DNA of 64,000 nt from Candidatus Micrarchaeota archaeon (GTDB lineage Archaea > B1Sed10-29 > JAJRYS01). The notes below the pieces were generated by a model. That model was not told the DNA's origin, searched no databases, and saw nothing but the letters and a program-made list of their open reading frames with translations. The stretch is taken from positions 118,737 through 182,736 of the forward strand of contig CAZXTN010000001.1 in the NCBI GenBank assembly GCA_964643685.1. Direction: 5' to 3'. Below are positions 1-64,000 of this stretch, one piece after another. Every line of letters starts with the position of its first letter. Within the stretch, counting starts at the first letter, position 1. The position numbers and the translations under genes were made by a program.

Positions 1-1671
1 AGACCATTAAAAACCCTATTCCAAAGACTCAAAGGAAAAGAAGGAAGATTCAGGTGGAACCTTTCTGGAAAAAGGGTAAACTTCTCAGCAAGAACAGTAA
101 TATCCCCAGACCCAAACATATCAATAGAAGAAGTAGGAGTACCACAACAAATAGCAGAAGAATTAACAGTCCCAGTAATGGTAACAGAATGGAACAAAGA
201 ACAAATAAAAAAAATAATAAAAAGCGATGAATACCCAAAAGCAAACTACGTAATAAGACCAGACGGCAGAAGAAAAAAAGTAACAGAACTAAACAAAGAA
301 GAAATAATAGAAGAACTAGACATAGGCTACATAGTTGAAAGGCAACTAATGGACGGAGACATAACAATATTCAACAGGCAACCATCACTACACAGAGTAT
401 CAATGATGGGACACAAAGTAAAAGTACTGCCAGGCAAAACATTCAGACTAAACGACGCAGTAGCAAAACCATACAACGCGGACTTCGACGGAGACGAAAT
501 GAACCTACACGTCCCACAAACAATAGAAGCACAAATAGAAACAGAAAAACTAATGGCAGTAAGCAAAAACATAATCTCAATAAGACAAGGAACACCAGAC
601 ATATCAGCAAACCAAGACCACATAACAGGAGCACACCTACTAACAAGAGAAGGAACCTACTTTGACAAAAAAACAACAGAATGGCTACTATCAGCAGTAG
701 GAGTAAAAGAACTGCCAAAACCAGTGTCAAAAAACAAATACGCTGGAAAAGACATCTTCTCAATGATAATACCAAAAGAAATAAACCTGAAATACAAATC
801 AAAAATAGGAGAAATAGTCGAAATAAAAAACGGACAAATAGTAAAAGGAACAATGGAAGGACAAGGACTAAAAAACAACTTAATACTTGAAATAATAAAC
901 AAAAAAGGACCAGAAGCAGCAAGAAAATTCATAGACCAATCAACAAAACTAGCACTATACGCAATAGTTCAAGAAGGATACACAATAGGATTATACGACT
1001 ACGAATTGTCAGAAAAAGCACTAAAACAAACAGGAGAAATACTAACAAAAGCAGAAAAAGAAGTAGACAAATTAATAGAAAAATACAAACAAGGAAAACT
1101 TGAAAGAATGCCAGGAAAAACAACAGAAGAAACACTAGAAGACTTAATCATGCAAGTCCTATCACAAGCAAGAACAGACGCAGGAAACATAGCAGGAGAA
1201 GACATGGGCATAAAGAACCCAGCAGTGTTAATGGGAAAAGCAGGCGTAAGAGGAAACATGCTAAACGTAACACAAATGACAGCATGCGTAGGACAAACAG
1301 CACTAAGAGGAAAAAGAATACTAAGAGGATACAGAAAAAAAGCACTCCCATACTTCAAAGAAGGAGACATCTCAGCAAAAGCAAGAGGGTTCATAAGAAG
1401 CTCATACGTAGAAGGGCTCAACCCAATTGAATACTACTTCCACTCAATGTCAGGAAGAGACGGACTAGTAGACAAAGGAATCAACACATCAAGATCAGGA
1501 TACATGCAAAGAAGACTAGTAAACGCAATGATAGACCTCTCACTAAAAGAAGACATGACAGTAAGAAACGCAGCAGGAACAATAATACAATTCACATACG
1601 GAGAAGACGGAGTAAATCCGCAAAAAACAAAAACACAAAAAGCAATAAAAGTAGAAAAATTCCTTCAATGA
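1..1671 (+). CDS. rpoA1: DNA-directed RNA polymerase subunit A' (C-terminal portion; 5' end lies outside window)
   Basis: Open in frame from nt 1; translation KGKEGRFRWNLSGKRVNFSARTVISPDPN... matches the conserved Rpb1/A' region; stops 3 nt before A''. Confidence 0.9.
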   Translation, partial: RPLKTLFQRLKGKEGRFRWNLSGKRVNFSARTVISPDPNISIEEVGVPQQIAEELTVPVMVTEWNKEQIKKIIKSDEYPKANYVIRPDGRRKKVTELNKEEIIEELDIGYIVERQLMDGDITIFNRQPSLHRVSMMGHKVKVLPGKTFRLNDAVAKPYNADFDGDEMNLHVPQTIEAQIETEKLMAVSKNIISIRQGTPDISANQDHITGAHLLTREGTYFDKKTTEWLLSAVGVKELPKPVSKNKYAGKDIFSMIIPKEINLKYKSKIGEIVEIKNGQIVKGTMEGQGLKNNLILEIINKKGPEAARKFIDQSTKLALYAIVQEGYTIGLYDYELSEKALKQTGEILTKAEKEVDKLIEKYKQGKLERMPGKTTEETLEDLIMQVLSQARTDAGNIAGEDMGIKNPAVLMGKAGVRGNMLNVTQMTACVGQTALRGKRILRGYRKKALPYFKEGDISAKARGFIRSSYVEGLNPIEYYFHSMSGRDGLVDKGINTSRSGYMQRRLVNAMIDLSLKEDMTVRNAAGTIIQFTYGEDGVNPQKTKTQKAIKVEKFLQ

Positions 1672-2811
<1,140 letters not shown>

Positions 2812-2830
2812 AAAAACAAAGGGATAAAAA

Positions 2831-3136
2831 ATGGACATCACAACAGCAATCAAAAGAATACTAAAAACAGGAAAAGTAGAATACGGCAGCAAAAAAGCAA
2901 TAGAAAACACACTAACAGGAAAAGCAAAAGCAGTGATAATAGCTGAAAACTGCCCAAAAAACACAAAAGAAGACCTAGAAACGTACACAAAGCAAGCAAG
3001 CATACCCCTAATAAAATACCCTGGAACAGCACTTGAACTAGGAGAAGTATGCGGAAGACCCCACTTAATCGCAAGCATAACAATAATAAACGAAGGAGAC
3101 GTTGACATCAAAAAACTAACAGAGGAAAAACCATGA
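2831..3136 (+). CDS. rpl30e: ribosomal protein L30e
   Basis: 101 aa, L30e/L7Ae-fold sequence, canonical position after rpoA2. Confidence 0.85.
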   Translation: MDITTAIKRILKTGKVEYGSKKAIENTLTGKAKAVIIAENCPKNTKEDLETYTKQASIPLIKYPGTALELGEVCGRPHLIASITIINEGDVDIKKLTEEKP

Positions 3137-3543
3137 TAAAATACACTCAAGAAGAAATACAACTAATAAACCACTTCGAAAAAGAAACAAGAACAACAGT
3201 AAAAGACTGCATAATAACACCTGAAAACATAACATTCATAGTAAAAAAAGGAGAGATAGGACAAGCAGTCGGAAAAAACGGCTCAATAATAAAAAAAATA
3301 AAACAAAAAATAGGAAAAGAAATAAACGTATACGAACACTCAGACAAACCAGAAGAATTCATAAAAAACCTTCTGTTTCCAGTAAAGATTAAAAACACAG
3401 AAATACAAAACAACACAGCAACAGTTAAAGTCGAAAAACAAGATAAAAAAAGAGCAATAGGAAAAGAAGGAAAAAAAATAAAAAAAGTAAAAGAAATAAT
3501 AAAAAGACACTACCCAAACATAACAGAAATAAAAATAATATGA
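3133..3543 (+). CDS. nusA: NusA-like KH-domain transcription termination/antitermination protein
   Basis: Two KH GXXG motifs (GKNGS, GKEGK); conserved position between L30e and S12. Confidence 0.8.
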
Positions 3544-3562
3544 AAAAGAGGATGAAAAAAAC

Positions 3563-3991
3563 ATGCCAGGAGAATTCGCAGCAAAAAAACTAGCAGATGA
3601 CAGGCAACACTTCAGATGGAAAGATGTAAGATACCAGAAAAGAAAAAGAAGAGAAAGACACAAGGATACAGACCCATTAGAAGGAGCGCCACAAGCAAAA
3701 GGAATAGTAGTAGAAAAAAAAGGAGTAGAACAAAAACAGCCACACTCAGGAATAATAAAAGCAGTAAGAGTACAACTACTAAAAAACGGTAAGACAGTAA
3801 CAGCACACGTACCAAGAGACGGAGCAATTAAATTCATAGACGAACACGACGAAGTACTAATAGAAGGACTAGGAGGCTCACAAGGAGGAGCAATAGGTTC
3901 AATGTGGGGAATCAAATACAAAGTAGTCAAAGTAAACGGAGTATCACTAGAAGAACTGAGAAAAGGAAAGAAAGAAAAAGCAAAAAGGTAA
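3563..3991 (+). CDS. rps12: ribosomal protein S12
   Basis: Sequence similarity to S12/S23e (PKKPNSA-like core); synteny. Confidence 0.9.
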
Positions 3992-4018
3992 GTAACTAAA
4001 AAAAGGAAAGGATGACAA

Positions 4019-4624
4019 ATGACACAACATGAACTCATATTCGGAAAATGGGAATCAAAAGCAAAAATAACAGACCCTGGAATAAGAAGATACTTGAATC
4101 TCGACGCAAGAATAGTGCTACACAATCAAGGAAGACACGCTAAAAAAACATTCGGAAAAACAAAAGTCCACATAGTAGAAAGACTCATAAACTCCTTAAT
4201 GAGAGGAGGAACAGGCAGAAAAATAGGCGGAAAAGTAATCAGAGGCAGAGGAGGAACAGGAAAAAAAACAAAAATGCATGAAATAACAAAAAAAGCCTTT
4301 GAAATAATACACACAAAAACAAAACAAAACCCAGTAGAAGTGCTAGTAAAAGCAATAGAAAACGCTGCTCCAAGAGAAGAAACAACAAGAGTAAAATACG
4401 GAGGAGCAATCCAACACTTACCAGTAGACATAGCACCACAAAGAAGAATCGACTTCGCATTAAGAAACATTGCAAGAGCAGTGGCAATAAAATCATTCGA
4501 CACCAAAAAAACAGCAGAAGAAGCACTAGCAGAAGAACTAATCCTAGCTTCAAAAAACGAGCCAAGCTCAAACGCAATAGCAAAAAAAATAGAAGTTGAA
4601 AGAATAGCAAAATCAAGCAGGTAA
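4019..4624 (+). CDS. rps7: ribosomal protein S7
   Basis: S7/S5e family sequence; synteny. Confidence 0.9.
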   Translation: MTQHELIFGKWESKAKITDPGIRRYLNLDARIVLHNQGRHAKKTFGKTKVHIVERLINSLMRGGTGRKIGGKVIRGRGGTGKKTKMHEITKKAFEIIHTKTKQNPVEVLVKAIENAAPREETTRVKYGGAIQHLPVDIAPQRRIDFALRNIARAVAIKSFDTKKTAEEALAEELILASKNEPSSNAIAKKIEVERIAKSSR

Positions 4625-4685
4625 AACTAAAAAAAAACAACAAAAACATGATTTTTCAAATTAAAAAAAAAGAGGATGTTGAATT

Positions 4686-6878
4686 ATGGGAAGAAAAGAA
4701 CAAATGGCTGAAAAAGTGCACAAAATAATGCACGAACAAGAAAAAATAAGAAACATGGCAATAGTAGCACACATCGACCACGGAAAAACAACACTATCAG
4801 ACAACTTAATAGCAGGAGCAGGCTTAATGAGCCAAGAACTAGCAGGCTCAGAAAGAGCAATGGACTCCTACGAACTAGAAGCAGAAAGAGGAATCACAAT
4901 CTTCTCAGCCAACATCTCAATGGTCTACCCATATAAAAACAACGAATACCTCGTGAACTTGATAGACACTCCAGGACACGTTGACTTCGGAGGAGGAGTA
5001 ACAAGAGCAATGAGAGCAGTAGACGGAGCAATCGTCGTCGCCTGCGCAGTAGAAGGAGTAATGCCACAAACAGAAACAGTACTAAGACAAGCACTAAAAG
5101 AAAAAGTAAAACCAGTGCTATACATAAACAAAGTAGACAGGGCAATAAATGAACTGCAAATAAGCCCAGAAGAATTACAAAAAAGATTCGTCAAAATCAT
5201 AGCAAAAGTAAACAACTTAATAAAAAAATACGCCATCGGCGACTTGAAAGAAAAATGGCAAGTCAGCGTAAAAGACGGTTCAGTTGCATTCGGAAGCGCT
5301 TACCACAACTGGGCATTATCAGCACCAGTAATGCAAGAAACAGGAATAGGATTCAAAGAAGTATACGAACACTGCCAAAACGACACACAAAAAGAACTAG
5401 CTAAAAAAATACCAGGATACAAGGCAATCCTAGACATGGCAATAAAACACCTACCAAACCCAATAGAAGCACAAAAATACAGAATACCAAACATATGGGC
5501 AGGAGACAAAGAATCAGAGATAGGAAAAGACATGCTAACATGCAACAAAAACGGAAAAACAGCTTTAATGATAACAAGCATATCAATAGACCCACAAGCA
5601 GGAGAAATAGCAACAGCAAGAGTCTACTCAGGAACCTTGAAAAAAGGACAAAAACTACATTTAATAAACTCAGTAAGAGACGCTGCAATACAACAAATAG
5701 GAATATACATGAACGACGGAAGAATCCAAGTACCAGACATACCAGCTGGAAACATAGCAGCAATAATAGGATTAAAAGACGCATTCGCAGGAGAAACAGC
5801 AGCAGAAGAAAAAATAGAACCATTCGAATCAATCAAACACTACTCAGAACCAGTAGTCACAAAATCAATCGAAGCAAAAAACCCAAAAGACCTGCCAAAA
5901 CTAATAGAAGCATTAAGACAAGTAGCAAAAGAAGACCCAACAGTAAAAGTGCAAATCAACGAAGAAACAGGAGAACACCTCCTATCAGGAATGGGAGAAC
6001 TCCACTTAGAAATACTTGAACACGTAATAAGAAAAGACAAAGGAGTAGACATTGAAACATCAAACCCAATCGTAGTATACAGAGAAAGCTCAAACAAACT
6101 AGGAGACGAAGTAGAAGGAAAATCACCAAACAAACACAACAAATTCTACCTAACAGCAGAACCACTCTCAGACAACATATACAACGCAATAGTAGAAGGT
6201 GAAATACCAGAAGGAAAAATCAAAAACCCAAAAGAACTAGCAGAAAAACTAAGAAACTTAGGAATGGACAAAGACCAAGCAAAAAAAGTATGGCACGTTT
6301 ACAACCATTGCATGATAATAGACGTTTCAAAAGGAGTACAAAACCTGCATGAAACAAGAGAACTAGTGATACAAGCATTCAAAGAAGCAATGGACGCAGG
6401 GCCACTAGCAAAAGAAAAATGCACAAAAGTACTAATCAAACTACACGACGCAGTCCTACACGAAGACGCAGTACACAGAGGACCATCACAAGTAATACCA
6501 GCAGTAAAAAGAGCAATACTCGCAGCAATACTAAAATCAGACGCAGTGCTCCTAGAACCAAAGCAAAAACTATTCATCTCAGTACCACAGGATTACATGG
6601 GAGCAGTTACAAACGACATACAAGGAAGAAGAGGACAAATCCTCGAAATGAACCAAGAAGAAGACGCACTAACAATCCAAGCAAAAGTACCAGTAGCAGA
6701 AATGTTCGGATTCGCAGCAGCAATCAGATCAACAACACAAGGAAGAGCACTCTGGTCAACAGAATACGCTGGATTTGAAAAAGTACCAAAACAACTGCAA
6801 CCTCAAATAATAAAACAAATCAGAGAAAGGAAGGGACTAAAACCAGAACCACCAACAGCACAAGACTTCCTATCATAA
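4686..6878 (+). CDS. fusA: translation elongation factor 2 (aEF-2)
   Basis: GTPase motifs [17 protein letters not shown]; 730 aa; no intein-sized insertion. Confidence 0.95.
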
Positions 6879-6921
6879 AAATAATATTAACATATGTTAT
6901 AAAAAAACGGAGGTAAAAGCC

Positions 6922-8193
<1,272 letters not shown>

Positions 8194-8204
8194 AAAACCC
8201 ATGA

Positions 8205-8231
8205 AAAGGAGGTTATTTAAACCTCCTCTTT
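8205..8231 (+). terminator. hairpin (GGAGGTT-ATTTA-AACCTCC) followed by T-rich run downstream of tuf
   Basis: Perfect 7-bp inverted repeat read directly; located 12 nt after tuf stop. Confidence 0.35.
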
Positions 8232-8278
8232 CAAAAAAAATAAACACTTAAAAAAAATAAACCGGTGAAAAAAACAAC

Positions 8279-8593
8279 ATGAGCCAAATAGCAAGCATAA
8301 AACTAGTAAGCCCAGAATACACAAAACTACAGAAAGTAAGCGAAGAAATAAAAGACATAGCTAAAAGAACAGGCGCAAAAGTAAAAGGGCCAATACCACT
8401 GCCAACAAAAAAACTAGTCATACCAACAATGAAATCACCATGCGGAGACGGCTCAAAAACATGGGAAAAATGGCAAATGAGAGTACACAAAAGACTCATC
8501 AACATCGTAGCAGACGAAAGAACACTAAGACAAATAATGAGAATACAAGTCCCAGACCAAGTGCACATCGAAATTGAACTAAAATCAGAATAA
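8279..8593 (+). CDS. rps10: ribosomal protein S10
   Basis: S10/S20e family; follows tuf as in archaea. Confidence 0.9.
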   Translation: MSQIASIKLVSPEYTKLQKVSEEIKDIAKRTGAKVKGPIPLPTKKLVIPTMKSPCGDGSKTWEKWQMRVHKRLINIVADERTLRQIMRIQVPDQVHIEIELKSE

Positions 8594-8642
8594 AAAAAAA
8601 CACAAACTAATTCTTTAAAAAAACAGAAAAGAACAAGCTAAT

Positions 8643-8654
8643 TCTTTATAAACT
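8643..8654 (+). promoter_or_regulatory. archaeal BRE/TATA-like box (TCTTTATAAAC) ~28 nt upstream of tRNA-Ser
   Basis: Matches recurring motif (C/G)TTTATAAA also seen at 11365, 27913, 35014, 45537. Confidence 0.5.
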
Positions 8655-8682
8655 TCAAATAACATTTAGTATTAACATCAAT

Positions 8683-8810
8683 GCAGAGGTGGCAGAGTGG
8701 TAATGCGCTGGTTCACTTTCGCTCGGCGAAATGAACGACTGAACGGAGTGAGGCGAGTCTTGAAAACCAGTGTCCTCCGGGGCGCTAGGGTTCAAATCCC
8801 TACCTCTGCG
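8683..8810 (+). tRNA. tRNA-Ser (anticodon TGA) with a 46-nt intron (8713-8758) at a non-canonical position (31/32 or 32/33); class II long variable arm; T-loop TTCAAAT; CCA not encoded
   Basis: Acceptor GCAGAGG/CCTCTGC+G, anticodon stem CTGGT/ACCAG, spliced loop CTTGAAA, T-stem TAGGG/CCCTA parsed by hand. Confidence 0.7.
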
Positions 8811-8849
8811 CTTTACTTTTATAATTTTACAGATTAAGTTGGTTACAAA

Positions 8850-8921
8850 ATGAAATCAATCGCAAATAAAAGACATGAAGGCTCAAACTTTCATTTTTTA
8901 TCTGTGAAAATGGATGGTTAA
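8850..8921 (+). CDS. conserved small ORF (23 aa, MKSIANKRHEGSNFHFLSVKMDG), paralogous to 35725-35802; may alternatively be a structured RNA motif
   Basis: First 17 nt identical in both copies; differences are mostly synonymous/conservative; stop lies 5 nt before the Nudix ATG at 8926. Confidence 0.4.
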   Translation: MKSIANKRHEGSNFHFLSVKMDG

Positions 8922-9381
8922 AAAAATGAAATACGAGTTGTTCAGAACATTTTTGAAAATCTGCAGGCACGAGTTTCCATTAGTAGGCGCAACTGCAATA
9001 ATAACAAACAAGAAAAAAGAAGTGCTGTTAAGTAGAAGGAAAAAAAGCGGGTTGTTTTATCCTGGTTATTGGAACCTCCCAGGGGGCTTGATTGAAATAG
9101 GAGAAACAGCAACAAAAGCCCTTAAAAGAGAAGTAAAAGAAGAGATAGGAGTAGACATAAAAGTGAAAAAATACACTGGAAGGTATTATGAAAAAAATTT
9201 AATTAGAAACAAGAAAATATATTCTACAATTACCCTTCCTTTCTACGCAGAGATAATAAGAGGAGTTCCAAAACCGCTTGACGAAACAATTGACGTGAAA
9301 TGGTTCAAACCAAGCGAAATAAGAAAAATGAAATTAGCTTACAATCATAAGGAAATATTAAAAGACGAAAAAATAATTTAA
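8914..9381 (+). CDS. Nudix hydrolase
   Basis: Nudix box GGLIEIGETATKALKREVKEEIG (GX5EX7REUXEEXGU); start could be ATG 8914 or 8926. Confidence 0.8.
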   Translation: MVKKMKYELFRTFLKICRHEFPLVGATAIITNKKKEVLLSRRKKSGLFYPGYWNLPGGLIEIGETATKALKREVKEEIGVDIKVKKYTGRYYEKNLIRNKKIYSTITLPFYAEIIRGVPKPLDETIDVKWFKPSEIRKMKLAYNHKEILKDEKII

Positions 9382-9415
9382 AGGATATAAAAATGTATGA
9401 ACTTTTTGAACACAA

Positions 9416-9437
9416 GCAAACAAACTTGTTTGTTTGC
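9416..9437. other. perfect palindrome GCAAACAAAC-TT-GTTTGTTTGC (10-bp stem) in the Nudix-archease spacer
   Basis: Read directly; flanked by imperfect 22-nt direct repeat of the archease start. Confidence 0.6.
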
Positions 9438-9463
9438 GGTGTCGAATAATGAGGGATAAGGTT

Positions 9464-9877
9464 ATGTACGAATTATTCGAACACACGGCTGACATAGGCG
9501 TGCGCGGATATGGAAAAACAATTGAAGAAGCATTTGAAGAAACAGCAAAAGCAATGACATCAATACTAGTAGACCTGGACACAATCGAAGAAAAAAAGAC
9601 AATTAAAATAGAAGCAGAAGCAGACACCCCTGAAGAACTTCTATTCGAATGGCTGAATGAAATACTAGCACAAATAGACATTGAAGGGATGATATTTAAA
9701 AAATTCAAAATAACAAAACTAAAAAACAACAAGCTGGAAGCAGAGTTGACAGGCGAACAACTTTCACCTGAAAAACACCACACTAAAACGCAAGTAAAAG
9801 CAGCTACTTATTCACAGCTAAAAGTATACAAAGATGAAAACGGGCGCTGGATAAGCCAATGCATCGTAGACGTCTAA
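9464..9877 (+). CDS. archease (RtcB activator)
   Basis: N-terminus MYELFEHTADIGVRGYG typical of archease; ORF track starts at TTG 9434 but conserved start is ATG 9464. Confidence 0.85.
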   Translation: MYELFEHTADIGVRGYGKTIEEAFEETAKAMTSILVDLDTIEEKKTIKIEAEADTPEELLFEWLNEILAQIDIEGMIFKKFKITKLKNNKLEAELTGEQLSPEKHHTKTQVKAATYSQLKVYKDENGRWISQCIVDV

Positions 9878-9910
9878 AAAAAATCAAAAAAATTGGAGGT
9901 GTGCGGAAGT

Positions 9911-11344
9911 ATGGACTTAGCACAATTAAACAAAATATCAGAATACGAATGGGAAATAGAGCAAACAGGAAACATGAACGTACCTGGAAAAATATTCGCT
10001 TCACAGTCACTAGTTGAAGCAATGGGAGACAAGGTAAAAGAACAGATTCAAAACGTGGCCCAATTGCCAGGAATACAAAAAGCAGCAATGGCAATGCCAG
10101 ACGCCCACTGGGGCTACGGGTTCCCAATAGGAGGAGTAGCAGCATTTGACCCTGAAGAAGGAGGAGTCATCTGCATGGGAGGAGTTGGCTACGACATCTC
10201 ATGCGGAGTAAGGACACTTAAAACAAACATGACACTGGAGGAAATACAGCCTTACTTAGAGCCGCTAGCAGATGAATTATTTAAAACAGTACCAGCAGGG
10301 CTCGGAGTGCATGGAAAAATAAAATTAAACGTCGAGCAATTAGATGAAGTTTTAGTAAACGGAGCAGAATGGGTTATTGAAAAAGGATATGGCTTAGAAG
10401 AAGACTTGGAATACACTGAAGAAAGGGGAAAAATGGGAGGAGCAGACCCAACAAAAGTTTCATACAAAGCAAAAAAAAGACAATTTAAAGAGATAGGAAC
10501 ACTCGGCTCAGGAAACCATTACCTAGAAATACAATACGTTGATGAAATCTATGATGAAAAAATAGCAAAAATGTATGGATTGGAAAAAAACCAAATAGTA
10601 ATTTCACTGCATTGCGGTTCAAGAGCACTCGGACACCAAATAGGAGTTGATTACACAAAAACGCTGACAGAAGCAGCTGAAAAATACAAGCTAAATCTAC
10701 CAGACAAAGAATTGGCAGCAGCTCCAATCAACTCGCCAGAAGGACAAGATTACTACGCTGCAATGAAAGCAGGAGTAAACACAGCACTTGCAAACAGGCA
10801 AGTGATAGGTCACTTGGCAAGAACAGCATTTGAAAAAATAGTTCCAAACAGCGAAGTAAAAATGTTCTATGACATTTCACACAACACATGCAAAGAAGAA
10901 GAACATGTGATCGGCAACAAGAAAAAGAAATTATTCGTGCACAGGAAAGGGGCGACAAGAGCATTCGGCCCAGGCAGAAAAGAACTGCCAAAAAAATACA
11001 TGCAAGCAGGACAGCCAGTATTAATAGGCGGAACAATGGGAACATCTTCTTTCATTTTAGCTGGAACAGAAGAAGGAACTGAAAAAACATTCGGAAGCGC
11101 CTGCCACGGAGCAGGGAGAGGAATGAGCAGGAAACAAGCTAAAAAACAATTCCACGGAGAAAGCATAGTAAGCCAGTTGAAACAGCAGCAGAAGATAATA
11201 GTAAAAGCCCATTCAGCAGCAGGAGTAGCTGAAGAAGCGCCAGGAGCTTATAAGAATGTAGAGGAAGTGGTAAATTCCGTGCATTACACTGGCTTAGCTA
11301 AAAAAATAATCCGCTTAAAGCCACTAATAAACATTAAAGGATGA
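9911..11344 (+). CDS. rtcB: RNA-splicing (tRNA) ligase RtcB
   Basis: RtcB motifs (PDAHWGYG, GSGNHY, CHGAGR); GGAGGTG SD 9 nt upstream of ATG 9911; no intein. Confidence 0.9.
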   Translation: MDLAQLNKISEYEWEIEQTGNMNVPGKIFASQSLVEAMGDKVKEQIQNVAQLPGIQKAAMAMPDAHWGYGFPIGGVAAFDPEEGGVICMGGVGYDISCGVRTLKTNMTLEEIQPYLEPLADELFKTVPAGLGVHGKIKLNVEQLDEVLVNGAEWVIEKGYGLEEDLEYTEERGKMGGADPTKVSYKAKKRQFKEIGTLGSGNHYLEIQYVDEIYDEKIAKMYGLEKNQIVISLHCGSRALGHQIGVDYTKTLTEAAEKYKLNLPDKELAAAPINSPEGQDYYAAMKAGVNTALANRQVIGHLARTAFEKIVPNSEVKMFYDISHNTCKEEEHVIGNKKKKLFVHRKGATRAFGPGRKELPKKYMQAGQPVLIGGTMGTSSFILAGTEEGTEKTFGSACHGAGRGMSRKQAKKQFHGESIVSQLKQQQKIIVKAHSAAGVAEEAPGAYKNVEEVVNSVHYTGLAKKIIRLKPLINIKG

Positions 11345-11364
11345 AAAGCAGAAAGTAACAATAA

Positions 11365-11376
11365 CCTTTATAAATA
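11365..11376 (+). promoter_or_regulatory. BRE/TATA-like box CCTTTATAAATA in the 226-nt spacer upstream of rpl3
   Basis: Shared motif aaCCTTTATAAA. Confidence 0.45.
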
Positions 11377-11570
11377 AGTCGGATTACAAATTATAACACC
11401 TACTTATGGTAAAACATGGTAGTCCGGCACTTTAAGGTTGTTTATTTTTTAAACCTGAGGCGTATTTTTCAAAACGCTTGAATTTCAAAACTAGCAAGCT
11501 TCATGCTTACAAAAAATTAACTCAAAAAAAATCAAAGCATTGAATTAAAATTAATTGGTGAAAAAATCAA

Positions 11571-12560
11571 ATGGGAAAAAGAACAGGACCAAGACACGGT
11601 TCAAAAGCATTTTATCCAAGGGGAAAAGCTAAAAGGCAGTACGTTACAATAAACTCATACCCAGAATCAAGTAAAGCAAAGCTTCTCGGCTTTCCAGCTT
11701 ACAAGGCAGGAATGACAAGAGCAATTGCAACTGAAACATATGAGCATTCTCCAAAATACGGAAAAGAAGTTGCAATACCAGTGACAATCCTAGAAGCACC
11801 ACCAGTGTACGTATTTGCAGTAAGGCTTTATGAAAAAACAGCAGAAGGATTGAAAGCATTAACAGAAATTTACGCTGAAAAATTACCTAAAGAACTTGGA
11901 AGAAAAATAATCCTGCCTAAAAAATACGACTCTAAAAAAGAACTGGAAGAAGCTGAAAAACTCATTGAAAAAACAGCTGAAATAAGAGCAGTTGTATGCA
12001 CTCAGCCTAAAAAAATAAAACTCAAAAAAACACCTGAAATAATTGAAATAAAAATAGGCGGAGCAATAGAAGAAGCCTGGAATTACGCCAAAGAAAAGCT
12101 CGGAAAAGAAGTTCAAGCAAAAGAAGTCTTCGAAGAAGAAGGAAAAATGCTTGACATTGCAGGAGTAACAAAAGGAAAAGGAACACAAGGGCCAGTTAAA
12201 AGATTTGGAATAAAAGTACAAAGAAGAAAAGCACACGGCCACAGGAGACACCCAGGAGCAATTGGAGCATGGCACCCAGCAAGAGTACTATGGACCGCGC
12301 CAATGGCAGGACAAATGGGATATCAAAGGAGAACAGAACTCAACAAGCAACTTCTGAAAATAGGTGAAGATGGAAAAGAAGTAACACCAAAAGGAGGATT
12401 CACAAACTACGGAGAAGTAAACTCACCATACATCATGATAAAAGGTTCAATACCAGGGCCAAAAAAAAGACTGGTAATGACAAGAGAAGCAATCAGGAAA
12501 CAAAAAGAAAAACCACTGCCAGCAATCAAAGAAATAATAACACAATCACAACAAGGATGA
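11571..12560 (+). CDS. rpl3: ribosomal protein L3
   Basis: L3 family sequence; first gene of L3-L4-L23-L2 block. Confidence 0.9.
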   Translation: MGKRTGPRHGSKAFYPRGKAKRQYVTINSYPESSKAKLLGFPAYKAGMTRAIATETYEHSPKYGKEVAIPVTILEAPPVYVFAVRLYEKTAEGLKALTEIYAEKLPKELGRKIILPKKYDSKKELEEAEKLIEKTAEIRAVVCTQPKKIKLKKTPEIIEIKIGGAIEEAWNYAKEKLGKEVQAKEVFEEEGKMLDIAGVTKGKGTQGPVKRFGIKVQRRKAHGHRRHPGAIGAWHPARVLWTAPMAGQMGYQRRTELNKQLLKIGEDGKEVTPKGGFTNYGEVNSPYIMIKGSIPGPKKRLVMTREAIRKQKEKPLPAIKEIITQSQQG

Positions 12561-12597
12561 AGGGAAAATCAAACCCTTTCATTTGAAAGAAAAGTGA

Positions 12598-13398
12598 ATG
12601 AAAATGAAAGCAATTGTATATGACATTGAAGGAAAAGAAAAAGAAGAAATAGAACTGCCAGAAACATTTGAAGAAGCAGTACGCCCAGACATAATCAAAA
12701 GAGCATTCTTATCAATACGTTCAAAAGCATACCAAATCAAAGGAACAGACCCACTTGCAGGACTAAGGACATCAGCAACATACATCTCCAGAAGAAAAAG
12801 AGTATACAGGACAGCAATGAACATCGGAAGAGCAAGAGTAACAAGAATAAAAGAACCAGAAGCAAGATGGGGAGCAGCAAGAAGAGCATCACACGTAGTA
12901 AAAGGAAGAAGAGCACACCCACCAAAAGCAGAAAAAAAAATACAAGAAAAAATAAACAAGAAAGAAAACAAGAAAGCAATACGCTCAGCAATATCAGCAA
13001 CAGGAATAATAGAATGGGTGAAAAAAAGAGGACACTTAATCACAAAAATAAAACAACTGCCAATAATAATAGAAGACAAATTCCAAGAAATCAAAAAAAC
13101 AAAAGAAGCAAGAGAAGTGCTAAAAAAATTAAACCTCGAAGAGGACATAAAAAGAGCAGAGAAGAAAAAAATAAAAGCAGGAAAAGGAAAAACAAGAGGA
13201 AGAAAATACAAAAAGAAAAAATCAATACTAATAGTGATAAAAGAAGACAAAGGAATCAAAAAAGCAGCAAAAAACATACCAGGAGTAGAAATAGCAGAAG
13301 TGAAAGAACTTAATGCAGAACTGCTAGCACCAGGAGGACAACCAGGAAGACTCACAATATACACAAAATCAGCAATAGAAGAAATCAAAAAAATGTGA
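12598..13398 (+). CDS. rpl4: ribosomal protein L4
   Basis: L4/L1e family with K/E-rich insertion. Confidence 0.85.
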   Translation: MKMKAIVYDIEGKEKEEIELPETFEEAVRPDIIKRAFLSIRSKAYQIKGTDPLAGLRTSATYISRRKRVYRTAMNIGRARVTRIKEPEARWGAARRASHVVKGRRAHPPKAEKKIQEKINKKENKKAIRSAISATGIIEWVKKRGHLITKIKQLPIIIEDKFQEIKKTKEAREVLKKLNLEEDIKRAEKKKIKAGKGKTRGRKYKKKKSILIVIKEDKGIKKAAKNIPGVEIAEVKELNAELLAPGGQPGRLTIYTKSAIEEIKKM

Positions 13399-13405
13399 TT
13401 GAAAA

Positions 13406-13654
13406 ATGATAATAAAATACCCTTTACTAACAGAAAAAGCAGTAGGGCTCATTGAAAAAGAAAATAAAATAGCATTCATAGTCGACAAAAACGCCAACAA
13501 AGAAGAGATAAAAAAAGAAGTGGAAGAAAAATACGGCGTAAAAGTAGAAAAAGTAACAGTAGTAAATACTATGAAAGGAAGAAAAAAAGCATACATAAAG
13601 CTAAAGCCTGAATTCAAAGCAACAGACTTGGCTTTAAAACTCAAGATAATTTAA
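13406..13654 (+). CDS. rpl23: ribosomal protein L23
   Basis: 82 aa L23 family; synteny. Confidence 0.9.
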
Positions 13655-13667
13655 GGATGGTTGAAAA

Positions 13668-14378
13668 ATGGGAAAACCACTGATGACACAAAGAAGAGGA
13701 AAAGGAAGCCCAAGCTTCAAAGCACCTTCACACAGGTTCAAAACAGAAGCAAAATACAAAAAAGACGCTGAAGAAACAATTAAAGCAGAAGTAATGGGAT
13801 TCATAGACGACCCAGCAAGAACAACACTGTTAATGAAACTAAGATACGAAGATGGAGAAGAAGTGCTAATACCAGCTCCGGAAGGAATCAAAAAAGGAGA
13901 CGAAATAGAACAAGGGGAAAAAGCAAAAATTAAAATCGGAAGCATCCTTCCTCTTGAAAAAATACCAGAAGGATACCCAGTATTCAACATAGAATTAAGA
14001 GCAGGAGACGGTGGAAAAATATCACGCTCATCAGGAGCAGTATGCTATATAATATCAAAAGACAAGAAAAACGTGACAGTAAAACTGCCATCAGGCAGAT
14101 TAAAAAAATTCCCTCTAAAAGCAAGGGCAACAATCGGAAACGCAGCAGGAGGAGGAAGAACAAAAAAACCAATGCTAAAAGCAGGAATTAAAAGAAAAAA
14201 GAGGAAAGCGAGGGGACAGCTCTACCCAATAGTAAGAGGAGTAAAAATGAACCCAATTGAACACCCATACGGAGGAAAAGAACACCACGGTGCAAAACAA
14301 AGAAAAGGAAAAGGAGGAGCGCCAGGACAGCACGTCGGTTCATTCGGAGCAAAGAGAACAGGAAGAAGGAAAAAGTAA
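13668..14378 (+). CDS. rpl2: ribosomal protein L2
   Basis: L2 motifs (HPYGGKEHHG... GGRTKKP). Confidence 0.9.
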   Translation: MGKPLMTQRRGKGSPSFKAPSHRFKTEAKYKKDAEETIKAEVMGFIDDPARTTLLMKLRYEDGEEVLIPAPEGIKKGDEIEQGEKAKIKIGSILPLEKIPEGYPVFNIELRAGDGGKISRSSGAVCYIISKDKKNVTVKLPSGRLKKFPLKARATIGNAAGGGRTKKPMLKAGIKRKKRKARGQLYPIVRGVKMNPIEHPYGGKEHHGAKQRKGKGGAPGQHVGSFGAKRTGRRKK

Positions 14379-14390
14379 GAGTGGTAATAA

Positions 14391-14780
14391 ATGGCTAAAA
14401 AAGAATTCACATACAGAGGAAAAAAACTTGAAGAGCTTCAAAAAATGGACTTGGAGCAATTCGCAGAATTACTGCCAGCAGCGCAAAGAAGAAAAATCAA
14501 AAGAGGACTGAAAGAAGTTGAGAAAAAATTAATAAAAGAAGCTGAAAAACACAAAGGACACAAGCCAATAAGAACACACGCAAGAGACATGATAATAATT
14601 CCACAATTCGTTGGAAAAAAATTCGCAATACACAACGGAAAAGAATGGAATATCGTTGAAATAGCCCCTGAAATGATAGGACATGTAATGGGTGAATTTT
14701 CATTAACAAGAAAGAAAGTAAGCCACTCAGGACCAGGAATAGGAGCAACAAGAGGAACAAAATTCACATCAGTAAAATAA
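14391..14780 (+). CDS. rps19: ribosomal protein S19
   Basis: S19/S15e family; synteny. Confidence 0.9.
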   Translation: MAKKEFTYRGKKLEELQKMDLEQFAELLPAAQRRKIKRGLKEVEKKLIKEAEKHKGHKPIRTHARDMIIIPQFVGKKFAIHNGKEWNIVEIAPEMIGHVMGEFSLTRKKVSHSGPGIGATRGTKFTSVK

Positions 14781-14796
14781 AATAAGTGATTGAAAA

Positions 14797-15231
14797 ATGC
14801 CATACTCATACCAGAAATCAGAGAAAAAAACAGCAAAAGCATACGGAAAAGAAATAAACGTGTCATGGAAACAATGCAATGAAGTATGCAATTTCATTAA
14901 AGGAAAAAATGTAAACAAAGCAATAAAGTACCTCGAAAAAGTCACAAAAAAAGAAGAATTCATACCATACAGGAGGTACGTAAAAGGAGTTGGACACAGG
15001 ACAGGAGGACAAATAGGAAGATACCCAGTAAAAGCATCAAAAATAATAATAAAACTCCTTGAAAACGCAAAAGCAAATGCAGAATTCAAAAACTTAGAAG
15101 CTGATAAAATGAAAATAGAACACGCATCAGCATACAAAGCAATGACGCTTGACAGAATAAAGCCGAAAGGGAGAGCAAAAACACACAACATTGAATTGAC
15201 AAACATTGAAATAGTTTTAAAAGAGGCATAA
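14797..15231 (+). CDS. rpl22: ribosomal protein L22
   Basis: L22/L17e family; synteny. Confidence 0.9.
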   Translation: MPYSYQKSEKKTAKAYGKEINVSWKQCNEVCNFIKGKNVNKAIKYLEKVTKKEEFIPYRRYVKGVGHRTGGQIGRYPVKASKIIIKLLENAKANAEFKNLEADKMKIEHASAYKAMTLDRIKPKGRAKTHNIELTNIEIVLKEA

Positions 15232-15235
15232 GAAA

Positions 15236-16123
15236 ATGATTGAAAAAAAATTCATAAAAGAAGCAATGAAGCGCTTGAAAGCAAAGCAATACATTGAAAA
15301 AAACCTTGAAAGAGCAGGAGTAGTTGACGTCAAAATTCAAAGGACAACAATGGCAACAAGAATAGGCATAATCGCAGAAAGGCCAGGCTTAGTTATAGGG
15401 AGAAAAGGAGCAGGCATAAAAGACATAGGCGAACAAATAGAAAAAGAGCTTGGAATAGAAAACCCACAAATAGAAGTCACAGACGTCAGAAAACCTAACC
15501 TTGAACCAAAAGTCATAGCAAATTACATCAAAAGCGCTTTAGAAAGAGGAAACAAGCCAAGAAAAGTAGCAAAATACGCTCTGTCAAGAATAATGAAAGC
15601 AGGAGCAATGGGAGCAGAAGTAATAATCAAAGGAACATCAGGAAAAGGAGGCAGAAGCAGAAAAGAAAGAGCCTTCGCAGGATACATGAAAAAAGCAGGA
15701 GATTCAGTAAAACAAGTAAAAGAAGCAAAAGAACAAGCAAAACTAAAACAAGGAGCACTTGGAATAATAGTAAGAATAGTACCACCAGAAGTAATATTCC
15801 CGGACAAAATAGAAATCAAAAAAACAGGGCTTGAAGAAATCACAGAAGAAATAAAACCAACACTAGAAGAAAAACAAGCAGCTGAAATAGCAACAGAAAG
15901 CAAAGGAATAGAAGAAATAGCAGAAGAAGTAAAACCAACAAAAGCAGAAGAAAAAACAACAAAAGAAACACTAAAAGAAACAGCTGAAAAAACAATAGAA
16001 GAAGAAAAAAAAGAAAAAAAGAAAAAAACACCTGCAAAAGCAAAAGAAAAAACAGAAGAAAAAAAGACATCAACAAAAAAGAAAACAACAAAGAAAAAAA
16101 CAAAAAAAGAAGAAAAAGAATGA
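15236..16123 (+). CDS. rps3: ribosomal protein S3 with long E/K-rich C-terminal tail
   Basis: KH domain S3 core plus ~110 aa low-complexity tail containing KPTLEEKQAAE module. Confidence 0.9.
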   Translation: MIEKKFIKEAMKRLKAKQYIEKNLERAGVVDVKIQRTTMATRIGIIAERPGLVIGRKGAGIKDIGEQIEKELGIENPQIEVTDVRKPNLEPKVIANYIKSALERGNKPRKVAKYALSRIMKAGAMGAEVIIKGTSGKGGRSRKERAFAGYMKKAGDSVKQVKEAKEQAKLKQGALGIIVRIVPPEVIFPDKIEIKKTGLEEITEEIKPTLEEKQAAEIATESKGIEEIAEEVKPTKAEEKTTKETLKETAEKTIEEEKKEKKKKTPAKAKEKTEEKKTSTKKKTTKKKTKKEEKE

Positions 16124-16129
16124 TGCTTA

Positions 16130-16351
16130 ATGGCAATATACAAAGCAAAAGAATTAAGAGCAATGACAAAAGAAGAGCTTAATGAAAAGCTCCAGCAACT
16201 TGAAACAGAGTTAGGAAGAGAAAAAGGAGCAGTAGCAAGCGGAACAAAACCAGAAAATCCTGGAAAAATAAGAGAAATGAGAAAAACAATAGCAAGAATA
16301 CTTACAATAATGAAAGAAAAGCAAAAACTAGAGGTGAAGCCCAAGAAATGA
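16130..16351 (+). CDS. rpl29: ribosomal protein L29
   Basis: 73 aa L29/L35e; synteny. Confidence 0.85.
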   Translation: MAIYKAKELRAMTKEELNEKLQQLETELGREKGAVASGTKPENPGKIREMRKTIARILTIMKEKQKLEVKPKK

Positions 16352-16653
16352 GTAACATATGCCCAAAATGCGGGCTGCCAAAAGACATATGCGTCTGCGA
16401 CGAAATAACAAAAGACAAAGAGAAAATAAAGATAAAAATCGAGCAGAAAAAATACAGAAAAAAATACACGATCATAGAAGGATTTGACAAAGACACAGAC
16501 ATCAAAAAAATAGCAAAAGAACTTAAAAACAAACTCGCATGCGGAGGAACAGCAAAAGAGAAACACATCGAACTACAAGGAGACCACAGAGACAAAGTCA
16601 AACAAATCCTCTTAAAAATGAACTACACAGAAGAACAAATTGATGTTCAATGA
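16348..16653 (+). CDS. translation initiation factor SUI1 (aIF1) with N-terminal zinc ribbon
   Basis: CPKCG...CVCD then SUI1 domain (GFDKDTDIKKIAKELKNKLACGGT). Confidence 0.8.
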   Translation: MSNICPKCGLPKDICVCDEITKDKEKIKIKIEQKKYRKKYTIIEGFDKDTDIKKIAKELKNKLACGGTAKEKHIELQGDHRDKVKQILLKMNYTEEQIDVQ

Positions 16654-16913
16654 ACAAAAAAGAAATCATACTAGGAGAAATAATTGGAAAAAAAGTAAAA
16701 ATTACAAAAAGCACTTCAAAAGAAATGATCGGCAGAACAGGAAAAATAATAGACGAAACAATGAAAACAATCATAATAGAAGAAAAAGGAAAAAAAACAA
16801 TAATTCCAAAAAAAGGAACAACATTTGAAATAGAAGGAGTTGAAATACAAGGAAAAGGAATAGCATACAGGCCAGAAGAAAGAACCAAGAAAAACTGGAG
16901 GAAATTCAAATGA
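16650..16913 (+). CDS. rnp1: RNase P protein component 1 (Rpp29/Pop4 homologue)
   Basis: Rpp29-like 87 aa (GKKVKITKSTSKEMIGRTGKIIDET); conserved position before S17. Confidence 0.7.
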   Translation: MNKKEIILGEIIGKKVKITKSTSKEMIGRTGKIIDETMKTIIIEEKGKKTIIPKKGTTFEIEGVEIQGKGIAYRPEERTKKNWRKFK

Positions 16914-17173
16914 AAAAAAACACAAAAATCAAAGTAAGAGGAAACATAATAGAAGGAATAGTGGTAAGCACAAAGCCAAAAAACACAGCAATCATACAAA
17001 GAGAATACTTCAAGTTCATCCCAAAATACGAAAGATATGAAAGGAGAAAAAGTAAAATAAACGCTCATTTGCCAGAAGGAATGGAAGTAAAAGTAGGAGA
17101 CAAAGTAAAAATAGGGGAAACAAGAAAAATCAGCAAAACAAAAAGCTTCATAGTCCTAGAAAAAATAGAGTGA
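16910..17173 (+). CDS. rps17: ribosomal protein S17
   Basis: S17/S11e family; synteny. Confidence 0.9.
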   Translation: MKKNTKIKVRGNIIEGIVVSTKPKNTAIIQREYFKFIPKYERYERRKSKINAHLPEGMEVKVGDKVKIGETRKISKTKSFIVLEKIE

Positions 17174-17180
17174 TGACAAA

Positions 17181-17579
17181 ATGAAAGGAATATCAACTAA
17201 AATCAACGGAGGATTGACAATCGGCTCAGTAATAAAAGTAGACGACAACTCAGGAGCCAAAAAACTAAGAATAATAGGAAAAGAAGGATACCAAGGAAGA
17301 AGAAAAAGAATACCAGGAATAGGAATAGGGCAAATCTTCTTCGGCTCAGTCATCGCAGGAAAAAAAGACCTAAGGAAAAAAATAGTAAGGGCAGTTGTAA
17401 TAAGACAAAGAAAACCTTTCAAAAGAGCAAACGGACTGACAGTCCAATTCGAAGACAACGCATGCGTAATAATCACAGACAAAAACGAGCCAAAAGCTTC
17501 TGAAATAAAAGGAGTAGTGGCAAAAGAAATAGGAGAAAAATACCCAAAAATATCAACAATCGCAAAAAACGTAGTATAA
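17181..17579 (+). CDS. rpl14: ribosomal protein L14
   Basis: L14/L23e family. Confidence 0.9.
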   Translation: MKGISTKINGGLTIGSVIKVDDNSGAKKLRIIGKEGYQGRRKRIPGIGIGQIFFGSVIAGKKDLRKKIVRAVVIRQRKPFKRANGLTVQFEDNACVIITDKNEPKASEIKGVVAKEIGEKYPKISTIAKNVV

Positions 17580-17590
17580 AGTGATAATCA

Positions 17591-17947
17591 ATGACAATCG
17601 CAACTAAACCAAGAACGCAGAGAAGAAACTTGTACAACCTGCCAATGCACAAGAGAAGAAAACAAGTAAGCGCAGGGCTAAGTAAAGAATTGAAAAAAGA
17701 ATACGGAAAAAACAGCGTGCCAATTGTAAAAGAAGACGTAGTCAAGATAATAAGAGGAGAATACAAAGGAAAAAAAGGAAAAGTAGTAAGAGTAAACTTG
17801 AAAAACTATAAAATATACGTTGAAGGAATCACAGTAAAAAAACCAGATGGAAAAGAAGAACACATTGCAATAAGCCCATCAAACGTCATGATAATAGAAT
17901 TGAATTTAAAAGATGAGAAAAGAAAACAATCTATAAAGAGGAAATAA
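17591..17947 (+). CDS. rpl24: ribosomal protein L24
   Basis: KOW-domain L24/L26e. Confidence 0.9.
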   Translation: MTIATKPRTQRRNLYNLPMHKRRKQVSAGLSKELKKEYGKNSVPIVKEDVVKIIRGEYKGKKGKVVRVNLKNYKIYVEGITVKKPDGKEEHIAISPSNVMIIELNLKDEKRKQSIKRK

Positions 17948-17949
17948 AT

Positions 17950-18669
17950 ATGGGAAGCAAAGGAGGAAAAAACCACTTGAAAAGGCTCGCGACGCCTAAA
18001 AAAGTAAAAATACTTAGAAAAAACACTGTCTGGACAGTAAGAGGAAACCCAGGAGCACACAAGCTCACAGAATCAGTGCCACTAACAACAATCATCAGAG
18101 ACTACCTGGGATACGCAAAAACAGCAAAAGAAGCTGAAAAAATAATCAAAGAAAAAAAAGTATTAATTGACAAAAAACCAGAAACAAACCCAAAAAGAAC
18201 AGTTGGATTCATGGACTTAATAGACATCCCCCTTACAAAAGAACAATACAGAGTAACGCTTGACAACAAAGGAAGAATAATCCTCAAAAAAATAGAAAAG
18301 CCAACAGACTTCAAACTAGTCAAAATCAAAGGCAAAAAAATCCTCAAAAAAGGAACAACACAACTAAACCTCCACGACAACAGAAACATACTCGTAAAAA
18401 ACGACACTTACAAAGTAGGAGACGTCCTGAAAATAAAATTACCAAACCAAGAAATTGAAAAACACTTGAAAATGGAAAAAGGAAACATAGCATATATAAC
18501 AAAAGGAAAACACGCAGGAAAAACAGGAAAAATAACAAACATAGAAAAAGGAACCCTTCAAAGAAAACCACTAGTAACAATCAAAAAAGATGAACAAGAA
18601 TTCACAACAAGAAAAGACAACATCTTCATCATAGGAGAAAAAACAAGCGAACTTGAAACGATAGAATAA
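17950..18669 (+). CDS. rps4e: ribosomal protein S4e
   Basis: S4e family; synteny. Confidence 0.9.
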   Translation: MGSKGGKNHLKRLATPKKVKILRKNTVWTVRGNPGAHKLTESVPLTTIIRDYLGYAKTAKEAEKIIKEKKVLIDKKPETNPKRTVGFMDLIDIPLTKEQYRVTLDNKGRIILKKIEKPTDFKLVKIKGKKILKKGTTQLNLHDNRNILVKNDTYKVGDVLKIKLPNQEIEKHLKMEKGNIAYITKGKHAGKTGKITNIEKGTLQRKPLVTIKKDEQEFTTRKDNIFIIGEKTSELETIE

Positions 18670-18689
18670 AAAAAAGAGATGAAAAACAA

Positions 18690-19181
18690 ATGATATCCAT
18701 TGAAAAAGTCACAATCAACATAGGAGTCGGGCAAGCAGGAGAACAAATGGAAAAAGCCAAAAAGCTAATTGAAAAACTAACAGGACAAAAAGCAATAGAA
18801 AGGCACACACAAAAAAGAATACCAACCTGGGGAGTCAGAAAAGGACTAGCAATAGGAGCAAAAACAACACTAAGAAAACAAAAAGCAGAAGAATTCCTAA
18901 AAAAATGCCTAGACGCAGTTGACAACAAAATCAAATCAAAATCATTCGATGAATATGGAAACTTCGGATTCGGGGTAAAAGAATACATAGACCTACCAGG
19001 AGTAAAATACGACCCAGAAATAGGAATGTTTGGATTCGACGTAAACGTGACAATGAAAAAATGGGGATACAGAAACACAAAAAGAAAAATAAAACAAACA
19101 AAAATACCAAAAAAACACAGGGTTACAAAACAAGAAGCAATTGATTACATGAAGCAAAAATACAACGTAGAGGTGGAATAA
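18690..19181 (+). CDS. rpl5: ribosomal protein L5
   Basis: L5/L11e family. Confidence 0.9.
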   Translation: MISIEKVTINIGVGQAGEQMEKAKKLIEKLTGQKAIERHTQKRIPTWGVRKGLAIGAKTTLRKQKAEEFLKKCLDAVDNKIKSKSFDEYGNFGFGVKEYIDLPGVKYDPEIGMFGFDVNVTMKKWGYRNTKRKIKQTKIPKKHRVTKQEAIDYMKQKYNVEVE

Positions 19182-19355
19182 TTGACAAAAGTAAAAGAAA
19201 AGCAAACATACAAGCACCCAAGAGCAGGTGAACCAGGAAGATACTGCGAAATCTGCGGAAGAAACAGGGGACTAGTAAGAAGATACGGCTTAACCTTATG
19301 CAGGCAATGCTTCAAAGCAAAAGCAAAAGAATTAGGCTTCGAAAAATACAACTAA
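19182..19355 (+). CDS. rps14: ribosomal protein S14 (zinc-binding type, S29e); below 60-aa ORF cutoff
   Basis: TTG start immediately after rpl5 stop; [22 protein letters not shown] zinc ribbon typical of S14 type Z. Confidence 0.85.
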
Positions 19356-19373
19356 AAAAAAGAGGGCTTAAAA

Positions 19374-19760
19374 ATGGCAGACAACTTAACAAACGCATTA
19401 ATCAACATAAAAAACAACGAAAACGCTGGAAAAAAAGAGTGCATAATAAAACCAGCATCCAAGCTAATCGGAGGAGTGCTGAAAATAATACAAAAAGAAG
19501 GATACATCGGCAAATATGAATACATCGAAGACGGAAAAGCAGGACAATACAAAGTCCAGCTAATAGGAAAAATCAACAACTGCAAAGCAATCAAGCCAAG
19601 ATACGCAGTAAAAAAAGACGAGTATGCAAAATGGGAGCAAAGATACCTCCCATCAAAAAACTTAGGAATACTCATAATCTCAACACCTAAAGGGCTAATG
19701 ACACAACACGAAGCAAAAAAAGCAGGAACAGGTGGAAAACTAATAGCATACATATACTAA
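19374..19760 (+). CDS. rps8: ribosomal protein S8
   Basis: S8/S15Ae family. Confidence 0.9.
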
Positions 19761-19777
19761 AAATCAAGTGATAACAG

Positions 19778-20302
19778 ATGGTAAAATACGAAATTGAAAT
19801 CCCAGAAGAAGTGGAAATAAAAATAGAAAAGAACAAGGTAACAGTAAAAGGACCACTAGGACAAGTTGAAAGGGAATTCAAACTAAACGGAATAAAAACA
19901 ATACTGGAAAAAGACAAACTTACTCTTCAAAAAGAAGAAGCCAGAAAAAAACAAAAAGCATACCTTGGAAGCGTAAGAGCACACATCAAAAACATGATAA
20001 AAGGAGTAACAAAAGGACACACTTACCAGTTAAAAATAGTCTACAAGCACTTCCCAATAAACGTGGCACTGCAAGGAAACCAACTAGCAATCAAAAACTT
20101 CGCAGGAGAAAAAAAGCCAAGATTTGCAAAAATATTAGATGGAGTAAAAGTAGACATAAACAACAACATAATAGAACTAACAGGAATAGACATTGAAAAA
20201 GTAGGACAAACAGCAGCAAACATAGAACAAAAAACAAGAATAAAAGACAAAGACATAAGAATCTTCCAAGACGGAATATTCATCATAAAAAAATCAAATT
20301 AA
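19778..20302 (+). CDS. rpl6: ribosomal protein L6
   Basis: L6/L9e family. Confidence 0.9.
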   Translation: MVKYEIEIPEEVEIKIEKNKVTVKGPLGQVEREFKLNGIKTILEKDKLTLQKEEARKKQKAYLGSVRAHIKNMIKGVTKGHTYQLKIVYKHFPINVALQGNQLAIKNFAGEKKPRFAKILDGVKVDINNNIIELTGIDIEKVGQTAANIEQKTRIKDKDIRIFQDGIFIIKKSN

Positions 20303-20320
20303 TCCCGGTGAAAACAAAAA

Positions 20321-20785
20321 ATGATTAAAAAATTAAAAAAACCAAAATTCCACAGGCAAAACAGCCAAGTAAAAAAAAGACAAGGCACAAGATGGAGAAA
20401 ACCAAAAGGAATAGACTCCAAACAAAGAGAAGGCCACAAATCAAGAGGAGCAAAACCAACAACAGGATACAGACAGCCTAAAAAAATAAGAGGACTCCAC
20501 CCATCAGGATACGAAGAAATACTAATCACAAACTTAAAGCAAATAGAACAAATCAACCCAGAAAAACAAGCAATAAGAATAAGCTCCTCAATAGGAGCAA
20601 AAAAGAAACAAGAAATAGTGAAAAAAGTACAAGAGAAAAAAATCAAGATATTAAACCCAAAAATAAACAAGAAAAAAACAAAAACAGCAGACAAAAAAGA
20701 AGAAACTGAAAAAAAGAAAGAGAAAGACGAAAAGAAAAAACAAGAAAAAGCAACTCCTGAAAAAGAAAAAGGTGAAAAGAAATGA
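20321..20785 (+). CDS. rpl32e: ribosomal protein L32e with K/E-rich C-terminal extension
   Basis: L32e family N-terminal domain. Confidence 0.85.
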   Translation: MIKKLKKPKFHRQNSQVKKRQGTRWRKPKGIDSKQREGHKSRGAKPTTGYRQPKKIRGLHPSGYEEILITNLKQIEQINPEKQAIRISSSIGAKKKQEIVKKVQEKKIKILNPKINKKKTKTADKKEETEKKKEKDEKKKQEKATPEKEKGEKK

Positions 20786-21225
20786 ATTTGAACCAAGTGA
20801 AAGAAATAGGAAAAAAAGTCTTAAAAGCAGGGAAAAAAAGAATAAAAATAAGAAAGCCTGAAGAAGCACTGCAAGCAATGACAAGAGACGATGTAAGAGA
20901 CTTGGTTAAAAAAGGAGTTGTTGAAAAAAAGAAGAAAAAAGGAACAAGCAGAATAAGAGCAAAAAAAATAAAAGAACAGAAAAAGAAAGGCAGGAAAAAA
21001 GGAAAAGGAAAAAGAAAAGGAGCAACAGGAGCAAGAACAAACAAGAAAGAGAAATGGATGACAAAAATAAGGTCGCAAAGAAAATACTTAAGAGAAATAA
21101 AACCAAAACTAAAAGAAGACGCTTACAGAAAACTATACTTAATGTGCAAAGGAGGATACTTCAGAAGCAAAGCACACCTCAACCTGTACATAAAAGAAAA
21201 AAAATTATGGAAACAAAACAAATAA
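20782..21225 (+). CDS. rpl19e: ribosomal protein L19e
   Basis: L19e family (basic, KRKGATGARTNKKEKW...). Confidence 0.85.
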   Translation: MNLNQVKEIGKKVLKAGKKRIKIRKPEEALQAMTRDDVRDLVKKGVVEKKKKKGTSRIRAKKIKEQKKKGRKKGKGKRKGATGARTNKKEKWMTKIRSQRKYLREIKPKLKEDAYRKLYLMCKGGYFRSKAHLNLYIKEKKLWKQNK

Positions 21226-21237
21226 AAATGATGAAAA

Positions 21238-21702
21238 ATGGCAAGCAAAACAACATACAAGGTAAAATTTAAGAGAAGAAGAGAAGGAAAAACAGACTAC
21301 GCAAAAAGACTAAGGCTGCTTAAAGGAAAAAAAGAAAGAGCAGTCATAAGAATAACGAACAACAATGTAATCGTGCAAGTAATCAAATACGTGCCAAAAG
21401 GAGACGAGACAATAATAAACACAACAGCACTTGAACTAAAAAAATACGGATACAAAGGACACAAAGGAAACAAAAAAGCAGCATACTTAACAGGATACTT
21501 ATGCGGCAAAAAAGCAGTAAAAAAAGGAGTAAAAGAAGCAATAGCAGACATTGGATTAAAAACACCAGTGCACAAGTCAAACGTGTTCGCAGCAATAAAA
21601 GGACTCACAGATGCAGGGTTAAAAATGAATTACAAAGAACAAGCAATTCCTGAAGTAACTGAAACCGAGAACATTAAAAACGAAATTGATAAAAAATATT
21701 AA
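21238..21702 (+). CDS. rpl18: ribosomal protein L18
   Basis: L18/L5e family. Confidence 0.9.
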   Translation: MASKTTYKVKFKRRREGKTDYAKRLRLLKGKKERAVIRITNNNVIVQVIKYVPKGDETIINTTALELKKYGYKGHKGNKKAAYLTGYLCGKKAVKKGVKEAIADIGLKTPVHKSNVFAAIKGLTDAGLKMNYKEQAIPEVTETENIKNEIDKKY

Positions 21703-21713
21703 GGGATGAAAAA

Positions 21714-22343
21714 ATGAGAGAAAGAAGAAGAGTAGAAGAAAAAAAACCAGAATGGGTGCCTAAAACAAAACTTGGAAAAATGGTTCAAAACAACGAAATA
21801 ACAAGCATGGAACAGATATATGAAAAAGGATTGCCAATACTTGAACCTGAAATAGTAGACAAGCTCATACCAGACTTAGAAGAAGAAGTGCTTCAAATAA
21901 AAAGCGTTCAAAGAACAACAGACTCAGGAAGAAAAGCCTCATTCATGGTGACAGTCGCAGTAGGAAACAAAAAAGGATATGTAGGAGTAGGAACAGGAAA
22001 AGGCCTTGAAGTCCGCCCAACAATAGAAAGAGCAGTAAGAAACGCCAAAAAGAACATAATAAGCATTAGAAGAGGATGTGGTTCATGGCAATGCGGATGC
22101 AATGAAGAGCACTCACTGCCACATAAAGTCAAAGGAACATACTCATCAATAAAAGTAGAATTAATGCCAGCTCCAAAAGGAACAGGAATAGTAGCAGGTA
22201 AAAAAGCAGCGCAAATACTAAAACTCGCTGGAATAAAAGACGTCTGGAGCAAGACAAGCGGAAACACAAGGACAACCTTCAACTTCGCAAAAGCAATAAT
22301 AAAAGCATTAAAACAAACAAGAAAAATGAAAGTAAAAGAGTGA
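21714..22343 (+). CDS. rps5: ribosomal protein S5
   Basis: S5/S2e family (dsRBD + S5 C-term). Confidence 0.9.
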   Translation: MRERRRVEEKKPEWVPKTKLGKMVQNNEITSMEQIYEKGLPILEPEIVDKLIPDLEEEVLQIKSVQRTTDSGRKASFMVTVAVGNKKGYVGVGTGKGLEVRPTIERAVRNAKKNIISIRRGCGSWQCGCNEEHSLPHKVKGTYSSIKVELMPAPKGTGIVAGKKAAQILKLAGIKDVWSKTSGNTRTTFNFAKAIIKALKQTRKMKVKE

Positions 22344-22350
22344 AAACAAA

Positions 22351-22794
22351 ATGACAATAGCAATAATAAGACTAAGAGGGAAAGTAGGAGTAAATAAGGG
22401 AATAGAAGACACAATGCAAATGCTAAAACTAAAAGCACCTTACAACTGCGTAATAATACAAGAAAATCCTCAGTACAAAGGAATGCTTCAAAAAATAAAA
22501 GACTACGTGACATTCGGAACAATCACAAAAGAAACATTTGAAAAAATGCTATTCAAATGGGGAAGGGTGGAAGGAGACAAAAAAGTAACCCCAGAATACT
22601 TAAAAGAAAAAAACACAACACTGGAAGAGCTATTCACAGGAAAAAAGAAATTCAAAGAAGTGGGAATAAAACAGCCATTCAGGCTACATCCACCAACAAA
22701 AGGACTTAAATCAATCAAAAGACCATTCACAATGAAAGGAGACCTCGGAAACAGAGGAGATAAAATCAACGAGTTACTTGAAAGAATGATTTAA
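22351..22794 (+). CDS. rpl30: ribosomal protein L30
   Basis: L30/L7e family. Confidence 0.85.
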   Translation: MTIAIIRLRGKVGVNKGIEDTMQMLKLKAPYNCVIIQENPQYKGMLQKIKDYVTFGTITKETFEKMLFKWGRVEGDKKVTPEYLKEKNTTLEELFTGKKKFKEVGIKQPFRLHPPTKGLKSIKRPFTMKGDLGNRGDKINELLERMI

Positions 22795-22810
22795 AGAAAG
22801 TGATTAAAAA

Positions 22811-23245
22811 ATGACAACGAGACACAAAGCCAAAATAAGCAAATTAAGAGGCAAAAGAAGCCACGCAAGAGGAAAAGCAAAAAGAGGAAGAGGACGCGGA
22901 AGCAGAATGGGCAGAGCCTCAGTAAAAAGAAGCCAAAGGAACATACAGCATATCATAAAATATGAGCCTGAAAGATTCCATCAAAAAGGATTCCATTCAC
23001 TAAGCAAAAAACTAAAAACAATAAACGTCACAGACTTAGAAAAAATATCAGAAAAACAAAATAAAACAAGCTTCGCACTAAAAAACATCAAAGTCCTTGG
23101 TAAAGGAAAAATAACAAAAAAATTAAAAGTCACAGCAAGCGCTTTTACAAAAAAAGCAATGGAAAAAATAACCAAGGCAGGAGGACAAGCGATTGTCGCA
23201 AAAGGTGAAAACATTGGACTTGAAAGTACTGAAACCAATAATTAA
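22811..23245 (+). CDS. rpl15: ribosomal protein L15
   Basis: L15/L27Ae family. Confidence 0.9.
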   Translation: MTTRHKAKISKLRGKRSHARGKAKRGRGRGSRMGRASVKRSQRNIQHIIKYEPERFHQKGFHSLSKKLKTINVTDLEKISEKQNKTSFALKNIKVLGKGKITKKLKVTASAFTKKAMEKITKAGGQAIVAKGENIGLESTETNN

Positions 23246-23246
23246 A

Positions 23247-24590
23247 ATGCTACCAGAAGTAACCAGCCCTGAAAAAAAACCAGTACTAAAACAAAGACTA
23301 TACTGGGTCGGCTTTGCATTACTAGTTTTTGCAATTTTAGGTGTAACAAAACCAATAGGAGTCGCAGCAGTTGAACAATCAAACTATTTGCAGCAAATAC
23401 AATTAATAACAGCTTCTAAAATAGGTTCACTTGCAACACTTGGAATAGGACCAATAGTAATGGCATCAATAATACTCCAACTGCTAATGGGAGCCAAAAT
23501 AATAGACATCAACCTGCAAGACAAAGAGCAAAAAAAGTTATACCAAGGACTTCAAAAAATAGCAGGCATACTATTCGCATTCTTTGAAGCAGGAATCTAC
23601 GTAATGAGCGGATTCGTACCAGCACAACCAGGAATAATCAGCACCTTCTTCTTAATATTCCAACTAGCATTCGCAGCAATAATCCTAATGTACTTAGACG
23701 AACTCATATCAAAATACGGAATCGGCTCAGGAATAGGGTTATTCATAGCAGCAGGAGTTTCATTTACAATAATATGGAGAGCGCTATCATGGGTAAAAGC
23801 ACCAGGAACAATGACATACATAGGACTCATACCACAGTTATTCCAAGGGATAATGACAGGGAACATACCAGAAACAGCAATATTCCCATTAATATCAACA
23901 GTAATAGTCTTCCTAGCAGTAGTCTTCGCCGAATCCATGAAAATAGAAATACCTCTAACTTTCGGAAGAATAAAGGGATACGGAGCAAAATACCCACTTA
24001 AATTCTTATACGTTTCAAATATACCCGTCATATTCGCAGCAGCACTCCTATCAAACATACAGCTAATAGGAATAACACTACAAGGATTCGGATTCCCAAT
24101 ACTAGGACAATTCGTAAACAACAGACCAGTCAGCGGAATAGCATACTACCTAAAAGCACCATACGGAGCATTAGCAAACCCAGCGCAGATAGCAATCACA
24201 CTAAGCTCAACACAAACAATACTAAACATAATAGTTTACGCAATAGTATTAACAGTACTTTGCGTCATATTCGGAAAATTCTGGATAGAAATAAGCGGAA
24301 TGAGCTCAAAAGAAGTAGCACAACAACTCCAGCAAGTAGGATTACACGTACCAGGATTCAGAAGAGACCCAAGAGTAATAGAAAGCGTACTAGACAGATA
24401 CATCCCAATAATAACAGTAGTTGGATCAGCAGCAGTAGGACTACTTGCCATATTCGCAGACCTCACAGGAGCACTTGGAACAGGTACAGGAATCCTCCTA
24501 ACAGTAGGAATACTCTATAAGATGTACGAAGAACTCGCAGCACAACAAGCAGCAGAACTAATGCCAATGCTAAAAGGGTTAATAGGATAA
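23247..24590 (+). CDS. secY: preprotein translocase subunit SecY
   Basis: 10-TM SecY/Sec61alpha; ATG 23247 follows rpl15 stop by 1 nt (ORF track start 23193 overlaps rpl15). Confidence 0.9.
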   Translation: MLPEVTSPEKKPVLKQRLYWVGFALLVFAILGVTKPIGVAAVEQSNYLQQIQLITASKIGSLATLGIGPIVMASIILQLLMGAKIIDINLQDKEQKKLYQGLQKIAGILFAFFEAGIYVMSGFVPAQPGIISTFFLIFQLAFAAIILMYLDELISKYGIGSGIGLFIAAGVSFTIIWRALSWVKAPGTMTYIGLIPQLFQGIMTGNIPETAIFPLISTVIVFLAVVFAESMKIEIPLTFGRIKGYGAKYPLKFLYVSNIPVIFAAALLSNIQLIGITLQGFGFPILGQFVNNRPVSGIAYYLKAPYGALANPAQIAITLSSTQTILNIIVYAIVLTVLCVIFGKFWIEISGMSSKEVAQQLQQVGLHVPGFRRDPRVIESVLDRYIPIITVVGSAAVGLLAIFADLTGALGTGTGILLTVGILYKMYEELAAQQAAELMPMLKGLIG

Positions 24591-24591
24591 A

Positions 24592-25077
24592 GTGAAAAAT
24601 AAAATGGCAATAATAGAACTAACAGCATCAGGAACAGAAGTAACATTAATAGCAATAGCAATAACTTTGCTAACATTCACAGCAAACAAAATATTTATCA
24701 ACCAAGATGAATTTGAAAAAGTGCAAAAAAGAACAAAAGAAATAAACAAAAACATGAAAAAACACGCAAAAACAACAGACGAAAACATAATGAAAAAAAT
24801 AGAAGAAGAACAAAAAGAGCTAATGGAATTAATGAGCAAACAATTCAAAATGAGCATAAAACCAATGATAGTGACATTAATCCCAATAATGATAATATTT
24901 ACAGCAATAAAAGCAAAATATGACAAATCAGGAACAATAGCAACACTCCTTGGAATAAACCTCACATGGTTCTGGTGGTACTTTGTAGTTGTAATCATAA
25001 CAAGCTCAATACTTAACAAAGCATACACAGCAATAAGACAATACAAAAAAACAAAGAAAGCAAAGGAGGGAAAATAA
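24592..25077 (+). CDS. DUF106-family membrane protein (archaeal Oxa1/YidC/EMC3-like)
   Basis: 3 TM segments with coiled-coil between TM1 and TM2; conserved position after secY. Confidence 0.5.
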   Translation: MKNKMAIIELTASGTEVTLIAIAITLLTFTANKIFINQDEFEKVQKRTKEINKNMKKHAKTTDENIMKKIEEEQKELMELMSKQFKMSIKPMIVTLIPIMIIFTAIKAKYDKSGTIATLLGINLTWFWWYFVVVIITSSILNKAYTAIRQYKKTKKAKEGK

Positions 25078-25078
25078 A

Positions 25079-25402
25079 ATGCCAAGACCAAGCGAAAGAA
25101 CAACAAAAAGAAGAAAAATATACAAAAAGACACCAAAAGGAACAGTAAAAAAAATAGTCAAAAGAAGAACAACAACAAAAGCAAAATGCGCAATCTGCGG
25201 AAAAACACTACAAGGAGTAAAAACAACAAAAGGACTTGCAAAAACAAAAAAACGCCCAGGCAGAAAATACTCAGGACACTTATGCTCAACATGCACACAA
25301 AAAATCATAAAACTACAAACAAGAATAAACGAAGGAAAAATGTACAAAAAAGACGCTGACATAAAATACCAAAAATATCTAACAGGCAAACAAAAACAAT
25401 AA
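25079..25402 (+). CDS. rpl34e: ribosomal protein L34e
   Basis: L34e zinc ribbon CAICGK...CSTC. Confidence 0.85.
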   Translation: MPRPSERTTKRRKIYKKTPKGTVKKIVKRRTTTKAKCAICGKTLQGVKTTKGLAKTKKRPGRKYSGHLCSTCTQKIIKLQTRINEGKMYKKDADIKYQKYLTGKQKQ

Positions 25403-25416
25403 AAAAAGATGAAAAA

Positions 25417-25977
25417 ATGCAAGTAACAATAGCAGGAGAACCAGGAGCAGGAAGCACAACAATAGCAAAAAAACTCGCAAAAAAAACAGGATACAAATTA
25501 ATAACAACCGGAGAAATAGTAAAACAAATAGCAAAAAAACAAAACAAGACAATAGAACAACTCTGGCAAGAACAAGACAAAAACCCAAAAAAAGAAAAAC
25601 AATTCAACAACAAAATAAACAAACAGCAAAAAGAACAAGCAAAAAAATACAAAAACGTGATAATAAACGGAAAACTAAGCGCATACAACAACCCAAAAGC
25701 AGAACTCAAAATACTCCTAACAGCAGACATAAAAACAAGAGCAAAAAGAACAGCAAAAAGAGACAAAAGAACAATAAAAAAACAACAACAAGAACTTGAA
25801 AAAAGAGAAAAAGAAGAAAGAACAAACTGGAAAAAAATGTACAAATTCGACTACGTAAAAGACAAAAACAAATACGACATGATAATAGACACAACAAACC
25901 TAACGCCGATAAAAATAACAAACGCAATAATAAAAGAAATAAAAAACATACAAGAACAAGCAAAAAGGAGGAAATAG
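25417..25977 (+). CDS. cmk: cytidylate kinase (archaeal type) with K/Q-rich insertion
   Basis: P-loop IAGEPGAGSTT; conserved position between L34e and L14e. Confidence 0.8.
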   Translation: MQVTIAGEPGAGSTTIAKKLAKKTGYKLITTGEIVKQIAKKQNKTIEQLWQEQDKNPKKEKQFNNKINKQQKEQAKKYKNVIINGKLSAYNNPKAELKILLTADIKTRAKRTAKRDKRTIKKQQQELEKREKEERTNWKKMYKFDYVKDKNKYDMIIDTTNLTPIKITNAIIKEIKNIQEQAKRRK

Positions 25978-25979
25978 AA

Positions 25980-26246
25980 ATGGCAATCATAGAAAAAGGA
26001 AGAATCTGCATAATAACAAAAGGAGCAGACACAGGCAAAGAAGCAGTAATCAAAGAAGTAATAGACAAGAACTTCGTAATAATCATAGGAGAGAAAGTAA
26101 AAGAAAGACGCTCAAACATCAAGCACTTGGAACCAACAGACAGGACAACAAATACAATGCCAACACCAAAAACAAAACCAGCAAAAGAAAAAAAGCCGCA
26201 GCAAACAAAAAAAGCAGCACCTAAAAAGGAAGAAAAGAAAAAATAA
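25980..26246 (+). CDS. rpl14e: ribosomal protein L14e
   Basis: KOW-like L14e family. Confidence 0.85.
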   Translation: MAIIEKGRICIITKGADTGKEAVIKEVIDKNFVIIIGEKVKERRSNIKHLEPTDRTTNTMPTPKTKPAKEKKPQQTKKAAPKKEEKKK

Positions 26247-26287
26247 AAACCCAACAGCTACTTCTCTTTTTTCCAAGTGAATAAAAA

Positions 26288-27118
26288 ATGAAAGGAATAA
26301 TAATCCTAGACAAGCCGAAAGGCATGACAAGCAACCAAACAAGTCTAGCAGTAAAGCAAATTCTAAACGAAAAAACAGCACACGTAGGAACACTAGACCC
26401 AAACGTAACAGGCATCCTGCCAATACTAGTAGGAAAAGCAATCAAACTGCAGGAATTTCTACAAGCACATGACAAAGAATACGTATGCATAATGAAAACA
26501 AAAGAAAAAATTCCAGAAGAGGAGATAAAAAAAACATTCGAAGAATTCACTGGAAAAATTTACCAAAAACCACCTGAAATAAGCGCAGTAGCAAAAAAAA
26601 CAAGAGTAAGGAAAATTTACTCACTTGAATTACTGGAAACAAAAGACAACTTCATCTTATTCAAAACCTTCTGCCAGCACGGCACATACATAAGAAAATT
26701 AATCGAAGACTTTGGATTAATCTGGGGAACAGAAACAGAAATGATAGAACTCAGAAGAACAAACGCAGGAGGATTCACAGAACAAGAAGCAGTAACTTTG
26801 CAGGAAGTCTTAGATGCTGTCAAATTAAAAGAAAAAAAACCAGAACTATTAAACAAAATAATCAAGCCAGTTGAATACGCAGTTAAAAGAATGCCCAAGG
26901 CAATAGTTAAAAACACAGCAGTTAAAAACATCCAAAACGGGGCGCCAGTATACTCAGCAGGAATAATCGAATTAAAAGGAGACGTAAAACACGACAAGCC
27001 AGTGGCAATCTTAACGCAGGAAGGAAAGTTAATAGCAGTTGGAATAAGCTTGTACGATAAGCCAGAGACAAGGAAACATAAAAAAGCAATAAAAACAAAA
27101 AAAGTAATGAGAATATGA
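26288..27118 (+). CDS. cbf5: tRNA/rRNA pseudouridine synthase Cbf5 (TruB family)
   Basis: TruB motif GTLDPNVTGILPI; PUA-like C-terminus. Confidence 0.85.
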   Translation: MKGIIILDKPKGMTSNQTSLAVKQILNEKTAHVGTLDPNVTGILPILVGKAIKLQEFLQAHDKEYVCIMKTKEKIPEEEIKKTFEEFTGKIYQKPPEISAVAKKTRVRKIYSLELLETKDNFILFKTFCQHGTYIRKLIEDFGLIWGTETEMIELRRTNAGGFTEQEAVTLQEVLDAVKLKEKKPELLNKIIKPVEYAVKRMPKAIVKNTAVKNIQNGAPVYSAGIIELKGDVKHDKPVAILTQEGKLIAVGISLYDKPETRKHKKAIKTKKVMRI

Positions 27119-27223
27119 GATATGACTACTATGATAAATTCATTGACAAAAAAACAATAGGGATAAGAGACATAACTCCCATATTTTACAAAAAAAAAGG
27201 CATTCAACCAACTAATCAAAGAC

Positions 27224-27670
27224 ATGTCAAAACCATTTAAAAAACAAAAAATAGATAAAATAGCAGCTATTGACGCAATGGGATTTATACTCGGCTCAGC
27301 AATGGCTCTAGAATTAAAAACAGGATTTGTGCCAATAAGAAAAGAAGAAAGATTACCTGGAATGAAAAAAATAAGCACTTCATTCATAGATTTCAGCAAG
27401 AAGAAAAAAGCACTTGAAATAAACCAAGCATCAATTAAAAAAAATGAAAAAATATTAATAGTAGATGACTGGATGGAAACAGGCTCACAAATAAGAGCAG
27501 CAATCAAGCTAATTCAAAAACAAAAAGGAAAAGTAATAGGCATAAGCCTCTTTGCAGCAGAAAAAAAAGAAGAAACAAAAGAACTGTTTGACAAATACAA
27601 AATAAAAGCAGTAGGAGTATTTGAAGGAGAAGAACTTGAAAGAATAAAAAAACAAATAAAAAGGTATTAA
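27224..27670 (+). CDS. apt: adenine/purine phosphoribosyltransferase-like protein (main ORF; N-terminal hood encoded upstream in +... shifted frame 27115-27198)
   Basis: PRT type I fold: IDAMGFILGSAMALELKTGFVPIRK, VDDWMETGSQ PRPP-binding loop. Confidence 0.75.
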   Translation: MSKPFKKQKIDKIAAIDAMGFILGSAMALELKTGFVPIRKEERLPGMKKISTSFIDFSKKKKALEINQASIKKNEKILIVDDWMETGSQIRAAIKLIQKQKGKVIGISLFAAEKKEETKELFDKYKIKAVGVFEGEELERIKKQIKRY

Positions 27671-27697
27671 GGAGTATAATAACTATAAAAAATAAAA

Positions 27698-27891
27698 GCG
27701 GTGGTCGCATAGTCCCTCGTAAAAACGAAGTTTTTTCGTTGGGTGCAATGGCTATTGCGCCAGCCTGGAAACAACCCATAAAAATACAAAAAGGTTGACT
27801 GCAAGCTGGTGTCCTCCGGGGCACGCGAGTTCAAGTTTGCGACAAGGTTCCCTCGTCGAACTTTTCGCAAGCGAAAATCTCGCCCACCGCG
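27698..27891 (+). tRNA. tRNA-Ser (anticodon GGA) with three introns: D-loop (~27714-27748), canonical 37/38 (27771-27803), T-loop 59/60 (27835-27876); CCA not encoded
   Basis: Acceptor GCGGTGG/CCACCGC+G, anticodon stem CCAGC/GCTGG with loop CTGGAA|A, variable arm TGTCCTCCGGGGCAC (near-identical to tRNA-Ser(TGA)), T-stem GCGAG/CTCGC with spliced T-loop TTCAAAT. Confidence 0.65.
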
Positions 27892-27912
27892 CTTTAGAAA
27901 GATAAATCAAAA

Positions 27913-27924
27913 CGTTTATAAATG
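27913..27924 (+). promoter_or_regulatory. BRE/TATA-like box CGTTTATAAATG upstream of the S13-S4-S11-rpoD operon
   Basis: Shared TTTATAAA motif. Confidence 0.4.
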
Positions 27925-28045
27925 AATTGAATTACAAATAATACACTTAAAAATTCTTTTTAAAAAAAGTCGGCGAGCTCCTTAAAAGCGATGACCTACT
28001 GGAAACAAAACTAATTCAAAAAAAAATTGGAAAAAAAGATGCAAG

Positions 28046-28627
28046 ATGGCTAAAGTTAAAGAAGTTAAAAAAGAAAAACCTAAGCAGGAAAAGCAGAAAA
28101 AGAAAATTGTCCAGGAAAATTCAGAATTTAAAGGAAGGTTAAGGATAGCTGGAAAAGAAGTAAAAGGGCAGTATTCTATTAAAAAAGCAATTAGTCAAAT
28201 AAGAGGAATTGGAACTAATTTAGCTGACACTCTTGAAAAAATTATAATTAAAAAATTAAACCTTAAAGAAAATGAAAAAATAGGAAACTTGACAGATGAG
28301 CAGTTAGATGAACTTGAAAAAATAATAGCAAATCCGAAAGAAAACGGAGTACCTGCTTGGATGTTGAACAGAAAAAAAGACCCTGAAACAGGAGAAGATA
28401 AGCATTTAATATCATCAGATCTTGACTTCCAGAAAAAACAAGACATAAAAGGATTAATTAAAATAAAGGCATACCGCGGAGTAAGGCACATGTATGGATT
28501 GACATCAAGAGGACAGAGGACAAAAACAAGCGGAAGAAAAGGATTAACTCTTGGAGTACAGAGGAAGAAAAACAAGCCTGCTCAGAAGAAGAAATCAAGC
28601 GGGCAATCAAGTGGAAAAAAGAAATAA
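28046..28627 (+). CDS. rps13: ribosomal protein S13 (with ~25-aa K-rich N-terminal extension)
   Basis: S13/S18e core (IRGIGTNLADTL). Confidence 0.9.
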   Translation: MAKVKEVKKEKPKQEKQKKKIVQENSEFKGRLRIAGKEVKGQYSIKKAISQIRGIGTNLADTLEKIIIKKLNLKENEKIGNLTDEQLDELEKIIANPKENGVPAWMLNRKKDPETGEDKHLISSDLDFQKKQDIKGLIKIKAYRGVRHMYGLTSRGQRTKTSGRKGLTLGVQRKKNKPAQKKKSSGQSSGKKK

Positions 28628-28640
28628 AAAAAGTGATTAA

Positions 28641-29408
28641 ATGGGTTCGCCAAGAAAACTAAGGAAAAAATACAACACCCCCTCACATCCATGGGAAAAA
28701 GAAAGAATAAAAGAAGAAAACAGGTTCCTTAAAGAATATGGGTTGAAAAACAAAAGAGAAATTTGGAAAGCAAAAACCATGCTTAAAAAGTACAGGCAAC
28801 AAGCAAGAGAATTAGTAGGTTTGTCAGGAGAAGAGAGAAAAGAAGCTGAACAAATACTTGTGTCAAAACTTCAAAGATTAGGTTTACTGCAAAAAGAAGC
28901 AGGATTAGATGAAATTTTATCCTTAAAAGTAGAAGACTTGCTATCAAGAAGACTACAGACAATTGTATGGAAAAAAGGATTGGCATTAAGCCCAAAGCAA
29001 GCAAGACAATTCATAACACACGGTCATATCTCATTAAATGGAAGAAAAGTAACAGCACCTGGAATGATGATAAAAGTAGAAGAAGAAAAAGAAATTGACT
29101 GGTATGGCAAACCAATTGAATTGCAGTACCCTAAAAAAGACACTACTCTTGAAGTAATTGAAAAAGAAGCAAAAAAAGACAAGGAAACGACAAAATTAGA
29201 AGAAAAAGCAGCTGAAGAAATAATTGAAGAAGAGCAAGCAAAAGAGGAGAAACAAGAGAAAGAGGAAGAAAAAGAAGCAGCTGAAACAGCAGAAGAAATT
29301 CAAGAAGAAAAAGAAAAAACAATAAAAGAAATAGCAGAAGAAGCAAAACCAACACCAGAAGAAAAACAAGCAGCAGAAGAGGTAAAAAAAGAAGCAGAAA
29401 GTGAATGA
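28641..29408 (+). CDS. rps4: ribosomal protein S4 with E/K-rich C-terminal tail
   Basis: S4/S9e core plus ~90 aa acidic tail containing [11 protein letters not shown] module shared with S3. Confidence 0.9.
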
Positions 29409-29806
29409 TTATGGCAGCTAAAAAAGACATTTGGGCAGTAGCACATATTTACTCATCAAAAAACAATACAATAATAACAATAACAGACTTGACGGGAGCA
29501 GAAACAATAGCAAAATGCTCAGGTGGAATGGTTACTGACTCTCAGAGAAAAGAAGGAGCAGCTTCAACAGCAATGGTAGCAGCTCAAAAAGTAGCAGAAG
29601 TATGCAAAAACAGAAACATTTACGGATTACATATTCAAGTAAGAGCCCCAGGCGGACACAAGTCAAAAATGCCAGGACAAGGAGCACAAGCAACAATAAG
29701 AGCCCTTGCAAGAAGCGGAATAAGAATAGGCAGAATAGAAGACGTGACCCCAATCCCACATGACACGACACAAAAACCAGGTGGAAAAAGAGGAAGAAGA
29801 GTATGA
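29405..29806 (+). CDS. rps11: ribosomal protein S11
   Basis: S11/S14e family. Confidence 0.9.
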
Positions 29807-30396
29807 GCATGAAAATTGAAAACATAAAAGAAAAAGGAGACAAGATCACATTTACTTTAAAAGGACCTGTTGAATTAGCAAACGCAATAAGAAGAACAGC
29901 AATGGCAGAAGTTCCAACAATGGCAATAGATGAAATAGACGTGTATGAAAATACTTCAAGCTTGTTTGATGAATTCATCGCCCACAGGCTAGGAATGATC
30001 CCATTAACAACTGACCTTAAAACATACGACATAAACAGCAAGTCAGAAAACAAAAAATCAGTCATAATAAGTTTAGACATTCAAGGGCCAGGAGTGTTTT
30101 ACTCAAAAGAACTTAAATCAAAAGACCCTGCAGTAAAACCAGTCTACGACACAATCCCAATAATAGAATTAGCAGAAGGGCAAGCCCTTAGAATAGAAGC
30201 AAAAGCAAGACTAGGCAGAGCAAAAGAACATGCCAAGTTCCAATCATGCCTATGCTACTACAAGGAAAAAAAGCCAGATGAAGAATACCAAGTAACAATA
30301 GAAAGCTACGGAAACCACAAGCCTAAAACAGTGCTCGAAGAAACAATAAAAATACTGAAAAGCAAAGCAGAAGAACTTGAAAAGCAACTAAAATAA
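29803..30396 (+). CDS. rpoD: DNA-directed RNA polymerase subunit D
   Basis: Rpb3/RpoD family; conserved position after S11. Confidence 0.85.
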
Positions 30397-30415
30397 CAAA
30401 AGGTGCTAAGTTAAA

Positions 30416-30751
30416 ATGAAAAAAGGAACAACTAACCCGGAATTAAAAAAACTCATAATTACCTTGAAAAAAACAAAAAAACCAGCATTCATAAAAATAG
30501 CTGAAATGCTGGAAAAGCCAAACAGAAAAAGGCCAGAAGTCAATTTATGGAAAATAAACAAACACGCAAAAGAAGGAGAATTAATAATAGTGCCAGGAAA
30601 AGTACTTGCTCACGGTGAACTTACAAAAAAATTAACAATAGCTTCATTCAACGCATCAAAAAAAGCAATTGAAAAAATAAACAAAACAGGCAAATACATC
30701 AAAATACAAGATGCATTAAAAGAAAAAGCGAGAATAAGAATAATGGGATGA
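30416..30751 (+). CDS. rpl18e: ribosomal protein L18e
   Basis: L18e family. Confidence 0.8.
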   Translation: MKKGTTNPELKKLIITLKKTKKPAFIKIAEMLEKPNRKRPEVNLWKINKHAKEGELIIVPGKVLAHGELTKKLTIASFNASKKAIEKINKTGKYIKIQDALKEKARIRIMG

Positions 30752-30758
30752 ACAAAAA

Positions 30759-31181
30759 ATGATAATCATAGACGGCGAAAACAGCATAATGGGAAGACTC
30801 GGAGCAAAAGTAGCAAAAGAACTCCTAAAAGGAGAAGAAGTCAGAATAATAAACGCTGAAAAAATAATCATAACAGGAAACCCAAAAAACACCGTGGAAA
30901 AATACATGCAAAGAAGAAACTTAAGAGACCCAGCAAAACCAGAAAAAAGCAGGAAAACACCAAGACGCCCTGACTTATTCGTAAAAAGAATAATAAGAGG
31001 AATGCTTCCATACAAGTCAAAAAAAGGACAAGAAGCATACAGAAGACTCCTAGTGCACATTGGAACGCCAAAAGAATATGAAGGAAAAGCAGTCAGAATA
31101 GCAGAGTCAAAATCAAACACAAGCGATTACAAATACATTACAATTGAAAAACTATGCAAAGAACTAGGATGGAAAGGATGA
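30759..31181 (+). CDS. rpl13: ribosomal protein L13
   Basis: L13/L13Ae family. Confidence 0.9.
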   Translation: MIIIDGENSIMGRLGAKVAKELLKGEEVRIINAEKIIITGNPKNTVEKYMQRRNLRDPAKPEKSRKTPRRPDLFVKRIIRGMLPYKSKKGQEAYRRLLVHIGTPKEYEGKAVRIAESKSNTSDYKYITIEKLCKELGWKG

Positions 31182-31618
31182 GAAAAATGGCAGTAAAGAA
31201 AAAAGAAAAGATAGTAGTTACAAAAGGAAAAAAGAAAAAAGCAGTAGCAAGAGTAAGAATAAGAGAAGGCAAAGGAGCAATAAGAATAAACAGGAAGCTA
31301 ATAGACTCAATTGAAGAAAATTACTCAAAAGAAGTCATACTTGAACCAATAAAAATAGCAGAAGAAGTGCTTGGAAACAACTTCTACGAAAAACTAGACA
31401 TAAGCATAAACGCGCAAGGAGGAGGAATAATGGGCCAAGCACACGCAGCAAGAACAGCCCTAGGAAAAGCGCTTATAGAATGGACAGGAAATGAAAAACT
31501 AAAAGAAAAATACTTAGAATATGACCGTTCACTTGTAATAGATGACATAAGACAGAAAGAACCTAAGAAGTACTTAAGAAAAGGAGCAAGAGCAAAACCA
31601 ATCAAATCATACAGGTAA
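31178..31618 (+). CDS. rps9: ribosomal protein S9
   Basis: S9/S16e family; ATG 31178 overlaps rpl13 stop (ATGA). Confidence 0.85.
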   Translation: MRKMAVKKKEKIVVTKGKKKKAVARVRIREGKGAIRINRKLIDSIEENYSKEVILEPIKIAEEVLGNNFYEKLDISINAQGGGIMGQAHAARTALGKALIEWTGNEKLKEKYLEYDRSLVIDDIRQKEPKKYLRKGARAKPIKSYR

Positions 31619-31631
31619 AGAGGTAAAAAAG

Positions 31632-31826
31632 ATGATAATACCAGTAAGATGCTTTTCATGCGGAAAGCCAATAGCACAACATTGGGATGAATACCAGAAA
31701 AAAATAGCTGAAGGCCAAACACCTGAAACAGCACTAAATGACCTGGGAATTGAAAGATACTGCTGCAGAAGAATGTTCCTCTCACACAAGGATTACCTGA
31801 AAGAAATAATCAAATACAAAAAATAA
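31632..31826 (+). CDS. rpoN: DNA-directed RNA polymerase subunit N (Rpb10)
   Basis: MIIPVRCFSCGK...CCRRM zinc motif. Confidence 0.9.
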   Translation: MIIPVRCFSCGKPIAQHWDEYQKKIAEGQTPETALNDLGIERYCCRRMFLSHKDYLKEIIKYKK

Positions 31827-31833
31827 AAAAAGA

Positions 31834-33012
31834 GTGTTTTCCTTGATAAAAAAAATAATAATCAGAAAAATAAAAAACTCAAAAAAAGAAGACACCATAG
31901 AAACAACAATAACCACAAACAAAGGAAAAACAAAAGCATCAGCTCCTTCTGGAACATCAGCAGGAAAACATGAAGTAAAAGCATACAACAAAACAATTGA
32001 AAACTCAATAAAAGAAGCAAAACAAGTTCTTCCGAAACTAATAGGCGAAGACGAAACAAACCAAGAAGAAATAGACGAGTTCTTGAAAAGCAACATAAAA
32101 AAGATAGGCGGAAGCATAGCAATAGCCACTTCAATAGCAATCGCAAGAGCAGGCGCAAAAAAACAAAAAAAACAACTATACCAATACATCAACAAAGGAG
32201 AAGAATACTCAAAACCAATAATGCTAGGAAAATGCATAGGAGGAGGAGCGCATGCAAAAAACTCGACAACAATACAAGAATTCCTCAGCATACCCCTAAC
32301 AGAAAACATGCGCAAAGCAGTGAAGATAAACAAGATAGTTCACAAAGAAACAGCAAGAATACTGAAAAACTACAAAGGATTCACTAAAAAACTAGACTAT
32401 GAAGGAGGATGGACAGCAAACATAACAGACGAAAACGCCCTAGGAGTATTATCAAGCGCAATTGAAAGAACAAGCAAAAAAACAAAAACAAACATCGCGT
32501 TAGGAATAGACGTCGCAGCAAGCGAATTCTGGGACGGAAAAAAATACAAATACAAAAAACACTCAAAAACACCAAAACAACACTATGACTTCATAAAATA
32601 CTTAATAAAAGAATATGACATTTACTACATAGAAGACCCATTCCATGAAGAAGACTTCAAGTCAACAGCAAAGTTAACAAAACAATTCAAAGACAGGCTA
32701 ATAGTCGGAGACGACTTGTTCACAACAAACCCTAAACGCCTCAAAAAAGGCATAAAATTAAAAGCAGGAAATTCAATAATAATCAAGCCAAACCAAATAG
32801 GCACATTGACAGAAGCTTATGAAACAGTTGAAATTGCAAAAAATAACGCTTACACGCCAGTGATCTCGCATCGCTCAGGCGAAACCAAAGATCCAGCAAT
32901 AGCGGATCTTGCTGTTGGATGGGGCATCCCTTTCATCAAAATAGGAATAAAAGGAAAAGAAAGGGAAGCAAAAACCAACAGATTGATAAAAATAGAGAAG
33001 GTGATGAAATGA
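31834..33012 (+). CDS. eno: enolase (divergent, shortened)
   Basis: SHRSGETKD (SGETED-like) motif, PSGTSAGKHE; conserved archaeal position before S2. Confidence 0.75.
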   Translation: MFSLIKKIIIRKIKNSKKEDTIETTITTNKGKTKASAPSGTSAGKHEVKAYNKTIENSIKEAKQVLPKLIGEDETNQEEIDEFLKSNIKKIGGSIAIATSIAIARAGAKKQKKQLYQYINKGEEYSKPIMLGKCIGGGAHAKNSTTIQEFLSIPLTENMRKAVKINKIVHKETARILKNYKGFTKKLDYEGGWTANITDENALGVLSSAIERTSKKTKTNIALGIDVAASEFWDGKKYKYKKHSKTPKQHYDFIKYLIKEYDIYYIEDPFHEEDFKSTAKLTKQFKDRLIVGDDLFTTNPKRLKKGIKLKAGNSIIIKPNQIGTLTEAYETVEIAKNNAYTPVISHRSGETKDPAIADLAVGWGIPFIKIGIKGKEREAKTNRLIKIEKVMK

Positions 33013-33698
33013 AAAAAAATGAAAAACAGCAAACAGCCCCAGATGAAATGACAATAGAAAAATCCCTAGTGCCCCTTGAAAAATACCTGGAAGCAGGAGT
33101 GCACATCGGCTCAAAATACAAGTCAGGGCAAATGAGAAAATTCATATATAAAATAAGAAACGATGGGCTCTGCATACTAAACATAAACGAGTTAAACAAA
33201 AGAATAGCAATAGCAGCAAAATTCCTGGCACAATACGAGCCATCAGACATACTAGTAGTAGCAGGAAGAAACTACTCACAAAAACCAGCAAAAGTATTTG
33301 CTGAAACAATCGGAGCAAAATATATAATAGGAAGATTCATACCAGGAACCCTAACAAACCCTGAAAACGAAAACTTCATAGAACCAAAAATACTATTCAC
33401 AGCAGACCCACCAGTAGACAGGCAAGCAATAAAAGAAGCAAAAAAAGCAAAAATACCAGTAATTTCACTATGCGACACAAGCAATCTCACAAAAAACATA
33501 GACTTAGTAATACCATGCAACAACAAAGGAAAAAAATCAATAGCATTAATCTACTGGATACTAGCAAGAGAATACCTAAAACTAAAAGGAATCATCGAAT
33601 CAGACAAACAATTTGAAAAAACACCAGCTGACTTCGAAACAAGAATAAAAAGAACAAACAAAGAAAGAGACACAAGAAGAAGATTCCAAAGAAGGTAA
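33009..33698 (+). CDS. rps2: ribosomal protein S2
   Basis: S2/SAe family; ATG 33009 overlaps eno stop (ATGA). Confidence 0.9.
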   Translation: MKKNEKQQTAPDEMTIEKSLVPLEKYLEAGVHIGSKYKSGQMRKFIYKIRNDGLCILNINELNKRIAIAAKFLAQYEPSDILVVAGRNYSQKPAKVFAETIGAKYIIGRFIPGTLTNPENENFIEPKILFTADPPVDRQAIKEAKKAKIPVISLCDTSNLTKNIDLVIPCNNKGKKSIALIYWILAREYLKLKGIIESDKQFEKTPADFETRIKRTNKERDTRRRFQRR

Positions 33699-33788
33699 AC
33701 AAAAAACCTTCATCCCCTTTTTTTATTTATTTAAGCATAAATAATAAGTCTACTTCTTGTTTTAAAAAAAACAAAAACCTATAAACAA

Positions 33789-35012
33789 ATGAGTAAAATG
33801 AAAGAGTTAATCAGAAAACACGCCTTAAAAAACGCATTAGAACATGAAGGAAAAGCAGCACCAGGCGCAGTGATAAACAGGGTCCTAGGAGAAAACCCAG
33901 AGCTAAAAAAAGACATGAAAACACTAGGACAAGCAGTAAAACAAGAAATAGAAAAAGTAAACCAAATGACTCTAAAAGAAATAAAACAAGAGCTTGAACA
34001 AAAACACCCTGAACTGCTTGAAAAAAAAGACGAAGAAAGAAGAGACTTACCTGAACTGCCAGGCGACACTTCAAAAGTAGTCATGAGAATGGCTCCAAAC
34101 CCAAACGGTCCACTGCACTTAGGACACGCAAGACAAGCTATACTCAACTGGTTCTACGTAAAAAAATACAATGGAAAATACATACTAAGATTCGACGACA
34201 CTGACCCAAAAAACAAAGTGCCACTAAAAGAAGCATATGACTGGATAATAGAAGACCTAAAATGGCTAGGCATAAAACCCGACGAAATACTTTACGCCTC
34301 AGACAGGCTAGATCTTTACTACAAATACGCTGAAAAATTAATTGAAATGGAAAAAGCATACATCTGCACGTGCCCACCTGAAAAATTCAGAGAATTAAAA
34401 AACAAAGGAGAACCATGCCAATGCAGGAACCTGCCAAAAGAAGAGCAGATGAAAAGATGGAAAAAAATGTTCACAGAATACAAAGAAGGAGAAGCAGTAT
34501 ACAGAGTAAAAACAGACTTGAAAGACCCAAACCCTGCTCTGCGCGACTGGCCTGGATTTAGAATAATTGAAAACAACAAACACCCACGCAACAAAAACGC
34601 AAGAGTATGGCCATTGCTTAACTTCAACTCATCAATAGACGACCACCTCACAGGAGTCACGCATATAATAAGAGGAAGAGACCTTGACTTCACAGAACAC
34701 CAGCAAAAATACTTATACAATCACTTCAACTGGAAATACCCAGAAACAATAGTTACAGGAAAACTAAACCTAGAAGGAGCAATACTAAGCTCGTCAGAAA
34801 TAAAAAAAGGAATACAAGAAGGAAAATACACAGGCTGGGACGACAAACGACTAGGAACGCTAAAAGCATTGAGAAAAAAAGGACTAAAACCAGAAGCAAT
34901 AAAACAACTAATCTGGGACCTTGGAGTCAGAAAAAACAACGCCACAGTAACATGGGCAAACATAGAAGCAGCTGCAAAAAAAGCAGAAAAAAACAAGACA
35001 TACAAAGAATAA
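33789..35012 (+). CDS. glutamyl-tRNA synthetase-like catalytic core with N-terminal GatB/YqeY-like domain; no anticodon-binding domain
   Basis: HIGH motif PNGPLHLGHA, class I Rossmann core of archaeal/eukaryal GluRS/GlnRS type; only 407 aa. Confidence 0.7.
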   Translation: MSKMKELIRKHALKNALEHEGKAAPGAVINRVLGENPELKKDMKTLGQAVKQEIEKVNQMTLKEIKQELEQKHPELLEKKDEERRDLPELPGDTSKVVMRMAPNPNGPLHLGHARQAILNWFYVKKYNGKYILRFDDTDPKNKVPLKEAYDWIIEDLKWLGIKPDEILYASDRLDLYYKYAEKLIEMEKAYICTCPPEKFRELKNKGEPCQCRNLPKEEQMKRWKKMFTEYKEGEAVYRVKTDLKDPNPALRDWPGFRIIENNKHPRNKNARVWPLLNFNSSIDDHLTGVTHIIRGRDLDFTEHQQKYLYNHFNWKYPETIVTGKLNLEGAILSSSEIKKGIQEGKYTGWDDKRLGTLKALRKKGLKPEAIKQLIWDLGVRKNNATVTWANIEAAAKKAEKNKTYKE

Positions 35013-35013
35013 A

Positions 35014-35025
35014 CCTTTATAAATG
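35014..35025 (+). promoter_or_regulatory. BRE/TATA-like box CCTTTATAAATG upstream of rpl7ae
   Basis: Shared motif aaCCTTTATAAA. Confidence 0.45.
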
Positions 35026-35116
35026 ACAAAATTGAAAAAAATAATACTCATTCTCAAAAAAAGCCAATGAGTTTTAAGCAGCGTAAAAAACTGCAATGAA
35101 AAAGGAGGAATTAAAA

Positions 35117-35485
35117 ATGGCAAGCCCATACGTGAAATTCAAAGTACCTAAAGAAATAGCAGAACAAACATACCAAGCAGTTGAAAAAGCAAGAGACACA
35201 GGAAAAATCAAAAAAGGAGTAAACGAAGCAACAAAAGCAGTTGAAAGAGCAACAGCAAAACTAGTTGTGATAGCAGAAGACGTAGCACCACCAGAAATAG
35301 TTGCATACCTGCCAATACTCTGCGAAGAAAAGAAAATACCCTACACATTCATCCCAACAAAAAAAGAACTAGGAAAAGCAGCAGGAATAAAAGTAGGAAC
35401 AACAGCAATAGCAATAATAGAAGAAGGAAGCGCAAAACAACTTGTTGAAAACATTGCAAAAAAAGTCGAAGAACTGAAAAAATAA
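35117..35485 (+). CDS. rpl7ae: ribosomal protein L7Ae (also C/D and H/ACA sRNP component)
   Basis: L7Ae family; GGAGG SD 7 nt upstream of ATG 35117. Confidence 0.9.
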
Positions 35486-35500
35486 GGGGATGAATAAAAA

Positions 35501-35710
35501 ATGGCAGACGACGCAGTACCAGCACAAGTAATGGAAATAATAGGAAAAACCGGCGTACACGGCGAAATATGGCAAGTCATGGTAAAAATACTAGAAGGAA
35601 GAGACAAGGGGAGAATCATAAGAAGAAACGTAAAAGGACCAGTAAGAAAAGACGACTTGCTAATGCTAATAGACACAGAAACAGAAGCAAAACCAATAAG
35701 AGGACGCTAA
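35501..35710 (+). CDS. rps28e: ribosomal protein S28e
   Basis: S28e family (AEVIEIIGRTGMHGEV-like). Confidence 0.9.
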
Positions 35711-35724
35711 ATAGGTGAAAATAA

Positions 35725-35802
35725 ATGAAATCAATCGCAAAAGAAGGATATGAAAGCTCAAGATTTCATTTTCTTACTATAAAGAAAGGTGAAAGCAAAT
35801 GA
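35725..35802 (+). CDS. conserved small ORF (25 aa, MKSIAKEGYESSRFHFLTIKKGESK), paralogue of 8850-8921; stop overlaps rpl24e ATG
   Basis: Second copy of the AATGAAATCAATCGCAAA...TTTCATTTT element. Confidence 0.4.
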   Translation: MKSIAKEGYESSRFHFLTIKKGESK

Positions 35803-35981
35803 AATGTTCATTTTGTAAACAAGAAATACCAAAAGGAAGCGGAAAACTCTACGTGCTGAAAGACGGCACTAGATATTACTTCTGCTCCAGCAAATGCCAA
35901 AACAATATGCTTAAACTCAAAAGAAAACCAAGAAAAGTAAAATGGATAACAAAAAAGAAAAAAGAGGAGAAAAAGCAATGA
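35799..35981 (+). CDS. rpl24e: ribosomal protein L24e
   Basis: L24e zinc ribbon CSFCKQ...CSSKC. Confidence 0.9.
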   Translation: MKCSFCKQEIPKGSGKLYVLKDGTRYYFCSSKCQNNMLKLKRKPRKVKWITKKKKEEKKQ

Positions 35982-36643
35982 CTAAAAACTACATATTCCT
36001 AGGAAGACCAGGTTCAGGAAAAGGAACATACTCAACAAAAGTAGCAAAAGAACTGAACATCCCACACATCTCAACAGGAGACATCTTCAGAGAGAACATA
36101 AAACAACAAACAGAACTAGGGAAAAAAATACAAGAATTAGTAAAAGAAGGAAAACTAGTTCCAGACGGGATAGTCAACGAAATAGCAAAAAACAGATTAG
36201 AGCAAGAGGACTGCAAAGAAGGATTTATACTAGACGGATACCCAAGAACAATACAACAAGCAGAAACACTAGACACATACAAAAAAATAGACAAAGTACT
36301 AAACATAGACGTTCCAGAAGAAGTAATCATAAGAAGAATAACAACAAGAAGAGTATGCAAAAACTGCGGAGCTGTATACAACATACTGACACTAAAACCA
36401 AAACAAGAAGGAATCTGCGACAAATGCGGAGGAGAATTATACCAACGCCCAGACGACACAGAAGAAGCAGTAAAAATAAGGCTACAGGAATACGAAAACT
36501 TAACACAACCATTAATAAAATATTACGAAGAAAAAGGCATTCTCAGAACAGTAAAATACGACAAGTCCATGATACCAGAAGGAGAAATGGACATACCAAT
36601 AGAAGTAATGCTTCAGAAGATACTAGACATTCTAAAACAATAA
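35978..36643 (+). CDS. adk: adenylate kinase, long bacterial/eukaryal type with zinc lid
   Basis: P-loop GRPGSGKGT; lid CKNCGAVYN...CDKCGGEL; ATG 35978 overlaps rpl24e stop. Confidence 0.85.
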   Translation: MTKNYIFLGRPGSGKGTYSTKVAKELNIPHISTGDIFRENIKQQTELGKKIQELVKEGKLVPDGIVNEIAKNRLEQEDCKEGFILDGYPRTIQQAETLDTYKKIDKVLNIDVPEEVIIRRITTRRVCKNCGAVYNILTLKPKQEGICDKCGGELYQRPDDTEEAVKIRLQEYENLTQPLIKYYEEKGILRTVKYDKSMIPEGEMDIPIEVMLQKILDILKQ

Positions 36644-36754
36644 AAAAACAACAGCAAGCAAGAAAGCAATTAAAAAAAAGGAATGTCCTCCGGCTTAACA
36701 CCAAACAAAAACCAAGCTGAGGAACTAATTAAAAAAAGAAACAGATGAAAAAAA

Positions 36755-38485
36755 ATGAGCGTAAGATCACCAATAGTAACAGTGCTAGGACATGTAGACC
36801 ATGGAAAAACAACCCTGCTAGACAAAATAAGAGGCACAGCCATAGCTTCAAAAGAAGCAGGAGCAATAACCCAACACGTAGGAGCATCATTCATACCCAC
36901 AAGCGTGATAAAAAAGCAATGCAAAAAGCTCCTTGAAAAATACCACGTGGAACTAACAATACCTGGCCTCCTGTTCATAGACACGCCTGGACACGAAGCA
37001 TTCACAAACCTCAGAAAAAGAGGAGGTTCAATAGCAGACTTAGCAATAGTAATAATTGACATAAACCAAGGCATACAACCGCAAACAGTAGAATCAATAG
37101 AGATACTTAAAGTAAACAAAGTGCCATTCATAATAGCTGCAAACAAGATAGACTTAATCAACGGCTGGAACAGCCAGCCAGAAAAAACAATAATAGAATC
37201 AATAAATAGTCAAAGAGAATTCGTGCAACAAATAGTAGAACAAAAAATATACGAAATAGTAGGGCAACTAGCAGAACAGGGAATAAGTTCAGAAAGATAC
37301 GACAGAGTAACAGACAGGACAAAAGAAGTCATGATAATCCCAGTATCAGCAAAAACAGGAGAAGGAATAGAAGAACTCCTCCTGACACTAGCAGGACTTT
37401 CACAAAAATACATGCTGAAAAAACTAGACATAGACACTGAAAAACACGCAAAAGGAACAGTACTAGAAGTGAAAGAAGCAACAGGACTCGGAACAACAAT
37501 AGACGTCATAATATACGAGGGAAAAATACAGCAAGGAGATACAATAGCACTAGCAGGAAAAAAAGGCGCATTCACAACAAAAGTAAGAGCGCTTCTGGAA
37601 CCAGCGCCGCTTGAAGAGATAAGGGATACTGGAAAAAAGTTCAAGTCAGTGAAAGAAGTGCATGCAGCAGCAGGAGTTAAGATATCAGCACCTGGATTAG
37701 AAGAAGCACTGGCAGGCTCTCCGCTGATAATAAAAGATAACGCAGAAGAAGCACTAGAAGAAGTAAGAAAAGAAGTTGAAAAAATAGAAATAGAAACAAA
37801 AGAAGAAGGAGTGATAGTAAAAACAGACGCTCTCGGCTCACTTGAGGCAATAGAAAAGCTGTTTAAATTGAACGGCATACCAATCAAAAAAGCAGAAGTA
37901 GGGATAGTTAACAAGAAAGACCTCACAGAAGCTGAGACAATCAAAAAACAGAACAGGTACTATGGAGTAATATTTGCATTCAATACAAAAGTGCCAGAAG
38001 AAATAAGACAAGAAGCGCACAAGAACAACATAAGAATATTTGAATCAAAAGTAATATACCAGCTGGAAGAAGAGTACAAAGAATGGAAAGAACAGGAAAA
38101 GAAAAAAGAAAAAGAAGAGCAATTAACAAATTACATCTACCCTGCAAAAATAAAAATATTGCCAGGACACATATTCAGAATAAGCAAACCAGCAGTAGTA
38201 GGAGTAGAAGTGCTAGCAGGGATAATAAAAAGCGACTACCCATTAATGAACGAGCATGGCGAAACAATCGGCAGGATAAAAAGCATACAAAAAGAACAGC
38301 AGAAAGTGGACAAAGCAGAGAAAGGGGACAAAGTAGCAGTTTCAATAGAAGGAGCAGTTGCAAACAAAAACATACACGCAAAACAGACCCTATTCACAGC
38401 AGTTCCAAAAGAACAGTTGTATGAAATAGAAGACAAGATAGAGGATAAGGAACTAATAAAAGAATTGAAAAACATAAAAAGATAA
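36755..38485 (+). CDS. infB: translation initiation factor aIF5B (IF2-like GTPase)
   Basis: GHVDHGKTTLLD, DTPGHEAF; 576 aa; no intein. Confidence 0.9.
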   Translation: MSVRSPIVTVLGHVDHGKTTLLDKIRGTAIASKEAGAITQHVGASFIPTSVIKKQCKKLLEKYHVELTIPGLLFIDTPGHEAFTNLRKRGGSIADLAIVIIDINQGIQPQTVESIEILKVNKVPFIIAANKIDLINGWNSQPEKTIIESINSQREFVQQIVEQKIYEIVGQLAEQGISSERYDRVTDRTKEVMIIPVSAKTGEGIEELLLTLAGLSQKYMLKKLDIDTEKHAKGTVLEVKEATGLGTTIDVIIYEGKIQQGDTIALAGKKGAFTTKVRALLEPAPLEEIRDTGKKFKSVKEVHAAAGVKISAPGLEEALAGSPLIIKDNAEEALEEVRKEVEKIEIETKEEGVIVKTDALGSLEAIEKLFKLNGIPIKKAEVGIVNKKDLTEAETIKKQNRYYGVIFAFNTKVPEEIRQEAHKNNIRIFESKVIYQLEEEYKEWKEQEKKKEKEEQLTNYIYPAKIKILPGHIFRISKPAVVGVEVLAGIIKSDYPLMNEHGETIGRIKSIQKEQQKVDKAEKGDKVAVSIEGAVANKNIHAKQTLFTAVPKEQLYEIEDKIEDKELIKELKNIKR

Positions 38486-38506
38486 GCAAAAGGAGGAGTA
38501 TGAAAA

Positions 38507-38902
38507 ATGAAAATAGTGATTTCAGATCCAAAAACAGGAAAAAGCTACCAAACAGAAATAGATGAAAACAAAAGCAAAGCACTATACGGCACAAAAATAG
38601 ACGAAGAGATAGACGGAGCACTCATAGGACTAAACGGGTACAAGCTCCAGATAAGAGGAGGAACAGACAAAGACGGATTCCCAATGAGAAAAGACGTGCA
38701 TGGAACAGAAAGAAAAAGAATTCTAATCTCGTCAGGCCCAGGCTTCAAGAAAAAAAGGAAAGGAGAAAGAAGAAGAAAAGGAGTGAGAGGAAACACCATT
38801 TCAGAATTCATAGAGCAAGTCAATTTGAAAGTTGTTAAAGAAGGAAATAAAAAACTTGAAGAAGTATATGGAAAAAAAGAAGAAAAAAAAGAAGGTGAGT
38901 AA
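38507..38902 (+). CDS. rps6e: ribosomal protein S6e
   Basis: S6e family. Confidence 0.85.
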   Translation: MKIVISDPKTGKSYQTEIDENKSKALYGTKIDEEIDGALIGLNGYKLQIRGGTDKDGFPMRKDVHGTERKRILISSGPGFKKKRKGERRRKGVRGNTISEFIEQVNLKVVKEGNKKLEEVYGKKEEKKEGE

Positions 38903-40098
38903 GTATCAAAAAAGTAATTCAATCTGAAGTAAACATCGGAGTAGTCGGCCACGTAGACCATGGAAAAACGACATTAGTAAAAGCACTTACAGGAGAATGG
39001 GCTGACAAGCACTCTGAAGAAATCAAAAGAGGAATAACAATTAGATTGGGTTACGCAGAAGCTTCAATATACTACTGCAAAAAAAGCAAGAAGTACTCTC
39101 CAAAACAAGACTGCGGAAACGGAGAAAAAGGAGAATTTAAAAGAAAAGTGTCATTCGTAGATTGCCCTGGACACGAAACCTTAATGGCAGTGACAATGAG
39201 CGGAGCTTCACTCATGGATGGAGCAATACTCATAATCGCTGCAAACGAGCCATGCCCACAACCGCAGACAAAGGAACACTTGCAAGCCCTTAATATTTCA
39301 GGAATAAAAAACATTGTAGTTGTGCAAAACAAGATTGACACAGTTACAAAAGAAGAAGCATTGAAAAACTACAAGCAAATAAAAGAATTCTTAAAAGGAA
39401 GCATAGCTGAAAACGCTCCTATAATACCAGTAGCTTCAAACTATGGGTTGAACATAAGCGCTTTACTTGAAGCAATTGAAAAAACAATACCAACTCCAAA
39501 AAGAGATGAAAAGAAAAATCCTAAAATGCTAATCGCACGTTCATTTGACATAAACAAGCCTAACTCGGAAATAAAAAAACTAAAAGGAGGAGTAGTTGGG
39601 GGATCAGTAATTCAAGGAAAATTAAAAGTAGGTGATGAAATTGAAATTTCACCTGGAATAAAAGTAAATGGAAAATATTTGCCCCTTAAAACAAAAATAG
39701 TAAGCTTATCTACAAAAGAAGGACAGATTAAAGAGGCCCATCCAGGAGGATTAATAGGTGTAGGCACAACTTTAGATCCTTCACTAACAAGAGGAGACAA
39801 TTTAATTGGAAACATTGTTGAATTGAAAGGAAAAACAACCAAGCCAAAAAACTCAATATTAATCAAATTCAAATTATTTGAAAAATTCAAGAACGAGCCA
39901 TTGAAAAAAGGCGAAACAATTGTAATAAATTCAGGCACAACAACCACAATAGGAACAGTTGAACATGAAAACAGGAAAAAAGAAGAAGCTGAAATCAGCT
40001 TAAAAAAGCCAATATGCGCTGAGAAAGGAGACAAGATAGGAATTTCAAGAAAAGAAAGAAGATGGATTCTCATAGGACACGGAGAACTGTTGAAATGA
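38899..40098 (+). CDS. translation initiation factor aIF2 gamma subunit (frame open from 38899 but without canonical in-frame start; probable GTG 38895 plus +1 shift in A6 run)
   Basis: EVNIGVVGHVDHGKTTL, DCPGHE, NKID motifs; zinc knuckle absent/degenerate. Confidence 0.85.
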   Translation, partial: VSIKKVIQSEVNIGVVGHVDHGKTTLVKALTGEWADKHSEEIKRGITIRLGYAEASIYYCKKSKKYSPKQDCGNGEKGEFKRKVSFVDCPGHETLMAVTMSGASLMDGAILIIAANEPCPQPQTKEHLQALNISGIKNIVVVQNKIDTVTKEEALKNYKQIKEFLKGSIAENAPIIPVASNYGLNISALLEAIEKTIPTPKRDEKKNPKMLIARSFDINKPNSEIKKLKGGVVGGSVIQGKLKVGDEIEISPGIKVNGKYLPLKTKIVSLSTKEGQIKEAHPGGLIGVGTTLDPSLTRGDNLIGNIVELKGKTTKPKNSILIKFKLFEKFKNEPLKKGETIVINSGTTTTIGTVEHENRKKEEAEISLKKPICAEKGDKIGISRKERRWILIGHGELLK

Positions 40099-40460
40099 AA
40101 GTGATTATTGACACTAACGCATTTGCAATGATAGAACAATTCAAAATAGATTTGATTGAACAAATCAAAAAAGAGATTCCAAACGCGGAGATAATCACAA
40201 TAAAACAAGTGATAAGTGAATTGAAAAATTTGAAAGACAAAAAAGCAGCAAGATATGCTCTTGCTTTAATAGAAAAAGAAAAAATAAAAATAGAAGACGC
40301 AGGAGAAGGAAAAGCAGACGACGTGATAATCAAATATGCTGAGGAAAAAAAAGCAGCAGTTGCAACAAACGACAAAGAACTTAAAAAAAGATGCATAGAA
40401 AAAGAAATTCCAATAATTTACATGAGGCAAAAGAAAAGAATTGAAACAAGAGGGATGTAA
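40095..40460 (+). CDS. PIN-domain protein (conserved partner of aIF2-gamma/RpoE operon)
   Basis: MKVIIDTNAFAM PIN N-terminus; ATG overlaps aIF2-gamma stop. Confidence 0.7.
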   Translation: MKVIIDTNAFAMIEQFKIDLIEQIKKEIPNAEIITIKQVISELKNLKDKKAARYALALIEKEKIKIEDAGEGKADDVIIKYAEEKKAAVATNDKELKKRCIEKEIPIIYMRQKKRIETRGM

Positions 40461-40463
40461 AAC

Positions 40464-40973
40464 ATGAATTACAAAACAATAAAATGGGGAAAAATTGAAG
40501 AATTGAATGTAATTATTGAAATTCCAAAAGGAAGCAGCAACAAATATGAGTACGACAAAGAAAACGACTTGTTCAAACTTGACAGGACAATGCACTCAGC
40601 AGTATTTTATCCCTTTGACTACGGCTTCATTCCCGGAACAGAAGCAGAAGACGGCGATGCATTAGATGCAATAGTGCTCGTGGAAAAGCCTACTTTTCCA
40701 GGATGCCTTGTCAAAGCAAGACCCGTTGGCTTGCTTGAAATGGAAGATGAAAATGGAAAAGATTATAAGATAATTACCGTGCCTATTGAAAAGATAGAGC
40801 CGAGAAAAGCAGAAATAAAAACAATAGAAAACTTAAGTAAACATGAAAAAGAGGAAATTGAAGAATTCATGAAACATTACAAGGACCTTGAACCTAGGAA
40901 ATGGGTTAAGATAACAGGCTTCAAATCAAAAGAAGAAGCAATTAAGATCATTGAAAAAAGCATAAAGGAGTGA
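40464..40973 (+). CDS. ppa: inorganic pyrophosphatase
   Basis: DYGFIPGTEAEDGDALD signature. Confidence 0.9.
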   Translation: MNYKTIKWGKIEELNVIIEIPKGSSNKYEYDKENDLFKLDRTMHSAVFYPFDYGFIPGTEAEDGDALDAIVLVEKPTFPGCLVKARPVGLLEMEDENGKDYKIITVPIEKIEPRKAEIKTIENLSKHEKEEIEEFMKHYKDLEPRKWVKITGFKSKEEAIKIIEKSIKE

Positions 40974-40981
40974 AGATAAAC

Positions 40982-41563
40982 ATGTATGAATTGGTTACAA
41001 TGAAGGACACTATAAGAATCCCGCCTAAACTGTTTTCAAAATCCCTTGAAGAATCAGCTGTAAAAGCACTTAAAGAAAGGTATGAAAGCAAAATAATCCC
41101 TGACTTAGGAGTAGTTATAACAGCAGTAAACCCAAGGGAAATAACAGACGGAAGAATCATCCCAGGAGACGGAGGGACTTATCACAACATAACTTTCGAT
41201 TTGCTTACTTTCAAGCCAAAACCGCATGAAATAATAAAAGGAAAAGTCACTGAATTAGCTGAGTTCGGAGCGTTCATAAGATTCGGTCCAATAGATGGGT
41301 TAGTGCACGTGTCACAGATAACAGATGACTACATGAGTTTGAATCCAAAAACAGAAGCTTTAACAGGAAAAGAATCAAAAAAAGTAGTGAAAAAAGACGA
41401 CGAAGTAACAGCAAGAATAATAGCAATTTCAATGAAAAACAGCGTCACAGAAAGCAAGATAAACCTTACAATGAGACAAGAAGGGCTTGGAAAAGAAGAA
41501 TGGTTAAAAATGAAAAAAAAGAAAAAAACAAGCTCTAAAAAGACAAGCAAGAAAAAGAAGTGA
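40982..41563 (+). CDS. rpoE: DNA-directed RNA polymerase subunit E' (Rpb7-like, S1 domain)
   Basis: Rpb7 N-domain + S1 domain; GGAGTGA SD before ATG 40982. Confidence 0.85.
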   Translation: MYELVTMKDTIRIPPKLFSKSLEESAVKALKERYESKIIPDLGVVITAVNPREITDGRIIPGDGGTYHNITFDLLTFKPKPHEIIKGKVTELAEFGAFIRFGPIDGLVHVSQITDDYMSLNPKTEALTGKESKKVVKKDDEVTARIIAISMKNSVTESKINLTMRQEGLGKEEWLKMKKKKKTSSKKTSKKKK

Positions 41564-41587
41564 AATTGAAAGGAGTTGAATAAAAAA

Positions 41588-41776
41588 ATGACTGAAAAAG
41601 CATGTGAAAGATGCAGGTTAATAGTTGAAGGAGACATTTGCCCTGTTTGCAAGGATTCAAAACTAACTTCAAACTGGAAGGGCTTTACACAAATAATAGA
41701 CCCTGAAAAATCAGAAATAGCAAAACTCATGGGCATAACAATGCCAGGAAAATATGCTATAAGAATAGGAAAATAA
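41588..41776 (+). CDS. spt4: transcription elongation factor Spt4 (RpoE'')
   Basis: CERCRLIVEGDICPVC zinc ribbon; follows rpoE. Confidence 0.85.
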   Translation: MTEKACERCRLIVEGDICPVCKDSKLTSNWKGFTQIIDPEKSEIAKLMGITMPGKYAIRIGK

Positions 41777-41794
41777 AAAAAAGGTGGATGAAAG

Positions 41795-42115
41795 ATGAAA
41801 ATAGAAGTAATTGAAGAAAAAGAAAATCCTTTGCTACATAGGAGAGAGATAAAAGCAATTGCAACAGGTTTTGACAAGACACCTTCAAGAGAAGAAGTCA
41901 GAAACCAATTGATTGCAAAACTAGGAGCAGAAAAAGACACTCTTCTTTTAGATGAAATAAAACAAGAATATGGAAAAAAAGAAGCAGTTGTCTTTGTAAA
42001 AATATACGAGTCAAAAGAAAAACTTCTAAGATACGAGCAGAAACACAAGATAAAAAGAAACAAGCTAGAAGAAAAAAAAGAAAACAAAAATGAAGAAGAG
42101 GAGAAAAAGGAGTGA
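41795..42115 (+). CDS. rps24e: ribosomal protein S24e
   Basis: S24e family with K/E tail. Confidence 0.85.
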   Translation: MKIEVIEEKENPLLHRREIKAIATGFDKTPSREEVRNQLIAKLGAEKDTLLLDEIKQEYGKKEAVVFVKIYESKEKLLRYEQKHKIKRNKLEEKKENKNEEEEKKE

Positions 42116-42122
42116 AGATTAA

Positions 42123-42272
42123 ATGGCTAAAAAAGACGCTTATGAAGTGAAAGACGGAAAAATAATAAGAAAAAAACAAAGCTGCCCTAAATGCGGGGAG
42201 GGTGTTTTCCTAGCAGAGCATAAGGACAGGTACCACTGTGGAAAATGCGGTTACACAAGGTGGAAAAATTAA
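42123..42272 (+). CDS. rps27ae: ribosomal protein S27ae (49 aa; below ORF-track cutoff)
   Basis: [25 protein letters not shown] zinc ribbon; canonical position after S24e. Confidence 0.85.
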
Positions 42273-42273
42273 A

Positions 42274-42792
42274 ATGATAAAATCAATCCTCCTTTACGCA
42301 ATAATGCTCGCACTTGCAATTGCAAGCGCTAAAAGAAAAAAAGGAGGAATTGTCAAAAACATTGGATTCAGAAAAACGGAAGTAGTTGAAGAAACAAAAT
42401 ACGCTTTATCAACCCTATTTCTCCTGTTCACTGCTTCATTAATAATCGGGCTTATTTTTTTCAGCATAGGGCTAAGCAAAGACGCTTCAATTGTAAGAAG
42501 CACTTTGAAAGAAATACCCCTGTCAGATATCTTGATAGTGCTGGTAATAGGTTCAATCACAGAAGAAATTTTTTTCAGAGGATACATACAGAAAAAAACA
42601 AACATAACAACAGCTTCTTTTATTTTTGCTTATTTTCACATAATTTACGGTTCATTAACAGAAGTAGTAGGCGCCTTTTTCCTGGGATTAATTCTCGGAT
42701 ACGCGTTTGAAAAAAGGAAAAACTTGTACGCGCCGACACTAGCTCATTTATTGTACAACTTGATAACAGTGTCTATATTAAATATGGTTTAA
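42274..42792 (+). CDS. CPBP-family intramembrane metalloprotease (CAAX protease/Abi)
   Basis: EEIFFRGY and FAYFHI motifs in TM helices. Confidence 0.75.
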   Translation: MIKSILLYAIMLALAIASAKRKKGGIVKNIGFRKTEVVEETKYALSTLFLLFTASLIIGLIFFSIGLSKDASIVRSTLKEIPLSDILIVLVIGSITEEIFFRGYIQKKTNITTASFIFAYFHIIYGSLTEVVGAFFLGLILGYAFEKRKNLYAPTLAHLLYNLITVSILNMV

Positions 42793-42807
42793 GGAAAGTG
42801 AGGGCAG

Positions 42808-43743
42808 ATGATTGTTCTTGGAATTGAAAGCACTGCACATACTTTTGGAGTAGGCATAGTTGATTCAAAAGGCAAAGTGCTTGCTAACCAGAGAAGCATG
42901 TACAAAGCACAACCAGGAAAAGGGATAATTCCAGCAGACGCCGCGTTTCATCATAAAAAACAAGCTCCAATTGTGCTTAAAAAAGCGCTTGAAGAAGCAG
43001 GATTAAGCTTAAGCGAAATTGACAAAGTAGCTGTAGCCATAGGGCCAGGCATACCTCCTACATTATGGGAGGGGATTAATTTTTCAAAAACTCTTGGAAA
43101 AGAGTTGATAGGAGTAAATCACTGCGTAGCGCATATTGAAATAGGAAAATTAACAGGAAAGCTAAAAGACCCTTTAACTCTTTACACTTCAGGTGGAAAC
43201 ACGCAAATCACAGCAAAATTAGGTAACTTGTATAGGGTTTTTGGAGAAACTCTTGACATAGGTGTTGGAAACGCTATTGACAAGTTTGCTAGAAGCAAGG
43301 GGCTTGAGATGCCAGGCGGGCCTAAAGTTGAAAAACTTGCATTAAAAGGAAAAGAGTACATTAACTTGCCTTATACAATCAAGGGCATGGACCTTGCTTT
43401 TTCAGGATTAGTTACTTCAGCTTCTAAGAAAAAAGGAAAACTAGAAGACTTATGTTACTCTTTTCAAGAAACAGCTTTTGCCATGCTTACAGAAGTAACT
43501 GAAAGAGCTCTTGCGCACACTGGGAAAAAAGAAGTTCTCTTAGTAGGAGGAGTTGCTCAGAACAAAAGACTCCAGGAGATGATTAAACAAATGAGCAGAG
43601 AGCATAAGGCAAAATTTCACGTGCCACCAGCAAGCTTATGCGGAGACAATGGGGCAATGATAGCATGGGCAGGAGTAGTTAAAAAAACAAGGGAAGAAAT
43701 AACAGCAAAGCCAAGATGGAGAACAGATGAAGCAAGTTTATAA
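42808..43743 (+). CDS. kae1: tRNA N6-adenosine threonylcarbamoyltransferase Kae1 (KEOPS)
   Basis: Kae1/TsaD ASKHA fold, GIESTAH.. HCVAHIE metal-binding histidines. Confidence 0.85.
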   Translation: MIVLGIESTAHTFGVGIVDSKGKVLANQRSMYKAQPGKGIIPADAAFHHKKQAPIVLKKALEEAGLSLSEIDKVAVAIGPGIPPTLWEGINFSKTLGKELIGVNHCVAHIEIGKLTGKLKDPLTLYTSGGNTQITAKLGNLYRVFGETLDIGVGNAIDKFARSKGLEMPGGPKVEKLALKGKEYINLPYTIKGMDLAFSGLVTSASKKKGKLEDLCYSFQETAFAMLTEVTERALAHTGKKEVLLVGGVAQNKRLQEMIKQMSREHKAKFHVPPASLCGDNGAMIAWAGVVKKTREEITAKPRWRTDEASL

Positions 43744-43755
43744 AAAACAAAAGAG

Positions 43756-44136
43756 TTGAATAAAAACATGAAAACAAATGAAAAAGTATTAATTCTAATG
43801 GCTTCAGCAATAGCGCTCATAATCCTAAGCAGTTTCATAAACTTTCCTTCTCCTGGAAACAAGTTAAAAATAGAAGTGCTGAATCAAAAAGCAGTAAAAT
43901 TAAATACAAACGAAGAAGGGCAATGCAAGTACGTGTTGAACGTGACTATAATAAACAAAGGAAAACAGTTAGATGATGCTATATTTATAGTTAAGATGGT
44001 AAAAGGAGGAGCAGTAGTGGAACAAGATGACTTTGAAACAGGAACAATGAACGAATTAGAAGTGAAGAGCTTTCAAAGGAATTACACAAGAAGCTGCGAC
44101 TACATTGACGAGTTTAACCTGTCTTTTTCAAGATGA
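43756..44136 (+). CDS. hypothetical secreted/membrane-anchored protein
   Basis: N-terminal hydrophobic segment; no recognisable domain. Confidence 0.5.
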   Translation: MNKNMKTNEKVLILMASAIALIILSSFINFPSPGNKLKIEVLNQKAVKLNTNEEGQCKYVLNVTIINKGKQLDDAIFIVKMVKGGAVVEQDDFETGTMNELEVKSFQRNYTRSCDYIDEFNLSFSR

Positions 44137-44146
44137 AAAGAAACGC

Positions 44147-44923
44147 TTAAACTGCTTCTGAAAGAAGATCCTCTTTTGTCAATACAAGAACATCTTCAAA
44201 ACCATGCTCCTTGACATACCCGTACCAGTAAACAACAGCACCAGGTCCATACAACTCCAAATAAGGCTTTAACTGATTCCTGTAATTTTTTCTGATTTCA
44301 CGAATATCTCCGAAACTTGACTTTGATTCAACCCAGTTAATTTTTCTTCCTTTAATTTTAATAGGTTTTTTCAGCAAAAAATCAGGCGTCTTGCTCCTAC
44401 CCAAAGCAATGCTGTCCTTCTCTGTTTCAAAACCAACCCTTTTGCTTTTCAACCACAAGGCAATCTCACTTTCAGCGCTTTTTCCATTCCTCGCCTGGGA
44501 CTCAGAAGAAGCAGGAGAGTAAACAAAATCCTTCTCAATGCACTTTTCAACTTCCCTTTTTACTCTCTTATCTTCAAACAAGGAAGTGTCTTTCAAAGCC
44601 TGCTTTAGAAACTTTTTAGAATAACCAGCTTCATTCAAAATAAAATTAGCCATAAGCACAGGTGGAAAATTATACTTTTTAGACAATTGGTAAATCGTCT
44701 TTCCTTTCTTCCATTCCCTATACAGCTTCTTAGCATCCTTTTTAACAACATAATAACTGCGCAAAGTGTTCCTTGTTATTTTTTTAGCTAAAATGTTAAA
44801 AAGCATGTTAAAAGGAAAACCCATCTTGTTATGCATCAGCTCAACATCGCTTGGGGAATTCAAACGAGAGTAAATGAAATCATACTCATCTTTGGATAAA
44901 ACAACCATAATAAACTTAAACAC
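44147..44923 (-). CDS. TPD-motif (CDIN1/C15orf41-like) predicted PD-(D/E)xK nuclease with N-terminal HTH
   Basis: KTPDFLL...INWVESK gives D-E-K catalytic triad spacing; TPD signature. Confidence 0.55.
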   Translation of the reverse strand: MFKFIMVVLSKDEYDFIYSRLNSPSDVELMHNKMGFPFNMLFNILAKKITRNTLRSYYVVKKDAKKLYREWKKGKTIYQLSKKYNFPPVLMANFILNEAGYSKKFLKQALKDTSLFEDKRVKREVEKCIEKDFVYSPASSESQARNGKSAESEIALWLKSKRVGFETEKDSIALGRSKTPDFLLKKPIKIKGRKINWVESKSSFGDIREIRKNYRNQLKPYLELYGPGAVVYWYGYVKEHGFEDVLVLTKEDLLSEAV

Positions 44924-44943
44924 AAAAAAGTATAATAAGCAAT

Positions 44944-45531
44944 ATGTTGATTTACAAAGGAGCAGAAGCAGACTTAAACAAAATCCATTACCTGGGATTC
45001 AGCGCAGTGGAAAAAAGAAGAAAAAAGAAAAAATACAGAATAAAGCAAATAGACGAAAGAATAAGAAAACAAAGAACAAAACAAGAAGCTTCAATGATGA
45101 TAAAAGCAAGAAAAAAAACAAACACACCCTTCATTTTCAGCATAGACCTTGAAAAAAAATCAATAACAATGGAGTACATTGAAGGCAAAAAAGCAAAAGA
45201 CTTCTTCAACGAAAAAAGCAACGCAAAAATAATGGAAAAAATAGCAGAACAAATAAGAAAAATGCATGACGAAAACATAATACACGGCGACTTGACAACT
45301 TCAAACATAATAATAAAAGAAAAAGAACCTTTCTTCATTGACTTCGGTTTAAGCTACACATCCGGCAAAACAGAAGACAAAGCAGTTGACTTGCTTAATC
45401 TTAAAAAAATGATGAAAGCAACGCACTTCAAAAACTTTGAACATTTATGGAAAGCATTTGAAAAAGGATACAAAGACTCTGAAATTTTCAAAAAAATAAA
45501 AGAAATAGAAGCAAGAGCAAGATACTCCTAG
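44944..45531 (+). CDS. bud32: Bud32/PRPK-like atypical kinase (KEOPS subunit)
   Basis: HGDLTTSNIII catalytic loop, IDFGLS. Confidence 0.8.
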   Translation: MLIYKGAEADLNKIHYLGFSAVEKRRKKKKYRIKQIDERIRKQRTKQEASMMIKARKKTNTPFIFSIDLEKKSITMEYIEGKKAKDFFNEKSNAKIMEKIAEQIRKMHDENIIHGDLTTSNIIIKEKEPFFIDFGLSYTSGKTEDKAVDLLNLKKMMKATHFKNFEHLWKAFEKGYKDSEIFKKIKEIEARARYS

Positions 45532-45536
45532 AAAAA

Positions 45537-45548
45537 CCTTTATAAACC
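45537..45548 (+). promoter_or_regulatory. BRE/TATA-like box CCTTTATAAACC
   Basis: Shared motif; ~40 nt upstream of a 33-aa basic sORF and ~185 nt upstream of rps15. Confidence 0.4.
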
Positions 45549-45731
45549 ACATTATTCAATAAATTAAACGCTGATTATAGTAAAAAAATGAAAATGTTTT
45601 CTAATTCAGCACTTAAAAAACAGCTTACGAGGACAAGCGCCAAAACACGCTTGAACCTGACGCTGGAAAAAAAGAGCAGGAAAAAGTAAGATAAACCAAA
45701 GGCTCTTAAAAATTAAAAGGTGAAAACGCAA

Positions 45732-46190
45732 ATGGCAAGAATGCATAGCAGAAGAAAAGGAAAATCAGGATCCACACACCCAGTCAAAAAAGTAGCACCT
45801 GAATGGGTGCAATACTCAAAAGAAGAGATAAGAGAGATAATCGTAAAAATGTACAAAGAAGGAAAATCAATGTCCTTAATAGGAGTAATTTTAAGAGACC
45901 AGTATGGAATCCCTTCAGTAAAAACGGTAGTAGGAAAATCAATAAAACAGATACTGGCAGAAGAGAAGCTTCTTGGAAAATGGCCAGAGGACTTAATGAA
46001 CCTGATGAAAAAAGCAGTAAGGCTAAGAAAACACTTGGAAGAAAACAAAATGGACAAGCACAACAAAAGAGCACTTCAATTAACAGAATCAAAAATAAGA
46101 AGGCTAGTTAAGTACTACAAGTCAATAAACGTAATTGACAAAAAATGGTATTACAAACCAAAAGAAGCAGCTTTGTTAATCAGGGAATAA
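45732..46190 (+). CDS. rps15: ribosomal protein S15 (S13e)
   Basis: S15/S13e family (MARMHSRRKGKSGS). Confidence 0.9.
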   Translation: MARMHSRRKGKSGSTHPVKKVAPEWVQYSKEEIREIIVKMYKEGKSMSLIGVILRDQYGIPSVKTVVGKSIKQILAEEKLLGKWPEDLMNLMKKAVRLRKHLEENKMDKHNKRALQLTESKIRRLVKYYKSINVIDKKWYYKPKEAALLIRE

Positions 46191-46200
46191 TGGTGATTAA

Positions 46201-46791
46201 ATGGTTAGGAAAATAAAAACTAAAAGGAAAACAACAGACACTTGGAAAAAAAAGCAGTGGTACACAATCAAAAGCCCTAAAGAATGGGAAGAAAAAGACA
46301 TCGCAGAAACACCTGCAAACGATGACAAAAAAATAATAAACAGAGTCGTGAAAGTGCCTTTAAGAGAAATCACAGGAAACATAAAACACCAATTCGTCAA
46401 AATACACTTCAGAGTAAAAGAAGTGAAAGGCTTAACAGCCTACACAGAACTAGATGGATTTGAAATGATAAGAGAAGCCCTGAAAAGAAACGTAAGAAGG
46501 CACAGAAGCTTAATAAGAACAATACAAAAGATAAAAACAAAAGACAACAAAACAATCAGAATAACAGCACACTGCTTCACTGCAAGAAAAACAGAAACAA
46601 CAAAAAAAGACGAAATAAGAAAAATAATGGCTGAAAAACTACAAGCACTAAGCAAAGAAACACTCGACTCACTAACAAGAAAATGCCTGTTTGGACAAAC
46701 AGCTTCAGAAATAGCAAAACAAGCTAAAAAAATAGCACCAATCAAAAGAGTTGAAATAACAAAAGGAAAAGTAATCAGGGAGAAAGAATGA
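46201..46791 (+). CDS. rps3ae: ribosomal protein S3Ae (S1e)
   Basis: S3Ae family. Confidence 0.85.
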   Translation: MVRKIKTKRKTTDTWKKKQWYTIKSPKEWEEKDIAETPANDDKKIINRVVKVPLREITGNIKHQFVKIHFRVKEVKGLTAYTELDGFEMIREALKRNVRRHRSLIRTIQKIKTKDNKTIRITAHCFTARKTETTKKDEIRKIMAEKLQALSKETLDSLTRKCLFGQTASEIAKQAKKIAPIKRVEITKGKVIREKE

Positions 46792-47465
46792 TTGACATAC
46801 AATACGCCCTTCCATTGTTCATAGTGCTCATAAGCCTTGAAAGCAGCTCCTTGAACATGGAAGGAGCAGTGTCAGCCCTCTTAATGGCTTACTTAATCCT
46901 GCTAACCCAAAACGTCTGGTGGTTCTTTTACTTACTAGCATTTTTCATAATAGCCATGCTTGGAACAAAATATGGAGAGAAAAAAAAAGAAAAAAAGAAA
47001 CTAATACAACAAACAAGAGGATCAAAAAACGTAATGGCAAACGGAGGAATAGCTCTTCTCATGGCTTTGCTTGGAGGCCCTTATGCAGTATACGGTTTCG
47101 TCGGCGCACTTGCAGCAGCAACAGCAGACACAACAGGTTCTGAAATAGGAGTGCTTTCAAAAACAAAACCAATAATGATAACAACACTCAAACCAGCAAA
47201 ACCAGGAATAAACGGAGCAATTTCACTAAAAGGAACAATAGCAGCTGCAATTGCTTCCTTTTTAATGGGTTTAATTGCATTGACTCTTACAAGAGACTTT
47301 AACATTATATGGATAACAACAATAGCAGGCATGGCAGGAATGCTTGCAGACTCACTAATAGGAGCAGTGTTTGAAAACAAAGGATATTGGGGCAACTCAA
47401 TCACAAACATGTTCGCTACAACAACAGGAGCAACAGTAGCACTTTTATTAACAACATTAATATAA
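46788..47465 (+). CDS. DUF92/TMEM19-family integral membrane protein
   Basis: ATADTTGSEIG motif; multiple TM segments. Confidence 0.6.
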   Translation: MIDIQYALPLFIVLISLESSSLNMEGAVSALLMAYLILLTQNVWWFFYLLAFFIIAMLGTKYGEKKKEKKKLIQQTRGSKNVMANGGIALLMALLGGPYAVYGFVGALAAATADTTGSEIGVLSKTKPIMITTLKPAKPGINGAISLKGTIAAAIASFLMGLIALTLTRDFNIIWITTIAGMAGMLADSLIGAVFENKGYWGNSITNMFATTTGATVALLLTTLI

Positions 47466-47511
47466 AAAAATATAAATAAAAAACAAAACAATAAAACAAA
47501 AAATAAAAAAA

Positions 47512-47530
47512 AGTCCCGTAGTCTAGTGGC
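47512..47530 (+). repeat. upstream exact copy of tRNA-Gln 5' module (AGTCCCGTAGTCTAGTGGC)
   Basis: 19/19 identity to 47667-47685; followed by three perfect hairpins. Confidence 0.8.
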
Positions 47531-47666
47531 TGCCCCTTTCTTTTTTCGAAAAAAGAAAGTGGTAAGTGTTGCAATTAACGAAGTTAATTGAACCATCAAA
47601 CAATCTTCGATTGTTTGCATGTAGCCCAAAGAAAAAACAGGACTGAGAGAAGTATAAACCAAAAAT

Positions 47667-47920
47667 AGTCCCGTAGTCTAGTGGCCAAGGATTCTGGCCT
47701 TTGGAACGTTTCAACGCCTTCAAAAAAAGGAGTTAAGCGTGGAAACAGCCAGAGACGGCGGTTCGAAACAAAGGGTTACACCCTCTTGACACCTGTCATT
47801 GGGATGCGCTTGCGCTTACCCAATTGTCAATGATAAGGGAAGGGGGGTCAGGAGGACCCTGAAACTGGGGGGGAAACCGCAGGTGTCCCCCGCGGTTCGG
47901 CGAAACTCCGCCCGGGACTA
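47667..47920 (+). tRNA. tRNA-Gln (anticodon TTG) with two introns: canonical 37/38 (47705-47746, 42 nt) and T-loop 59/60 (47768-47906, 139 nt, GC-rich)
   Basis: Acceptor AGTCCCG/CGGGACT+A, D-stem GTCT/GGAT, anticodon stem CTGGC/GCCAG loop CTTTGGA, T-stem GGCGG/CCGCC with spliced T-loop TTCGAAT. Confidence 0.65.
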
Positions 47921-48038
47921 TAACCCATCACTTATTATAAAATCACTAACAGATTTACAAAAAGACCACTAAGCGAAGCGCATGTGGTCTGCGGGGAGAT
48001 CAGAAACTCCCTAGAAATGAGAGGGGCAGCAAGCCCCT

Positions 48039-48068
48039 CGCGTTTCGGAGAAACTCCGCCCGGGACTA
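48039..48068 (+). repeat. downstream near-exact copy of tRNA-Gln 3' module (CGCGTTTCGGAGAAACTCCGCCCGGGACTA)
   Basis: Last 20 nt identical to 47901-47920; 28/30 identical overall with 47891-47920. Confidence 0.8.
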
Positions 48069-48096
48069 CTTAAAAATTCTTTTTTTTGCAAGAAGG

Positions 48097-48837
48097 TTAG
48101 AAGCTAGCTGTTGCTAGTCTCATTCCATTTTCATTAATGTCAATCAAATACTTGGACATTGGAAATCTTGTTGCTATCATTTTTCTAATCATGAGAGTTT
48201 GGTTTAAAGAATCTTGCCCAGGGTTGAAAAACAAGTCAATCACTCCATCAAGTACAAAAGGCTCAACTCCATACTCAGTTAAACCACCTGAAATGCTAGA
48301 AGAACCAGCTGTAGAAGTTTGCCTCTCAGCAACAAACAAAGTAGTACATCCTTTTTCTTTCAAAGAACGTGAAAGGTAATAAAGAAGAGTTCTGAATTTT
48401 GACTTGTTATTAATAGCCTGTGCAAGAGGAGAAAGAGAATCAAAAACAATTCTCTTAGCGCCTATTTCATTAATAACTTTGTTAAGCTGAAGGATAATTT
48501 CAGAATGAAGAGAACGTAATTCAAACTTGTCAAACTCCACAGGGTCATAAGAAGAAAAAATTAACTTGTTCTGCTTCTGTAAACTAACAATATCCCAATT
48601 AAACCTTTCAGCATACCATTGAAAATCTTTTTCATAAGCTTCTACGCTAATCATAAACCCAGGTTCATCGTATAATTTAACGCCGTTGTACAAGTACTGT
48701 AAACTAAAAATAGACTTGCCTACACCAGGAGGACCTGTTAACAAAATAGAAGAAGGACGTGGAAAACCTCCTTCAATCAAGCTATCTAAACCAGGAATGC
48801 CTGTTTTAACCCTATCCATAGCACACTCACAACCCAA
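48097..48837 (-). CDS. RecA-superfamily ATPase, KaiC-like single-domain
   Basis: Walker A TGPPGVGKS, GIPGLDSLIEGGFP N-terminus. Confidence 0.75.
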   Translation of the reverse strand: MGCECAMDRVKTGIPGLDSLIEGGFPRPSSILLTGPPGVGKSIFSLQYLYNGVKLYDEPGFMISVEAYEKDFQWYAERFNWDIVSLQKQNKLIFSSYDPVEFDKFELRSLHSEIILQLNKVINEIGAKRIVFDSLSPLAQAINNKSKFRTLLYYLSRSLKEKGCTTLFVAERQTSTAGSSSISGGLTEYGVEPFVLDGVIDLFFNPGQDSLNQTLMIRKMIATRFPMSKYLIDINENGMRLATASF

Positions 48838-49031
48838 TTAATAAACCTTTTTTTCTTTTCCCAAGTTTTCTTTTTTTTCAAAAGAAAACATTTGAGGTGA
48901 AGCTGATTGAGTTTTCTTTTTTTTATAAAAAAGAAAAGCTGTTTTTACCATATTCATAAAAGAAGAAAACGCAAAAAAGGTTTAAAAAACAATGTATCAC
49001 AAACAACAAAAAATTCAAAACAAAGAAAAAC

Positions 49032-50576
49032 TTAAATTATTTTTTTAATAATTGAAGCATAAGCTGGCCTTGTGATAAACACTCCAACTATAACTCCTAT
49101 TATTGTAGTAATTGCAAATCCTTTCAAGATACCCAAACCCATGAACAATAAAGGAGCCATGGCAAAAGTCAAAGCTCCTGCTGACATGAAAACAATTGAA
49201 AAAGCTTTCTTAATCTTAGAAGCTAAGCTGGCAAGTTTTTCTTCTTCTGTTTCTTTTCTTAAAACCTCATCAACAATAACCACTTGGTCGTCAATACCAG
49301 AGCCGATGGCTCCAATGATGCCTGCAACTGAAGGCAAGTCCATTTGCCAGCCAATTAAAGAAGAAACTCCAAGAACCATTGTAACTTCAAAAATAAGAGT
49401 AATCATAATAGGGACAGTTATCCTGATTTTTCTATATCTAACAAATAGGCAAAGAGCAACCACAAACATGGCAACAATTCCAGCATACAGGCTGTAAGTT
49501 AGGAATTCGCTTCCAAGAGTAGGTGAGATAGTTGAGACACTACCTACGCTTACACTTACAGGCAACTTACCTGATTTCAACAAGATAACAACCCTGTTCA
49601 TTTCATCAGCTGCTTGCTGCTGTGTCTGAGCAGAACCTGTGATAGAAGGACGAGTAACAGGAGTGCCAGAAGCAATTCCAGGAGTAATGTGGACAATGTT
49701 TTCTAAGTTTAAAGCATTGGCAATCCAGTATTTTCCAACCTGTTGCTTTTCAACAACTTTAGAAGCGTCTTTTTTCAAAAGAGCAACTTCCTGTTCAGAG
49801 TAATTGCCATAAGGGATTATAACTTGCTTTCCCTTAACCTTGTTTAAAATACTTCCATCAATTTTATCAGATACAATTAAATGAACTCCTGAGTTGTTTA
49901 CAAGTTCATCAATAGGGATAAGTTCATCACTTAAATCCAAGTCGCTTGGGACATTTCTTTCTTTCTCATACAAGTCATTTGGAATAATGATATAAGCTCC
50001 TTCAGGCCTGTCAATGAACATGTACAGCAATTCAGGACAAGTCTGCGCATTAGGAGTGCTGCATTGTCCAAGCAAAGCATTTGAAAATTCTTCAGAAGCT
50101 TGTGAGGTAATCAAGAAAGGAACGGTCCACCTGTAGCCATAATCACTTGGACGGAAACCATAACCCTGCTGAGGGTCAGTGATAACTGAGACAATATCCT
50201 CCCCTTTCAAAACAACTTTTCCATTGTAAAGAGTTTCAAATTTACCCTGCTGTCCCAGAAGGGATTGAATTTGGTTAATTGCAGCTGGGTCAGTTTCAGC
50301 TATTTCAACAACAATGTAGGAAACGGGATCACCCCATGGCTTGACTGAAACATCCTTTAATCCAAACGCGTTTATCCTATTCTGTAAAACAGTTACTATG
50401 GTTTGAGAATCAACAGTTTCATTAGCTGTTTTATCTAGGTTAACTTGGATAAGAGTGCCTCCACTGAAATCCATTCCATAATCAAGCCCCTTGAAAGCAA
50501 GAGGAAGCACGCCAATAAGAATAAAAGCAGTGAATGCAAAAATAACTTTCTTGTCTTTCATTACTTCTTTAATCAT
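49032..50576 (-). CDS. secD: protein-export membrane protein SecD
   Basis: SecD periplasmic domain + 6 TM C-terminus; overlaps secF by 4 nt. Confidence 0.8.
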   Translation of the reverse strand: MIKEVMKDKKVIFAFTAFILIGVLPLAFKGLDYGMDFSGGTLIQVNLDKTANETVDSQTIVTVLQNRINAFGLKDVSVKPWGDPVSYIVVEIAETDPAAINQIQSLLGQQGKFETLYNGKVVLKGEDIVSVITDPQQGYGFRPSDYGYRWTVPFLITSQASEEFSNALLGQCSTPNAQTCPELLYMFIDRPEGAYIIIPNDLYEKERNVPSDLDLSDELIPIDELVNNSGVHLIVSDKIDGSILNKVKGKQVIIPYGNYSEQEVALLKKDASKVVEKQQVGKYWIANALNLENIVHITPGIASGTPVTRPSITGSAQTQQQAADEMNRVVILLKSGKLPVSVSVGSVSTISPTLGSEFLTYSLYAGIVAMFVVALCLFVRYRKIRITVPIMITLIFEVTMVLGVSSLIGWQMDLPSVAGIIGAIGSGIDDQVVIVDEVLRKETEEEKLASLASKIKKAFSIVFMSAGALTFAMAPLLFMGLGILKGFAITTIIGVIVGVFITRPAYASIIKKII

Positions 50577-51577
50577 TTTTTACCCCTCGCTTCTTTTTTT
50601 TCCATAAGCCACAGCACAAGAACAGCGTTAGTGAACCAAGTTGCTATGATGTCAGCAAGCAAGCCAATAACCATCATAAGAGAGATGTCAAAAAGAACTG
50701 AAATGCTTGCATAGTAAGAGACAATAAGCAAGCTAAGCATTGTGAAAAAAGCAGTTAAAGTCATTGTAAGCCCTGTTTTCAAAGCACCGTTAAGACGCTC
50801 GTATTTTGTGCCTGATTTTCTTTTAATCATTCTGTCATTAAGCATGATGTCCGTGTCAATTGAATAACCAATGAGCATAAGTAAAGGGGCAAAAGTTGCA
50901 AGAGTTAATGGAATGTGAAAAGCCCCTAGAACTGCATAGCCAACTAAAACGTCAAAAAAAGCAGACTGCACAGCTGCAAAAGACAAGACAAAAGTCCTGA
51001 AGTAATAGAAAATTAAAATTGTTATGAAAACAAAAGCTAGGATGATTGCTGTTGTCGCTTGCTTTAAGAAGAAGTCACCAAGAGAAGGGCCGATATCTTG
51101 TATGGAAAGCTGTGAAGATTCAACTTGAAGTTCTGAAGAAAGGAAGGAAATCAGTTTGTCTTTGAATTCTTGTCTTGCTTTTGAAAAGTAAGCATCAGCT
51201 TGATCTTTCAATGGAAGGTTAGACACTCCAAGATCACCTACAGTTGGCTTAAGAAGGGAAATAACTTGCTCATATTTCTGGTTCTTAAAGTAATTCTGAG
51301 CTTTTAAAAGAGTTTTTTCACCTAAAAATTCAATGTAAACACTTTTAGTAGCGCCAGTAACCTGCCTAACTGACAAGTCCTCTAAATCAAAATTTGATTC
51401 AAGTTTGCTTTGAAATTCCTGGACATTTATATCCTTGTTAACAGGAGATACTATTGAAGTCCCTCCTTTCAAATCAATTCCATACTCAACTTGCGTTGAA
51501 AAATAAAGAGACAAGATAAGAATTAAAATTGGGACTATTAGCAATAATTTATAATGCTTAGATGAGTAAATCTTCAT
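50573..51577 (-). CDS. secF: protein-export membrane protein SecF
   Basis: SecF family, GIDLKGGT motif. Confidence 0.8.
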   Translation of the reverse strand: MKIYSSKHYKLLLIVPILILILSLYFSTQVEYGIDLKGGTSIVSPVNKDINVQEFQSKLESNFDLEDLSVRQVTGATKSVYIEFLGEKTLLKAQNYFKNQKYEQVISLLKPTVGDLGVSNLPLKDQADAYFSKARQEFKDKLISFLSSELQVESSQLSIQDIGPSLGDFFLKQATTAIILAFVFITILIFYYFRTFVLSFAAVQSAFFDVLVGYAVLGAFHIPLTLATFAPLLMLIGYSIDTDIMLNDRMIKRKSGTKYERLNGALKTGLTMTLTAFFTMLSLLIVSYYASISVLFDISLMMVIGLLADIIATWFTNAVLVLWLMEKKEARGKK

Positions 51578-51579
51578 TG

Positions 51580-52329
51580 ATGAACACCTTGTTAATTGAT
51601 AGAAAAGGCAAAAAAACCTTAATAAGCACTGAGGAAAGAAAAGCCAACACTCAGTATGGAATAATTAGTGAAACAGACCTTAATAAACTTAATGGTGGGC
51701 TTGTGAAAACGCATACAGGCAAGCAACTGCTTGCAGTGAAACCAAGCTTTCAGGACATGGTTGAAAGCATGAAAATGGGCTCGCGTCCAATATACCCTTA
51801 TGACTCGGGAATAATGTCAGCAATGCTTTCAATTAAAAAAGGAACAAAGGTTCTTGAATCAGGCACAGGAAGCGGAGGAAATACAATTTACTTAGCTGAA
51901 CTTGGAGCAGAGATAGACACGTGGGAAAAAGAAAAAAGGTTCTATGACATAGCTGAAAAAAACCTGGCAAAGTACAAGAATGTGAAAACACATTACGGAA
52001 ACGTGTTGGAACAGAAATTAAAGAGAGAATTTTACGACGTGATTTTTCTGGACTTGCAGAATCCTTCTCAGGCAATTGAGCAAATTGATTACTCTTTAAG
52101 GATAGGTGGTTTTGTGGGTGTTTATTCTCCTATCATGGATGACATCAAGCCGGTTTGGAGGAAACTAGAGGAAAGAGGTTACTTTGACATCAGGGCAATT
52201 CAGTTGGATTTGAAGGAAGTAATTGTTAAAAAGTATGCTCGTGTAAAAGGATTACTAGGATACCCTGGCTGGTTTATCTGGGGTAGGAAAGGAAGTGAGT
52301 TAAAAAATGATGAGTTTGGAAGAAATTGA
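51580..52329 (+). CDS. trmI: SAM-dependent tRNA (adenine-N1) methyltransferase, TrmI/Gcd14-like
   Basis: SAM motif VLESGTGSGGNT; ORF track start 51562 would overlap secF start codon on opposite strand. Confidence 0.55.
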   Translation: MNTLLIDRKGKKTLISTEERKANTQYGIISETDLNKLNGGLVKTHTGKQLLAVKPSFQDMVESMKMGSRPIYPYDSGIMSAMLSIKKGTKVLESGTGSGGNTIYLAELGAEIDTWEKEKRFYDIAEKNLAKYKNVKTHYGNVLEQKLKREFYDVIFLDLQNPSQAIEQIDYSLRIGGFVGVYSPIMDDIKPVWRKLEERGYFDIRAIQLDLKEVIVKKYARVKGLLGYPGWFIWGRKGSELKNDEFGRN

Positions 52330-52465
52330 AGCTGAAATTGTAATGCTTAAAAACAAGATTAAGAACACTAAATCGCATCTTGGAAGAATAGAATTGGAGA
52401 AAAGGTTAAGCGAATTAATTGAAATGAAAAAGACAGCTAAGAACAAAGAACCATGGGAATTATGA
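52307..52465 (+). CDS. hypothetical 52-aa coiled-coil protein
   Basis: ATG-ATG start, heptad-like pattern; overlaps last 23 nt of trmI and abuts arcTGT stop. Confidence 0.3.
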   Translation: MMSLEEIEAEIVMLKNKIKNTKSHLGRIELEKRLSELIEMKKTAKNKEPWEL

Positions 52466-52468
52466 CTT

Positions 52469-54172
52469 TCATTCTTTTTTCTTGTTTTTCCATCTTGGCT
52501 TTACAGCAACTCCTTTTTCAAAGTCAAGCATTTCTTTCTTGTTAAGAAGAGCTTCGCCTGACGCAAGCAATTCTCCCTCCTCGTTTATGACTAGAACTTC
52601 TTGTCCTGGGATAATTGAATCATCAGCATCTAAGACATGCTTTGCAAACACGCTTCTGCCCTCTCTTATAAACTCGCTTGCCTCATTTTTTACCTTGACT
52701 CTGAATTGCATTCCGCTGGTTTTCTCAAACAACAACTCAGCTCCAAAGTGGAGGAGTATTTTGAAGTCAGTTGCCCTGAAAGTAGTTAAGAGCTTGCCGT
52801 TTTTGTTAACTTCCCTTATTTTATGTGTTTTTGGCGACACCCTTATCTTGCAATCCTCGTCAAAGATATTCACTCCAAACCAGTATAATGAAACATCTTT
52901 TATTTTTTCATAATTGTTTTTTGTCTTAGGGTACTTGGAATCACCTGTAACTGAATGTGAAAAGGGATAGCATTCAAGCAGAGTTTTCGGAACCCTGCCA
53001 AATAATTCATGCATGTAATAATCTTTTGATGGCACGCGTGCTAGCATTTTTTCAACTCTTTCAATCAAAGGTTGTTTTGTGGAGAATTCTGTTGATACAA
53101 AGAAATGGCTTTTTGTCAGCTTGTCTTTCTTTGCCAAGTATCTCAAGTTAGCTTGGCTTGTGAATGCTTTCATTGCCTTGTATAATTCTGGATGAGCAGC
53201 TGCTCTTTGTTCTATTAATTCAAACAAACTTCCTTGCTTGATGTTTTCTTTGATCAAATTTATTTCATTGAAAGTAACGTAAAGGTTGTGTTCAGCTAAG
53301 TCTTTGAAAGTCAAGTCGCTTGGTTTTTTTCCAACGCAAGCTGGGCAAGAGCATGGAAGGTGTGTCATTTCATCCAAGTGAAGGGTTCCTGTTGGCGTCA
53401 AGTACCTCTTGTCTTTTGCGTAGAGGATGTAAGCTGCTGAGTCAAACAAGTCAATTCCCATTGCAACTGCGAATGCGAAGAACATTGGATGCCCTGCTCC
53501 GAACAAGTGCACTGGCCTGTTTTCAGGAAGGTTTTCTTTTGCGTTGCGCATGATGTCAATTAATTCAGCGAATTTGTATTTTACGAGAAGAGGAACAACA
53601 GAACCTATTGGGTGAATGTCAAAGTTCAATTCACTCATTGCTCTGCTTGTTTTCACAACCAAGTCAGAATGAACCCCTCCTTGAATCGGCCCGCACCACA
53701 ACCTCTCTTTATCAATTAATTCCTGAGCTTCTTTCGCCCTTTGAATTGTTTCTTCGACGTTTTTTTCAATTGCTTTCTTGTAGCTTGTTTTTGAAGGAAT
53801 GTCAAGGATTACCCCTATGTCTACTCCTATTTTTTTCTGAAAGTCAATTATCTGCTCGTTTGAAACGTCAATGTCCCCGTATTCCATTAATTGGAAAGCT
53901 CCTGAGTCAGTCATAATAGGGCCTGTGTATTGCAGAAAGTTGTGCACTCCTTGTGCCAGGACTTCTTCTTGATGATTTTTCCATAAAATGTATGAGTTTG
54001 TAATCACTGCTTGTGCTCCGAATTTCTGCATTTCGCTTGCTTTAATTACTTGCTGGTTGGGGTTGATTACTGGAAAAATCGTAGGCGTCTCTATGTTACC
54101 GTGTGGCGTTTTCAAAACACCTATTCTGCCTCCTAAGTCTCTTGCTTTGATTTCAAATTCAACCATTTTCAA
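52469..54172 (-). CDS. tgtA: archaeosine tRNA-guanine transglycosylase (arcTGT) with C-terminal PUA domain
   Basis: TGT catalytic barrel, zinc site CSCPAC, 567 aa. Confidence 0.8.
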   Translation of the reverse strand: MKMVEFEIKARDLGGRIGVLKTPHGNIETPTIFPVINPNQQVIKASEMQKFGAQAVITNSYILWKNHQEEVLAQGVHNFLQYTGPIMTDSGAFQLMEYGDIDVSNEQIIDFQKKIGVDIGVILDIPSKTSYKKAIEKNVEETIQRAKEAQELIDKERLWCGPIQGGVHSDLVVKTSRAMSELNFDIHPIGSVVPLLVKYKFAELIDIMRNAKENLPENRPVHLFGAGHPMFFAFAVAMGIDLFDSAAYILYAKDKRYLTPTGTLHLDEMTHLPCSCPACVGKKPSDLTFKDLAEHNLYVTFNEINLIKENIKQGSLFELIEQRAAAHPELYKAMKAFTSQANLRYLAKKDKLTKSHFFVSTEFSTKQPLIERVEKMLARVPSKDYYMHELFGRVPKTLLECYPFSHSVTGDSKYPKTKNNYEKIKDVSLYWFGVNIFDEDCKIRVSPKTHKIREVNKNGKLLTTFRATDFKILLHFGAELLFEKTSGMQFRVKVKNEASEFIREGRSVFAKHVLDADDSIIPGQEVLVINEEGELLASGEALLNKKEMLDFEKGVAVKPRWKNKKKE

Positions 54173-54215
54173 AAAAACCTCTTTAAGAAAAAGTGAAAAA
54201 AAGAGTTTAAAAGGA

Positions 54216-54932
54216 TTAGTGTTTAGGCATGTATTTTTCTCTTAGTTTCTTTGCATATTTTTCCTTGACATTTATTTTTATTTCTTTGAATTTCTGTTTT
54301 GGTTTTTCAGGCACGTAGCTTGAGGCAAAGTCGCTTGCTTTTCTTCTCACTATTGGCTGTTCTTTTTTAATTACTTTTTTTTCTGGCTTAAGTTGAGAGA
54401 TTATTTCTTTTAATTCTTCATTTTGAGTAAATAAGTAAGAAAGGACAAGGAGTGAAAGGATTAGTGAAACAAGTGATATTATGCCTATTATGTTGATGAA
54501 GTCAATTGAATTGCTTGTGTTCAAGGCGACAATAAGGCCTGTTATTCTTGCTCCTTCTTCATTGAATCCGTATCTTTCATAAGTTGCTTTTGATTTTTCA
54601 TAAAGTTGTATTGCTTTGCTTTTAAGCCCTTCTTTTTTGTAGGCTTCTGCTGCTTTTTCATAGGAGCTTGCTCTTAAGAAATTGTCTGCTCCTGGAAGAA
54701 GGGAATCAGCAGCGTCAATGTAATACTCGGCTGATTTTTCATAGTAAAAATTAGCTTGTTTAATGTTTCCTTGGTTGTAAAAGCAGTCTCCTGCGTGCAT
54801 GTATTCTCCAGCTGCGCCGAAGTAGCTTGGGTAAGGTGGTGCTAGTCTGTCTTCTGCTAGTGACACGAAGTCGTAGCAGTTGGCAAAAACAAGCCCTGTT
54901 AAAACAAGTAAAGAGAATAAAATTTTTTTCAT
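54216..54932 (-). CDS. hypothetical membrane-anchored protein (signal peptide + C-proximal TM, TPR-like helical region)
   Basis: Hydrophobicity pattern only. Confidence 0.45.
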   Translation of the reverse strand: MKKILFSLLVLTGLVFANCYDFVSLAEDRLAPPYPSYFGAAGEYMHAGDCFYNQGNIKQANFYYEKSAEYYIDAADSLLPGADNFLRASSYEKAAEAYKKEGLKSKAIQLYEKSKATYERYGFNEEGARITGLIVALNTSNSIDFINIIGIISLVSLILSLLVLSYLFTQNEELKEIISQLKPEKKVIKKEQPIVRRKASDFASSYVPEKPKQKFKEIKINVKEKYAKKLREKYMPKH

Positions 54933-55030
54933 GATTATTTTTATGAAAAAACTTGTTTATTTAGTTTTTCTTTTAGAGAAAAGTAGATAAACTAAAAGAA
55001 AAACGTTTGAGCAAACAAGAAAAAGGCGAT

Positions 55031-56155
55031 TTACCTTTTCTTTTTTCTATTGTTGCTTTTTTTCTTTGTTTTCTGTTGTGGTATGAATGGAGGTATTTTT
55101 CCAGCTGGCTCTGATATTATAACTTGTTTTGGGTAAGGTATTTCCACGTCATGTTTTGAGAATTCGTTTAATATTATTCTTTTGGCATCTGATTGGGCGT
55201 CAACAAGGCTTCCTTTTTTAGTGTCAAGCCAGAACCTTAATTGCAGGTCTATTGAAGATGCTCCGAAGTTTTGAAGCAGGACTTGTATTGGTTTTTTTGA
55301 ATTGTTTAAGATAGCTCCTTTTATTTTTGTAGGCACTTTTTTCATTATATCCATTGCTGTTTTCAAGTCGCTTTCATAAGCAATGCCTACGTCAACTTCT
55401 ATTCTTCTGTTTTTTTCTCTTGTGTAATTTATGACTGGGTTGCTGTTGATGATGAGGTTTGGTATCATTATTACTTTATTGTCAAATGTTTTCAGCTTTG
55501 TCATTCTTAACCCTATTTCATCAACTACTCCTAGTTTTCCTTGTATTTCAACAACTTCTCCGTATCTCAATGGCTTGTCAAAAGCAATGAATATTCCTGC
55601 TAAAGTGTTTGACACAACATCTTTTGCGGCGAAACCTACTGTGATTCCAATTACTCCTGCTCCTGCTATGAAGCCGGTAAACACGCTGGTATATCCTAAG
55701 ATTGACAAGGCTGCGAAGAAGGCAATGGTGTAAATAGTGTAGCTTATTATGTTTTCAATCATTTTATGAGTGTGTTCTGACAAGTCAATTGACTCCATTT
55801 TTTCGTCAATTTTTCTGATTGAAGGACGCAGTACTGCGAGAGAAATTTTCATTACAAAAAAAAGCAGGATTAACTGGTAGTACTTGTTATTGAAAACATC
55901 ATTTACTCCCAAAATGAGGAACAGAATGTAGAAGGATATTATGTATATTGCGAATCTTATTGCGTTTGCAAGTTCCTTGTGTGCTGTTTCTGACAGGTCC
56001 ATTTTGTGATATTGGTCTACCCAATCGTCAAGCCATTTTGGAATACGGGGGATGATTTTTACGCTGAGGAAAGTAGATACTGCCCATATTCCAATTTCTA
56101 TTGCTTTTGCAAGCAAGACTGCTTCTTCAATTGAGTATCCGAATAATTCAATCAT
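55031..56155 (-). CDS. mscS: mechanosensitive ion channel, MscS family
   Basis: TM3 + beta-domain (LRMTKLKTFDNKVIMIPN). Confidence 0.8.
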   Translation of the reverse strand: MIELFGYSIEEAVLLAKAIEIGIWAVSTFLSVKIIPRIPKWLDDWVDQYHKMDLSETAHKELANAIRFAIYIISFYILFLILGVNDVFNNKYYQLILLFFVMKISLAVLRPSIRKIDEKMESIDLSEHTHKMIENIISYTIYTIAFFAALSILGYTSVFTGFIAGAGVIGITVGFAAKDVVSNTLAGIFIAFDKPLRYGEVVEIQGKLGVVDEIGLRMTKLKTFDNKVIMIPNLIINSNPVINYTREKNRRIEVDVGIAYESDLKTAMDIMKKVPTKIKGAILNNSKKPIQVLLQNFGASSIDLQLRFWLDTKKGSLVDAQSDAKRIILNEFSKHDVEIPYPKQVIISEPAGKIPPFIPQQKTKKKSNNRKKKR

Positions 56156-56212
56156 GTGTTTAATAGTAAAATCAAGGTTGTTTAAATAACTTTAACAAGA
56201 GCTTTTAAACAC

Positions 56213-57133
56213 GTGTTTTCATTAATAATAGTCATGAATGGAAAAGAGATAATTGATGTTGCTTTGAAACAGGCGAAGAAGCAGGCAAGAGCCAAGAAGA
56301 GGTGGAAAGAAGCTGACTTGGTTAAAATTAATTCTATTCATGCAATCACTTTAGGCTACTTGAATAATTACATTCGTGAAACAAGCGTGGAGTTAACTGA
56401 TTTTCAAAAAAAGCTTGCTGAAACAATGATTGACGTAAAGGAAAAGAACAATGAGATACAGAGGATAAAGGCAAGTATTAGGATACTTAAGAAGCTGAAA
56501 GATGAGTATGAGATGAAATTGAAATACGGCGACAGCCCTAAACAAAACAAGCAGGTAATGAAGGAGTATATTGGAAGGTATTCGTCTGTTGTAAAGAAAA
56601 TAAGGACAAGTGAGATTGACAAGTTTTTGAAGAAACTGAACACTCTTCCGAAAATAAAGGAGATGAGCACTATTATCTTAGCTGGGTATCCGAATGTTGG
56701 AAAATCTCAGTTTCTTAAAACAGCAACAGGGCATAAAGTAAGAACTGCTCCTTATCCTTTCACTACAAAAGAAATTCTCATTGGTTATGTTAAGAACAGG
56801 TATGATAAAGTGCAGTTGATTGATACTCCTGGGCTTCTTGACCGTCCTTTTGAAAAGAGGAACAAGACAGAGCAGAAAGCAGTGCTTGCATTAAAGTACT
56901 TGTCCAAGAACGTGTTGTTTTTAATTGATGCAAGTGAAACCTGTGGTTACTCCTTGAAAGAGCAGGAGAATTTGCTGAAAGAGATTAAGAAGCAGTTTAA
57001 TCCAAAATTAGTTGTAATTGCAACAAAAATCGACTTGCCTCATAAGGAAGTTAAATCAGATTACAAGGTGAATGCTACTGACAAAAAGCAAGTGCAGGAA
57101 GTTCTTAAAGAAGTTATGAAAAAATTTTTTTAG
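56213..57133 (+). CDS. Nog1/Obg-family GTP-binding protein
   Basis: GYPNVGKSQF, DTPGLLD G-motifs preceded by NOG1-N-like helical domain. Confidence 0.75.
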   Translation: MFSLIIVMNGKEIIDVALKQAKKQARAKKRWKEADLVKINSIHAITLGYLNNYIRETSVELTDFQKKLAETMIDVKEKNNEIQRIKASIRILKKLKDEYEMKLKYGDSPKQNKQVMKEYIGRYSSVVKKIRTSEIDKFLKKLNTLPKIKEMSTIILAGYPNVGKSQFLKTATGHKVRTAPYPFTTKEILIGYVKNRYDKVQLIDTPGLLDRPFEKRNKTEQKAVLALKYLSKNVLFLIDASETCGYSLKEQENLLKEIKKQFNPKLVVIATKIDLPHKEVKSDYKVNATDKKQVQEVLKEVMKKFF

Positions 57134-57228
57134 GAAAAAATAGAGACTAATTATCAGGAGTAGTTTGTGATAAAACAAAAGTTTTTAATCAGATGAAGGA
57201 TACAAAAGAAAAGAGAAGGTGATGGCAG

Positions 57229-57495
57229 ATGAAGGTAGATGAGAGGTTGAAAGAAGTTGCTGAATTAATGGAACCTATAATTGAAGACACCACTGTTCCT
57301 AAAAATATTAGAAACAAGATAAATGAAGCTAAGGAGAAAGTGCTGTCAAAAGAAGGGGAAAAAGCAGTGAACATAGCTAATGCGATTTACTTAATTGACG
57401 AGATTTCAAATGACATAAACATGCCTTTTCATATAAGAACAGAAATGTGGAGCATTCTATCTGAACTTGAAGCGATAAAAGAAGAAATAAAATAA
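57229..57495 (+). CDS. UPF0147-family archaeal protein
   Basis: DTTVPKNIRNKINEAKE ... IDEISNDINMPFHIRTEMW matches UPF0147 signature. Confidence 0.65.
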   Translation: MKVDERLKEVAELMEPIIEDTTVPKNIRNKINEAKEKVLSKEGEKAVNIANAIYLIDEISNDINMPFHIRTEMWSILSELEAIKEEIK

Positions 57496-57505
57496 GAAAA
57501 AGGAA

Positions 57506-58558
57506 TTGAAGAAAATGGATGTTGAAAAAAAACTAGCTTTGATAACAAGAATTCCTGTAGAAGAAGTGGTTACTGAACAGGAACTAAAAGAGCTTCTTGA
57601 AACAAAAAGCAACCCTTTAGCTTATGACGGTTTTGAACCAAGCGGAATGGCTCATCTTGGAACCGGCTTAATGAGGGCACAGAAAATAAGAGACTTGCAG
57701 GAAGCTGGTGTTGATTTCGTGCTTTACCTTGCTGATTGGCACGCGATGATAAACAACAAGCTAGGCGGGGACTTGGAAAGAATACAAGCAGCTGGAAGAT
57801 ACTTGATTAAAGTATGGGAAACGCTTGGAGTAGACACTTCTAAAATTAAAATCAGGTGGGCAAGCGAGTTCGTAAACGACCCTGAATACTGGAAAAAAGT
57901 CATAAGCGTCTCAAAAAACACTACAATGAAAAGAATGATGAGAGCAACGACAATAATGGGAAGAAAGGAAGGGGAATTGACAGATGCTGCGCAGGTGCTT
58001 TACCCTGCAATGCAAGTGGCTGACATTTTCCACATGAACATTGACATTTGCCAGCTTGGAATGGATCAAAGAAAAGCAAACATGCTTGCAAGAGAACTTG
58101 CCCCTAAGCTTGGTTTTAAAAAGCCAATTGTTGTTTCTCATCATTTAATAATGGGCTTGCAGGGCCCTCAGAGAATGGAGATGGATGCTAAAATGAGCAA
58201 AAGTAATCCTGACTCATCAATACTTGTGCATGACTCGCCTGAAGAGATAATGAGGAAAATAAGCAAAGCATACTGCCCTGAAAAAGAAGTTGAATCAAAC
58301 CCTCTAATGGAGTATTCCAAGTACTTGATTTTCAGAGGAGAGGAGAAGAGCATTGAAATAAAACGCCCTGAGAAATTCGGAGGCAATATGGAAATTCATT
58401 CATATGAAGAACTTGAAAACGTTTACAAGCAGGGAAAACTGCATCCAATGGACTTGAAGAAAATGGTTGCAGAACGGCTTTCAATACTGCTGAAACCTGC
58501 AAGGGATTATTTTGAAAAAGAACCTGAACTGCTTGAAATTTTCAAAGAAAAACCATGA
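57506..58558 (+). CDS. tyrS: tyrosyl-tRNA synthetase (archaeal type)
   Basis: FEPSGMAHLGT (HIGH-like) and KMSKS motifs. Confidence 0.9.
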   Translation: MKKMDVEKKLALITRIPVEEVVTEQELKELLETKSNPLAYDGFEPSGMAHLGTGLMRAQKIRDLQEAGVDFVLYLADWHAMINNKLGGDLERIQAAGRYLIKVWETLGVDTSKIKIRWASEFVNDPEYWKKVISVSKNTTMKRMMRATTIMGRKEGELTDAAQVLYPAMQVADIFHMNIDICQLGMDQRKANMLARELAPKLGFKKPIVVSHHLIMGLQGPQRMEMDAKMSKSNPDSSILVHDSPEEIMRKISKAYCPEKEVESNPLMEYSKYLIFRGEEKSIEIKRPEKFGGNMEIHSYEELENVYKQGKLHPMDLKKMVAERLSILLKPARDYFEKEPELLEIFKEKP

Positions 58559-58632
58559 TATACAAAAGGAGCTCTTAAAAATTAACTTGAAAAAAGGGTA
58601 TGCATTTAAGGACTCCGACGAGTTGATTTTGC

Positions 58633-60102
58633 ATGAACATAATAGAAGAAATTCAGAAAAAAGGCTACTTGCTTACTCCTGATGCTCTTGAATACTTGAA
58701 AACAAGCGTGGACGCCGAGGAAATAGCAAGAAGAGCAATGGAAGAGGCAAAAGGAAAGCTTGTTATTGAAAAAAAAGACCTTGAGCAAAAGCAGAAAGCA
58801 AAAGAAGTGATAAGAGAAGAAGCTAAAGCAATTGTTGAATTTACAAGCTTCAAGCCTATTGGAAAAGAAGTAAGTGCAGAAGTTAAGATTATAGGAAATA
58901 ACGTGACAAGCAAGTCAACTTCCACTGGAAAATTAGAGGATTTTGTTTCTTATTTCAACAGCAGGTATGAGAAGATAAGTGAAATGCTGAAAAAAAGAGG
59001 ACAGCATCCTTATAAAAAAATAGAAAACTTGAGAAGCGGTTATGAGAAAGTAAAAGTAATAGGCATCTTCAATGAAAAAAGAACAACAAAAAACGGGCAT
59101 GTGTTAATGAACATAGAAGACCCTACTGGCACGCTTAATGTCCTTATCCCAAAAAGCAACAAAAGGCTTCTTGAATTTTCAGCAAACATAATAAATGACG
59201 AGATAATAGCAGTTGAAGGAAGGCTGAGCAAAGAACTGTTCATAGCAGACGAAATATACCAACCTGAAATTCCAATAAGGCCAGTTAAAACAACAGAAGA
59301 TGACATAGCAATAGTGCTCACTTCAGACATGCATATTGGAAGCAAGCTTTTCATGAAAAAAAATTTTGAAAACTTTCTAGAATGGCTTCATGGCAAAAGG
59401 GGAAATGAAAAGCAAAGGAAACTAGCTGAAAAAGTCAAGTACTTGACAATTTCAGGAGACAATGTTGACGGAATTGGAATTTACCCAACTCAAGAAGAAG
59501 AATTAGAAGAAAGTGACATTTTCAAGCAGTATGAAATGCTTGAGGACTATTTGTTGAAAGTGCCTGATTACATTCACATAGTTTTAGCTCCTGGAAACCA
59601 CGATGCTGTTAAAACAGCAGACCCACAGCCTCAGCTGACAAAAGAGTTAGTGCCAAGGTTATATGAATCAAAAGATGTAACGCTCATAGGAAGCCCAACA
59701 ATGGTTGAAATACATGGATTGAAGCAGCTTATTTACCATGGAACCTGCTTCGTTGACTTCGTAAATGCCTTGCCTACAGCTAGTTTTGACAAAGGAAGCG
59801 AGATAATGACTGAAATGCTTAAACGCAGGCATCTTCATCCAATTTACGGTGGAAAACCAATCACTCCTGAAAAAGAAGATTACTTGGTAATTGAACAAGT
59901 GCCTGATATTTTCCAAGCAGGAGAAAGCCATAACAATTCATACAAAATTTACAGGGGAACAATAAACATAAATGCAGGCACATGGCAGGCTCTTACAGAA
60001 TATCAGGTAAAGCAAGGGCACAAAGCAACCCCTGCAATAGTGCCTGTTATTGAAACAAAATACGGCAGAATAAACGCTATTCACTTTGACAAGCAAGTGT
60101 GA
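58633..60102 (+). CDS. DNA polymerase II (PolD) small subunit DP1
   Basis: Calcineurin-like phosphoesterase motifs (DMHIG, GNHD). Confidence 0.85.
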   Translation: MNIIEEIQKKGYLLTPDALEYLKTSVDAEEIARRAMEEAKGKLVIEKKDLEQKQKAKEVIREEAKAIVEFTSFKPIGKEVSAEVKIIGNNVTSKSTSTGKLEDFVSYFNSRYEKISEMLKKRGQHPYKKIENLRSGYEKVKVIGIFNEKRTTKNGHVLMNIEDPTGTLNVLIPKSNKRLLEFSANIINDEIIAVEGRLSKELFIADEIYQPEIPIRPVKTTEDDIAIVLTSDMHIGSKLFMKKNFENFLEWLHGKRGNEKQRKLAEKVKYLTISGDNVDGIGIYPTQEEELEESDIFKQYEMLEDYLLKVPDYIHIVLAPGNHDAVKTADPQPQLTKELVPRLYESKDVTLIGSPTMVEIHGLKQLIYHGTCFVDFVNALPTASFDKGSEIMTEMLKRRHLHPIYGGKPITPEKEDYLVIEQVPDIFQAGESHNNSYKIYRGTININAGTWQALTEYQVKQGHKATPAIVPVIETKYGRINAIHFDKQV

Positions 60103-63100
60103 TTGAAAATGAAGGTTTTTGACATAATACAAGAGCAGATGAAAAAAGCTTATGAAGAAGCAGCTGAAGCAAGAGCAATGGGCATTGATGCAGGTGAAGA
60201 AGTAGAGATAACCCAGGCATCTGACTTGGCTGCCAGAACAGAGGGGCTTGTTGGCCCACCTGGTTCAGCTGAAAGAATAAGAGAGTTGATAAAAGAACAT
60301 GGAAGAGACAAAGCAGCTTTAAAAATAATTGAAGAGATAATTGAAGGAAAATTTATAAAAGGAACAGACGCAGAGAGGGTGGAGCAGGCAATAAGAACAG
60401 CAATAACAATGCTTACAGAAGGCATTCTTGTTGCAGGAACAGAAGGGATAGCAAAAGTAGAGGTTAACAAAAACCCTGACAATACTGAGTACTTAAGCTT
60501 GTATTTCGCATCTCCAATCCGTTCAGCTGGAGGAACAGCAGCTGGGTTAGCTGTAATGGTTGCTGATTATGCAAGAAAATTAGTTGGCTTGGACAGGTAC
60601 AAGCCTAAAGAAGAAGAAGTAGAGAGGTATGTTGAAGAAATAGCTTTGTATAACAGTTCAATTTCACGTCTTCAATACAATCCAACTGAAGATGAAATCA
60701 GAAAAATAATAAGCAACTGTCCTGTATGCGTTGACGGCGAACCAACTTCAACTGTGGAAGTAAGTGTTTACAAAAATCTTGAAAGAGTGAAGACAAACTG
60801 CGTGAGAGGAGGGATGTGCCTCGTAGTAGCAGAGGGGCTTGCTCAAAAAGCACCTAAACTTCTGAAATTTTCAAACAAGCATGACATAGGATGGAACTGG
60901 CTTGAATCACTTGTAAAAGTCGTGAAAAAAAGCGGAAAAATTGAAATACAGCCAATAACAAAATACTTGAAAGAAGTTGTAGGCGGACGCCCTATCTTCG
61001 CTTACCCTTCAACTCCAGGCGGATTCAGGTTAAGGTACGGCAGGGCAAGAAACACTGGAATCAATTCAAGAGCAGTGCATCCTGCTTCAATGGAAATACT
61101 TGACGAGTTTCCAGTCATAGGAACGCAGTTGAAAATCGAACGCCCTAAAAAAGGCTGCGCTTTGACTCCATGCGACAAAATAGAGCCCCCTGTAGTCCTG
61201 TTGAAAAACGGCGACGTTGTACGCGTGAAAAATTTCGAAGAAGCTAAAAAACTGAAAAAAGAAGTCAAAGAAATTCTTTTCCTTGGAGACATGCTTGTTC
61301 CTTACGGCGATTTTTTAAATGCTAATCACCCTTTGATTCCAAGCGGCATAGTTGAAGAATGGTGGAACTTGATTGTTGAAAAAAAAGGAGTAAAAGTTCC
61401 TGAGAATTTGACAGCTGAAGAAGCTGTTGGTTTAAGCAGACTGCATAGCATTCCACTGCATCCTAAATACACTTATTTTTACGCAGATGTTTCAAAAGAA
61501 CAAATCAAAGAGCTTGTTGAATGGCTGAAAACAGGAAAAGCAGAGGTAATTGGAGGACTGCTTGACAAGAAAACAAGAAGATTAGTGGTTGAAAACAAAG
61601 AAGCTAAAAGGGTTCTTGAATTGCTCTGCGTGCCTCATAAACTAAGGGAAGGAAGAGTCATTATAGAGGATTCTTTTGCTTTGGAGGAGACTCTTGGTTT
61701 AAGCAAGGAAATTGACTTGGAAAAATTAAGTGAAGAAAAAGAAGACGCGTTGGAATTAGTTAATGCTCTTGCTGGCTTTCCTGTTTATAATAAGGCGCCT
61801 GTTTACATTGGTGCTAGGATGGGACGTCCTGAAAAATCAAAGGAGAGAAAAATGAACCCTGCACCAAACGGCTTATTTCCAGTTGGAAACTATGGAGGGA
61901 AGACAAGAAGCGTTGAAAAAGCAGCTGAGAAAGGAAAAATTACTCTTGAACTGCCTAATCTTGTTTGTGAAAAATGCGGCAAGGAGTTGTTGTCTTACAA
62001 ATGCGATGAATGCGGCGGAAGGGCTGTTGTAAAAAGAGTGTGCATTAATTGCGGAAAATTCAATGAAAGTGAAACTTGCAAATACTGCGGAGGCAGGACT
62101 TCTGGTTACAGGAAAAGGATCGTTGACTTAGGTGAAATTTTAAACAAAGCTCTTGTAAACTTAAGTGAAAACAAGGCTCCTGAAAAAATGAAAGGAGTTA
62201 TTGGAACAATTAGTGATGACAAGTACTTTGAACCTCTTGAAAAACTTGTTTTAAGAGCTAAGCACAAGGTATGGTGCTTTAAAGACGGCACTGCTAGAAT
62301 CGATGCAACGAACCTGCCTTTGACTCATTTCAAGCCAAGGGAGATTCACTTGACTGTTGAAAAAGCAAGGGAACTTGGTTACGAAAAAGATTATCTGGGA
62401 AACGAGCTTGTTGATGAAGAACAGATTGTGGAGCTATGGCCTCAGGATGTAGTGATTTCAGAAGCAGCTGGTGATTACTTTGTAAGAGTATGCAATTTTG
62501 TTGATGACGAGCTTGTGAAATTTTACAAGAAAAAACCTTATTACAACGTTAAAGAAAAAGAGGACTTGATTGGCAAGCTAGTGCTTGGAATGGCTCCGCA
62601 TATTTCAGCTGGGACTCTTGGAAGAATAATTGGTTTCACTAAAGCACGCGGAACTTACGCTCATCCTTACTTTCACGGAGCAACTAGAAGAGACTGCGAC
62701 GGAGATGAAAACTCATTGACTTTGTTAATGGATGCTTTGATTAATTTTTCAAAGAAGTACTTGCCTTCAAAAGCAGGTGGAACAGAAGACATTCCATTAA
62801 TTTTGTCAACTAAAATCAACCCAAGTGAAGTTGACGACCAAGTATGGGATGTTGAAACAATAAGCCACTTGCCTCTTGAATTCTACGAAGCAGCTGAAAA
62901 AATAGTAAACGCGTACGACGTTAAAATTCCAATAATTAAAGACAAGCTTGGGAAAGAAGATGAGATGTATGGAATTAATTTCATGTTTGACACTTACTCT
63001 ATTGATGAAGGCCCTCATCAATCCAACTACACTCAATTAGGTGCTATGAGCGAGAAAGTGCAGAGGCAGTTGGAATTAGCTGAAAAAATAAGAGCAGTTG

Positions 63101-63441
63101 ATGAAAAAGACGTTGCTAAAAAAATAATCAACTCCCATTTCTTGAGGGACATTTACGGCAACCTGCGTTCGTTCGGACAGCAGAGTTTCAGATGCGTTGA
63201 CTGCAATGCTAAGTACAGGAGAGTCCCTTTAAGCGGAAAATGCACTAAATGCGGAGGCAAGTTGTTGTTGACAGTGCATAGGGGAGGCATTGAGAAGTAC
63301 TTGAAAGTGTCGCAGGAAATGGCTGAAAAATACGGGCTAGGGGACTATTTGGAGCAAAGGTTGAAGTTGATTGAAACTGATTTGGAAATGATTTTCGAAA
63401 GCGAAAAATCAAAACAATATTCACTATCAAGCTTCATGTGA
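60103..63441 (+). CDS. DNA polymerase II (PolD) large subunit DP2
   Basis: 1112 aa; cysteine clusters CEKCG..CDECGG, CINCG..CKYCGG, CVDCN..CTKCGG; no intein. Confidence 0.9.
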   Translation: MKMKVFDIIQEQMKKAYEEAAEARAMGIDAGEEVEITQASDLAARTEGLVGPPGSAERIRELIKEHGRDKAALKIIEEIIEGKFIKGTDAERVEQAIRTAITMLTEGILVAGTEGIAKVEVNKNPDNTEYLSLYFASPIRSAGGTAAGLAVMVADYARKLVGLDRYKPKEEEVERYVEEIALYNSSISRLQYNPTEDEIRKIISNCPVCVDGEPTSTVEVSVYKNLERVKTNCVRGGMCLVVAEGLAQKAPKLLKFSNKHDIGWNWLESLVKVVKKSGKIEIQPITKYLKEVVGGRPIFAYPSTPGGFRLRYGRARNTGINSRAVHPASMEILDEFPVIGTQLKIERPKKGCALTPCDKIEPPVVLLKNGDVVRVKNFEEAKKLKKEVKEILFLGDMLVPYGDFLNANHPLIPSGIVEEWWNLIVEKKGVKVPENLTAEEAVGLSRLHSIPLHPKYTYFYADVSKEQIKELVEWLKTGKAEVIGGLLDKKTRRLVVENKEAKRVLELLCVPHKLREGRVIIEDSFALEETLGLSKEIDLEKLSEEKEDALELVNALAGFPVYNKAPVYIGARMGRPEKSKERKMNPAPNGLFPVGNYGGKTRSVEKAAEKGKITLELPNLVCEKCGKELLSYKCDECGGRAVVKRVCINCGKFNESETCKYCGGRTSGYRKRIVDLGEILNKALVNLSENKAPEKMKGVIGTISDDKYFEPLEKLVLRAKHKVWCFKDGTARIDATNLPLTHFKPREIHLTVEKARELGYEKDYLGNELVDEEQIVELWPQDVVISEAAGDYFVRVCNFVDDELVKFYKKKPYYNVKEKEDLIGKLVLGMAPHISAGTLGRIIGFTKARGTYAHPYFHGATRRDCDGDENSLTLLMDALINFSKKYLPSKAGGTEDIPLILSTKINPSEVDDQVWDVETISHLPLEFYEAAEKIVNAYDVKIPIIKDKLGKEDEMYGINFMFDTYSIDEGPHQSNYTQLGAMSEKVQRQLELAEKIRAVDEKDVAKKIINSHFLRDIYGNLRSFGQQSFRCVDCNAKYRRVPLSGKCTKCGGKLLLTVHRGGIEKYLKVSQEMAEKYGLGDYLEQRLKLIETDLEMIFESEKSKQYSLSSFM

Positions 63442-63470
63442 AAAAAGAAGAGCATAGCTAGGGGCTAGAG

Positions 63471-64000
63471 TTAGATTACTTCTTGTTTTCTTAGCCCTCC
63501 ATTGTTGTTCATGTAAGTAAAAGGCACTTTTCCTATTATTTTATGTGGTTTTTTAACCATTGGTATTCCAAGTTCTTTTGCTTTTTGTTCATAAAATTTT
63601 AAAATTAATTGTTTTGCTTGAGTGTTATGCGAGTAAATGTCATCTAAATATAACTCCCATTCGCCTGAACTATTTTTTGTTAAATACATGACTGCTCTTG
63701 CTTCCATTTTTCCTGTTTCTGTGTTTATTATTATAATTGGTTTTTTGGTTGCGTCCCCTATAAAACTCACTAAAGCAGGGTTAAATCTTCCTTTACTTAA
63801 GTAAGATTGGCAGGTGTTAAACTCTTTCCCAATATTAAACCACGATACGACATCTGCTTCATCGCTTGCTTTTAAAACTGCCTCTTTTTCATTTGTTTTT
63901 GCAAGTAGTCCTGCTGCATATTGTAAGTGTTTTGATGCATCTGAATTCTCTTCTGTAATCTGTTTTATTAGCTCTTGTATTTTGTTTTGAGCTTTGCCAT
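63471..64000 (-). CDS. hypothetical protein (3' portion; gene continues beyond window end on - strand)
   Basis: Minus-strand frame open from nt 64000 down to stop at 63471. Confidence 0.5.
   Translation of the reverse strand, partial: GKAQNKIQELIKQITEENSDASKHLQYAAGLLAKTNEKEAVLKASDEADVVSWFNIGKEFNTCQSYLSKGRFNPALVSFIGDATKKPIIIINTETGKMEARAVMYLTKNSSGEWELYLDDIYSHNTQAKQLILKFYEQKAKELGIPMVKKPHKIIGKVPFTYMNNNGGLRKQEVI

Follow-up and report, generated by a model that had tools for sequence, protein, structure and literature searches.

Two short open reading frames (ORFs), each immediately upstream of an unrelated gene, share a run of sequence in the 64-kb stretch of DNA analysed here (hereafter the window). 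The preliminary description took them to encode a peptide under selection, with a structured RNA or regulatory leader as its fallback. What has been conserved or copied at the two sites? Our answer, held with moderate confidence, is that both belong to a small family of hairpin-forming insertion elements, mobile or duplicative and MITE/REP-like in an atypical way.

Two matching spacers in the window

The source names carried by homologues suggest a Woesearchaeota-like archaeon (DPANN). Co-directional genes of the window are mostly separated by a few to about 20 nt, and in most genes the ATG is preceded, at a distance of about 6-9 nt, by an SD-like motif (GGTGA, AGTGA or GAGG), with an A-rich spacer between. 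Copy 1 lies 39 nt past an intron-containing tRNA gene (8683-8810) and immediately before a Nudix gene, which is followed by archease and RtcB genes. Copy 2 occupies the rps28e-rpl24e spacer of the usual rpl7ae-rps28e-rpl24e cluster, with rps28e at 35501-35710 and rpl24e at 35799-35981.

The best direct repeat of the whole window joins 8848-8916 to 35723-35791, with 53 of 69 positions identical in an ungapped alignment. Its composition-aware score was 53.4 bits, against maxima of 31, 34 and 37 bits in sequences simulated under Markov models of order 1, 3 and 5, respectively (25 sequences each). The exact block shared by the two copies, reported as 18 of 18 nucleotides, in fact extends over 19 nt (8848-8866 and 35723-35741). 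Since exact 18-20-mers are common in a plus strand with 44% A, where 12 exact repeat pairs of at least 18 nt were counted, the significance of the match rests on its extended part and not on the 18-mer. Within the window, nhmmer returned two clear copies only, and tblastn with the two peptides found only copy 1 and copy 2. The pattern CAATCGC-N12-20-GCTCAA, which both contain, has a chance expectation of 0.00 per window (64 kb).

All parts of copy 1 lie on the plus strand. Its left arm, GGTTACAAAATGAAAT (8841-8856), comprises an SD-like sequence, a spacer and a decoy ATG at 8850; it provides the 5' strand of an outer helix and has 9 bp of complementarity to 8889-8897. Next come the conserved module CAATCGC, 17 nt, GCTCAA (8857-8886), which was recovered by pattern scan, covariance model (46 bits, E = 5e-7) and RNAalifold, and an anti-start, TTTCATTTTTT (8889-8899), complementary to the decoy start over 9 nt and to the Nudix start region (8921-8931) over 11 nt. 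The right repeat, GGTTAAAAAAATGAAAT (8916-8932), bears the working Nudix start, ATG 8926. From the decoy start opens sORF1 (8850-8921, 23 aa, MKSIANKRHEGSNFHFLSVKMDG, MKSIAN...), whose stop codon (8919-8921) ends 4 nt ahead of the Nudix ATG, one less than the 5 nt first reported. The TATA-like box announced for this site is present as the run TTTTATAATTTT at 8817-8828.

Copy 2, also on the plus strand, begins with the left arm GGTGAAAATAAATGAAAT (35714-35731), made of the SD sequence GGTGA, 6 nt and a decoy ATG at 35725. It continues with the module CAATCGC, 17 nt, GCTCAA (35732-35761, 44.6 bits with the covariance model) and the anti-start GATTTCATTTT (35762-35772), which forms 10 bp with 35723-35732 and has 9 nt of complementarity to the rpl24e start. 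The right repeat, GGTGAAAGCAAATGAAAT (35788-35805), holds the SD and ATG (35799) of rpl24e; one such unit is present at the empty site of the relative L196, described below. The stop of sORF2 (35725-35802, 25 aa, MKSIAKEGYESSRFHFLTIKKGESK, MKSIAK...), TGA at 35800-35802, overlaps the rpl24e ATG at 35799, so the ATGA overlap described earlier stands, as do both ORFs and their translations. Inverted repeats were likewise confirmed in both copies (AAAATGAAA/TTTCATTTT in copy 1 and AAATGAAATC/GATTTCATTT in copy 2).

A degenerate third copy is tentatively placed on the minus strand in the MscS-to-TPR gene spacer (54933-55036). Here TAAATCGCC, 12 nt and GCTCAAAC are accompanied by a 9-bp outer helix, AAAAGAAAA/TTTTCTTTT, next to which lie a 13-bp hairpin and then TTTTTTCAT/ATGAAAAAA, pairing over the next start. 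The covariance model gave this site just 14-15 bits (E about 1-4), and we regard it as a possible further copy. As a separate observation, TTTTTTCAT stands 10 nt upstream of ATGAAAAAA, the start of the TPR-like gene at 54932 (54933-54965, minus strand), and the two could form a 9-bp hairpin burying the start codon of that gene.

Several tRNA features of the window were also noted. The tRNA upstream of copy 1 has a long variable arm, by eye that of a tRNA-Ser (anticodon UGA), and its anticodon loop is interrupted on the 5' side by an intron of 52 nt; a region-level Rfam search scored it as tRNA with 45.6 bits. ARAGORN and a whole-window Rfam scan at gathering thresholds returned nothing, missing even this gene. 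Between 47513 and 48069 lie two tRNA-like 5' ends (AGTCCCGTAGTCTAGTGGC, at 47513 and 47668) and two matching tRNA-like 3' ends (GAAACTCCGCCCGGGACTA, ending at 47921 and 48069), with long inserts between; neither ARAGORN nor Rfam made a call in this region, which may hold multi-intron, split or permuted tRNA genes.

Occupied and empty sites in related genomes

Relatives covering the rps28e-rpl24e spacer were reached through homologues of L24e and adenylate kinase. Relative to five of them (L196, L197, L003, L004 and L006), the whole 88-nt spacer of the window (35711-35798, plus strand) is an insertion. The corresponding spacer measures 12 nt in L196, about 13 nt in L197 and 2-7 nt in L003, L004 and L006, which share 68-77% nucleotide identity with the window. 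Alignments of these relatives to the window end at 35697-35704, at the end of rps28e, and restart at 35799 (35781 for L004). The empty site of L196 reads TAA-aGGTGAaaaagtATGAAATGTTC and contains one SD-spacer-ATGAAAT unit, versus the two that flank the insert in the window.

Further members came from a sister species, 82-90% identical to the window in nucleotides and colinear with it over 18 kb. Its sequences are L129 and, from a single 105-kb contig, the stretches L128 and L194. The NusA-KH|rps12 junction, 19 nt long in the window, has about 80 nt extra in L128, arranged as GGTTAAAAAAAATG-CAATCGCATTCTCTGAAAAGAATGCTCAAA-CATTTTTTTCAACC-...-GAGGTCAAAAAAAATG-CCAGG. L129, at 99.8-99.9% identity to L128, carries the element at this junction in two tandem copies with an 81-nt period. 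The rps28e|rpl24e spacer of L194 is 156 nt long and contains two AATCGC-hairpin-GCTCAA modules plus a third hairpin, with four helices in all, and a 12-bp helix, AAAAATGAAATT/AATTTCATTTTT, encloses all the hairpins.

A covariance model trained on five modules found two members absent from its training set, one upstream of aIF5B at the ADK|aIF5B junction of L196 (31 bits, E = 8.5e-4) and the other upstream of rpl7ae at the GluRS|rpl7ae junction of L194 (22.9 bits, E = 0.04). A refined model (R2) detected no further significant copies in the window and 12 related loci. About 150 kb of sequence from a small number of related genomes yielded five firm junctions and a marginal sixth; the relatives are all metagenome contigs, and every firm copy is in sense orientation. 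At the rpl7ae site, the window has an in-frame ATG seven codons upstream of the conserved MASPYVK start (35096-35120); in L194 (8990-9073) the element lies between the two rpl7ae starts as an exact in-frame insertion of 20 codons (60 nt) with no stop.

Wider scans returned chance matches. Those with the 17-mer ATGAAATCAATCGCAAA in genomes were in bacteria, and among the matches listed none could be extended. In metagenomes, a strict two-gap pattern gave no match and a relaxed one gave 57 stretches, chance matches inside unrelated genes except for L153, which is the L129 contig; scans of viral contigs gave chance matches only. Pattern scans of public collections yielded no copy outside the genus (for genomes, among the matches listed). 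On the sequences compared, the element is a low-copy, genus-specific family.

Pairwise nucleotide identities (89.7% for L194-L196, 87.3% for window-L194, 84.8% for window-L196 and 82-83% for L197) suggest that L194 and L196 are closest to each other, followed by the window and then L197. L196 and L197 are empty at the rps28e|rpl24e junction, which is filled in the window and in the L128/L194 genome. At ADK|aIF5B, the element is present in L196 and missing from the window and from L128/L194. At NusA-KH|rps12, the window is empty, L128/L194 is filled and L129 holds its tandem pair, and at tRNA-Ser|Nudix the window is filled and L128/L194 is empty. Several copies with insertion polymorphism in related genomes, as looked for in MITEs, were found, and the comparisons show gain, loss and tandem duplication of elements between very close genomes. 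Such turnover at 85-90% identity, before unrelated genes, points to a mobile or duplicative repeat and not to the inherited leader of one gene. No mobilising gene or transposase was found among the ORFs inspected (48-60 kb of the window), all of which were housekeeping genes.

Other differences and similarities between these genomes concern neighbouring spacers. The anticodon arm is intact in the sister-species orthologue of the tRNA-Ser gene (L128 10470-10588), whose T-loop, by eye, contains an insertion of about 33 nt. A block of about 110 nt in the RtcB-to-rpl3 spacer (window 11364-11475, L128 13208-13320) is kept between the species and the adjoining spacer is not; it had no Rfam match at E up to 1 and may be an unannotated small RNA or operon leader. 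Relative to the window, L128 has an 85-nt insertion after RtcB (13123-13208) that contains a G+C-rich hairpin (GGAGGG...CCCTCC) and, after it, a T run, together resembling a terminator. The adenylate kinase-to-aIF5B spacer holds a conserved hairpin, CCTCCGGCTT...AAGCTGAGG (window 36681-36725, L194 10690-10735, L196 1100-1145). The gene after rps10 varies in close relatives (L131, L132, L133 and L135): the window has a tRNA plus Nudix there, L131 a gene resembling D-aminoacyl-tRNA deacylase, and L135 an ORF of 57 aa together with an M23 peptidase, and the junction downstream of rps10 is a rearrangement hot spot.

Architecture of the element and competing explanations

Every copy, about 75-135 nt long, has the same order of parts: a local left arm, (A/C)AATCG, a variable hairpin (a loop in the window copies), C-YCAA, the inverted left arm, an A-rich tail, and an SD plus ATG. 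Constant bases number only about 10 (AATCG and YCAA), and the two constant strands form a 4x4 internal loop in which AAUC faces UCAA or CCAA. The covariation analysis across homologues showed that the inner stems differ yet stay paired (GCATTCT/AGAATGC, GCAATCT/AGATTGC, GCAAC/GTTGC, GCAATT/AATTGC and GAAG/CTTC), compensatory changes keeping them so around the conserved unpaired bases, as expected of a structured RNA or single-stranded DNA. The fallback of the preliminary description, a structured non-coding element, thereby gains support, with a nucleotide motif set in a hairpin whose stems change and go on pairing.

The outer arms are locus-specific. Each 5' arm has 9-13 contiguous bases complementary to its own 3' arm; towards 3' arms from copies whose arm sequence differs, complementarity is mostly shorter (4-9 nt). 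Usually the left arm is the SD, spacer and AT(G) of the downstream gene, and at the rpl7ae site it is the gene's own GGAGGAAATAAAAAT; in one case, the minus-strand site 54933-55036, it is the end of the upstream gene, the MscS coding sequence. Because the left arm is native sequence, the inverted copy was probably generated from the target or adapted to it. Flanking direct repeats of 16-24 nt were seen at every copy, with one unit at empty sites; they resemble generic SD-ATG contexts, and L128 and copy 2 are the only cases in which their similarity clearly exceeds that of gene starts in general. In L194, the right-hand SD tails of the two loci are near-identical, which suggests that the tail travels with the element and is not a target duplication.

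Sister-species copies (L128 and L194) fold strongly, with z = -4.3 to -6.6. Both window copies are without an inner stem. A stretch of 17 A/G-rich bases, with GC/GC as closing pairs, stands in its place, folding is weak (z = -2.3 and -0.5), and the two copies have the appearance of a partly decayed subtype peculiar to this genome. Among known structures, Rfam 15 gave no match with E < 0.03 for the copies of the window, L128 and L194, all scores being far under the gathering values. A C/D-box sRNA was rejected, with no RUGAUGA or CUGA boxes in register and Rfam snoRNA matches at E >= 0.2, and so were a K-turn (tandem G.A pairs absent, by eye), an integron attC site (conserved R''/R' triplets absent, by eye) and a CRISPR array (just two dissimilar modules, by eye). 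A bulge-helix-bulge mini-intron, with two 3-nt bulges 4 bp apart, does not fit either: the AAUC/YCAA strands are directly opposed, the bulges are not staggered and the A-rich junctions are unable to pair.

A conserved internal loop with covarying stems is also expected of a functional protein-binding RNA. The copies might be a cis-regulatory RNA, spread by duplication, whose 4x4 loop (AAUC opposite YCAA) binds a putative protein or which acts as a thermosensor; its anti-start would pair with the decoy or the real start and control initiation at the downstream cistron. The preservation of the loop while the stems covary agrees with this, as does the sense orientation of every copy at translation starts. 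Among about 88 starts scanned, start-covering upstream complementarity of at least 9 nt was confined to Nudix (11 nt) and rpl24e (9 nt) and never exceeded 7 nt elsewhere, and the tendency of the short ORFs to end at the next start fits termination-reinitiation coupling, which is known from archaea (PMC6728339). A regulatory RNA would, on the other hand, have to serve unrelated downstream genes (Nudix, L24e, S12, L7Ae and aIF5B), alternate between filled and empty sites at 85-90% identity, duplicate in tandem between near-identical strains and be missing from more distant relatives. The two window copies, weakly folded and devoid of the inner hairpin, and the lack of an Rfam family match also count against it. 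We consider this explanation rather unlikely; the anti-start pairing options and the short ORFs ending at or near the true start nevertheless keep a regulatory role alive as an alternative, and such a role is also compatible with a mobile origin.

There might, instead, be no family at all: copies 1 and 2 would stem from a one-off segmental duplication or gene conversion between starts sharing AAATGAAAT, and the similarities in the sister genomes from coincidental, local hairpin-driven template switching. ATGAAAT is common to both window targets, and an nhmmer comparison of the window copies with L128 alone found no significant similarity. An unrelated 60-nt palindromic insert in L128 that duplicates 12 nt of a tRNA 5' end indicates that such local events occur in this lineage. 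This account is improbable in view of the AATCG...YCAA modules with the same architecture at four further junctions, of the two modules that the covariance model found untrained, and of a motif expected by chance 0.00 times per 64 kb. The L128 insert itself (10400-10470), about 60 nt long and upstream of the tRNA, is devoid of the AATCG/YCAA motif; its 12-nt direct repeat AATGCAGAGGTG duplicates the tRNA 5' end and an inverted copy, CCTCAGCATT, lies inside, giving a direct-inverted-direct layout like that of the element.

As to the peptides, the differences between the two ORFs had been described as largely synonymous or conservative. The count was otherwise: 13 codons differ, 2 of them synonymously and 11 non-synonymously, and nucleotide differences fall on codon positions 1, 2 and 3 in the ratio 7:4:7, with no third-position excess. 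Codon phases differ as well, AATCGC being in phase 2 in the window, 1 in L128 and 1 and 2 in the L194 modules, and GCTCAA in phase 1 in the window, 2 in L128 and 1 and 2 in the L194 modules. The peptides of L128 (MQSHSLKRMLKHFFQPN) and L194 (41 aa) resemble the window peptides no better than shuffles do, and at the L196 copy ATC replaces ATG and no ATG-led ORF runs through the element. An exact look-up in a collection of 15 billion proteins did not contain the peptides. Conservation, in short, lies at the nucleotide and not at the codon level, the pattern that the preliminary description had itself named as counting against a peptide, and the conserved-peptide interpretation is largely refuted by these comparisons.

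The ends of the ORFs call for a separate comment. Copy 2 overlaps the next start by ATGA, copy 1 and L194 end 4 and 9 nt from it, respectively, and L128 stops 26 nt early. The shuffle P values for a frame open to near the next start were 0.105 (copy 1), 0.102 (copy 2), 0.018 (L194) and 0.23 (L128). Frames being open more often than in shuffles, translation through the element, and not its product, may be tolerated or under selection. The best reading of the peptides is that they are by-products of a repeat carrying a start codon. A conserved micro-protein or leader peptide of 23-25 aa encoded before unrelated genes can draw on 12 of 23 residues identical between the two ORFs, on the good SD with canonical spacing of copy 2, on stops that abut the next start and on the 41 open codons of L194 (P = 0.018), but is very improbable given the excess of non-synonymous codon changes, the unrelated peptide encoded in a different motif phase at the same rps28e|rpl24e junction of L194, the L196 copy lacking an ATG-led ORF, the early end in L128 and the absence of the exact peptides from the protein collection.

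Proposed mechanism and comparison with known systems

The family of insertion elements that we favour could work as follows. At the DNA level it would be a hairpin element, mobile or duplicative and non-autonomous, with the constant loop AAUC opposite YCAA as the likely recognition site for a trans-acting protein. The outer stem would be made from the target, through recombination at the arm or through target duplication combined with fold-back template switching. Such switching at a hairpin, after which the flank is re-copied, could give the direct-inverted-direct layout; a small circle integrating by a single crossover at the arm could give it too. The element would have spread or been remodelled through its hairpin. 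At the RNA level it would be co-transcribed with the operon, and the outer helix would mask the decoy start. A surviving decoy ATG would open a short ORF of arbitrary sequence, ending at or near the true start. The A-rich tail would provide the new SD and ATG of the downstream essential gene, which would be translated via its own SD or via termination-reinitiation.

More speculatively, the element may represent a hitherto undescribed type of hairpin element, selfish or regulatory, in the ultra-compact genomes of DPANN archaea, recognised via its AAUC/YCAA 4x4 loop, building its outer stem from the translation-start sequence of its target and installing a replacement SD and ATG; we put this forward as a tentative proposal. 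If true, a hairpin element could colonise essential ribosomal-protein operons without breaking them, by a mechanism (structure-specific single-strand DNA insertion or an RNA-binding regulator) that would have no described archaeal counterpart. DPANN archaea have among the most compact genomes known and, to our knowledge, almost nothing is known of their repeats and gene-expression signals. An element that landed time and again at ribosomal-protein operon junctions, turned the local start signal into part of a hairpin and left the gene with a new SD and ATG would show how mobile or duplicative DNA persists with almost no non-coding room. There is also a practical warning, in that short ORFs seemingly conserved at paralogous sites can be by-products of a start-carrying repeat. 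Should the constant loop be a protein-binding site, it would offer a handle for finding a nucleic-acid-binding factor in organisms that cannot be cultured.

The literature searched held no description of such an element. Small palindromic repeats of prokaryotes, including MITEs, ERIC, REP/BIME, Correia/NEMIS and RUP, have been reviewed, and archaeal MITEs are described in Sulfolobus, Halobacterium and Haloquadratum (PMC10969869). Like these, the element is short, non-coding, AT-rich, hairpin-forming and multi-copy, lies in transcribed spacers, is present or absent between close genomes, has flanking direct repeats and can create small ORFs. Unlike those of MITEs, its inverted repeat (9-13 nt) is non-terminal: the right arm is internal with a 25-45-nt tail, the left arm is native flank, and the outer arm is target-derived and differs by locus. 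With flanking repeats of 16-24 nt, atypically long for MITEs, and a non-terminal inverted repeat, it does not fit the classical MITE criteria cleanly. It also differs from MITEs in its low copy number, its mere 10 or so constant bases and the replacement SD and ATG that it brings in, and no parent IS or transposase was seen for it among the ORFs inspected in 48-60 kb of the window.

Rickettsia palindromic elements (RPEs), of about 150 bp, encode a conserved peptide and lie inside genes (PMC10969869). Like an RPE, the element is a palindromic repeat surviving in expressed regions by an open frame, as in the stop-free, 60-nt in-frame rpl7ae copy of L194, whereas its peptide is not conserved and its sites are gene junctions. 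Termination-reinitiation translational coupling has been described in archaea (PMC6728339). The ATGA overlap at rpl24e resembles such coupling and upstream-ORF leaders, and so do the short distances (4-9 nt) between ORF end and next start in copy 1 and L194 and an anti-start able to pair with either start. Unlike upstream-ORF leaders, the element serves no single gene family, has no regulatory codons and is dispensable in close relatives.

A further comparison is with the hairpin-plus-guide ends of IS200/IS605 elements, their PATE derivatives and the REP/RAYT systems. Genes for TnpA, TnpB or RAYT were not seen in the sequence available (the 64-kb window and about 45 kb of sister genomes). We know of no target duplication or inverted flank copy in these systems, in which respect the element differs from them. 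It shares with them a variable hairpin flanked by short constant nucleotides as well as strand and orientation specificity and, by analogy, its hairpin and constant nucleotides could be readable by a single-strand DNA transposase.

What the first reader, a model, noticed from the sequence alone, without database searches (positions are those of the whole stretch)
27115..27223. APRT-like gene needs a +1 frameshift in an A9 tract; its upstream segment starts by ATGA overlap with cbf5
The main ORF (27224-27670) lacks the N-terminal 'hood' of type I PRTases. That hood (MRYDYYDKFIDKKTIGIRDITPIFYKKK, matching the ...PDFPKKGILFRDITPLL consensus) is encoded from ATG 27115, overlapping the cbf5 stop, in the frame one nt upstream. 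It joins the main frame (…AFNQLIKDMSKPF…) exactly at the run of nine A's at 27190-27198. One fewer A would give an intact 185-aa gene. This could be a homopolymer sequencing/assembly error, a real inactivating frameshift, or transcriptional slippage rescue (A9 is long enough).
Basis: seen in the sequence. Interest (0 to 1): 0.5.

Follow-up and report, generated by a model that had tools for sequence, protein, structure and literature searches.

The report
Frameshifted accessory APRT-like gene, real A9
A purine-salvage (APRT-like) gene in this small archaeal genome is split in two by one extra A in a run of nine A's. The extra A is in every available assembly, and the nearest relatives lack the gene, so it is most likely an ordinary gene being lost, not a special decoding signal.

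Summary
ATG 27115 overlaps the cbf5 stop (ATGA). It opens 25 codons of an APRT N-terminus that end at A9 (27190-27198), and the rest of the protein continues in the +1 frame to 27670. Removing one A gives a 184-aa protein (not 185). That protein aligns without gaps to all relatives and to solved APRTs, and it folds as a full APRT (pLDDT 91, TM about 0.8).

- **The A9 looks real.** A Logan assembly of SRR35108318 is 100% identical to the window over 10,013 bp, A9 included. All 4 contigs that carry this locus encode the exact 41-aa frameshift product. About 75 other genes in the window are intact.
- **It is not a conserved recoding site.** All 81 related loci are uninterrupted, with A-runs of 5 or fewer at this site. 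No downstream RNA structure is present.
- **The gene is dispensable in the clade.** The nearest relatives (78-84% nucleotide identity, collinear) have no APRT between cbf5 and the tRNA.
- **The event is young.** There is no further decay (2 of 26 conserved columns differ).
- **Long A runs are avoided.** Coding A-runs of 9 or more are strongly depleted (2 observed, 31 expected).

Best reading: a young frameshifted gene in the process of loss. Leaky rescue by slippage is possible but untested. Interest is low.

The parts
26288..27118 (+). cbf5 (H/ACA pseudouridine synthase, 276 aa). Its TGA stop overlaps the APRT start.
   Evidence: Pfam TruB_N, TruB_C_2 and PUA all score above their cut-offs. 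The ORF is listed.
27115..27189 (+). APRT-like gene, segment 1: codons 1-25 (MRYDYYDKFIDKKTIGIRDITPIFY), the N-terminal hood. The start ATG lies in an ATGA overlap with cbf5.
   Evidence: It is 20/25 identical to P0002. It aligns to the N-terminal region of solved APRTs. The same ATGA overlap occurs in L001.
27190..27198 (+). A9 homopolymer and site of the frame change. The ancestral state is inferred to be A8 (AAA AAA AAG).
   Evidence: It is one of 7 A9 runs in the window, with none longer. A9 is present in Logan contig L082.
27191..27670 (+). APRT-like gene, segment 2, in the +1 frame: KKKAFNQLIKDMSKPF... to TAA. It holds the PRTase core and the PRPP motif ILIVDDWMETGSQ.
27224..27670 (+). 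The ORF as gene callers see it (148 aa, P0001). It starts at Met37, which is an internal residue of helix 1.
   Evidence: The AF2 model places helix 27-41 across this start.
27238..27240 (+). TAA that ends the upstream frame 14 codons after the A run.
27173..27175 (+). TAA that closes the main frame upstream, so the main frame cannot supply the hood.
27698..27892 (+). tRNA-Ser(GGA)-like gene with insertions. It marks the downstream border of the segment (about 27109-27690) that the nearest relatives lack.

Best explanation
The organism's DNA really carries A9. One extra A was inserted, by replication slippage, into an A8 tract (AAA AAA AAG, Lys26-28) of an accessory APRT-like type I phosphoribosyltransferase gene.

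- **Consequence for translation.** Ribosomes starting at ATG 27115, coupled to cbf5, make a 41-aa peptide and stop at 27238-27240. Any initiation at ATG 27224 would give a 148-aa protein lacking the hood and most of helix 1, and it is presumably inactive.
- **Status of the gene.** It is therefore a young pseudogene or a gene in the process of being lost. This fits reductive evolution in this DPANN-type lineage, whose nearest relatives have no gene at this position.
- **Residual product.** Any full-length protein would come only from non-programmed slippage of RNA polymerase or the ribosome on A9.

Shown here: the anatomy, the reality of A9 in independent assemblies, the intactness of all relatives, the absence of the gene in the nearest relatives, and the lack of further decay. 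Inferred: the A8-to-A9 direction and mechanism, the loss of function, and the inactivity of the truncated product.
For: - **A9 is reproducible.** Logan contig SRR35108318_24404 matches window 23434-33446 at 10,013/10,013 bases with no gaps, A9 included. The exact 41-aa product, which only A9 can give, is on 4 contigs. These match, in number and size class, the 4 contigs that carry the neighbouring S13 and L14e proteins. No intact 184-aa version exists in the protein collection.
- **The assembly is not error-prone at homopolymers.** About 75 other CDS read as complete despite 175 A7 and 52 A8 runs.
- **The shift is unique to this sequence.** All 81 related loci give one uninterrupted tblastn HSP across the junction. 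Their A-runs at the site are 5 or shorter in the 18 closest.
- **The gene is dispensable.** Collinear relatives at 78-84% nucleotide identity (L085-L088; Cbf5 77-81% identical) go from cbf5 straight to the tRNA and S13, with no APRT remnant.
- **The truncated product lacks structural elements.** The AF2 model of the repaired protein (pLDDT 91.2) matches full-length APRTs at TM about 0.8. Its helix 27-41 starts at the junction.
- **No recoding signal is present.** The 80 nt downstream fold no better than shuffles (z = 0.10).
Against: - **The ORF shows no second lesion.** Both segments are stop-free in a genome where off-frame stops occur at 0.084 per codon. Only 2 of 26 highly conserved family columns deviate, which is mid-range for the family. 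Either the event is very recent or the gene is still under selection, which would favour slippage rescue.
- **Read independence and platform are unknown.** I could not establish whether the four contigs come from independent read sets, or which platform produced them. A systematic read error is therefore not formally excluded.
- **Other PRTases are unknown.** I cannot tell whether the rest of the genome has another purine phosphoribosyltransferase.
Confidence: 0.6

Rival explanations
1. The frameshift is real, but the gene stays functional through non-programmed slippage. RNA polymerase makes a fraction of A8 or A11 transcripts on the A9 template, or ribosomes slide +1 on AAA AAA AAA. Enough full-length 184-aa enzyme is then made, as described for poly(A)-interrupted genes of Buchnera and Blochmannia.
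For: - A9 is the length at which slippage and selection against it become evident in many prokaryotes, and Thermus dnaX uses an A9 (PMC1088944). Endosymbiont cases are cited in PMC5009743.
- This genome strongly avoids long coding A runs. A-runs of 9 or more number 2 observed against 31.3 +/- 3.0 expected under synonymous shuffling (0 of 300 shuffles). AAG use rises from 0.12 to 0.33 in KKK+ runs. This suggests such tracts are slippery here.
- The ORF is otherwise undecayed.
Against: - No expression data are available.
- No closely related sequence carrying the gene was found in which maintenance of the A9 could be tested.
- The nearest relatives lack the gene, so selection to keep it is doubtful.
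- Avoidance of long runs is equally explained by replication slippage (PMC1088944).
- Among the papers I searched and read, I found no report of transcriptional slippage by archaeal RNA polymerase on A9.
Confidence: 0.22
2. This is a homopolymer sequencing or consensus error. The true genome has A8 and an intact 184-aa gene.
For: - A9 belongs to the longest homopolymer class in the window.
- The ORF is otherwise perfect.
- All four contigs could derive from one read set.
Against: - An independent k-mer assembly (Logan) reproduces A9 within a 10,013-bp stretch identical to the window at every base.
- All 4 contigs carry the A9-specific 41-aa product.
- No A8 version is in a 15-billion-protein collection.
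- No other gene among about 75 is broken, despite 234 A-runs of 7 or more.
Confidence: 0.1
3. This is a programmed, evolutionarily maintained +1 recoding site that regulates APRT synthesis.
For: A slippery A9 sits exactly at the junction, and translation is coupled to cbf5 through the ATGA overlap.
Against: - None of 81 related loci has a two-frame architecture at this site.
- None of the 18 closest checked has a long A run there.
- The closest orthologue reads TAC AAT GCA AAA ATA at the site.
- No downstream structure is present.
- The 0-frame stop lies 14 codons away, not adjacent.
Confidence: 0.03
4. The 148-aa product from ATG 27224 is a functional truncated PRTase, alone or together with the 41-aa peptide.
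For: Met37 is conserved in P0002 and P0020. Gene callers in four sources call this ORF.
Against: - The start removes the hood and most of helix 27-41 of the predicted fold.
- All 81 related loci encode the N-terminal region.
- No SD-like motif is evident upstream of 27224.
Confidence: 0.03

Closest known systems
Adenine phosphoribosyltransferase (Apt; type I PRTase; PDB 4lza, 4m0k, 2dy0, 5zoc; TIGR01090 / NF002636)
   Same: The repaired protein has the full APRT fold (Foldseek TM about 0.8 over 174-177 columns). phmmer aligns residues 11-149 without gaps to APRT chains. Pfam PF00156 scores above its cut-off. It has the N-terminal hood, the RK..LPG loop and the acidic pair of the PRPP motif.
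   Different: It belongs to a distinct subfamily, found in DPANN archaea, Chloroflexota and others. In that subfamily the PRPP loop is an invariant D[ED]W.ETG[SN]Q instead of DDLLATGGT. It scores below every curated NCBIfam APRT cut-off (117 against 125-243 bits), so substrate specificity is unproven. Here the ORF is interrupted.
Poly(A)-tract frameshifted genes of Buchnera and Blochmannia rescued by transcriptional slippage (cited as B244 in PMC5009743)
   Same: An AT-rich reduced genome carries a single-base indel inside a long A tract of an otherwise intact gene, and coding regions avoid long A runs.
   Different: This is an archaeon with a Pol II-like RNA polymerase. There is no expression evidence, only a single case in 64 kb, and close relatives lack the gene.
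Thermus thermophilus dnaX A9 transcriptional slippage and IS-element A9/T9 sites (PMC1088944)
   Same: The slippery motif has the same length (A9) in the sense strand.
   Different: Those sites are conserved and yield two useful products. Here the site is unique to one lineage, and the 0-frame product is a 41-aa stub.
Saccharolobus solfataricus fucA1 programmed -1 frameshift (PMC8211752)
   Same: It is an archaeal gene split into two overlapping ORFs, with intact single-ORF homologues elsewhere.
   Different: fucA1 uses a -1 heptameric slippery site with a putative downstream stem-loop, and its expression has been shown. Here a +1 shift is needed on a homopolymer with no structure.

Membership tests
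Type I phosphoribosyltransferase / APRT | PRTase domain detectable above the curated Pfam threshold | tested here: met
   PF00156 scores 51.2 bits against a cut-off of 26.3 for the repaired protein, and 49.4 bits for the 148-aa ORF.
Type I phosphoribosyltransferase / APRT | Full APRT fold, including the N-terminal hood | tested here: met
   AF2 gives pLDDT 91.2 and pTM 0.89. The top 44 Foldseek PDB hits are all APRTs, with TM about 0.7-0.8 over 173-185 alignment columns.
Type I phosphoribosyltransferase / APRT | Score at or above the curated equivalog cut-offs for adenine PRTase (NCBIfam/TIGRFAM) | tested here: not met
   The best models are NF002636 (117 bits, cut-off 125) and TIGR01090 (117.3 bits, cut-off 185.85). 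I therefore file it as APRT-like, not as a proven APRT.
Type I phosphoribosyltransferase / APRT | Canonical PRPP-binding loop (hydrophobic x4, two acidic residues, then small residues ending TGGT or similar) | tested here: inconclusive
   ILIVDDWMETGSQ keeps the hydrophobic stretch, the acidic pair and T-G. However, the subfamily-invariant W.ETGSQ replaces LLATGGT.
Type I phosphoribosyltransferase / APRT | Adenine + PRPP -> AMP activity | not testable with these tools
   This needs an enzyme assay.
Programmed frameshift / utilised transcriptional slippage site | Shift site and two-frame layout conserved among orthologues | tested here: not met
   None of 81 related loci is interrupted. A-runs at the site are 5 or shorter in the 18 closest. 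The nearest relatives lack the gene.
Programmed frameshift / utilised transcriptional slippage site | Slippery sequence at the junction | tested here: met
   A9 at 27190-27198.
Programmed frameshift / utilised transcriptional slippage site | Stimulatory element (downstream RNA structure) | tested here: not met
   The minimum free energy is -4.1 kcal/mol with z = 0.10 against shuffles.
Programmed frameshift / utilised transcriptional slippage site | Trans-frame product or heterogeneous transcripts observed | not testable with these tools
   This needs RNA-seq or proteomics.
Pseudogene (young, unitary) | ORF disrupted relative to intact homologues, and the disruption present in the real DNA | tested here: met
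   Searches show the disruption. Searches show A9 in all 4 contigs, including an independent Logan assembly. Read-level confirmation is still missing.
Pseudogene (young, unitary) | Further signs of relaxed constraint (extra stops, loss of conserved residues) | tested here: not met
   Only 2 of 26 columns conserved at 85% or more deviate, within the family range of 0-5. There are no extra stops. The event would therefore have to be recent.
Pseudogene (young, unitary) | Gene dispensable in the lineage | tested here: met
   It is absent from the same locus in L085-L088.

The most novel reading that the evidence does not exclude
An archaeal genome keeps a purine-salvage gene in a frameshifted A9 state and expresses it at a low level through slippage of its Pol II-like RNA polymerase (or ribosome sliding) on the A tract. 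This would be an archaeal, DPANN counterpart of the poly(A) rescue seen in insect endosymbionts. The genome-wide purge of coding A-runs of 9 or more would be the footprint of that slipperiness.
Probability: 0.2. Interest if true: 0.5.

Novelty: new member of a known kind. Interest (0 to 1): 0.2.

Why it matters
On its own this matters little. It is one more homopolymer frameshift in a dispensable gene of a reduced genome.

- **Annotation.** The 148-aa 'phosphoribosyltransferase' now in four databases is a fragment. Metabolic reconstructions should not credit this organism with adenine salvage from this locus without read and expression evidence.
- **Gene loss in progress.** The locus shows three states of one gene: intact in a distant relative, frameshifted here, and cleanly absent in the nearest relatives.
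- **A candidate for slippage experiments.** Together with the strong avoidance of coding A-runs of 9 or more, it offers a defined candidate for testing whether archaeal transcription or translation slips on A9.

Tried and rejected
- **Indel simulation.** I simulated +/-1 indels at every homopolymer to find other broken genes. In this tightly packed genome almost any indel near a gene boundary fuses neighbours, so the output was too noisy and I abandoned it. I read all translations by eye instead.
- **Suspected second extra-A frameshift at the aIF2-gamma start** (A6 at 38908-38913). I rejected it. Orthologue P0123 starts MKIKKVIQSE, which matches the window's main frame (VSIKKVIQSE). The DNA shows GTG in L091 against GTA in the window and in L089 at the same codon.
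- **RKEERLP as a sign of decay.** The window has RKEERLP where the small alignment shows near-invariant RKGGKLP. In the 43-sequence alignment, five other members also have E at each of those two positions, so I rejected this reading.
- **Fetching the source contig.** Look-ups through P0001, P0121 and P0122 returned 'not on record'. The look-up through S13 succeeded.
- **Public collections.** The metagenome-contig scan with window peptides gave no confirmed hit. Genome contigs does not hold the source genome.
- **RNA searches.** Rfam (gathering and E-value modes) and default ARAGORN found nothing in the window, nor in the tRNA-like regions.

Full report
**What is in the sequence.** The cbf5 gene (26288-27118; TruB_N, TruB_C_2 and PUA domains) ends in TGA at 27116-27118. 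An ATG at 27115 overlaps it as ATGA. From that ATG a 41-codon ORF runs to TAA at 27238-27240. Its first 25 codons read MRYDYYDKFIDKKTIGIRDITPIFY and are followed by a run of exactly nine A's at 27190-27198. The ORF that gene callers report (27224-27670, 148 aa) lies in the +1 frame. That frame is open only back to 27176 (TAA at 27173-27175), so it cannot encode an N-terminus of its own.

**What the protein is.** The repaired protein hits Pfam Pribosyltran (51 bits against a cut-off of 26). Among NCBIfam models it matches the adenine phosphoribosyltransferase equivalogs best, but below their cut-offs (117 bits against 125-243). phmmer against PDB chains aligns residues 11-149 to solved APRTs with no gap at the junction: ditpifykkkafnqlik against DITPVLKDAKAFNYSIE. 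An AlphaFold model built from a 14-sequence alignment has pLDDT 91.2. Its top 44 Foldseek PDB hits are all APRTs, with TM about 0.7-0.8 over 173-185 alignment columns. In the model a helix spans residues 27-41. A protein starting at Met37 (ATG 27224) would therefore lack the hood and most of the first helix. The family is a distinct APRT-like subfamily with an invariant W.ETG[SN]Q PRPP loop, found in DPANN archaea, Chloroflexota and others.

**Where the frame changes.** The upstream frame matches orthologues through TPIFY, and the +1 frame matches from AFNQLI. The indel must therefore lie within 27190-27199, which is the A run. A8 gives three residues between them, as in every relative, while A11 would add one. 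The inferred ancestral state is AAA AAA AAG.

**Is A9 real?**
- A look-up of the neighbouring S13 protein returned a Logan assembly contig (SRR35108318_24404). It is identical to window 23434-33446 at all 10,013 positions and carries A9 together with the 41-aa and 148-aa ORFs.
- The exact 41-aa product, which only A9 can give, is on four contigs: one of 5-10 kb, one of 10-20 kb and two of 0.2-1 Mb. The S13 and L14e look-ups return the same number of contigs in the same size classes.
- The protein collection has the 148-aa product from NCBI, JGI, ENA and Logan, but no intact 184-aa version.
- About 75 other coding sequences in the window read as complete despite 175 A7 and 52 A8 runs. These include the ribosomal protein operons, EF-2, EF-1alpha, RtcB, SecY and both PolD subunits.

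An assembler or polishing artefact is therefore very unlikely. A systematic read error cannot be fully excluded without the reads. However, the base-perfect agreement of a k-mer assembly argues for accurate reads.

**Is it a conserved decoding signal?** No.
- All 81 related loci fetched encode the protein as one uninterrupted tblastn segment across the junction.
- The 18 closest have A-runs of 5 or fewer at the site.
- The closest orthologue (P0002, 64% identity, also 184 aa, also with an ATGA overlap on its upstream gene) reads TAC AAT GCA AAA ATA there.
- The 80 nt downstream of the run fold no better than shuffles (z = 0.10).

**Context in the nearest relatives.** Searching with Cbf5 found much closer relatives (77-81% protein identity). 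Their contigs (L085-L088) are collinear with the window at 78-84% nucleotide identity, in the order L30-L15-SecY-...-L34e-Cmk-L14e-Cbf5-tRNA-S13-S4-S11. They have no APRT gene. The alignment stops at window 27108 and resumes at about 27750, inside the tRNA. tblastn with the APRT finds nothing in them. So the gene is accessory in this clade. It is intact next to cbf5 in a more distant relative (L001), frameshifted here, and absent in the nearest relatives.

**Age and constraint.**
- Apart from the extra A the gene shows no decay and no stops. This is in a genome where off-frame stops occur at 0.084 per codon.
- 99 of 1,656 possible single substitutions in the gene would create a stop.
- Only 2 of 26 highly conserved family columns deviate (Y93F, E134Q), which is mid-range for the family.

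Either the insertion is recent or the gene is still under some selection.

**Long A runs in this genome.** In 75 intact CDS, A-runs of 9 or more number 2 against 31.3 +/- 3.0 expected when synonymous codons are shuffled (0 of 300 shuffles as low). The AAG share of lysine codons rises from 0.12 in K and KK to 0.33 in KKK and longer runs. This matches the pattern Baranov et al. describe for AT-rich prokaryotes. In their data, selection against slippery runs becomes evident at about nine nucleotides, and it cannot be assigned to replication or to transcription slippage (PMC1088944). The result shows that long A tracts are costly here, and that A8 to A9 is the expected kind of mutation. It also leaves room for leaky restoration of the frame on A9, as in Thermus dnaX and in Buchnera and Blochmannia. 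Among the papers I searched and read, I found no report of transcriptional slippage in archaea. The archaeal recoding review I read cites only fucA1 as a proven cellular frameshift.

**Verdict.**
- **Most likely (about 0.6):** a genuine one-base insertion has disabled an accessory APRT-like gene, giving a young pseudogene on its way to the deletion already seen in sister lineages.
- **About 0.2:** the same real allele, with physiologically useful rescue by non-programmed slippage.
- **About 0.1:** a read-level homopolymer error.
- **A few per cent each:** conserved programmed recoding, or a functional truncated protein.

This is an ordinary kind of feature, well documented here, and of low interest beyond annotation hygiene and as a possible test case for archaeal slippage.

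Noticed in passing
window 38895-38920 (aIF2-gamma start; gene frame continues to 40098); L089 about 1215-1250; L091 1495-1520: The aIF2-gamma gene has no ATG, GTG or TTG between the in-frame TGA (38896-38898) and its GHVDHGKT P-loop, so gene callers truncate it to 350 aa starting at TTG 39046 (P0122). A relative (L091/P0123) starts with GTG overlapping the S6e stop. The window and a second lineage (L089) both have GTA at that codon, followed by ATC or ATT two codons later. Other relatives' calls are also truncated (P0125 starts MDHGKTT, P0162 starts MAVTMSGAS). This may be a non-canonical start codon on an initiation-factor gene in two lineages. It is not a frameshift.
   Followed up: partly
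window 27698-27892: This is a tRNA gene, probably tRNA-Ser(GGA) with a long variable arm, that default ARAGORN and Rfam both miss. Relative L088 has one 40-nt intron at the anticodon loop, found by ARAGORN only with the intron option. L085 has an extra insertion in the T-loop. The window has that insertion plus a third in the D-loop (ccctcgtaaaaacgaagttttttcgttgggtgcaat). The introns appear to have been gained stepwise among close relatives.
   Followed up: partly
window 47512-48068: Two identical tRNA 5' ends (AGTCCCGTAGTCTAGTGGC at 47512 and 47667) are followed by two matching 3' ends (CCGCCCGGGACTA at 47908 and 48056), with long G+C-rich inserts between them. The order is 5',5',3',3', which suggests multi-intron, nested or split tRNA genes. 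ARAGORN and Rfam report nothing here.
   Followed up: partly
window 1-64000, about 75 CDS: The + strand is 44% A, and nearly all genes from 1 to 47.5 kb lie on it. Coding A-runs of 9 or more are strongly depleted (2 against 31 expected under synonymous shuffling; none of 10 or more in the whole window). AAG is used preferentially inside lysine runs of three or more (0.33 against 0.12).
   Followed up: yes
A1 and the 43-sequence family alignment; loci L002-L081: The APRT-like proteins of DPANN archaea, Chloroflexota, Opitutales and others form a subfamily with an invariant D[ED]W.ETG[SN]Q loop in place of the canonical DDLLATGGT. Tested on the window's repaired protein, the subfamily scores below all NCBIfam APRT cut-offs. 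Their substrate may not be adenine.
   Followed up: partly
L007 about 1249-1251: The APRT homologue of a Peribacteria MAG has an in-frame TGA (VF*NLL). This is as expected for genetic code 25 and is not a lesion.
   Followed up: no
L001 1494-3027: In the only relative that shares the cbf5-APRT overlap, the gene is followed by a LAGLIDADG endonuclease gene and a Cas4-like gene, not by tRNA-S13. The downstream context of the APRT therefore differs between the two lineages that have it.
   Followed up: no

Follow-up and report, generated by a model that had tools for sequence, protein, structure and literature searches.

The locus at positions 27698–27891 on the (+) strand of the window, as we call the whole 64-kb (64,000-nt) stretch of DNA analyzed here, raises the question of whether it is a genuine tRNA-Ser(GGA) gene interrupted by three introns, as a first-pass annotation had proposed, and, if so, where exactly its exons end and how its introns relate to those of other archaea. 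Judging from the sequence, it very probably is such a gene, from which three introns would be spliced to join four exons of 15, 22, 32, and 14 nt (83 nt in total, spread over 194 nt). The exons and introns, the latter with the type of archaeal bulge-helix-bulge (BHB) motif that they carry, are as follows.

27698..27712, (+) strand: exon 1, 15 nt; acceptor 5′ half GCGGTGG, U8, C9, D-stem 5′ strand GCA, U13, A14, G15
27713..27748, (+) strand: intron 1, 36 nt, 42% GC; D-loop site 15/16, strict 3-4-3 BHB
27749..27770, (+) strand: exon 2, 22 nt; remainder of the D-loop UGGCUAU, D-stem 3′ strand UGC, G26, anticodon-stem 5′ strand CCAGC, loop C U GGA A
27771..27803, (+) strand: intron 2, 33 nt, 33% GC; canonical site 37/38, relaxed BHB
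27804..27835, (+) strand: exon 3, 32 nt; A38, GCUGG, variable arm U-GUCC-UCCG-GGGC-AC, T-stem 5′ strand GCGAG, T-loop UUCAAG
27836..27877, (+) strand: intron 3, 42 nt, 48% GC; T-loop site 59/60, relaxed BHB
27878..27891, (+) strand: exon 4, 14 nt; U60, T-stem 3′ strand CUCGC, acceptor 3′ half CCACCGC, discriminator G73

The exons together supply every part of a serine tRNA. The two acceptor halves that the first-pass annotation had noticed 180 nt apart are borne out, with GCGGTGG at 27698–27704 and its perfect complement CCACCGC at 27884–27890, followed by G at 27891. The remaining parts on which that annotation relied were likewise all present, namely, the anticodon arm (CCAGC at 27760–27764, CTGGAA|A, and GCTGG at 27805–27809, with the GGA anticodon at 27767–27769), the variable-arm core TGTCCTCCGGGGC at 27810–27822, which is identical to positions 8771–8783 of a tRNA-Ser(UGA) in the same window, and the T-stem (GCGAG at 27825–27829 and CTCGC at 27879–27883). 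ARAGORN identified the spliced 83-mer as tRNA-Ser(GGA); unless every one of the three introns was removed, it did not use the perfect 7-bp acceptor stem. The minimum free energy (MFE) fold of the spliced RNA is a class-II cloverleaf, and none of the conserved tertiary bases (U8, A14, G15, G18, G19, U54, U55, C56, A58, and C61) is missing. The variable region is 15 nt long with a 4-bp stem, and the discriminator at 27891 is a G; a long variable arm and a G73 discriminator are serine identity features for archaeal SerRS. The exons range from 59% to 79% GC and the introns from 33% to 48%, in a genome of ~35% GC. The 3′ CCA is not encoded, and CTTT adjoins exon 4.

Other types of interrupted gene were considered and rejected. 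A split or permuted tRNA gene was ruled out by the four exons being colinear on a single strand within 194 nt. Group I or II self-splicing introns, for which at least about 200 nt and a ribozyme core were taken as the criterion, were ruled out by the lengths of the introns (33–42 nt) and by the lack of any match to an Rfam intron family. C/D-box guide RNAs inside the introns were rejected upon reading the intron sequences by eye, which revealed neither C nor D boxes.

Every pair of cut sites in the region was scored for the BHB register, in which a 4-bp central helix lies between an outer and an inner helix, each central strand is followed on its 3′ side by a 3-nt bulge, and cleavage occurs past the second nucleotide of the bulge. 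Introns 1 and 2 proved to be the two top-scoring motifs of the region, intron 1 having the highest score, while intron 3 scored lower. Each pair of boundaries can form a BHB motif, strict for intron 1 and relaxed for introns 2 and 3 (HBh′ and hBH being the accepted relaxed forms), so that the three interruptions noted earlier in the D-loop, at 37/38, and in the T-loop were borne out and refined to 27713–27748, 27771–27803, and 27836–27877. Specifically, intron 1 has a fully paired central helix (GCAU at 27707–27710 with GUGC at 27743–27746, four of four pairs), bulges AG|U (27711–27713) and AA|U (27747–27749), a CC/GG inner helix, and an outer helix that starts at C27706-G27750 and runs outward. 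For intron 2, the anticodon stem serves as the outer helix and CAACC/GGUUG as the inner helix, and the two are 7 nt apart on each strand, as BHB spacing demands, with only two of the four central pairs formed. Intron 3 uses the T-stem as its outer helix and shows the same correct 4+3 spacing, with a central helix UUCA/CGAA (three of four pairs), bulges AG|U (27834–27836) and AA|U (27876–27878), and the inner hairpin UUGCGA-AAGGUUC…GAACUUU-UCGCAA, in which one extra G (27871) offsets the 3′ strand.

The unconstrained fold of the 194-nt precursor reached −77 kcal/mol (z = −5.07), and none of 200 shuffled sequences was as stable. In this fold, 27698–27704 pairs with 27884–27890, the variable arm is formed, the intron 2 hairpin extends the anticodon stem, and the intron 3 hairpin extends the T-stem. 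The BHB conformers differ from the MFE structure, with forcing of the intron 1 motif costing 7.5 kcal/mol and that of the intron 3 motif 1.6 kcal/mol; the three motifs do not overlap one another and can form together. As a separate observation, the octamer TCCCTCGT is common to intron 1 (27713–27720) and intron 3 (27849–27856), and TTC(C/G)CTCG(T/G)CGAA is common to intron 3 and the tRNA-Ser(UGA) intron. A common origin based on these similarities was set aside as too weakly supported (p of 0.01 to 0.02 before correction for six comparisons), the similarities being compatible with related introns.

Standard searches did not find the gene. Across the whole window, neither default ARAGORN nor Rfam at the gathering score reported any RNA gene, and the unspliced locus gave no match to the Rfam tRNA family (RF00005) at the gathering score or at E ≤ 10, which is expected because it carries 111 nt of insertions. 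The sole match to 27400–28200 in Rfam E-value mode was a spurious lncRNA (E = 1.5), and ARAGORN run with a lowered threshold and introns allowed returned ~50 obviously false calls, which were discarded. As a control for chance, BHB-like pairs were picked over the whole window on both strands, up to three were spliced out at a time, and ARAGORN was run on the products (608 tiles and 131,883 candidate splicings). The resulting tRNA calls were confined to 8.7 kb, where tRNA-Ser(UGA) lies, and to 27.7–27.9 kb; since the scan gave no tRNA elsewhere in the window, the three-intron call is not an artifact of trying many splicings. The same scan revealed no second copy of tRNA-Ser(GGA) in the 64-kb window. 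A gapped scan of the metagenome contigs for the exon pattern yielded eight chance matches in high-GC bacterial contigs and one locus already in our set. Neither default ARAGORN nor Rfam/Infernal scanning detects the gene, and annotations of this genome and its relatives therefore probably list tRNA-Ser(GGA) as missing. Incomplete tRNA sets in DPANN archaea have already been read as an indication that disrupted genes go undetected (PMC5829648).

The strongest test of the junctions comes from uncultured relatives, whose contigs were fetched via homologues of ribosomal protein S13 and whose spacers between cbf5 and rps13 were aligned. The closest named S13 matches are Micrarchaeota, and the host is a low-GC, Micrarchaeota-related archaeon. 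In the window, the tRNA is preceded by secY, L34e, cmk, L14e, cbf5, and an APRT-like gene and followed by S13, S4, S11, rpoD, L18e, and L13. Orthologues of the tRNA between cbf5 and rps13, in genomes with S13 61% to 86% identical to that of the window, have near-identical exons and differing sets of introns, as listed below (percentages are S13 identities).

Window, the reference: introns at 15/16, 37/38, and 59/60
L034, 86%: intron at 37/38 only
L035, 84%: introns at 37/38 and 59/60
L039, 83%: intron at 37/38 only
L040, 76%: intron at 59/60 only
L041, 75%: introns at 37/38 and 59/60
L046 (Micrarchaeota), 64%: intron at 37/38 only
L001, 64%: no introns
L043 (GCA_024275665.1), 61%: introns at 15/16, 30/31, and 37/38

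Wherever an intron is absent, the intron-free junction coincides exactly with the site predicted from the BHB, and removal restores a continuous RNA. Intron 1 is missing from all of the listed relatives except L043, in which the 15/16 site is also occupied by an intron; the other seven (L034, L035, L039, L040, L041, L046, and L001) read GCATAG|TGGCTAT across the junction. Intron 2 is missing from L040 and L001, and the junction free of intron 3 reads GTTCAAG|TCTCGC in L034 and L039. The relatives' 37/38 introns are unrelated in sequence except at their BHB-constrained ends and form three or four of the four central pairs, and at the register used in the window relatives reach four of four pairs for both introns 2 and 3. 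Intron 3 itself is homologous in five lineages (the window, L035, L040, L041, and L038), and both of its inner helices and its central helix have undergone compensatory changes, with UUGCGA/UCGCAA becoming UUACAA/UUGUAA in L040 and UUCA/CGAA becoming UUCG/CGAA; these changes were read by explicit sequence parsing because MAFFT misaligned the hairpin by one column. In the alignment of spliced orthologues, the cloverleaf is 100% paired, 10 pairs have changed on both sides, and the exon 1 sequence shows no differences. Orthologues with no intron or one intron score 44–58 bits with the Rfam tRNA model, compared with a gathering score of 29. The orthologues, in which the predicted junctions link the exons without interruption, thus support, together with the strict and relaxed BHBs, the earlier reading of a tri-intronic tRNA-Ser(GGA).

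Further features were observed in these relatives. The L043 gene (about 1140–1335) also carries three introns, at 15/16 (44 nt), 30/31 (41 nt), and 37/38 (24 nt), with an uninterrupted T-loop, and GCTGTGGTCGCACGG, ~90 nt upstream of it, resembles the 5′ exon of this tRNA and could be left over from a duplication. In L020 (Candidatus Micrarchaeia MAG17), a tRNA-Ser(GGA) at 2693–2876, upstream of rps13, has introns at 37/38 (~46 nt) and 59/60 (~52 nt); ARAGORN made no call on it, even with the intron option.

The evidence above also bears on other readings of the locus, the nearest of which differs from ours only in where two of the junctions fall. It is unlikely, in our estimation, that the gene has its T-loop intron at 58/59 (27835–27876), with a T-loop of UUCAAAU rather than UUCAAGU, or, similarly, its first intron at 16/17. 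ARAGORN calls both of these spliced versions tRNA-Ser(GGA), and UUCAAAU does occur in L001 and in the tRNA-Ser(UGA) of the window, but the closest intron-free alleles, L034 and L039, read GTTCAAGTCTCGC, i.e., they have G59, and cutting the 3-nt bulge AAU beside the T-stem behind its second base puts the site at 27877|27878. With regard to intron 1, 16/17 would be equally possible by sequence alone because a T at both of its ends makes the two sites indistinguishable; four of four central pairs, however, form only in the 15/16 register. We therefore retain introns at 15/16, 37/38, and 59/60.

A decaying or inactive gene, in which at least one insertion could not be spliced and another copy of tRNA-Ser(GGA) would be used instead, might be suspected from the relaxed motifs of introns 2 and 3, from the absence of intron 1 in the closest relatives, and from the fact that our inspection covered 64 kb of the genome. 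We regard it as very unlikely, given that the cloverleaf is perfect over all 83 exon positions, with the conserved tertiary bases retained, intron 1 is a textbook 3-4-3 BHB, intron 3 persists with compensatory changes in several lineages, the locus occupies a conserved syntenic tRNA-Ser(GGA) site, and the window holds no second copy. Hardly credible at all is a two-intron tRNA whose 5′ end lies within intron 1 and which starts near 27736. It derives from a run in which only introns 2 and 3 were removed and ARAGORN reported a shorter tRNA-Ser(GGA) with an alternative 5′ strand; such a molecule loses the perfect 7-bp GCGGTGG/CCACCGC acceptor stem, whose strands (27698–27704 and 27884–27890) pair in the unconstrained fold, and GCGGTGGTCGCATAG joins the D-loop directly in all relatives. 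The three-intron gene with the boundaries listed above remains our preferred reading.

On this reading, transcription of the locus would yield a precursor of 194 nt or slightly more, in which each intron and its flanking exon sequence would fold into a BHB or relaxed BHB. The archaeal tRNA splicing endonuclease EndA would cleave each 3-nt bulge between its second and third bases, and an RNA ligase of the RtcB type would join the four exons into the 83-nt tRNA, with the introns being circularized; CCA would then be added to the spliced tRNA, as proposed because it is not encoded. EndA cleavage in both bulges, RtcB-type ligation, and circularization of the intron are established for archaeal tRNA splicing (PMC4090602, PMC5829648, and PMC3239211), and for this locus we infer cleavage, ligation, and expression from the sequence. 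The host is also predicted to have an EndA of broad specificity, because the anticodon loop houses only one of the introns and two of the motifs are relaxed, and the enzyme should be of the (alpha-beta)2 or epsilon2 type or alpha4 with the DPANN loop. A phmmer search of the ORFs of the 64-kb window with an M. jannaschii EndA query found no match, which is a weak negative.

The neighborhood of the gene contains several further features. In the spacer that separates the tRNA from the S13 start codon (28046), an element of the form GGCGA-[hairpin]-NRUGACC at 27972–27999 on the (+) strand is kept in all eight relatives compared; its stem shows compensatory changes at three of four pairs (GCUC/GAGC, GCCC/GGGC, GUCC/GGAC, and GCUU/AAGC), and the flanking GA…UGA layout resembles a kink-turn. 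Rfam returned no match for this element. Judging from these features, it may function as a leader that binds protein in the S13-S4-S11-rpoD mRNA, comparable to the L7Ae k-turn leaders (PMC5539422 and PMC6298567). The sequence AAAACGTTTATAAATG at 27909–27924 (+) begins ~18 nt past the tRNA 3′ end and hardly varies across all the relatives; it probably serves the S13 operon as its BRE/TATA promoter. On the other side, a 148-aa ORF at 27224–27670 (+), which we take by eye to be phosphoribosyltransferase-like, lies between cbf5 and the tRNA; it appears to be a lineage-specific insertion, since the tRNA directly follows cbf5 in every relative examined. Over the window as a whole (1–64000), the AT skew of the (+) strand is very strong (~+0.5) up to ~44 kb and approximately zero or negative around 52–56 kb, a pattern that fits the location of nearly all genes of the first two-thirds on the (+) strand and a change of gene orientation thereafter.

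The second tRNA of the window, tRNA-Ser(UGA) at 8683–8811 (+), has a 46-nt intron (8712–8757) at the non-canonical site 30/31, with a central helix CGCU/GGCG in which four of four pairs form. It is the sole gene that ARAGORN found when allowing one intron and the sole match in Rfam E-value mode (45.6 bits), and it was missed by default ARAGORN and by Rfam in gathering mode. Because of this 30/31 intron, both tRNA genes found in the window are disrupted at non-canonical sites. The 3′ 24 nt of the intron (8734–8757) are identical at 20 of 24 positions to the 30/31 intron of the L043 tRNA-Ser(GGA) (about 1258–1281), comprising AACGACUGA…GAGGCGAG, with an alignment score of 28 compared with a maximum of 25 in 5,000 shuffles. 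This similarity is partly forced by pairing with similar exons, but the AACGACUGA block is not, which suggests transfer of an intron between serine isoacceptors. The sequences thus hint at transposition or gene conversion between serine isoacceptors of different genomes.

Taken over the relatives, tRNA-Ser(GGA) has four insertion sites (15/16, 30/31, 37/38, and 59/60) in at least six combinations among genomes with 61–86% identical S13, and the losses are exact. In a neighbor-joining tree of S13, a single protein that gives low resolution, alleles with and without intron 3 are intermixed, and intron 1 occurs only in the window and the distant L043; this distribution implies repeated exact losses or gains. 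It is possible, and we put it forward tentatively, that BHB introns are being actively turned over in a Micrarchaeota-related clade and that this locus captures one stage of the process. Transposition and gene conversion of tRNA introns have so far been argued mainly for Thermoproteales, and this reading, if true, would extend them to DPANN-like archaea. It would also provide a natural series for working out the mechanism of intron gain and loss, with the same gene carrying zero, one, two, or three introns with exact junctions and with two serine isoacceptors sharing a homologous intron at 30/31. Such snapshots of intron insertion and loss have been called for in reviews (PMC4033280).

How does this gene compare with known systems? 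A tRNA-Ser(GGA) directly upstream of rps13 is found in many archaea, usually with one canonical intron. The syntenic genes of Methanosarcinales, ANME-1, and other archaea (L005, L007, L011, L012, L015, L016, L018, L026–L029, and L033) resemble that of the window in identity and in their place at the head of the S13-S4-S11-rpoD cluster; unlike it, they carry a single canonical intron of 15–30 nt, and ARAGORN detects them when its intron option is used.

The arrangement itself is a known one, involving no new mechanism, and the maximum of three introns is already documented. Archaeal tRNA genes with up to three introns, the highest number recorded, come mainly from Thermoproteales, and multi-intron tRNAs have also been described in ARMAN-1/2, M. 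kandleri, N. equitans, and K. cryptofilum (PMC3239211, PMC4033280, PMC3218864, and PMC8450103). The gene described here thus stands at the recorded maximum for an archaeal tRNA, and the rarity of three-intron tRNAs and their distribution among Thermoproteales and DPANN, as stated in the first-pass annotation, agree with the literature (PMC3239211, PMC4033280, and PMC8450103). Both 59/60 and 30/31 are listed among archaeal intron insertion sites (PMC4090602). The three-intron tRNAs of Thermoproteales, such as Pyrobaculum islandicum tRNA-Pro(UGG) with introns at 25/26, 37/38, and 56/57 (PMC4090602; also PMC3218864 and PMC8450103), likewise combine one canonical with two non-canonical BHB-type introns in a colinear gene missed by ordinary tRNA finders; the window gene differs in its low-GC, Micrarchaeota-related host, as opposed to a crenarchaeal hyperthermophile, in being a class-II serine tRNA, and in its non-canonical sites (15/16 and 59/60).

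Two further cases match individual introns. ARMAN-2 has a relaxed 59/60 intron (PMC3239211), which shares with our intron 3 the T-loop site, the relaxed motif, and a related taxonomic neighborhood, whereas the window gene combines three introns, including one in the D-loop. In Methanopyrus kandleri, pre-tRNA-Glu(UUC) contains a D-loop HBh′ intron along with a canonical intron, and broad-specificity enzymes cleave such D-loop introns efficiently (PMC5829648). The window gene shares with it the combination of a D-loop intron and a canonical intron but differs in that its D-loop intron forms a strict 3-4-3 BHB rather than an HBh′ motif and that a third intron is present.

Follow-up and report, generated by a model that had tools for sequence, protein, structure and literature searches.

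Two copies of a short element precede rpl24e and a Nudix gene

The window, i.e. the whole stretch of 64,000 nucleotides analyzed here, is A-rich (44% A, ~36% G+C), carries archaeal core genes and has its closest named relatives among Micrarchaeota/DPANN metagenome bins. Two small open reading frames (ORFs) with similar nucleotide sequences lie within it, one (copy 2) between rps28e and rpl24e and the other (copy 1) between an intron-containing tRNA gene and a Nudix gene. Pfam labels in the S28e-L24e region come from a second, independent assembly of this organism (L001/L143), in which the element is identical. The genes and ORFs at the two loci are:

33789-35012: GluRS
35117-35485: L7Ae
35501-35710: S28e (rps28e), PF01200
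35725-35802, + strand: small ORF of copy 2, 25 codons, MKSIAKEGYESSRFHFLTIKKGESK, between rps28e and rpl24e
35799-35981: L24e (rpl24e), PF01246
3' of L24e: adenylate kinase, then aIF5B (order from the ORF list)
8683-8810, + strand: tRNA with an intron (Rfam tRNA, 45.6 bits)
8850-8921, + strand: small ORF of copy 1, 23 codons, MKSIANKRHEGSNFHFLSVKMDG, with TAA at 8919-8921
8926: ATG of the Nudix gene, whose 3' neighbors are archease and RtcB

The small ORF of copy 2 opens with an ATG at 35725 and closes with a TGA at 35800-35802, so that it has an ATGA in common with the rpl24e start codon (35799-35801). Copy 1 begins 39 nt 3' of the tRNA and ends differently, with a TAA located 4 nt before the Nudix ATG. 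The two copies have ~50 nt in common at 84-86% identity, including the perfect 19-mer AAATGAAATCAATCGCAAA, with 43 of 50 aligned bases identical (blastn E = 2.5e-7); a profile built from the two sequences (nhmmer) recovered each of them at 52 bits, the next best score in the 64-kb window being below 7 bits. This similarity goes far beyond chance. The 64-kb window contains two copies and no more, and none was found in ~6 kb of extra flank from the same organism, added by exact-protein look-ups.

The earlier note on this DNA had placed a second motif copy between rps28e and rpl24e and had described its TGA as overlapping the rpl24e ATG, and both statements agree with the coordinates (35799-35802 for the overlap) and with the blastn result. 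The note had also spoken of a conserved sORF/RNA motif; of this description, two homologous copies in one genome stand, whereas conservation does not, given that close relatives are free of the motif at both orthologous sites and that no RNA or protein family matches it. The ATGA geometry alone is weak evidence. Because rpl24e starts with ATGAAA in all relatives, any upstream frame in register -1 must stop there.

Several other features of the window were recorded in passing. The + strand is strongly purine-loaded (44% A), so that many long spurious ORFs lie opposite real genes and ORF lists of this genome need care. The tRNA at 8683-8810, probably a tRNA-Ser (anticodon UGA, long variable arm), was seen neither by ARAGORN, which reported nothing in the window, nor by the whole-window Rfam scan at gathering score, and came up in a permissive Rfam scan; the orthologous tRNA of the relative L092 is free of an intron at that site and has an insert in the T-loop region instead, so that the intron position varies between close relatives. 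Upstream of this tRNA, the promoter-like CTAATTCTTTA is doubled (window 8607-8648, + strand, copies 31 nt apart) and is single in the relatives L092, L094 and L095; this is a further short local duplication around an insert, and it suggests that a mutational process of this kind recurs between genes here. If read from the ATG at 35942, the adenylate kinase ORF has 40 nt in common with the 3' end of rpl24e (window 35942-35981, + strand); the overlap persists with the alternative start at 35960, and both arrangements occur among relatives. Elsewhere in this A/T-rich genome, two adjacent G+C-rich segments of ~90 nt each (window 47840-47920 and 47975-48068, + strand) have in common a 34-nt 3' end, CCC(C/T)CGCG(G/T)TTCGG(C/A)GAAACTCCGCCCGGGACTA, at 91% identity; neither gave an Rfam match (E up to 1) or an ARAGORN call, and the two may represent structured RNA genes that are unusual or split.

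Host start regions are duplicated on both sides of a common core

At each locus, a core homologous between the copies is enclosed by two versions of the start region of the downstream gene:

35713-35731, + strand: upstream direct repeat of copy 2, R(up2), AGGTGAAAATAAATGAAAT, a duplicate of the rpl24e Shine-Dalgarno (SD) sequence and ATGAAAT, with the SD and start codon of the small ORF
35732-35786, + strand: core of copy 2, 55 nt, homologous to 8857-8914 (global alignment of the cores)
35787-35805, + strand: downstream direct repeat of copy 2, R(down2), AGGTGAAAGCAAATGAAAT, the working rpl24e SD and start codon (ATG 35799)
8840-8856, + strand: upstream direct repeat of copy 1, R(up1), TGGTTACAAAATGAAAT, supplying the SD and ATG of the copy 1 small ORF
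8857-8914, + strand: core of copy 1, 58 nt, containing the hairpin at 8870-8899
8915-8932, + strand: downstream direct repeat of copy 1, R(down1), TGGTTAAAAAAATGAAAT, the working Nudix start region

The repeats are 19 nt long at locus 2, where R(up2) and 35787-35805 are identical at 17 of 19 positions, and 17-18 nt long at locus 1. They are locus-specific, with AGGTGA at locus 2 and TGGTTA at locus 1. The sequence AGGTGAAANNAAATGAAAT flanks copy 2 on either side without a mismatch and has only one other occurrence in the window with up to 2 mismatches (0.11 expected). When the 1843 ATG-anchored sites of the window were ranked by similarity to the start region of each small ORF, the best match was in both cases the start region of the immediately downstream gene: for R(up1), this was the Nudix start region at 8926, and at locus 2 the top rank was tied with one other gene start. 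By a rough list of start sites in the window, about five real genes start with ATGAAA, and only rpl24e and the Nudix gene start with ATGAAAT. The rpl24e start at 35799 is confirmed by relatives, and the Nudix protein of the relative L092 begins with MKHELIK, in agreement with the ATG at 8926.

This duplication of the start region at both loci is the most informative feature of the element; it lies partly outside 35725-35802 and was overlooked in the earlier note. That the SD and ATGAAAT of the small ORF duplicate the start of the downstream gene at both loci points to insertion with target duplication rather than to an evolved leader peptide.

The element is absent from close relatives

The S28e-L24e and Nudix operons of the closest relatives in public assemblies were located by exact-protein look-ups. 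At the S28e-L24e site, the element is absent from three distinct lineages, L118, L002-L004 and L005/L006. In L118 (L7Ae 88% identical), the spacer is 24 nt long and reads TAA-aaaaaacaagac-AGGTGAAATCAAATGAAATG, so that rpl24e has the single, undisrupted start region AGGTGAAATCAAATGAAATG; in L002-L004 (L7Ae 86% identical) and L005/L006 (L7Ae 83% identical), the spacers, of ~55 nt and ~50 nt, respectively, are motif-free. At the tRNA-Ser-Nudix site, the element is absent from one relative lineage, L092/L093, in which S10 is 96% identical and the order S10, tRNA-Ser, Nudix, archease, RtcB is the same as in the window; the tRNA-Nudix spacer of this lineage is 97 nt long, A/C-rich and unrelated. The relatives make L24e and Nudix without the element, which is therefore dispensable for the expression of these genes and lineage-specific. 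Derivation of the core from an ancestral S28e-L24e spacer was rejected, there being no significant similarity to the spacers of the relatives (p = 0.18-0.66). Identity to the window genome at third codon (synonymous) positions is 0.73-0.82 for the S28e-L24e relatives and 0.83-0.86 for L092, and the identity between copy 1 and copy 2 of the element, 0.84, is about the same.

A separate observation concerns the region 5' of tRNA-Ser in L092 (10405-10480; also in L093), where a perfect 12-nt direct repeat, AATGCAGAGGTG (the 5' end of the tRNA), flanks a 51-nt insert that contains the hairpin TGAAAAAAA-CAAAC-TTTTTTTCA. The architecture, repeat-insert-repeat, is that of copies 1 and 2; homology of the core to this 51-nt insert was considered and is not convincing.

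Searches of family libraries and sequence collections were uniformly negative. No Rfam family reached its gathering score anywhere in the window, and with E up to 10 the best scores at both loci were 14-21 bits, against gathering scores of 50-80 (E > 2); neither peptide matched Pfam or NCBIfam. Comparison with phages and plasmids by blastn gave partial matches only (E >= 0.07). Exact-pattern scans returned 80 loci of 85 matched stretches in genome contigs, all bacterial or unrelated and none a true copy on re-check with nhmmer, 18 matches in metagenome contigs and 20 in viral contigs, all by chance; as these three scans relied on exact patterns, which are insensitive, and covered collections without the contig of this genome itself, the absence of the element elsewhere in public collections is weak evidence.

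The small ORFs show no sign of protein-level constraint

The peptides encoded by copies 1 and 2 are 52% identical (11 of 23 residues differ). Between the small ORFs there are 18 nucleotide differences, which are spread over codon positions 1, 2 and 3 as 7, 4 and 7 and of which only ~3 are synonymous; the perfectly conserved blocks, of 19 nt and 9 nt, include third codon positions. Judged from this pattern, the peptide differences fit neutral change, and no purifying selection is seen. With neither syntenic orthologues nor a profile match, and with differences distributed evenly over codon positions, the two ORFs do not have the properties of a conserved small protein family. When the cores were shuffled, the small-ORF frame stayed open ~13% of the time. 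A nested ORF in another frame was compared as well:

35750-35782, + strand: nested ORF of copy 2, 10 codons, MKAQDFIFLL
8875-8907: counterpart in copy 1, MKAQTFIFYL

Of the 8 differences between the nested ORFs, 3 leave the amino acid unchanged and one replaces a stop codon by another, numbers too small for significance.

Translation of the small ORFs is plausible from their upstream signals. In copy 2, a perfect AGGTGA SD is located 6 nt 5' of the ATG, the same spacing as for rpl24e. In copy 1, the ATG lies ~30 nt 3' of the TATA-like TTTTATAA (8817-8824), and this ORF may be leaderless.

A weak hairpin is common to both copies

An RNAalifold consensus of the two copies contains a common hairpin of 10 base pairs with a 1x1 mismatch and an 8-nt loop, GCUCAAGA in copy 2 and GCUCAAAC in copy 1:

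35745-35774, + strand: hairpin of copy 2, AGGAU-AUGAAA / UUUCAU-UUUCU (RNAalifold consensus and pair counts)
8870-8899: hairpin of copy 1 (RNAalifold, common to both copies)

At the DNA level, the hairpin is the palindrome ATGAAA-N8-TTTCAT, and it is followed by a T-run, TTTTTT in copy 1 and TTTTCTT in copy 2. Six differences between the copies fall in the hairpin: two in the loop, one in the mismatch, one a wobble change, and two that together make a compensatory change of an A-U to a G-C pair. All six keep the base pairing, which hints at some constraint on structure; a shuffle control with two sequences is uninformative (256 of 500 shuffles do as well). The folding energy is weak (-6.9 kcal/mol for copy 2; -5.6 and -6.9 across the copies), and the z-scores for the regional fold are -0.17 and -1.92.

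The segment UUUCAUUUU is predicted to be able to pair with any of three AUGAAA sites. The best predicted fold of copy 1 buries the Nudix AUG (unpaired probability 0.02), and that of copy 2 buries the AUG of the small ORF itself; with a different AUG buried at each locus, the predicted structures are inconsistent.

Three types of known archaeal RNA were considered as candidates and rejected. A C/D box sRNA calls for a C box RUGAUGA and a D box CUGA (plus C'/D'), with guides of ~12 nt; AUGAAAU and AUGAAAG occur at C-like and C'-like spacing, but copy 2 is devoid of UGAUGA and CUGA, and the match to snoR19 scored 21 bits against a threshold of 60. A K-turn or L7Ae-binding leader calls for a 3-nt bulge and then tandem sheared G-A/A-G pairs, with GA on both strands; the loops are GCUCAAGA in copy 2 and GCUCAAAC in copy 1, and copy 1 is without GA on the 3' side. 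A scripted search for BHB introns (h-B3-H4-B3-h') that allowed one mismatch found no motif with an intron length equal to the repeat period (74, 76 nt) and no motif common to both loci.

Independently of the element, the start codon of rpl24e sits within a 7-bp hairpin made by the first codons of the gene, AAAUGAA-AUG-UUCAUUU (window 35796-35814, + strand); this sequence is kept at the same position in L002, L005 and L118, probably because it encodes MKCSFC.

Comparison with known systems

MITE-like elements and other small dispersed repeats, such as the Correia elements of Neisseria and archaeal MITEs, resemble the element in being short, non-coding in origin and repeated at intergenic sites that are unrelated; in being flanked by a duplicated target, with an inverted repeat inside; and in lying beside gene starts, where a change of expression is possible, at sites where close relatives are free of it. 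There are also differences. Only two copies are present here (in 64 kb plus ~6 kb), instead of many copies accompanied by an autonomous relative; no parent insertion sequence is known, and searches of genome, metagenome, viral, phage and plasmid sequences found no true match. As far as the flanking duplication sets the ends of the element, the inverted repeat AAATGAAAT / ATTTCATTT does not coincide with them: its arms, of 9-10 nt, lie inside the duplicated target (left) and 15-20 nt inside the core (right). Target duplications of MITEs are typically 2-10 nt long; flanking duplications are present at both loci here (19 nt, with 17/19 identical, and 17-18 nt), and the 17-19 nt of this element are atypical, far beyond that range.

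Gene pairs with coupled translation offer a second comparison. ATGA overlaps have been shown experimentally to give strict translational coupling in Haloferax (Huber et al. 2019, PMC6728339), and coupling needs an overlap or a gap well below ~20 nt (Huber et al. 2023, PMC10666635). Both junctions have this geometry, the ATGA at 35799-35802 being a 4-nt overlap with rpl24e and the TAA at 8919-8921 leaving a 4-nt gap to the Nudix ATG at 8926, and the SD of the downstream gene is inside the 3' end of the upstream ORF. By analogy with these systems, translational coupling of the small ORF to rpl24e is mechanistically plausible (PMC6728339, PMC10666635). Unlike in the known pairs, the ORF of 23-25 codons on the upstream side is unconserved, derives from a duplicated start site and is not a real gene, and relatives dispense with it.

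Leader peptides of bacterial and archaeal operons are likewise encoded by a short ORF directly 5' of a gene, and here too an inner segment is predicted to be able to pair with the downstream start. In contrast to such leaders, the element is not conserved across species, its peptide is without a regulatory codon pattern, and the predicted alternative structures differ between the copies.

Origin of the element

Two copies of one repeat, start-site duplications on its flanks, and absence from close relatives and from family libraries were seen directly. The explanation that we find best, and in which we have middling confidence, is that we are dealing with a short insert or dispersed repeat specific to this lineage, with a core of 55-58 nt, the mini-ORF being a by-product and not an evolved conserved peptide gene. 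One short sequence would have inserted right after ATGAAAT in both rpl24e and the Nudix gene, with a target of 17-19 nt duplicated each time; a microhomology-driven copy event at AAATGAAAT would be an alternative route to the same arrangement. The downstream repeat would leave the real gene intact, and the upstream repeat would open a frame of 23-25 codons that crosses the core and terminates within, or immediately ahead of, the genuine start region, while the host gene would still be made from its own retained SD and/or by termination-reinitiation. Insertions that silence the host gene, as in the case of rpl24e, would be removed by selection, and only translatable ones would survive; such selection could account for two open frames that both terminate at the start of their host gene. 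We infer that the element arose by insertion and not by loss in the relatives, and that the upstream ORF would be translated from the duplicated start.

Several observations weigh against insertion. The ends of the element cannot be fixed independently from two copies, the target duplication is longer than those of known prokaryotic transposons, and no transposase, source copy or empty-site allele was found. That both events took place exactly after ATGAAAT would call for either sequence-specific targeting or microhomology-driven copying, both of which are hypothetical. The preserved pairing of all six differences in the hairpin region hints at structural constraint, and the apparent restriction of the element to this genome rests on exact-pattern scans of collections without it. 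Moreover, if the relatives form one clade, loss by deletion between the direct repeats is equally parsimonious. An ancient element of this kind, which would predate the split from the sampled relatives and have been deleted there between its flanking repeats, is compatible with the divergence between the copies (16%), which is about that at synonymous sites from the relatives, and with the tendency of direct repeats to favor precise deletion; still, both loci would need to have lost the element in every relative sampled, and we deem this reading very unlikely. In any case, the loss scenario leaves the nature of the element unchanged.

The remaining alternatives assign a function to the element. 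As a functional upstream ORF or leader peptide, it would be translated at locus 2 by means of its own SD and at locus 1 as a leaderless frame, and translation of rpl24e and Nudix would depend on ribosomes that terminate at or next to their starts or that melt UUUCAUUUU, a segment predicted to be able to pair with the downstream AUG region. The perfect AGGTGA of copy 2, with its rpl24e-like spacing 6 nt from the ATG, is consistent with this possibility, as are the ATGA overlap, a geometry that gives strict coupling in Haloferax (PMC6728339), the 4-nt gap at copy 1, within the range of coupling (PMC10666635), the openness of both frames, and the predicted fold of copy 1, in which an anti-start inside the small ORF buries the Nudix AUG (unpaired probability 0.02). 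Against this, the relatives make L24e and Nudix in the absence of the element, and both downstream genes retain an SD-like sequence of their own; an open frame has a chance expectation of 13%, the overlap follows automatically from the ATGAAA start of rpl24e, the peptide is not conserved (52% identity, no third-position bias), and the predicted folds differ between the loci. On balance, a functional upstream ORF appears unlikely. We give somewhat less credence still to a cis-acting RNA, in which the hairpin AUGAAR-loop-UUUCAU and the U-run would act as an attenuator or terminator, or to a small RNA of ~50 nt transcribed at locus 1 from the TATA-like promoter at 8817-8824. Archaeal transcription termination uses oligo-T, and a T-run follows the hairpin in both copies (TTTTTT in copy 1, TTTTCTT in copy 2); the hairpin itself is present in both, and none of the differences breaks a pair (one change is compensatory and one a wobble); the perfect blocks of 19 and 9 nt, third positions included, resemble constraint on the nucleotide level more than on the protein level. 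The folding energies (-5.6 and -6.9 kcal/mol) and regional z-scores (-0.17 and -1.92) are weak, however, two sequences have no statistical power (256/500 shuffles do as well), neither an Rfam match nor C/D boxes, a K-turn or a BHB motif was found, and the relatives are devoid of the element. The same palindrome, ATGAAA-N8-TTTCAT, together with a third half-site, ATGAAAT, could at the DNA level be an operator that binds a transcription factor just 3' of the promoter and co-regulates the two genes, and indeed both copies have the 6-8-6 palindrome and an extra direct half-site 25 nt upstream. Nevertheless, we consider an operator extremely improbable: the sites number only two, one of them inside an operon that shows no evident promoter; duplication of the start codon accounts in part for the ATGAAA; there is no known candidate regulator; and relatives are devoid of the element.

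A more far-reaching version of the insertion scenario, to which we assign only a slim chance, is that the core is an undescribed, tiny, non-autonomous mobile element of DPANN archaea that targets gene starts reading AAATGAAAT, duplicates the 17-19 bp initiation region, and installs an upstream ORF along with the anti-start UUUCAUUUU, which would result in translational coupling or masking of the start codon of the host gene.

The element does not reveal a conserved archaeal regulator of rpl24e, and its importance would be greater only if many more start-site-targeting copies exist in this genome or its relatives. If the reading as a lineage-specific short insert holds, an insertion that duplicates the start site would create an upstream ORF at once and spare an essential ribosomal-protein gene, and would be a route to de novo small ORFs and new translational control.

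Follow-up and report, generated by a model that had tools for sequence, protein, structure and literature searches.

A two-intron tRNA-Gln(UUG) gene accompanied by partial copies of both of its ends in a Micrarchaeota-like archaeon

The routes by which archaeal tRNA genes acquire introns and come to be split or permuted are still unsettled (PMC4090602, PMC3978253). In ARMAN-2 (Micrarchaeum), the pre-tRNA-Cys carries an hBH intron at position 59/60, and the epsilon2 endonuclease cuts relaxed motifs of this kind (PMC3239211). Additionally, integrative elements leave partial tRNA fragments in archaeal genomes, six of which, for example, are found in A. pernix (PMC3218864).

This work concerns a tRNA-Gln locus in a 64-kb stretch of DNA (hereafter the window) from a Micrarchaeota-like DPANN archaeon. 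The window consists of archaeal housekeeping DNA of 36% GC and also encodes Kae1, Bud32, the ribosomal proteins S15 and S3Ae, SecD/F, RtcB, archease and many further ribosomal proteins. The locus is the spacer 47466-48096, which extends from a DUF92 gene (plus strand, ending at 47465) to a KaiC/RadA-like ATPase gene (minus strand, with its stop at 48097), and contains, in this order, a 5′ fragment, a complete gene and a 3′ fragment of tRNA-Gln. What a sequence-only reading had said of the duplicated 5′ and 3′ modules holds throughout, apart from small corrections, and the tRNA-Gln block is indeed GC-rich against AT-rich surroundings (47-49% versus 36% GC).

With the ARMAN-2 tRNA-Cys gene, the locus shares the phylum-level lineage, the 59/60 intron site and the relaxed hBH geometry, but its intron is long (139 nt), the 3′ end of this intron is doubled together with the following exon, and a fragment of the 5′ exon lies upstream. 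It resembles the multi-intron archaeal tRNA genes in being missed by standard tRNA finders, and here the 59/60 intron is joined by a canonical one at 37/38. Separate 5′ and 3′ pieces with an adjoining GC-rich 12-bp complementarity recall the split and tri-split tRNAs of Nanoarchaeum and Caldivirga (reviewed in PMC4090602 and PMC4033280); however, the pieces at this locus do not sum to a tRNA, and no bulge-helix-bulge (BHB) motif is found at their junction. Unlike the permuted tRNA genes, it has no 3′ part upstream of a 5′ part and keeps a complete collinear gene. Direct repeats of tRNA-gene ends beside an intact gene are also what integration fragments look like, but here element genes are missing, very little DNA lies in between, the two ends have been altered symmetrically, and intron sequence forms part of the 3′ repeat. 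In its redundancy, the locus is reminiscent of the kind of intermediate that is required by the duplication-based model of tRNA gene rearrangement. The two-intron gene in itself is of a known kind, and it is the redundant 3′ intron-exon module and the orphan 5′ fragment that are unusual.

The inner two-intron gene and its syntenic relatives

The inner copy, on the plus strand, is a real two-intron tRNA-Gln gene, the introns of which show BHB geometry at 37/38 and 59/60. Exon 1 (47667-47704, positions 1-37 of tRNA-Gln(UUG)) is orthologous to its counterparts in the relatives L003, L004, L006 and L030, and is followed by intron 1 (47705-47746, 42 nt) at the canonical 37/38 site, with a BHB of h 7 bp, H 3/4 and h′ 6 bp. 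Exon 2 (47747-47767, positions 38-59) and the inner copy of exon 3 (47907-47920, positions 60-73) are the remaining exons. Between them, intron 2 (47768-47906, 139 nt, with GC-rich hairpins) interrupts the T-loop at 59/60 and has a relaxed hBH motif, in which h is the 5-bp T-stem GGCGG/CCGCC, H is TTCG/CGAA (4/4), the bulges are AA|A and AC|T, and h′ is 1 bp. As the sequence-only reading had worked out by hand, the inner copy is a tRNA-Gln(TTG) gene with two introns, whose spliced 73-nt product is accepted by ARAGORN as tRNA-Gln(ttg) and has a normal cloverleaf and a proper anticodon loop.

We infer the transcript limits, the acting enzymes and the choice of the 3′ copy, and maturation is modelled on the standard archaeal pathways. 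The 5′ end at 47667 would be made by RNase P, the splicing endonuclease would cut at 47704|47705, 47746|47747, 47767|47768 and 47906|47907, and the exons would be ligated by the window-encoded RtcB, with trimming of the 3′ trailer and CCA addition thereafter. The genes for archease and the tRNA-splicing ligase RtcB are adjacent at 9434-11344 (plus strand), 37 kb upstream of the tRNA-Gln locus, and the same pair adjoins the tRNA-Gln/KaiC region in another contig (L007); a scan of 30 ORFs of the window revealed no gene for the splicing endonuclease (EndA). At 51562-52329 (plus strand), 3.5 kb from the tRNA-Gln gene, a GCD14/TrmI-like tRNA methyltransferase of the m1A58 family is encoded. The T-loop of the tRNA-Gln gene is interrupted directly after position 59, and the order of methylation and splicing is of interest.

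Default ARAGORN and Rfam called no tRNA anywhere in the window. The tRNA-Gln locus is absent from the Rfam results in both gathering and E-value modes, and the ARAGORN check that the sequence-only reading had proposed did not recover the intact gene, which was missed by the default and -i modes alike, only the spliced product being accepted. A tRNA-Ser(UGA) gene, interrupted after nt 31, a non-canonical site, by a 46-nt intron, is hidden at 8683-8811 (plus strand) and was found by ARAGORN -i only, while default ARAGORN and the Rfam gathering mode overlook it. It is closely preceded by a 31-nt tandem repeat at 8589-8650, and no exon duplication was found around this second tRNA gene of the window. 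Both tRNA genes of the 64-kb window are thus invisible to default ARAGORN and Rfam, and the tRNA sets of such genomes will therefore be under-called.

Relatives of the locus were found by protein searches with both flanking genes, and the contigs are labelled Micrarchaeota where they are labelled. Four of them (L003, L004/L005, L006 and L030) share the order DUF92, tRNA and KaiC-like gene, with one tRNA-Gln(UUG) each; L009, L016 and L018 were set aside since synteny is missing, and the contig of L017 is cut inside the tRNA. The gene of L003, whose KaiC protein is 86% identical to that of the window, has the 37/38 intron only, which is homologous to intron 1 of the window (88% identity over 107 nt including exons). 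No intron is present in L004/L005 (KaiC 81% identity), a D-loop intron is present in L006 (KaiC 62% identity), and L030 (DUF92 87% identity) carries a 45-nt intron at 59/60 with the same TTCG/CGAA helix. Intron sites at the syntenic locus are 37/38, the D-loop, 59/60 or none, and the window alone has 37/38 together with 59/60, so that the intron content at one orthologous tRNA-Gln locus turns over fast within the clade. The spliced window tRNA is identical to that of L003 at 73/73, L004 at 72/73 and L006 at 71/73 positions; because it matches the tRNA-Gln of the syntenic relatives, the inner gene is the vertically inherited copy.

Duplicated modules were found in none of the four syntenic relatives, nor were duplicated ends found in tRNA-Gln genes from more distant DPANN archaea that share the 5′ module. 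The search among related genomes that the sequence-only reading had called for thus returned the arrangement in 0/4 cases, and the duplicated ends are, by this comparison, specific to the lineage of the window.

Several further features were observed in the fetched tRNA-Gln genes. In almost all tRNAs, position 33 is U; the intronless tRNA-Gln(UUG) of L004 (4768-4840) and L005 (minus strand), with the anticodon loop CCTTGGA, has C at this position. In L012, at about 2340-2480, direct repeats of ~45 nt (GTCCGTTGCGCCGGACCAACG.ATGGGAT...) follow right behind an intronless tRNA-Gln(CUG). The tRNA-Gln(UUG) gene of Micrarchaeota S014_66 (L014, 6739-7130) has a canonical intron of ~320 nt, which consists of polypyrimidine/polypurine palindromes and internal repeats (64 nt at 97% and 24 nt exact), and it shows tRNA-Gln intron growth driven by duplication in a related lineage. 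This gene is like that of the window in being the same tRNA in a related lineage, with an intron grown by local duplication and with palindromes resembling the first hairpin of the 5′ spacer, but its duplications are confined to the 37/38 intron and the exon ends are not copied.

The outer copies, their spacers and the long-range pairing

The outer, orphan 5′ copy at 47512-47530 (plus strand) covers tRNA-Gln positions 1-19 and is identical at 19/19 nucleotides to 47667-47685. This 5′ module (AGTCCCGTAGTCTAGTGGC) has a sharp 3′ boundary, and the repeat extends to 30 nt at 90% when the A-rich upstream part is included. Behind it, the hairpin-rich part of the 5′ spacer (47531-47620, plus strand) contains perfect palindromes at 47536-47559, 47572-47590 and 47597-47617, and the 5′ spacer folds more stably than its shuffles (z = -4.4). 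All three hairpins that had been read from the letters are present, but the loop of the second is GAA and not GAAG. A T6 run at 47541-47546 within this spacer could stop transcription.

Upstream of the inner gene by 29 nt, the motif TAGCCCAAAGAAAAAAC (47622-47638) matches at 16/17 positions its L030 counterpart TAACCCAAAGAAAAAAC (3761-3777), which lies 50 nt upstream of the L030 tRNA-Gln. The form TA(A/G)CCCAAAGAAAAAAC is thus conserved upstream of tRNA-Gln in the window and L030 amid otherwise unalignable A-rich spacers, and it is a candidate BRE/TATA-type promoter element; TATA-like strings occur everywhere in the 36% GC DNA of the window. Because the motif is shared with L030, the last 46 nt of the 5′ spacer (47621-47666, plus strand) look like the original upstream region of the inner gene. 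In the comparison with L030, the segment from 47512 to about 47620 (~109 nt, comprising 19 nt of exon and three palindromes) lies between the A-rich spacer and the conserved motif, and looks like an insertion into the upstream spacer. Comparison of this insert with the gene body, the sequence upstream and the rest of the window revealed no source, its detectable matches being the 19-nt exon and a 16-nt inverted match to 48015-48030. A decayed tandem copy was considered as the origin of the 5′ spacer and rejected, as this spacer resembles neither the gene body at offsets 140-170 nor the sequence upstream. From the short direct copy, the short inverted copy and the perfect palindromes, we infer a pattern of the kind left by template-switching repair.

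Joining of the outer 5′ copy to the tRNA body was considered at 15 in-register joins (k = 6-20), at none of which a BHB is present; a bare CTAG palindrome is all that could form the central 4 bp, and there are no flanking helices. The outer 5′ copy cannot be spliced to the tRNA body; it is most likely inert, and at most it would pair with the spare 3′ copy.

The situation is different on the 3′ side, where the outer copy of exon 3 (48055-48068, plus strand; 14/14 identical to the inner copy) is preceded by a 3′ spacer (47921-48054, plus strand) that aligns collinearly, with a period of 148, as a diverged tandem copy of intron 2, the last ~65 nt being clearly homologous. The 3′ modules, ending at 47920 and 48068, form a 34-nt repeat at 91%, of which the last 19 nt (GAAACTCCGCCCGGGACTA) are exact. 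Homology extends over ~80 nt, since 47838-47920 and 47990-48068 are collinear with 60/84 alignment columns identical, and the part of the repeat upstream of the 34-nt core was matched by 16/5000 shuffles; when the whole units are aligned, intron 2 resembles the 3′ spacer no more than marginally (35/1000 and 79/1000 shuffles). The similarity is graded, and because 148 is the length of the intron plus exon unit, the spacing fits a tandem duplication. Hence, collinear units spaced by the unit length are found on the 3′ side and not on the 5′ side.

Common to both 3′ copies is a two-tier hairpin just before the splice site, with 3 double changes and 0 broken pairs between them; this covariation comes from two sequences, with a shuffle control floor of about 1 in 8, and slid controls show no such changes. 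In the outer copy, each of the three substitutions inside the 34-nt core results in a Watson-Crick pair. Relative to shuffles, the 3′ spacer is even more strongly folded (z = -6.0) than the 5′ one. With exon 2, the outer exon 3 forms a BHB of h 5 bp, H 3/4 and h′ 1 bp, the central helix having one mismatch, AGAA instead of CGAA. The downstream flank of the outer 3′ copy resembles the flanks in L004, L017 and L030. A T8 run at 48080-48087 (plus strand), read from the sequence and matched by a T-run in the same position in relatives, is a candidate terminator; no other oligo-T occurs from the inner gene to its downstream neighbour, and none separates the outer 3′ copy from the inner gene. Owing to the near-intact BHB, the ancestral flank and the sole downstream T-run, the outer 3′ exon is probably co-transcribed and a credible alternative acceptor, and it could serve as an alternative 3′ exon, with either choice yielding the same tRNA.

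Other repeats and RNA genes were sought around these copies. TRF found no tandem repeats, neither of the two spacers nor intron 2 has a further copy in the window or the fetched loci, and a search of the introns and spacers for C/D-box sRNAs gave a weak C-like/D-like pair by eye and no match in Rfam.

The outer ends are mutually complementary, as had been noted from the letters, and the second long-range helix described inside them also exists, but with 12 bp and not 8 bp, between GCTGCCCCTTTC (47529-47540) and GAGAGGGGCAGC (48019-48030) with one G-U. Dinucleotide shuffles of both spacers give this 12-bp complementarity a chance P~0.005, and it is non-random. In the fold of 47512-48068, by which the sequence-only reading had proposed to check its nested structure, the 12-bp helix is not predicted, having a probability of ~0 and a cost of +9.1 kcal/mol, and it is disfavoured because each strand sits in a better local hairpin. 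In the same fold, the outer 7-bp acceptor-like helix reaches P~0.99 and the inner acceptor helix ~0.49. When the outer 5′ copy is left out and the transcript starts at the inner gene, the prediction is that the inner 5′ acceptor strand takes the outer 3′ copy as its partner rather than the inner one (P 0.99).

The sequence-only reading had taken the inner gene as a possible ~485-nt intron of an outer tRNA-like shell, which we find unsupported. The outer pieces cover tRNA positions 1-19 and 60-73 only, and since they lack 20-59, the shell has no D-stem 3′ strand, no anticodon arm and no T-stem 5′ strand. The BHB expected at the outer junctions is absent from the 15 in-register joins and, by hand inspection of the sequence, from both registers beside the 12-bp helix (TCTA versus AAGC unpaired, or the bulge missing); a general BHB scan is too noisy in A/T-rich sequence and was used only for the two real introns. 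With positions 20-59 missing, no BHB and a helix that is thermodynamically outcompeted, the shell was rejected as a tRNA, and no outer tRNA is present. No 3′ part of a D-arm and no second anticodon arm, such as a tRNA-Gln(CUG) sharing the outer pieces would need, was found in the window.

Assembly support was examined with Logan contigs that derive from two sequencing runs of the same strain and that end at 47566 or 47577 and restart at 48019. Two of them (L001 and L002) confirm the outer 5′ copy and its unique continuation up to 47577, and a third (L008) confirms the outer 3′ copy from 48019 onward, while the stretch 47578-48018 comes from one assembly. The breaks lie inside both spacers, and hairpin-related coverage loss or strain variation could be their cause. 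That the arrangement is an assembly artefact or a strain chimera, with the nesting produced by joined variant alleles, would accord with these breaks and with a middle part known from one assembly, but we regard it as very unlikely, as the 19-nt exact repeats are shorter than any assembler k-mer, so that reads must span each junction, both outer copies and their unique continuations are independently confirmed, and the breaks coincide with very strong hairpins, which are common sites of coverage loss.

Origin and possible roles of the outer copies

Based on these findings, we propose that the locus is probably one functional two-intron tRNA-Gln(UUG) gene to which local rearrangements added partial copies of both ends. 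On the 3′ side, a tandem duplication with a period of 148 would have copied the T-loop intron together with the 3′ exon, and the distal copy would have retained the terminal hairpin of the intron, a slightly weakened BHB, the ancestral downstream flank and the only T-run. On the 5′ side, the copy would have arrived as part of the ~109-nt insertion into the upstream spacer. Some observations sit uneasily with this account. Exact exon copies amid neighbours that are 60-85% identical (3′) or unrelated (5′) are not predicted by a simple old tandem duplication followed by neutral decay, and local rearrangement does not explain why the outer 5′ copy is bordered by a 12-bp complementarity. The sourceless 5′ spacer, the marginal homology over the whole 3′ units, the single assembly behind the middle part and the lack of an EndA gene among the 30 ORFs also weigh against it. 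Exact exons with diverged surroundings would fit selection on both copies, the import of a diverged allele or a very recent templated insertion.

Recombination offers another source for the outer copies, which could be the footprints of since-deleted integrative elements at tRNA-Gln or inserted pieces of the allele of a diverged relative. Partial tRNA-gene repeats beside tRNA genes are a classic footprint of archaeal integration (PMC3218864, PMC3239211), and direct repeats of parts of the gene do flank the inserted DNA here, the 5′ one exact over 19 nt with a sharp 3′ boundary and the 3′ one at 91% over 34 nt. Moreover, the mature tRNA-Gln is identical across the clade, so that a copy of a diverged allele would give exact exons, a compensated hairpin and unrelated flanks, as is seen. 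However, only 114-136 nt lie between the repeats, with no ORFs and neither an integrase nor any other gene of an element, the gene order to the left and right is undisturbed, nothing similar occurs in phage, plasmid or IMG/VR collections, and the graded 3′ similarity with a spacing of one unit length is what tandem duplication leads one to expect. A mobile-element origin was also considered from 15-nt matches in IMG/VR, which were judged to be due to chance, and a scan of metagenomes for the intron-exon junction gave two chance matches only. We therefore consider an origin by recombination unlikely; the relic of integration at the tRNA that the sequence-only reading had entertained is possible in itself, but found no positive support.

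The outer pair might instead act as a functional RNA, in which leader and trailer pair via the 7-bp helix, with or without the 12-bp one, and clamp or guide pre-tRNA processing or make up a tRNA-like RNA of two pieces. In the full-length transcript, the outer acceptor-like helix is predicted at P~0.99 and both nested helices then form, the 12-bp helix is improbable by chance, the spacers are strongly structured and the exon copies are exact. Set against this, folding does not predict the 12-bp helix (ddG +9.1, P~0), hand inspection found no flanking BHB and hence no known processing route, tRNA positions 20-59 are missing from the outer pieces, the T6 run and the conserved promoter-like motif stand between the inner gene and the outer 5′ copy, and all four syntenic relatives lack the arrangement, all of which makes such a function very unlikely. 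For the related suggestion of a novel tRNA-derived structured RNA, we found no support beyond the hairpin content.

A last reading holds that both 3′ modules are selected as alternative BHB acceptors and that the orphan 5′ fragment engages the spare 3′ module by means of its acceptor strand and the 12-bp helix, thereby deciding which acceptor is used. Folding is compatible with such an acceptor choice, because both nested helices form when the 5′ fragment is present, and the 5′ strand of the tRNA switches to the outer 3′ copy when it is absent; nevertheless, we give this reading only a slight probability. To our knowledge, a built-in arrangement of alternative splicing and decoy has not been described for archaeal tRNAs. 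Alternative processing to the same tRNA, which the sequence-only reading had listed for the outer modules in general, is plausible for the 3′ copy with its near-intact BHB, but not for the 5′ copy, which has none.

Redundant exon ends and the rearrangement of archaeal tRNA genes

Duplication-based models for the rearrangement of archaeal tRNA genes need intermediates with redundant exon ends, few of which have been seen so far. The locus described here is such a redundant-end state, in a setting where the same syntenic gene has 0, 1 or 2 introns at three sites. The junction 59/60 is the one used by known permuted tRNAs, and the duplicated unit of the tRNA-Gln locus sits at this same junction. 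In addition, the locus offers a test of whether the archaeal splicing endonuclease chooses between two acceptors that yield the same tRNA.
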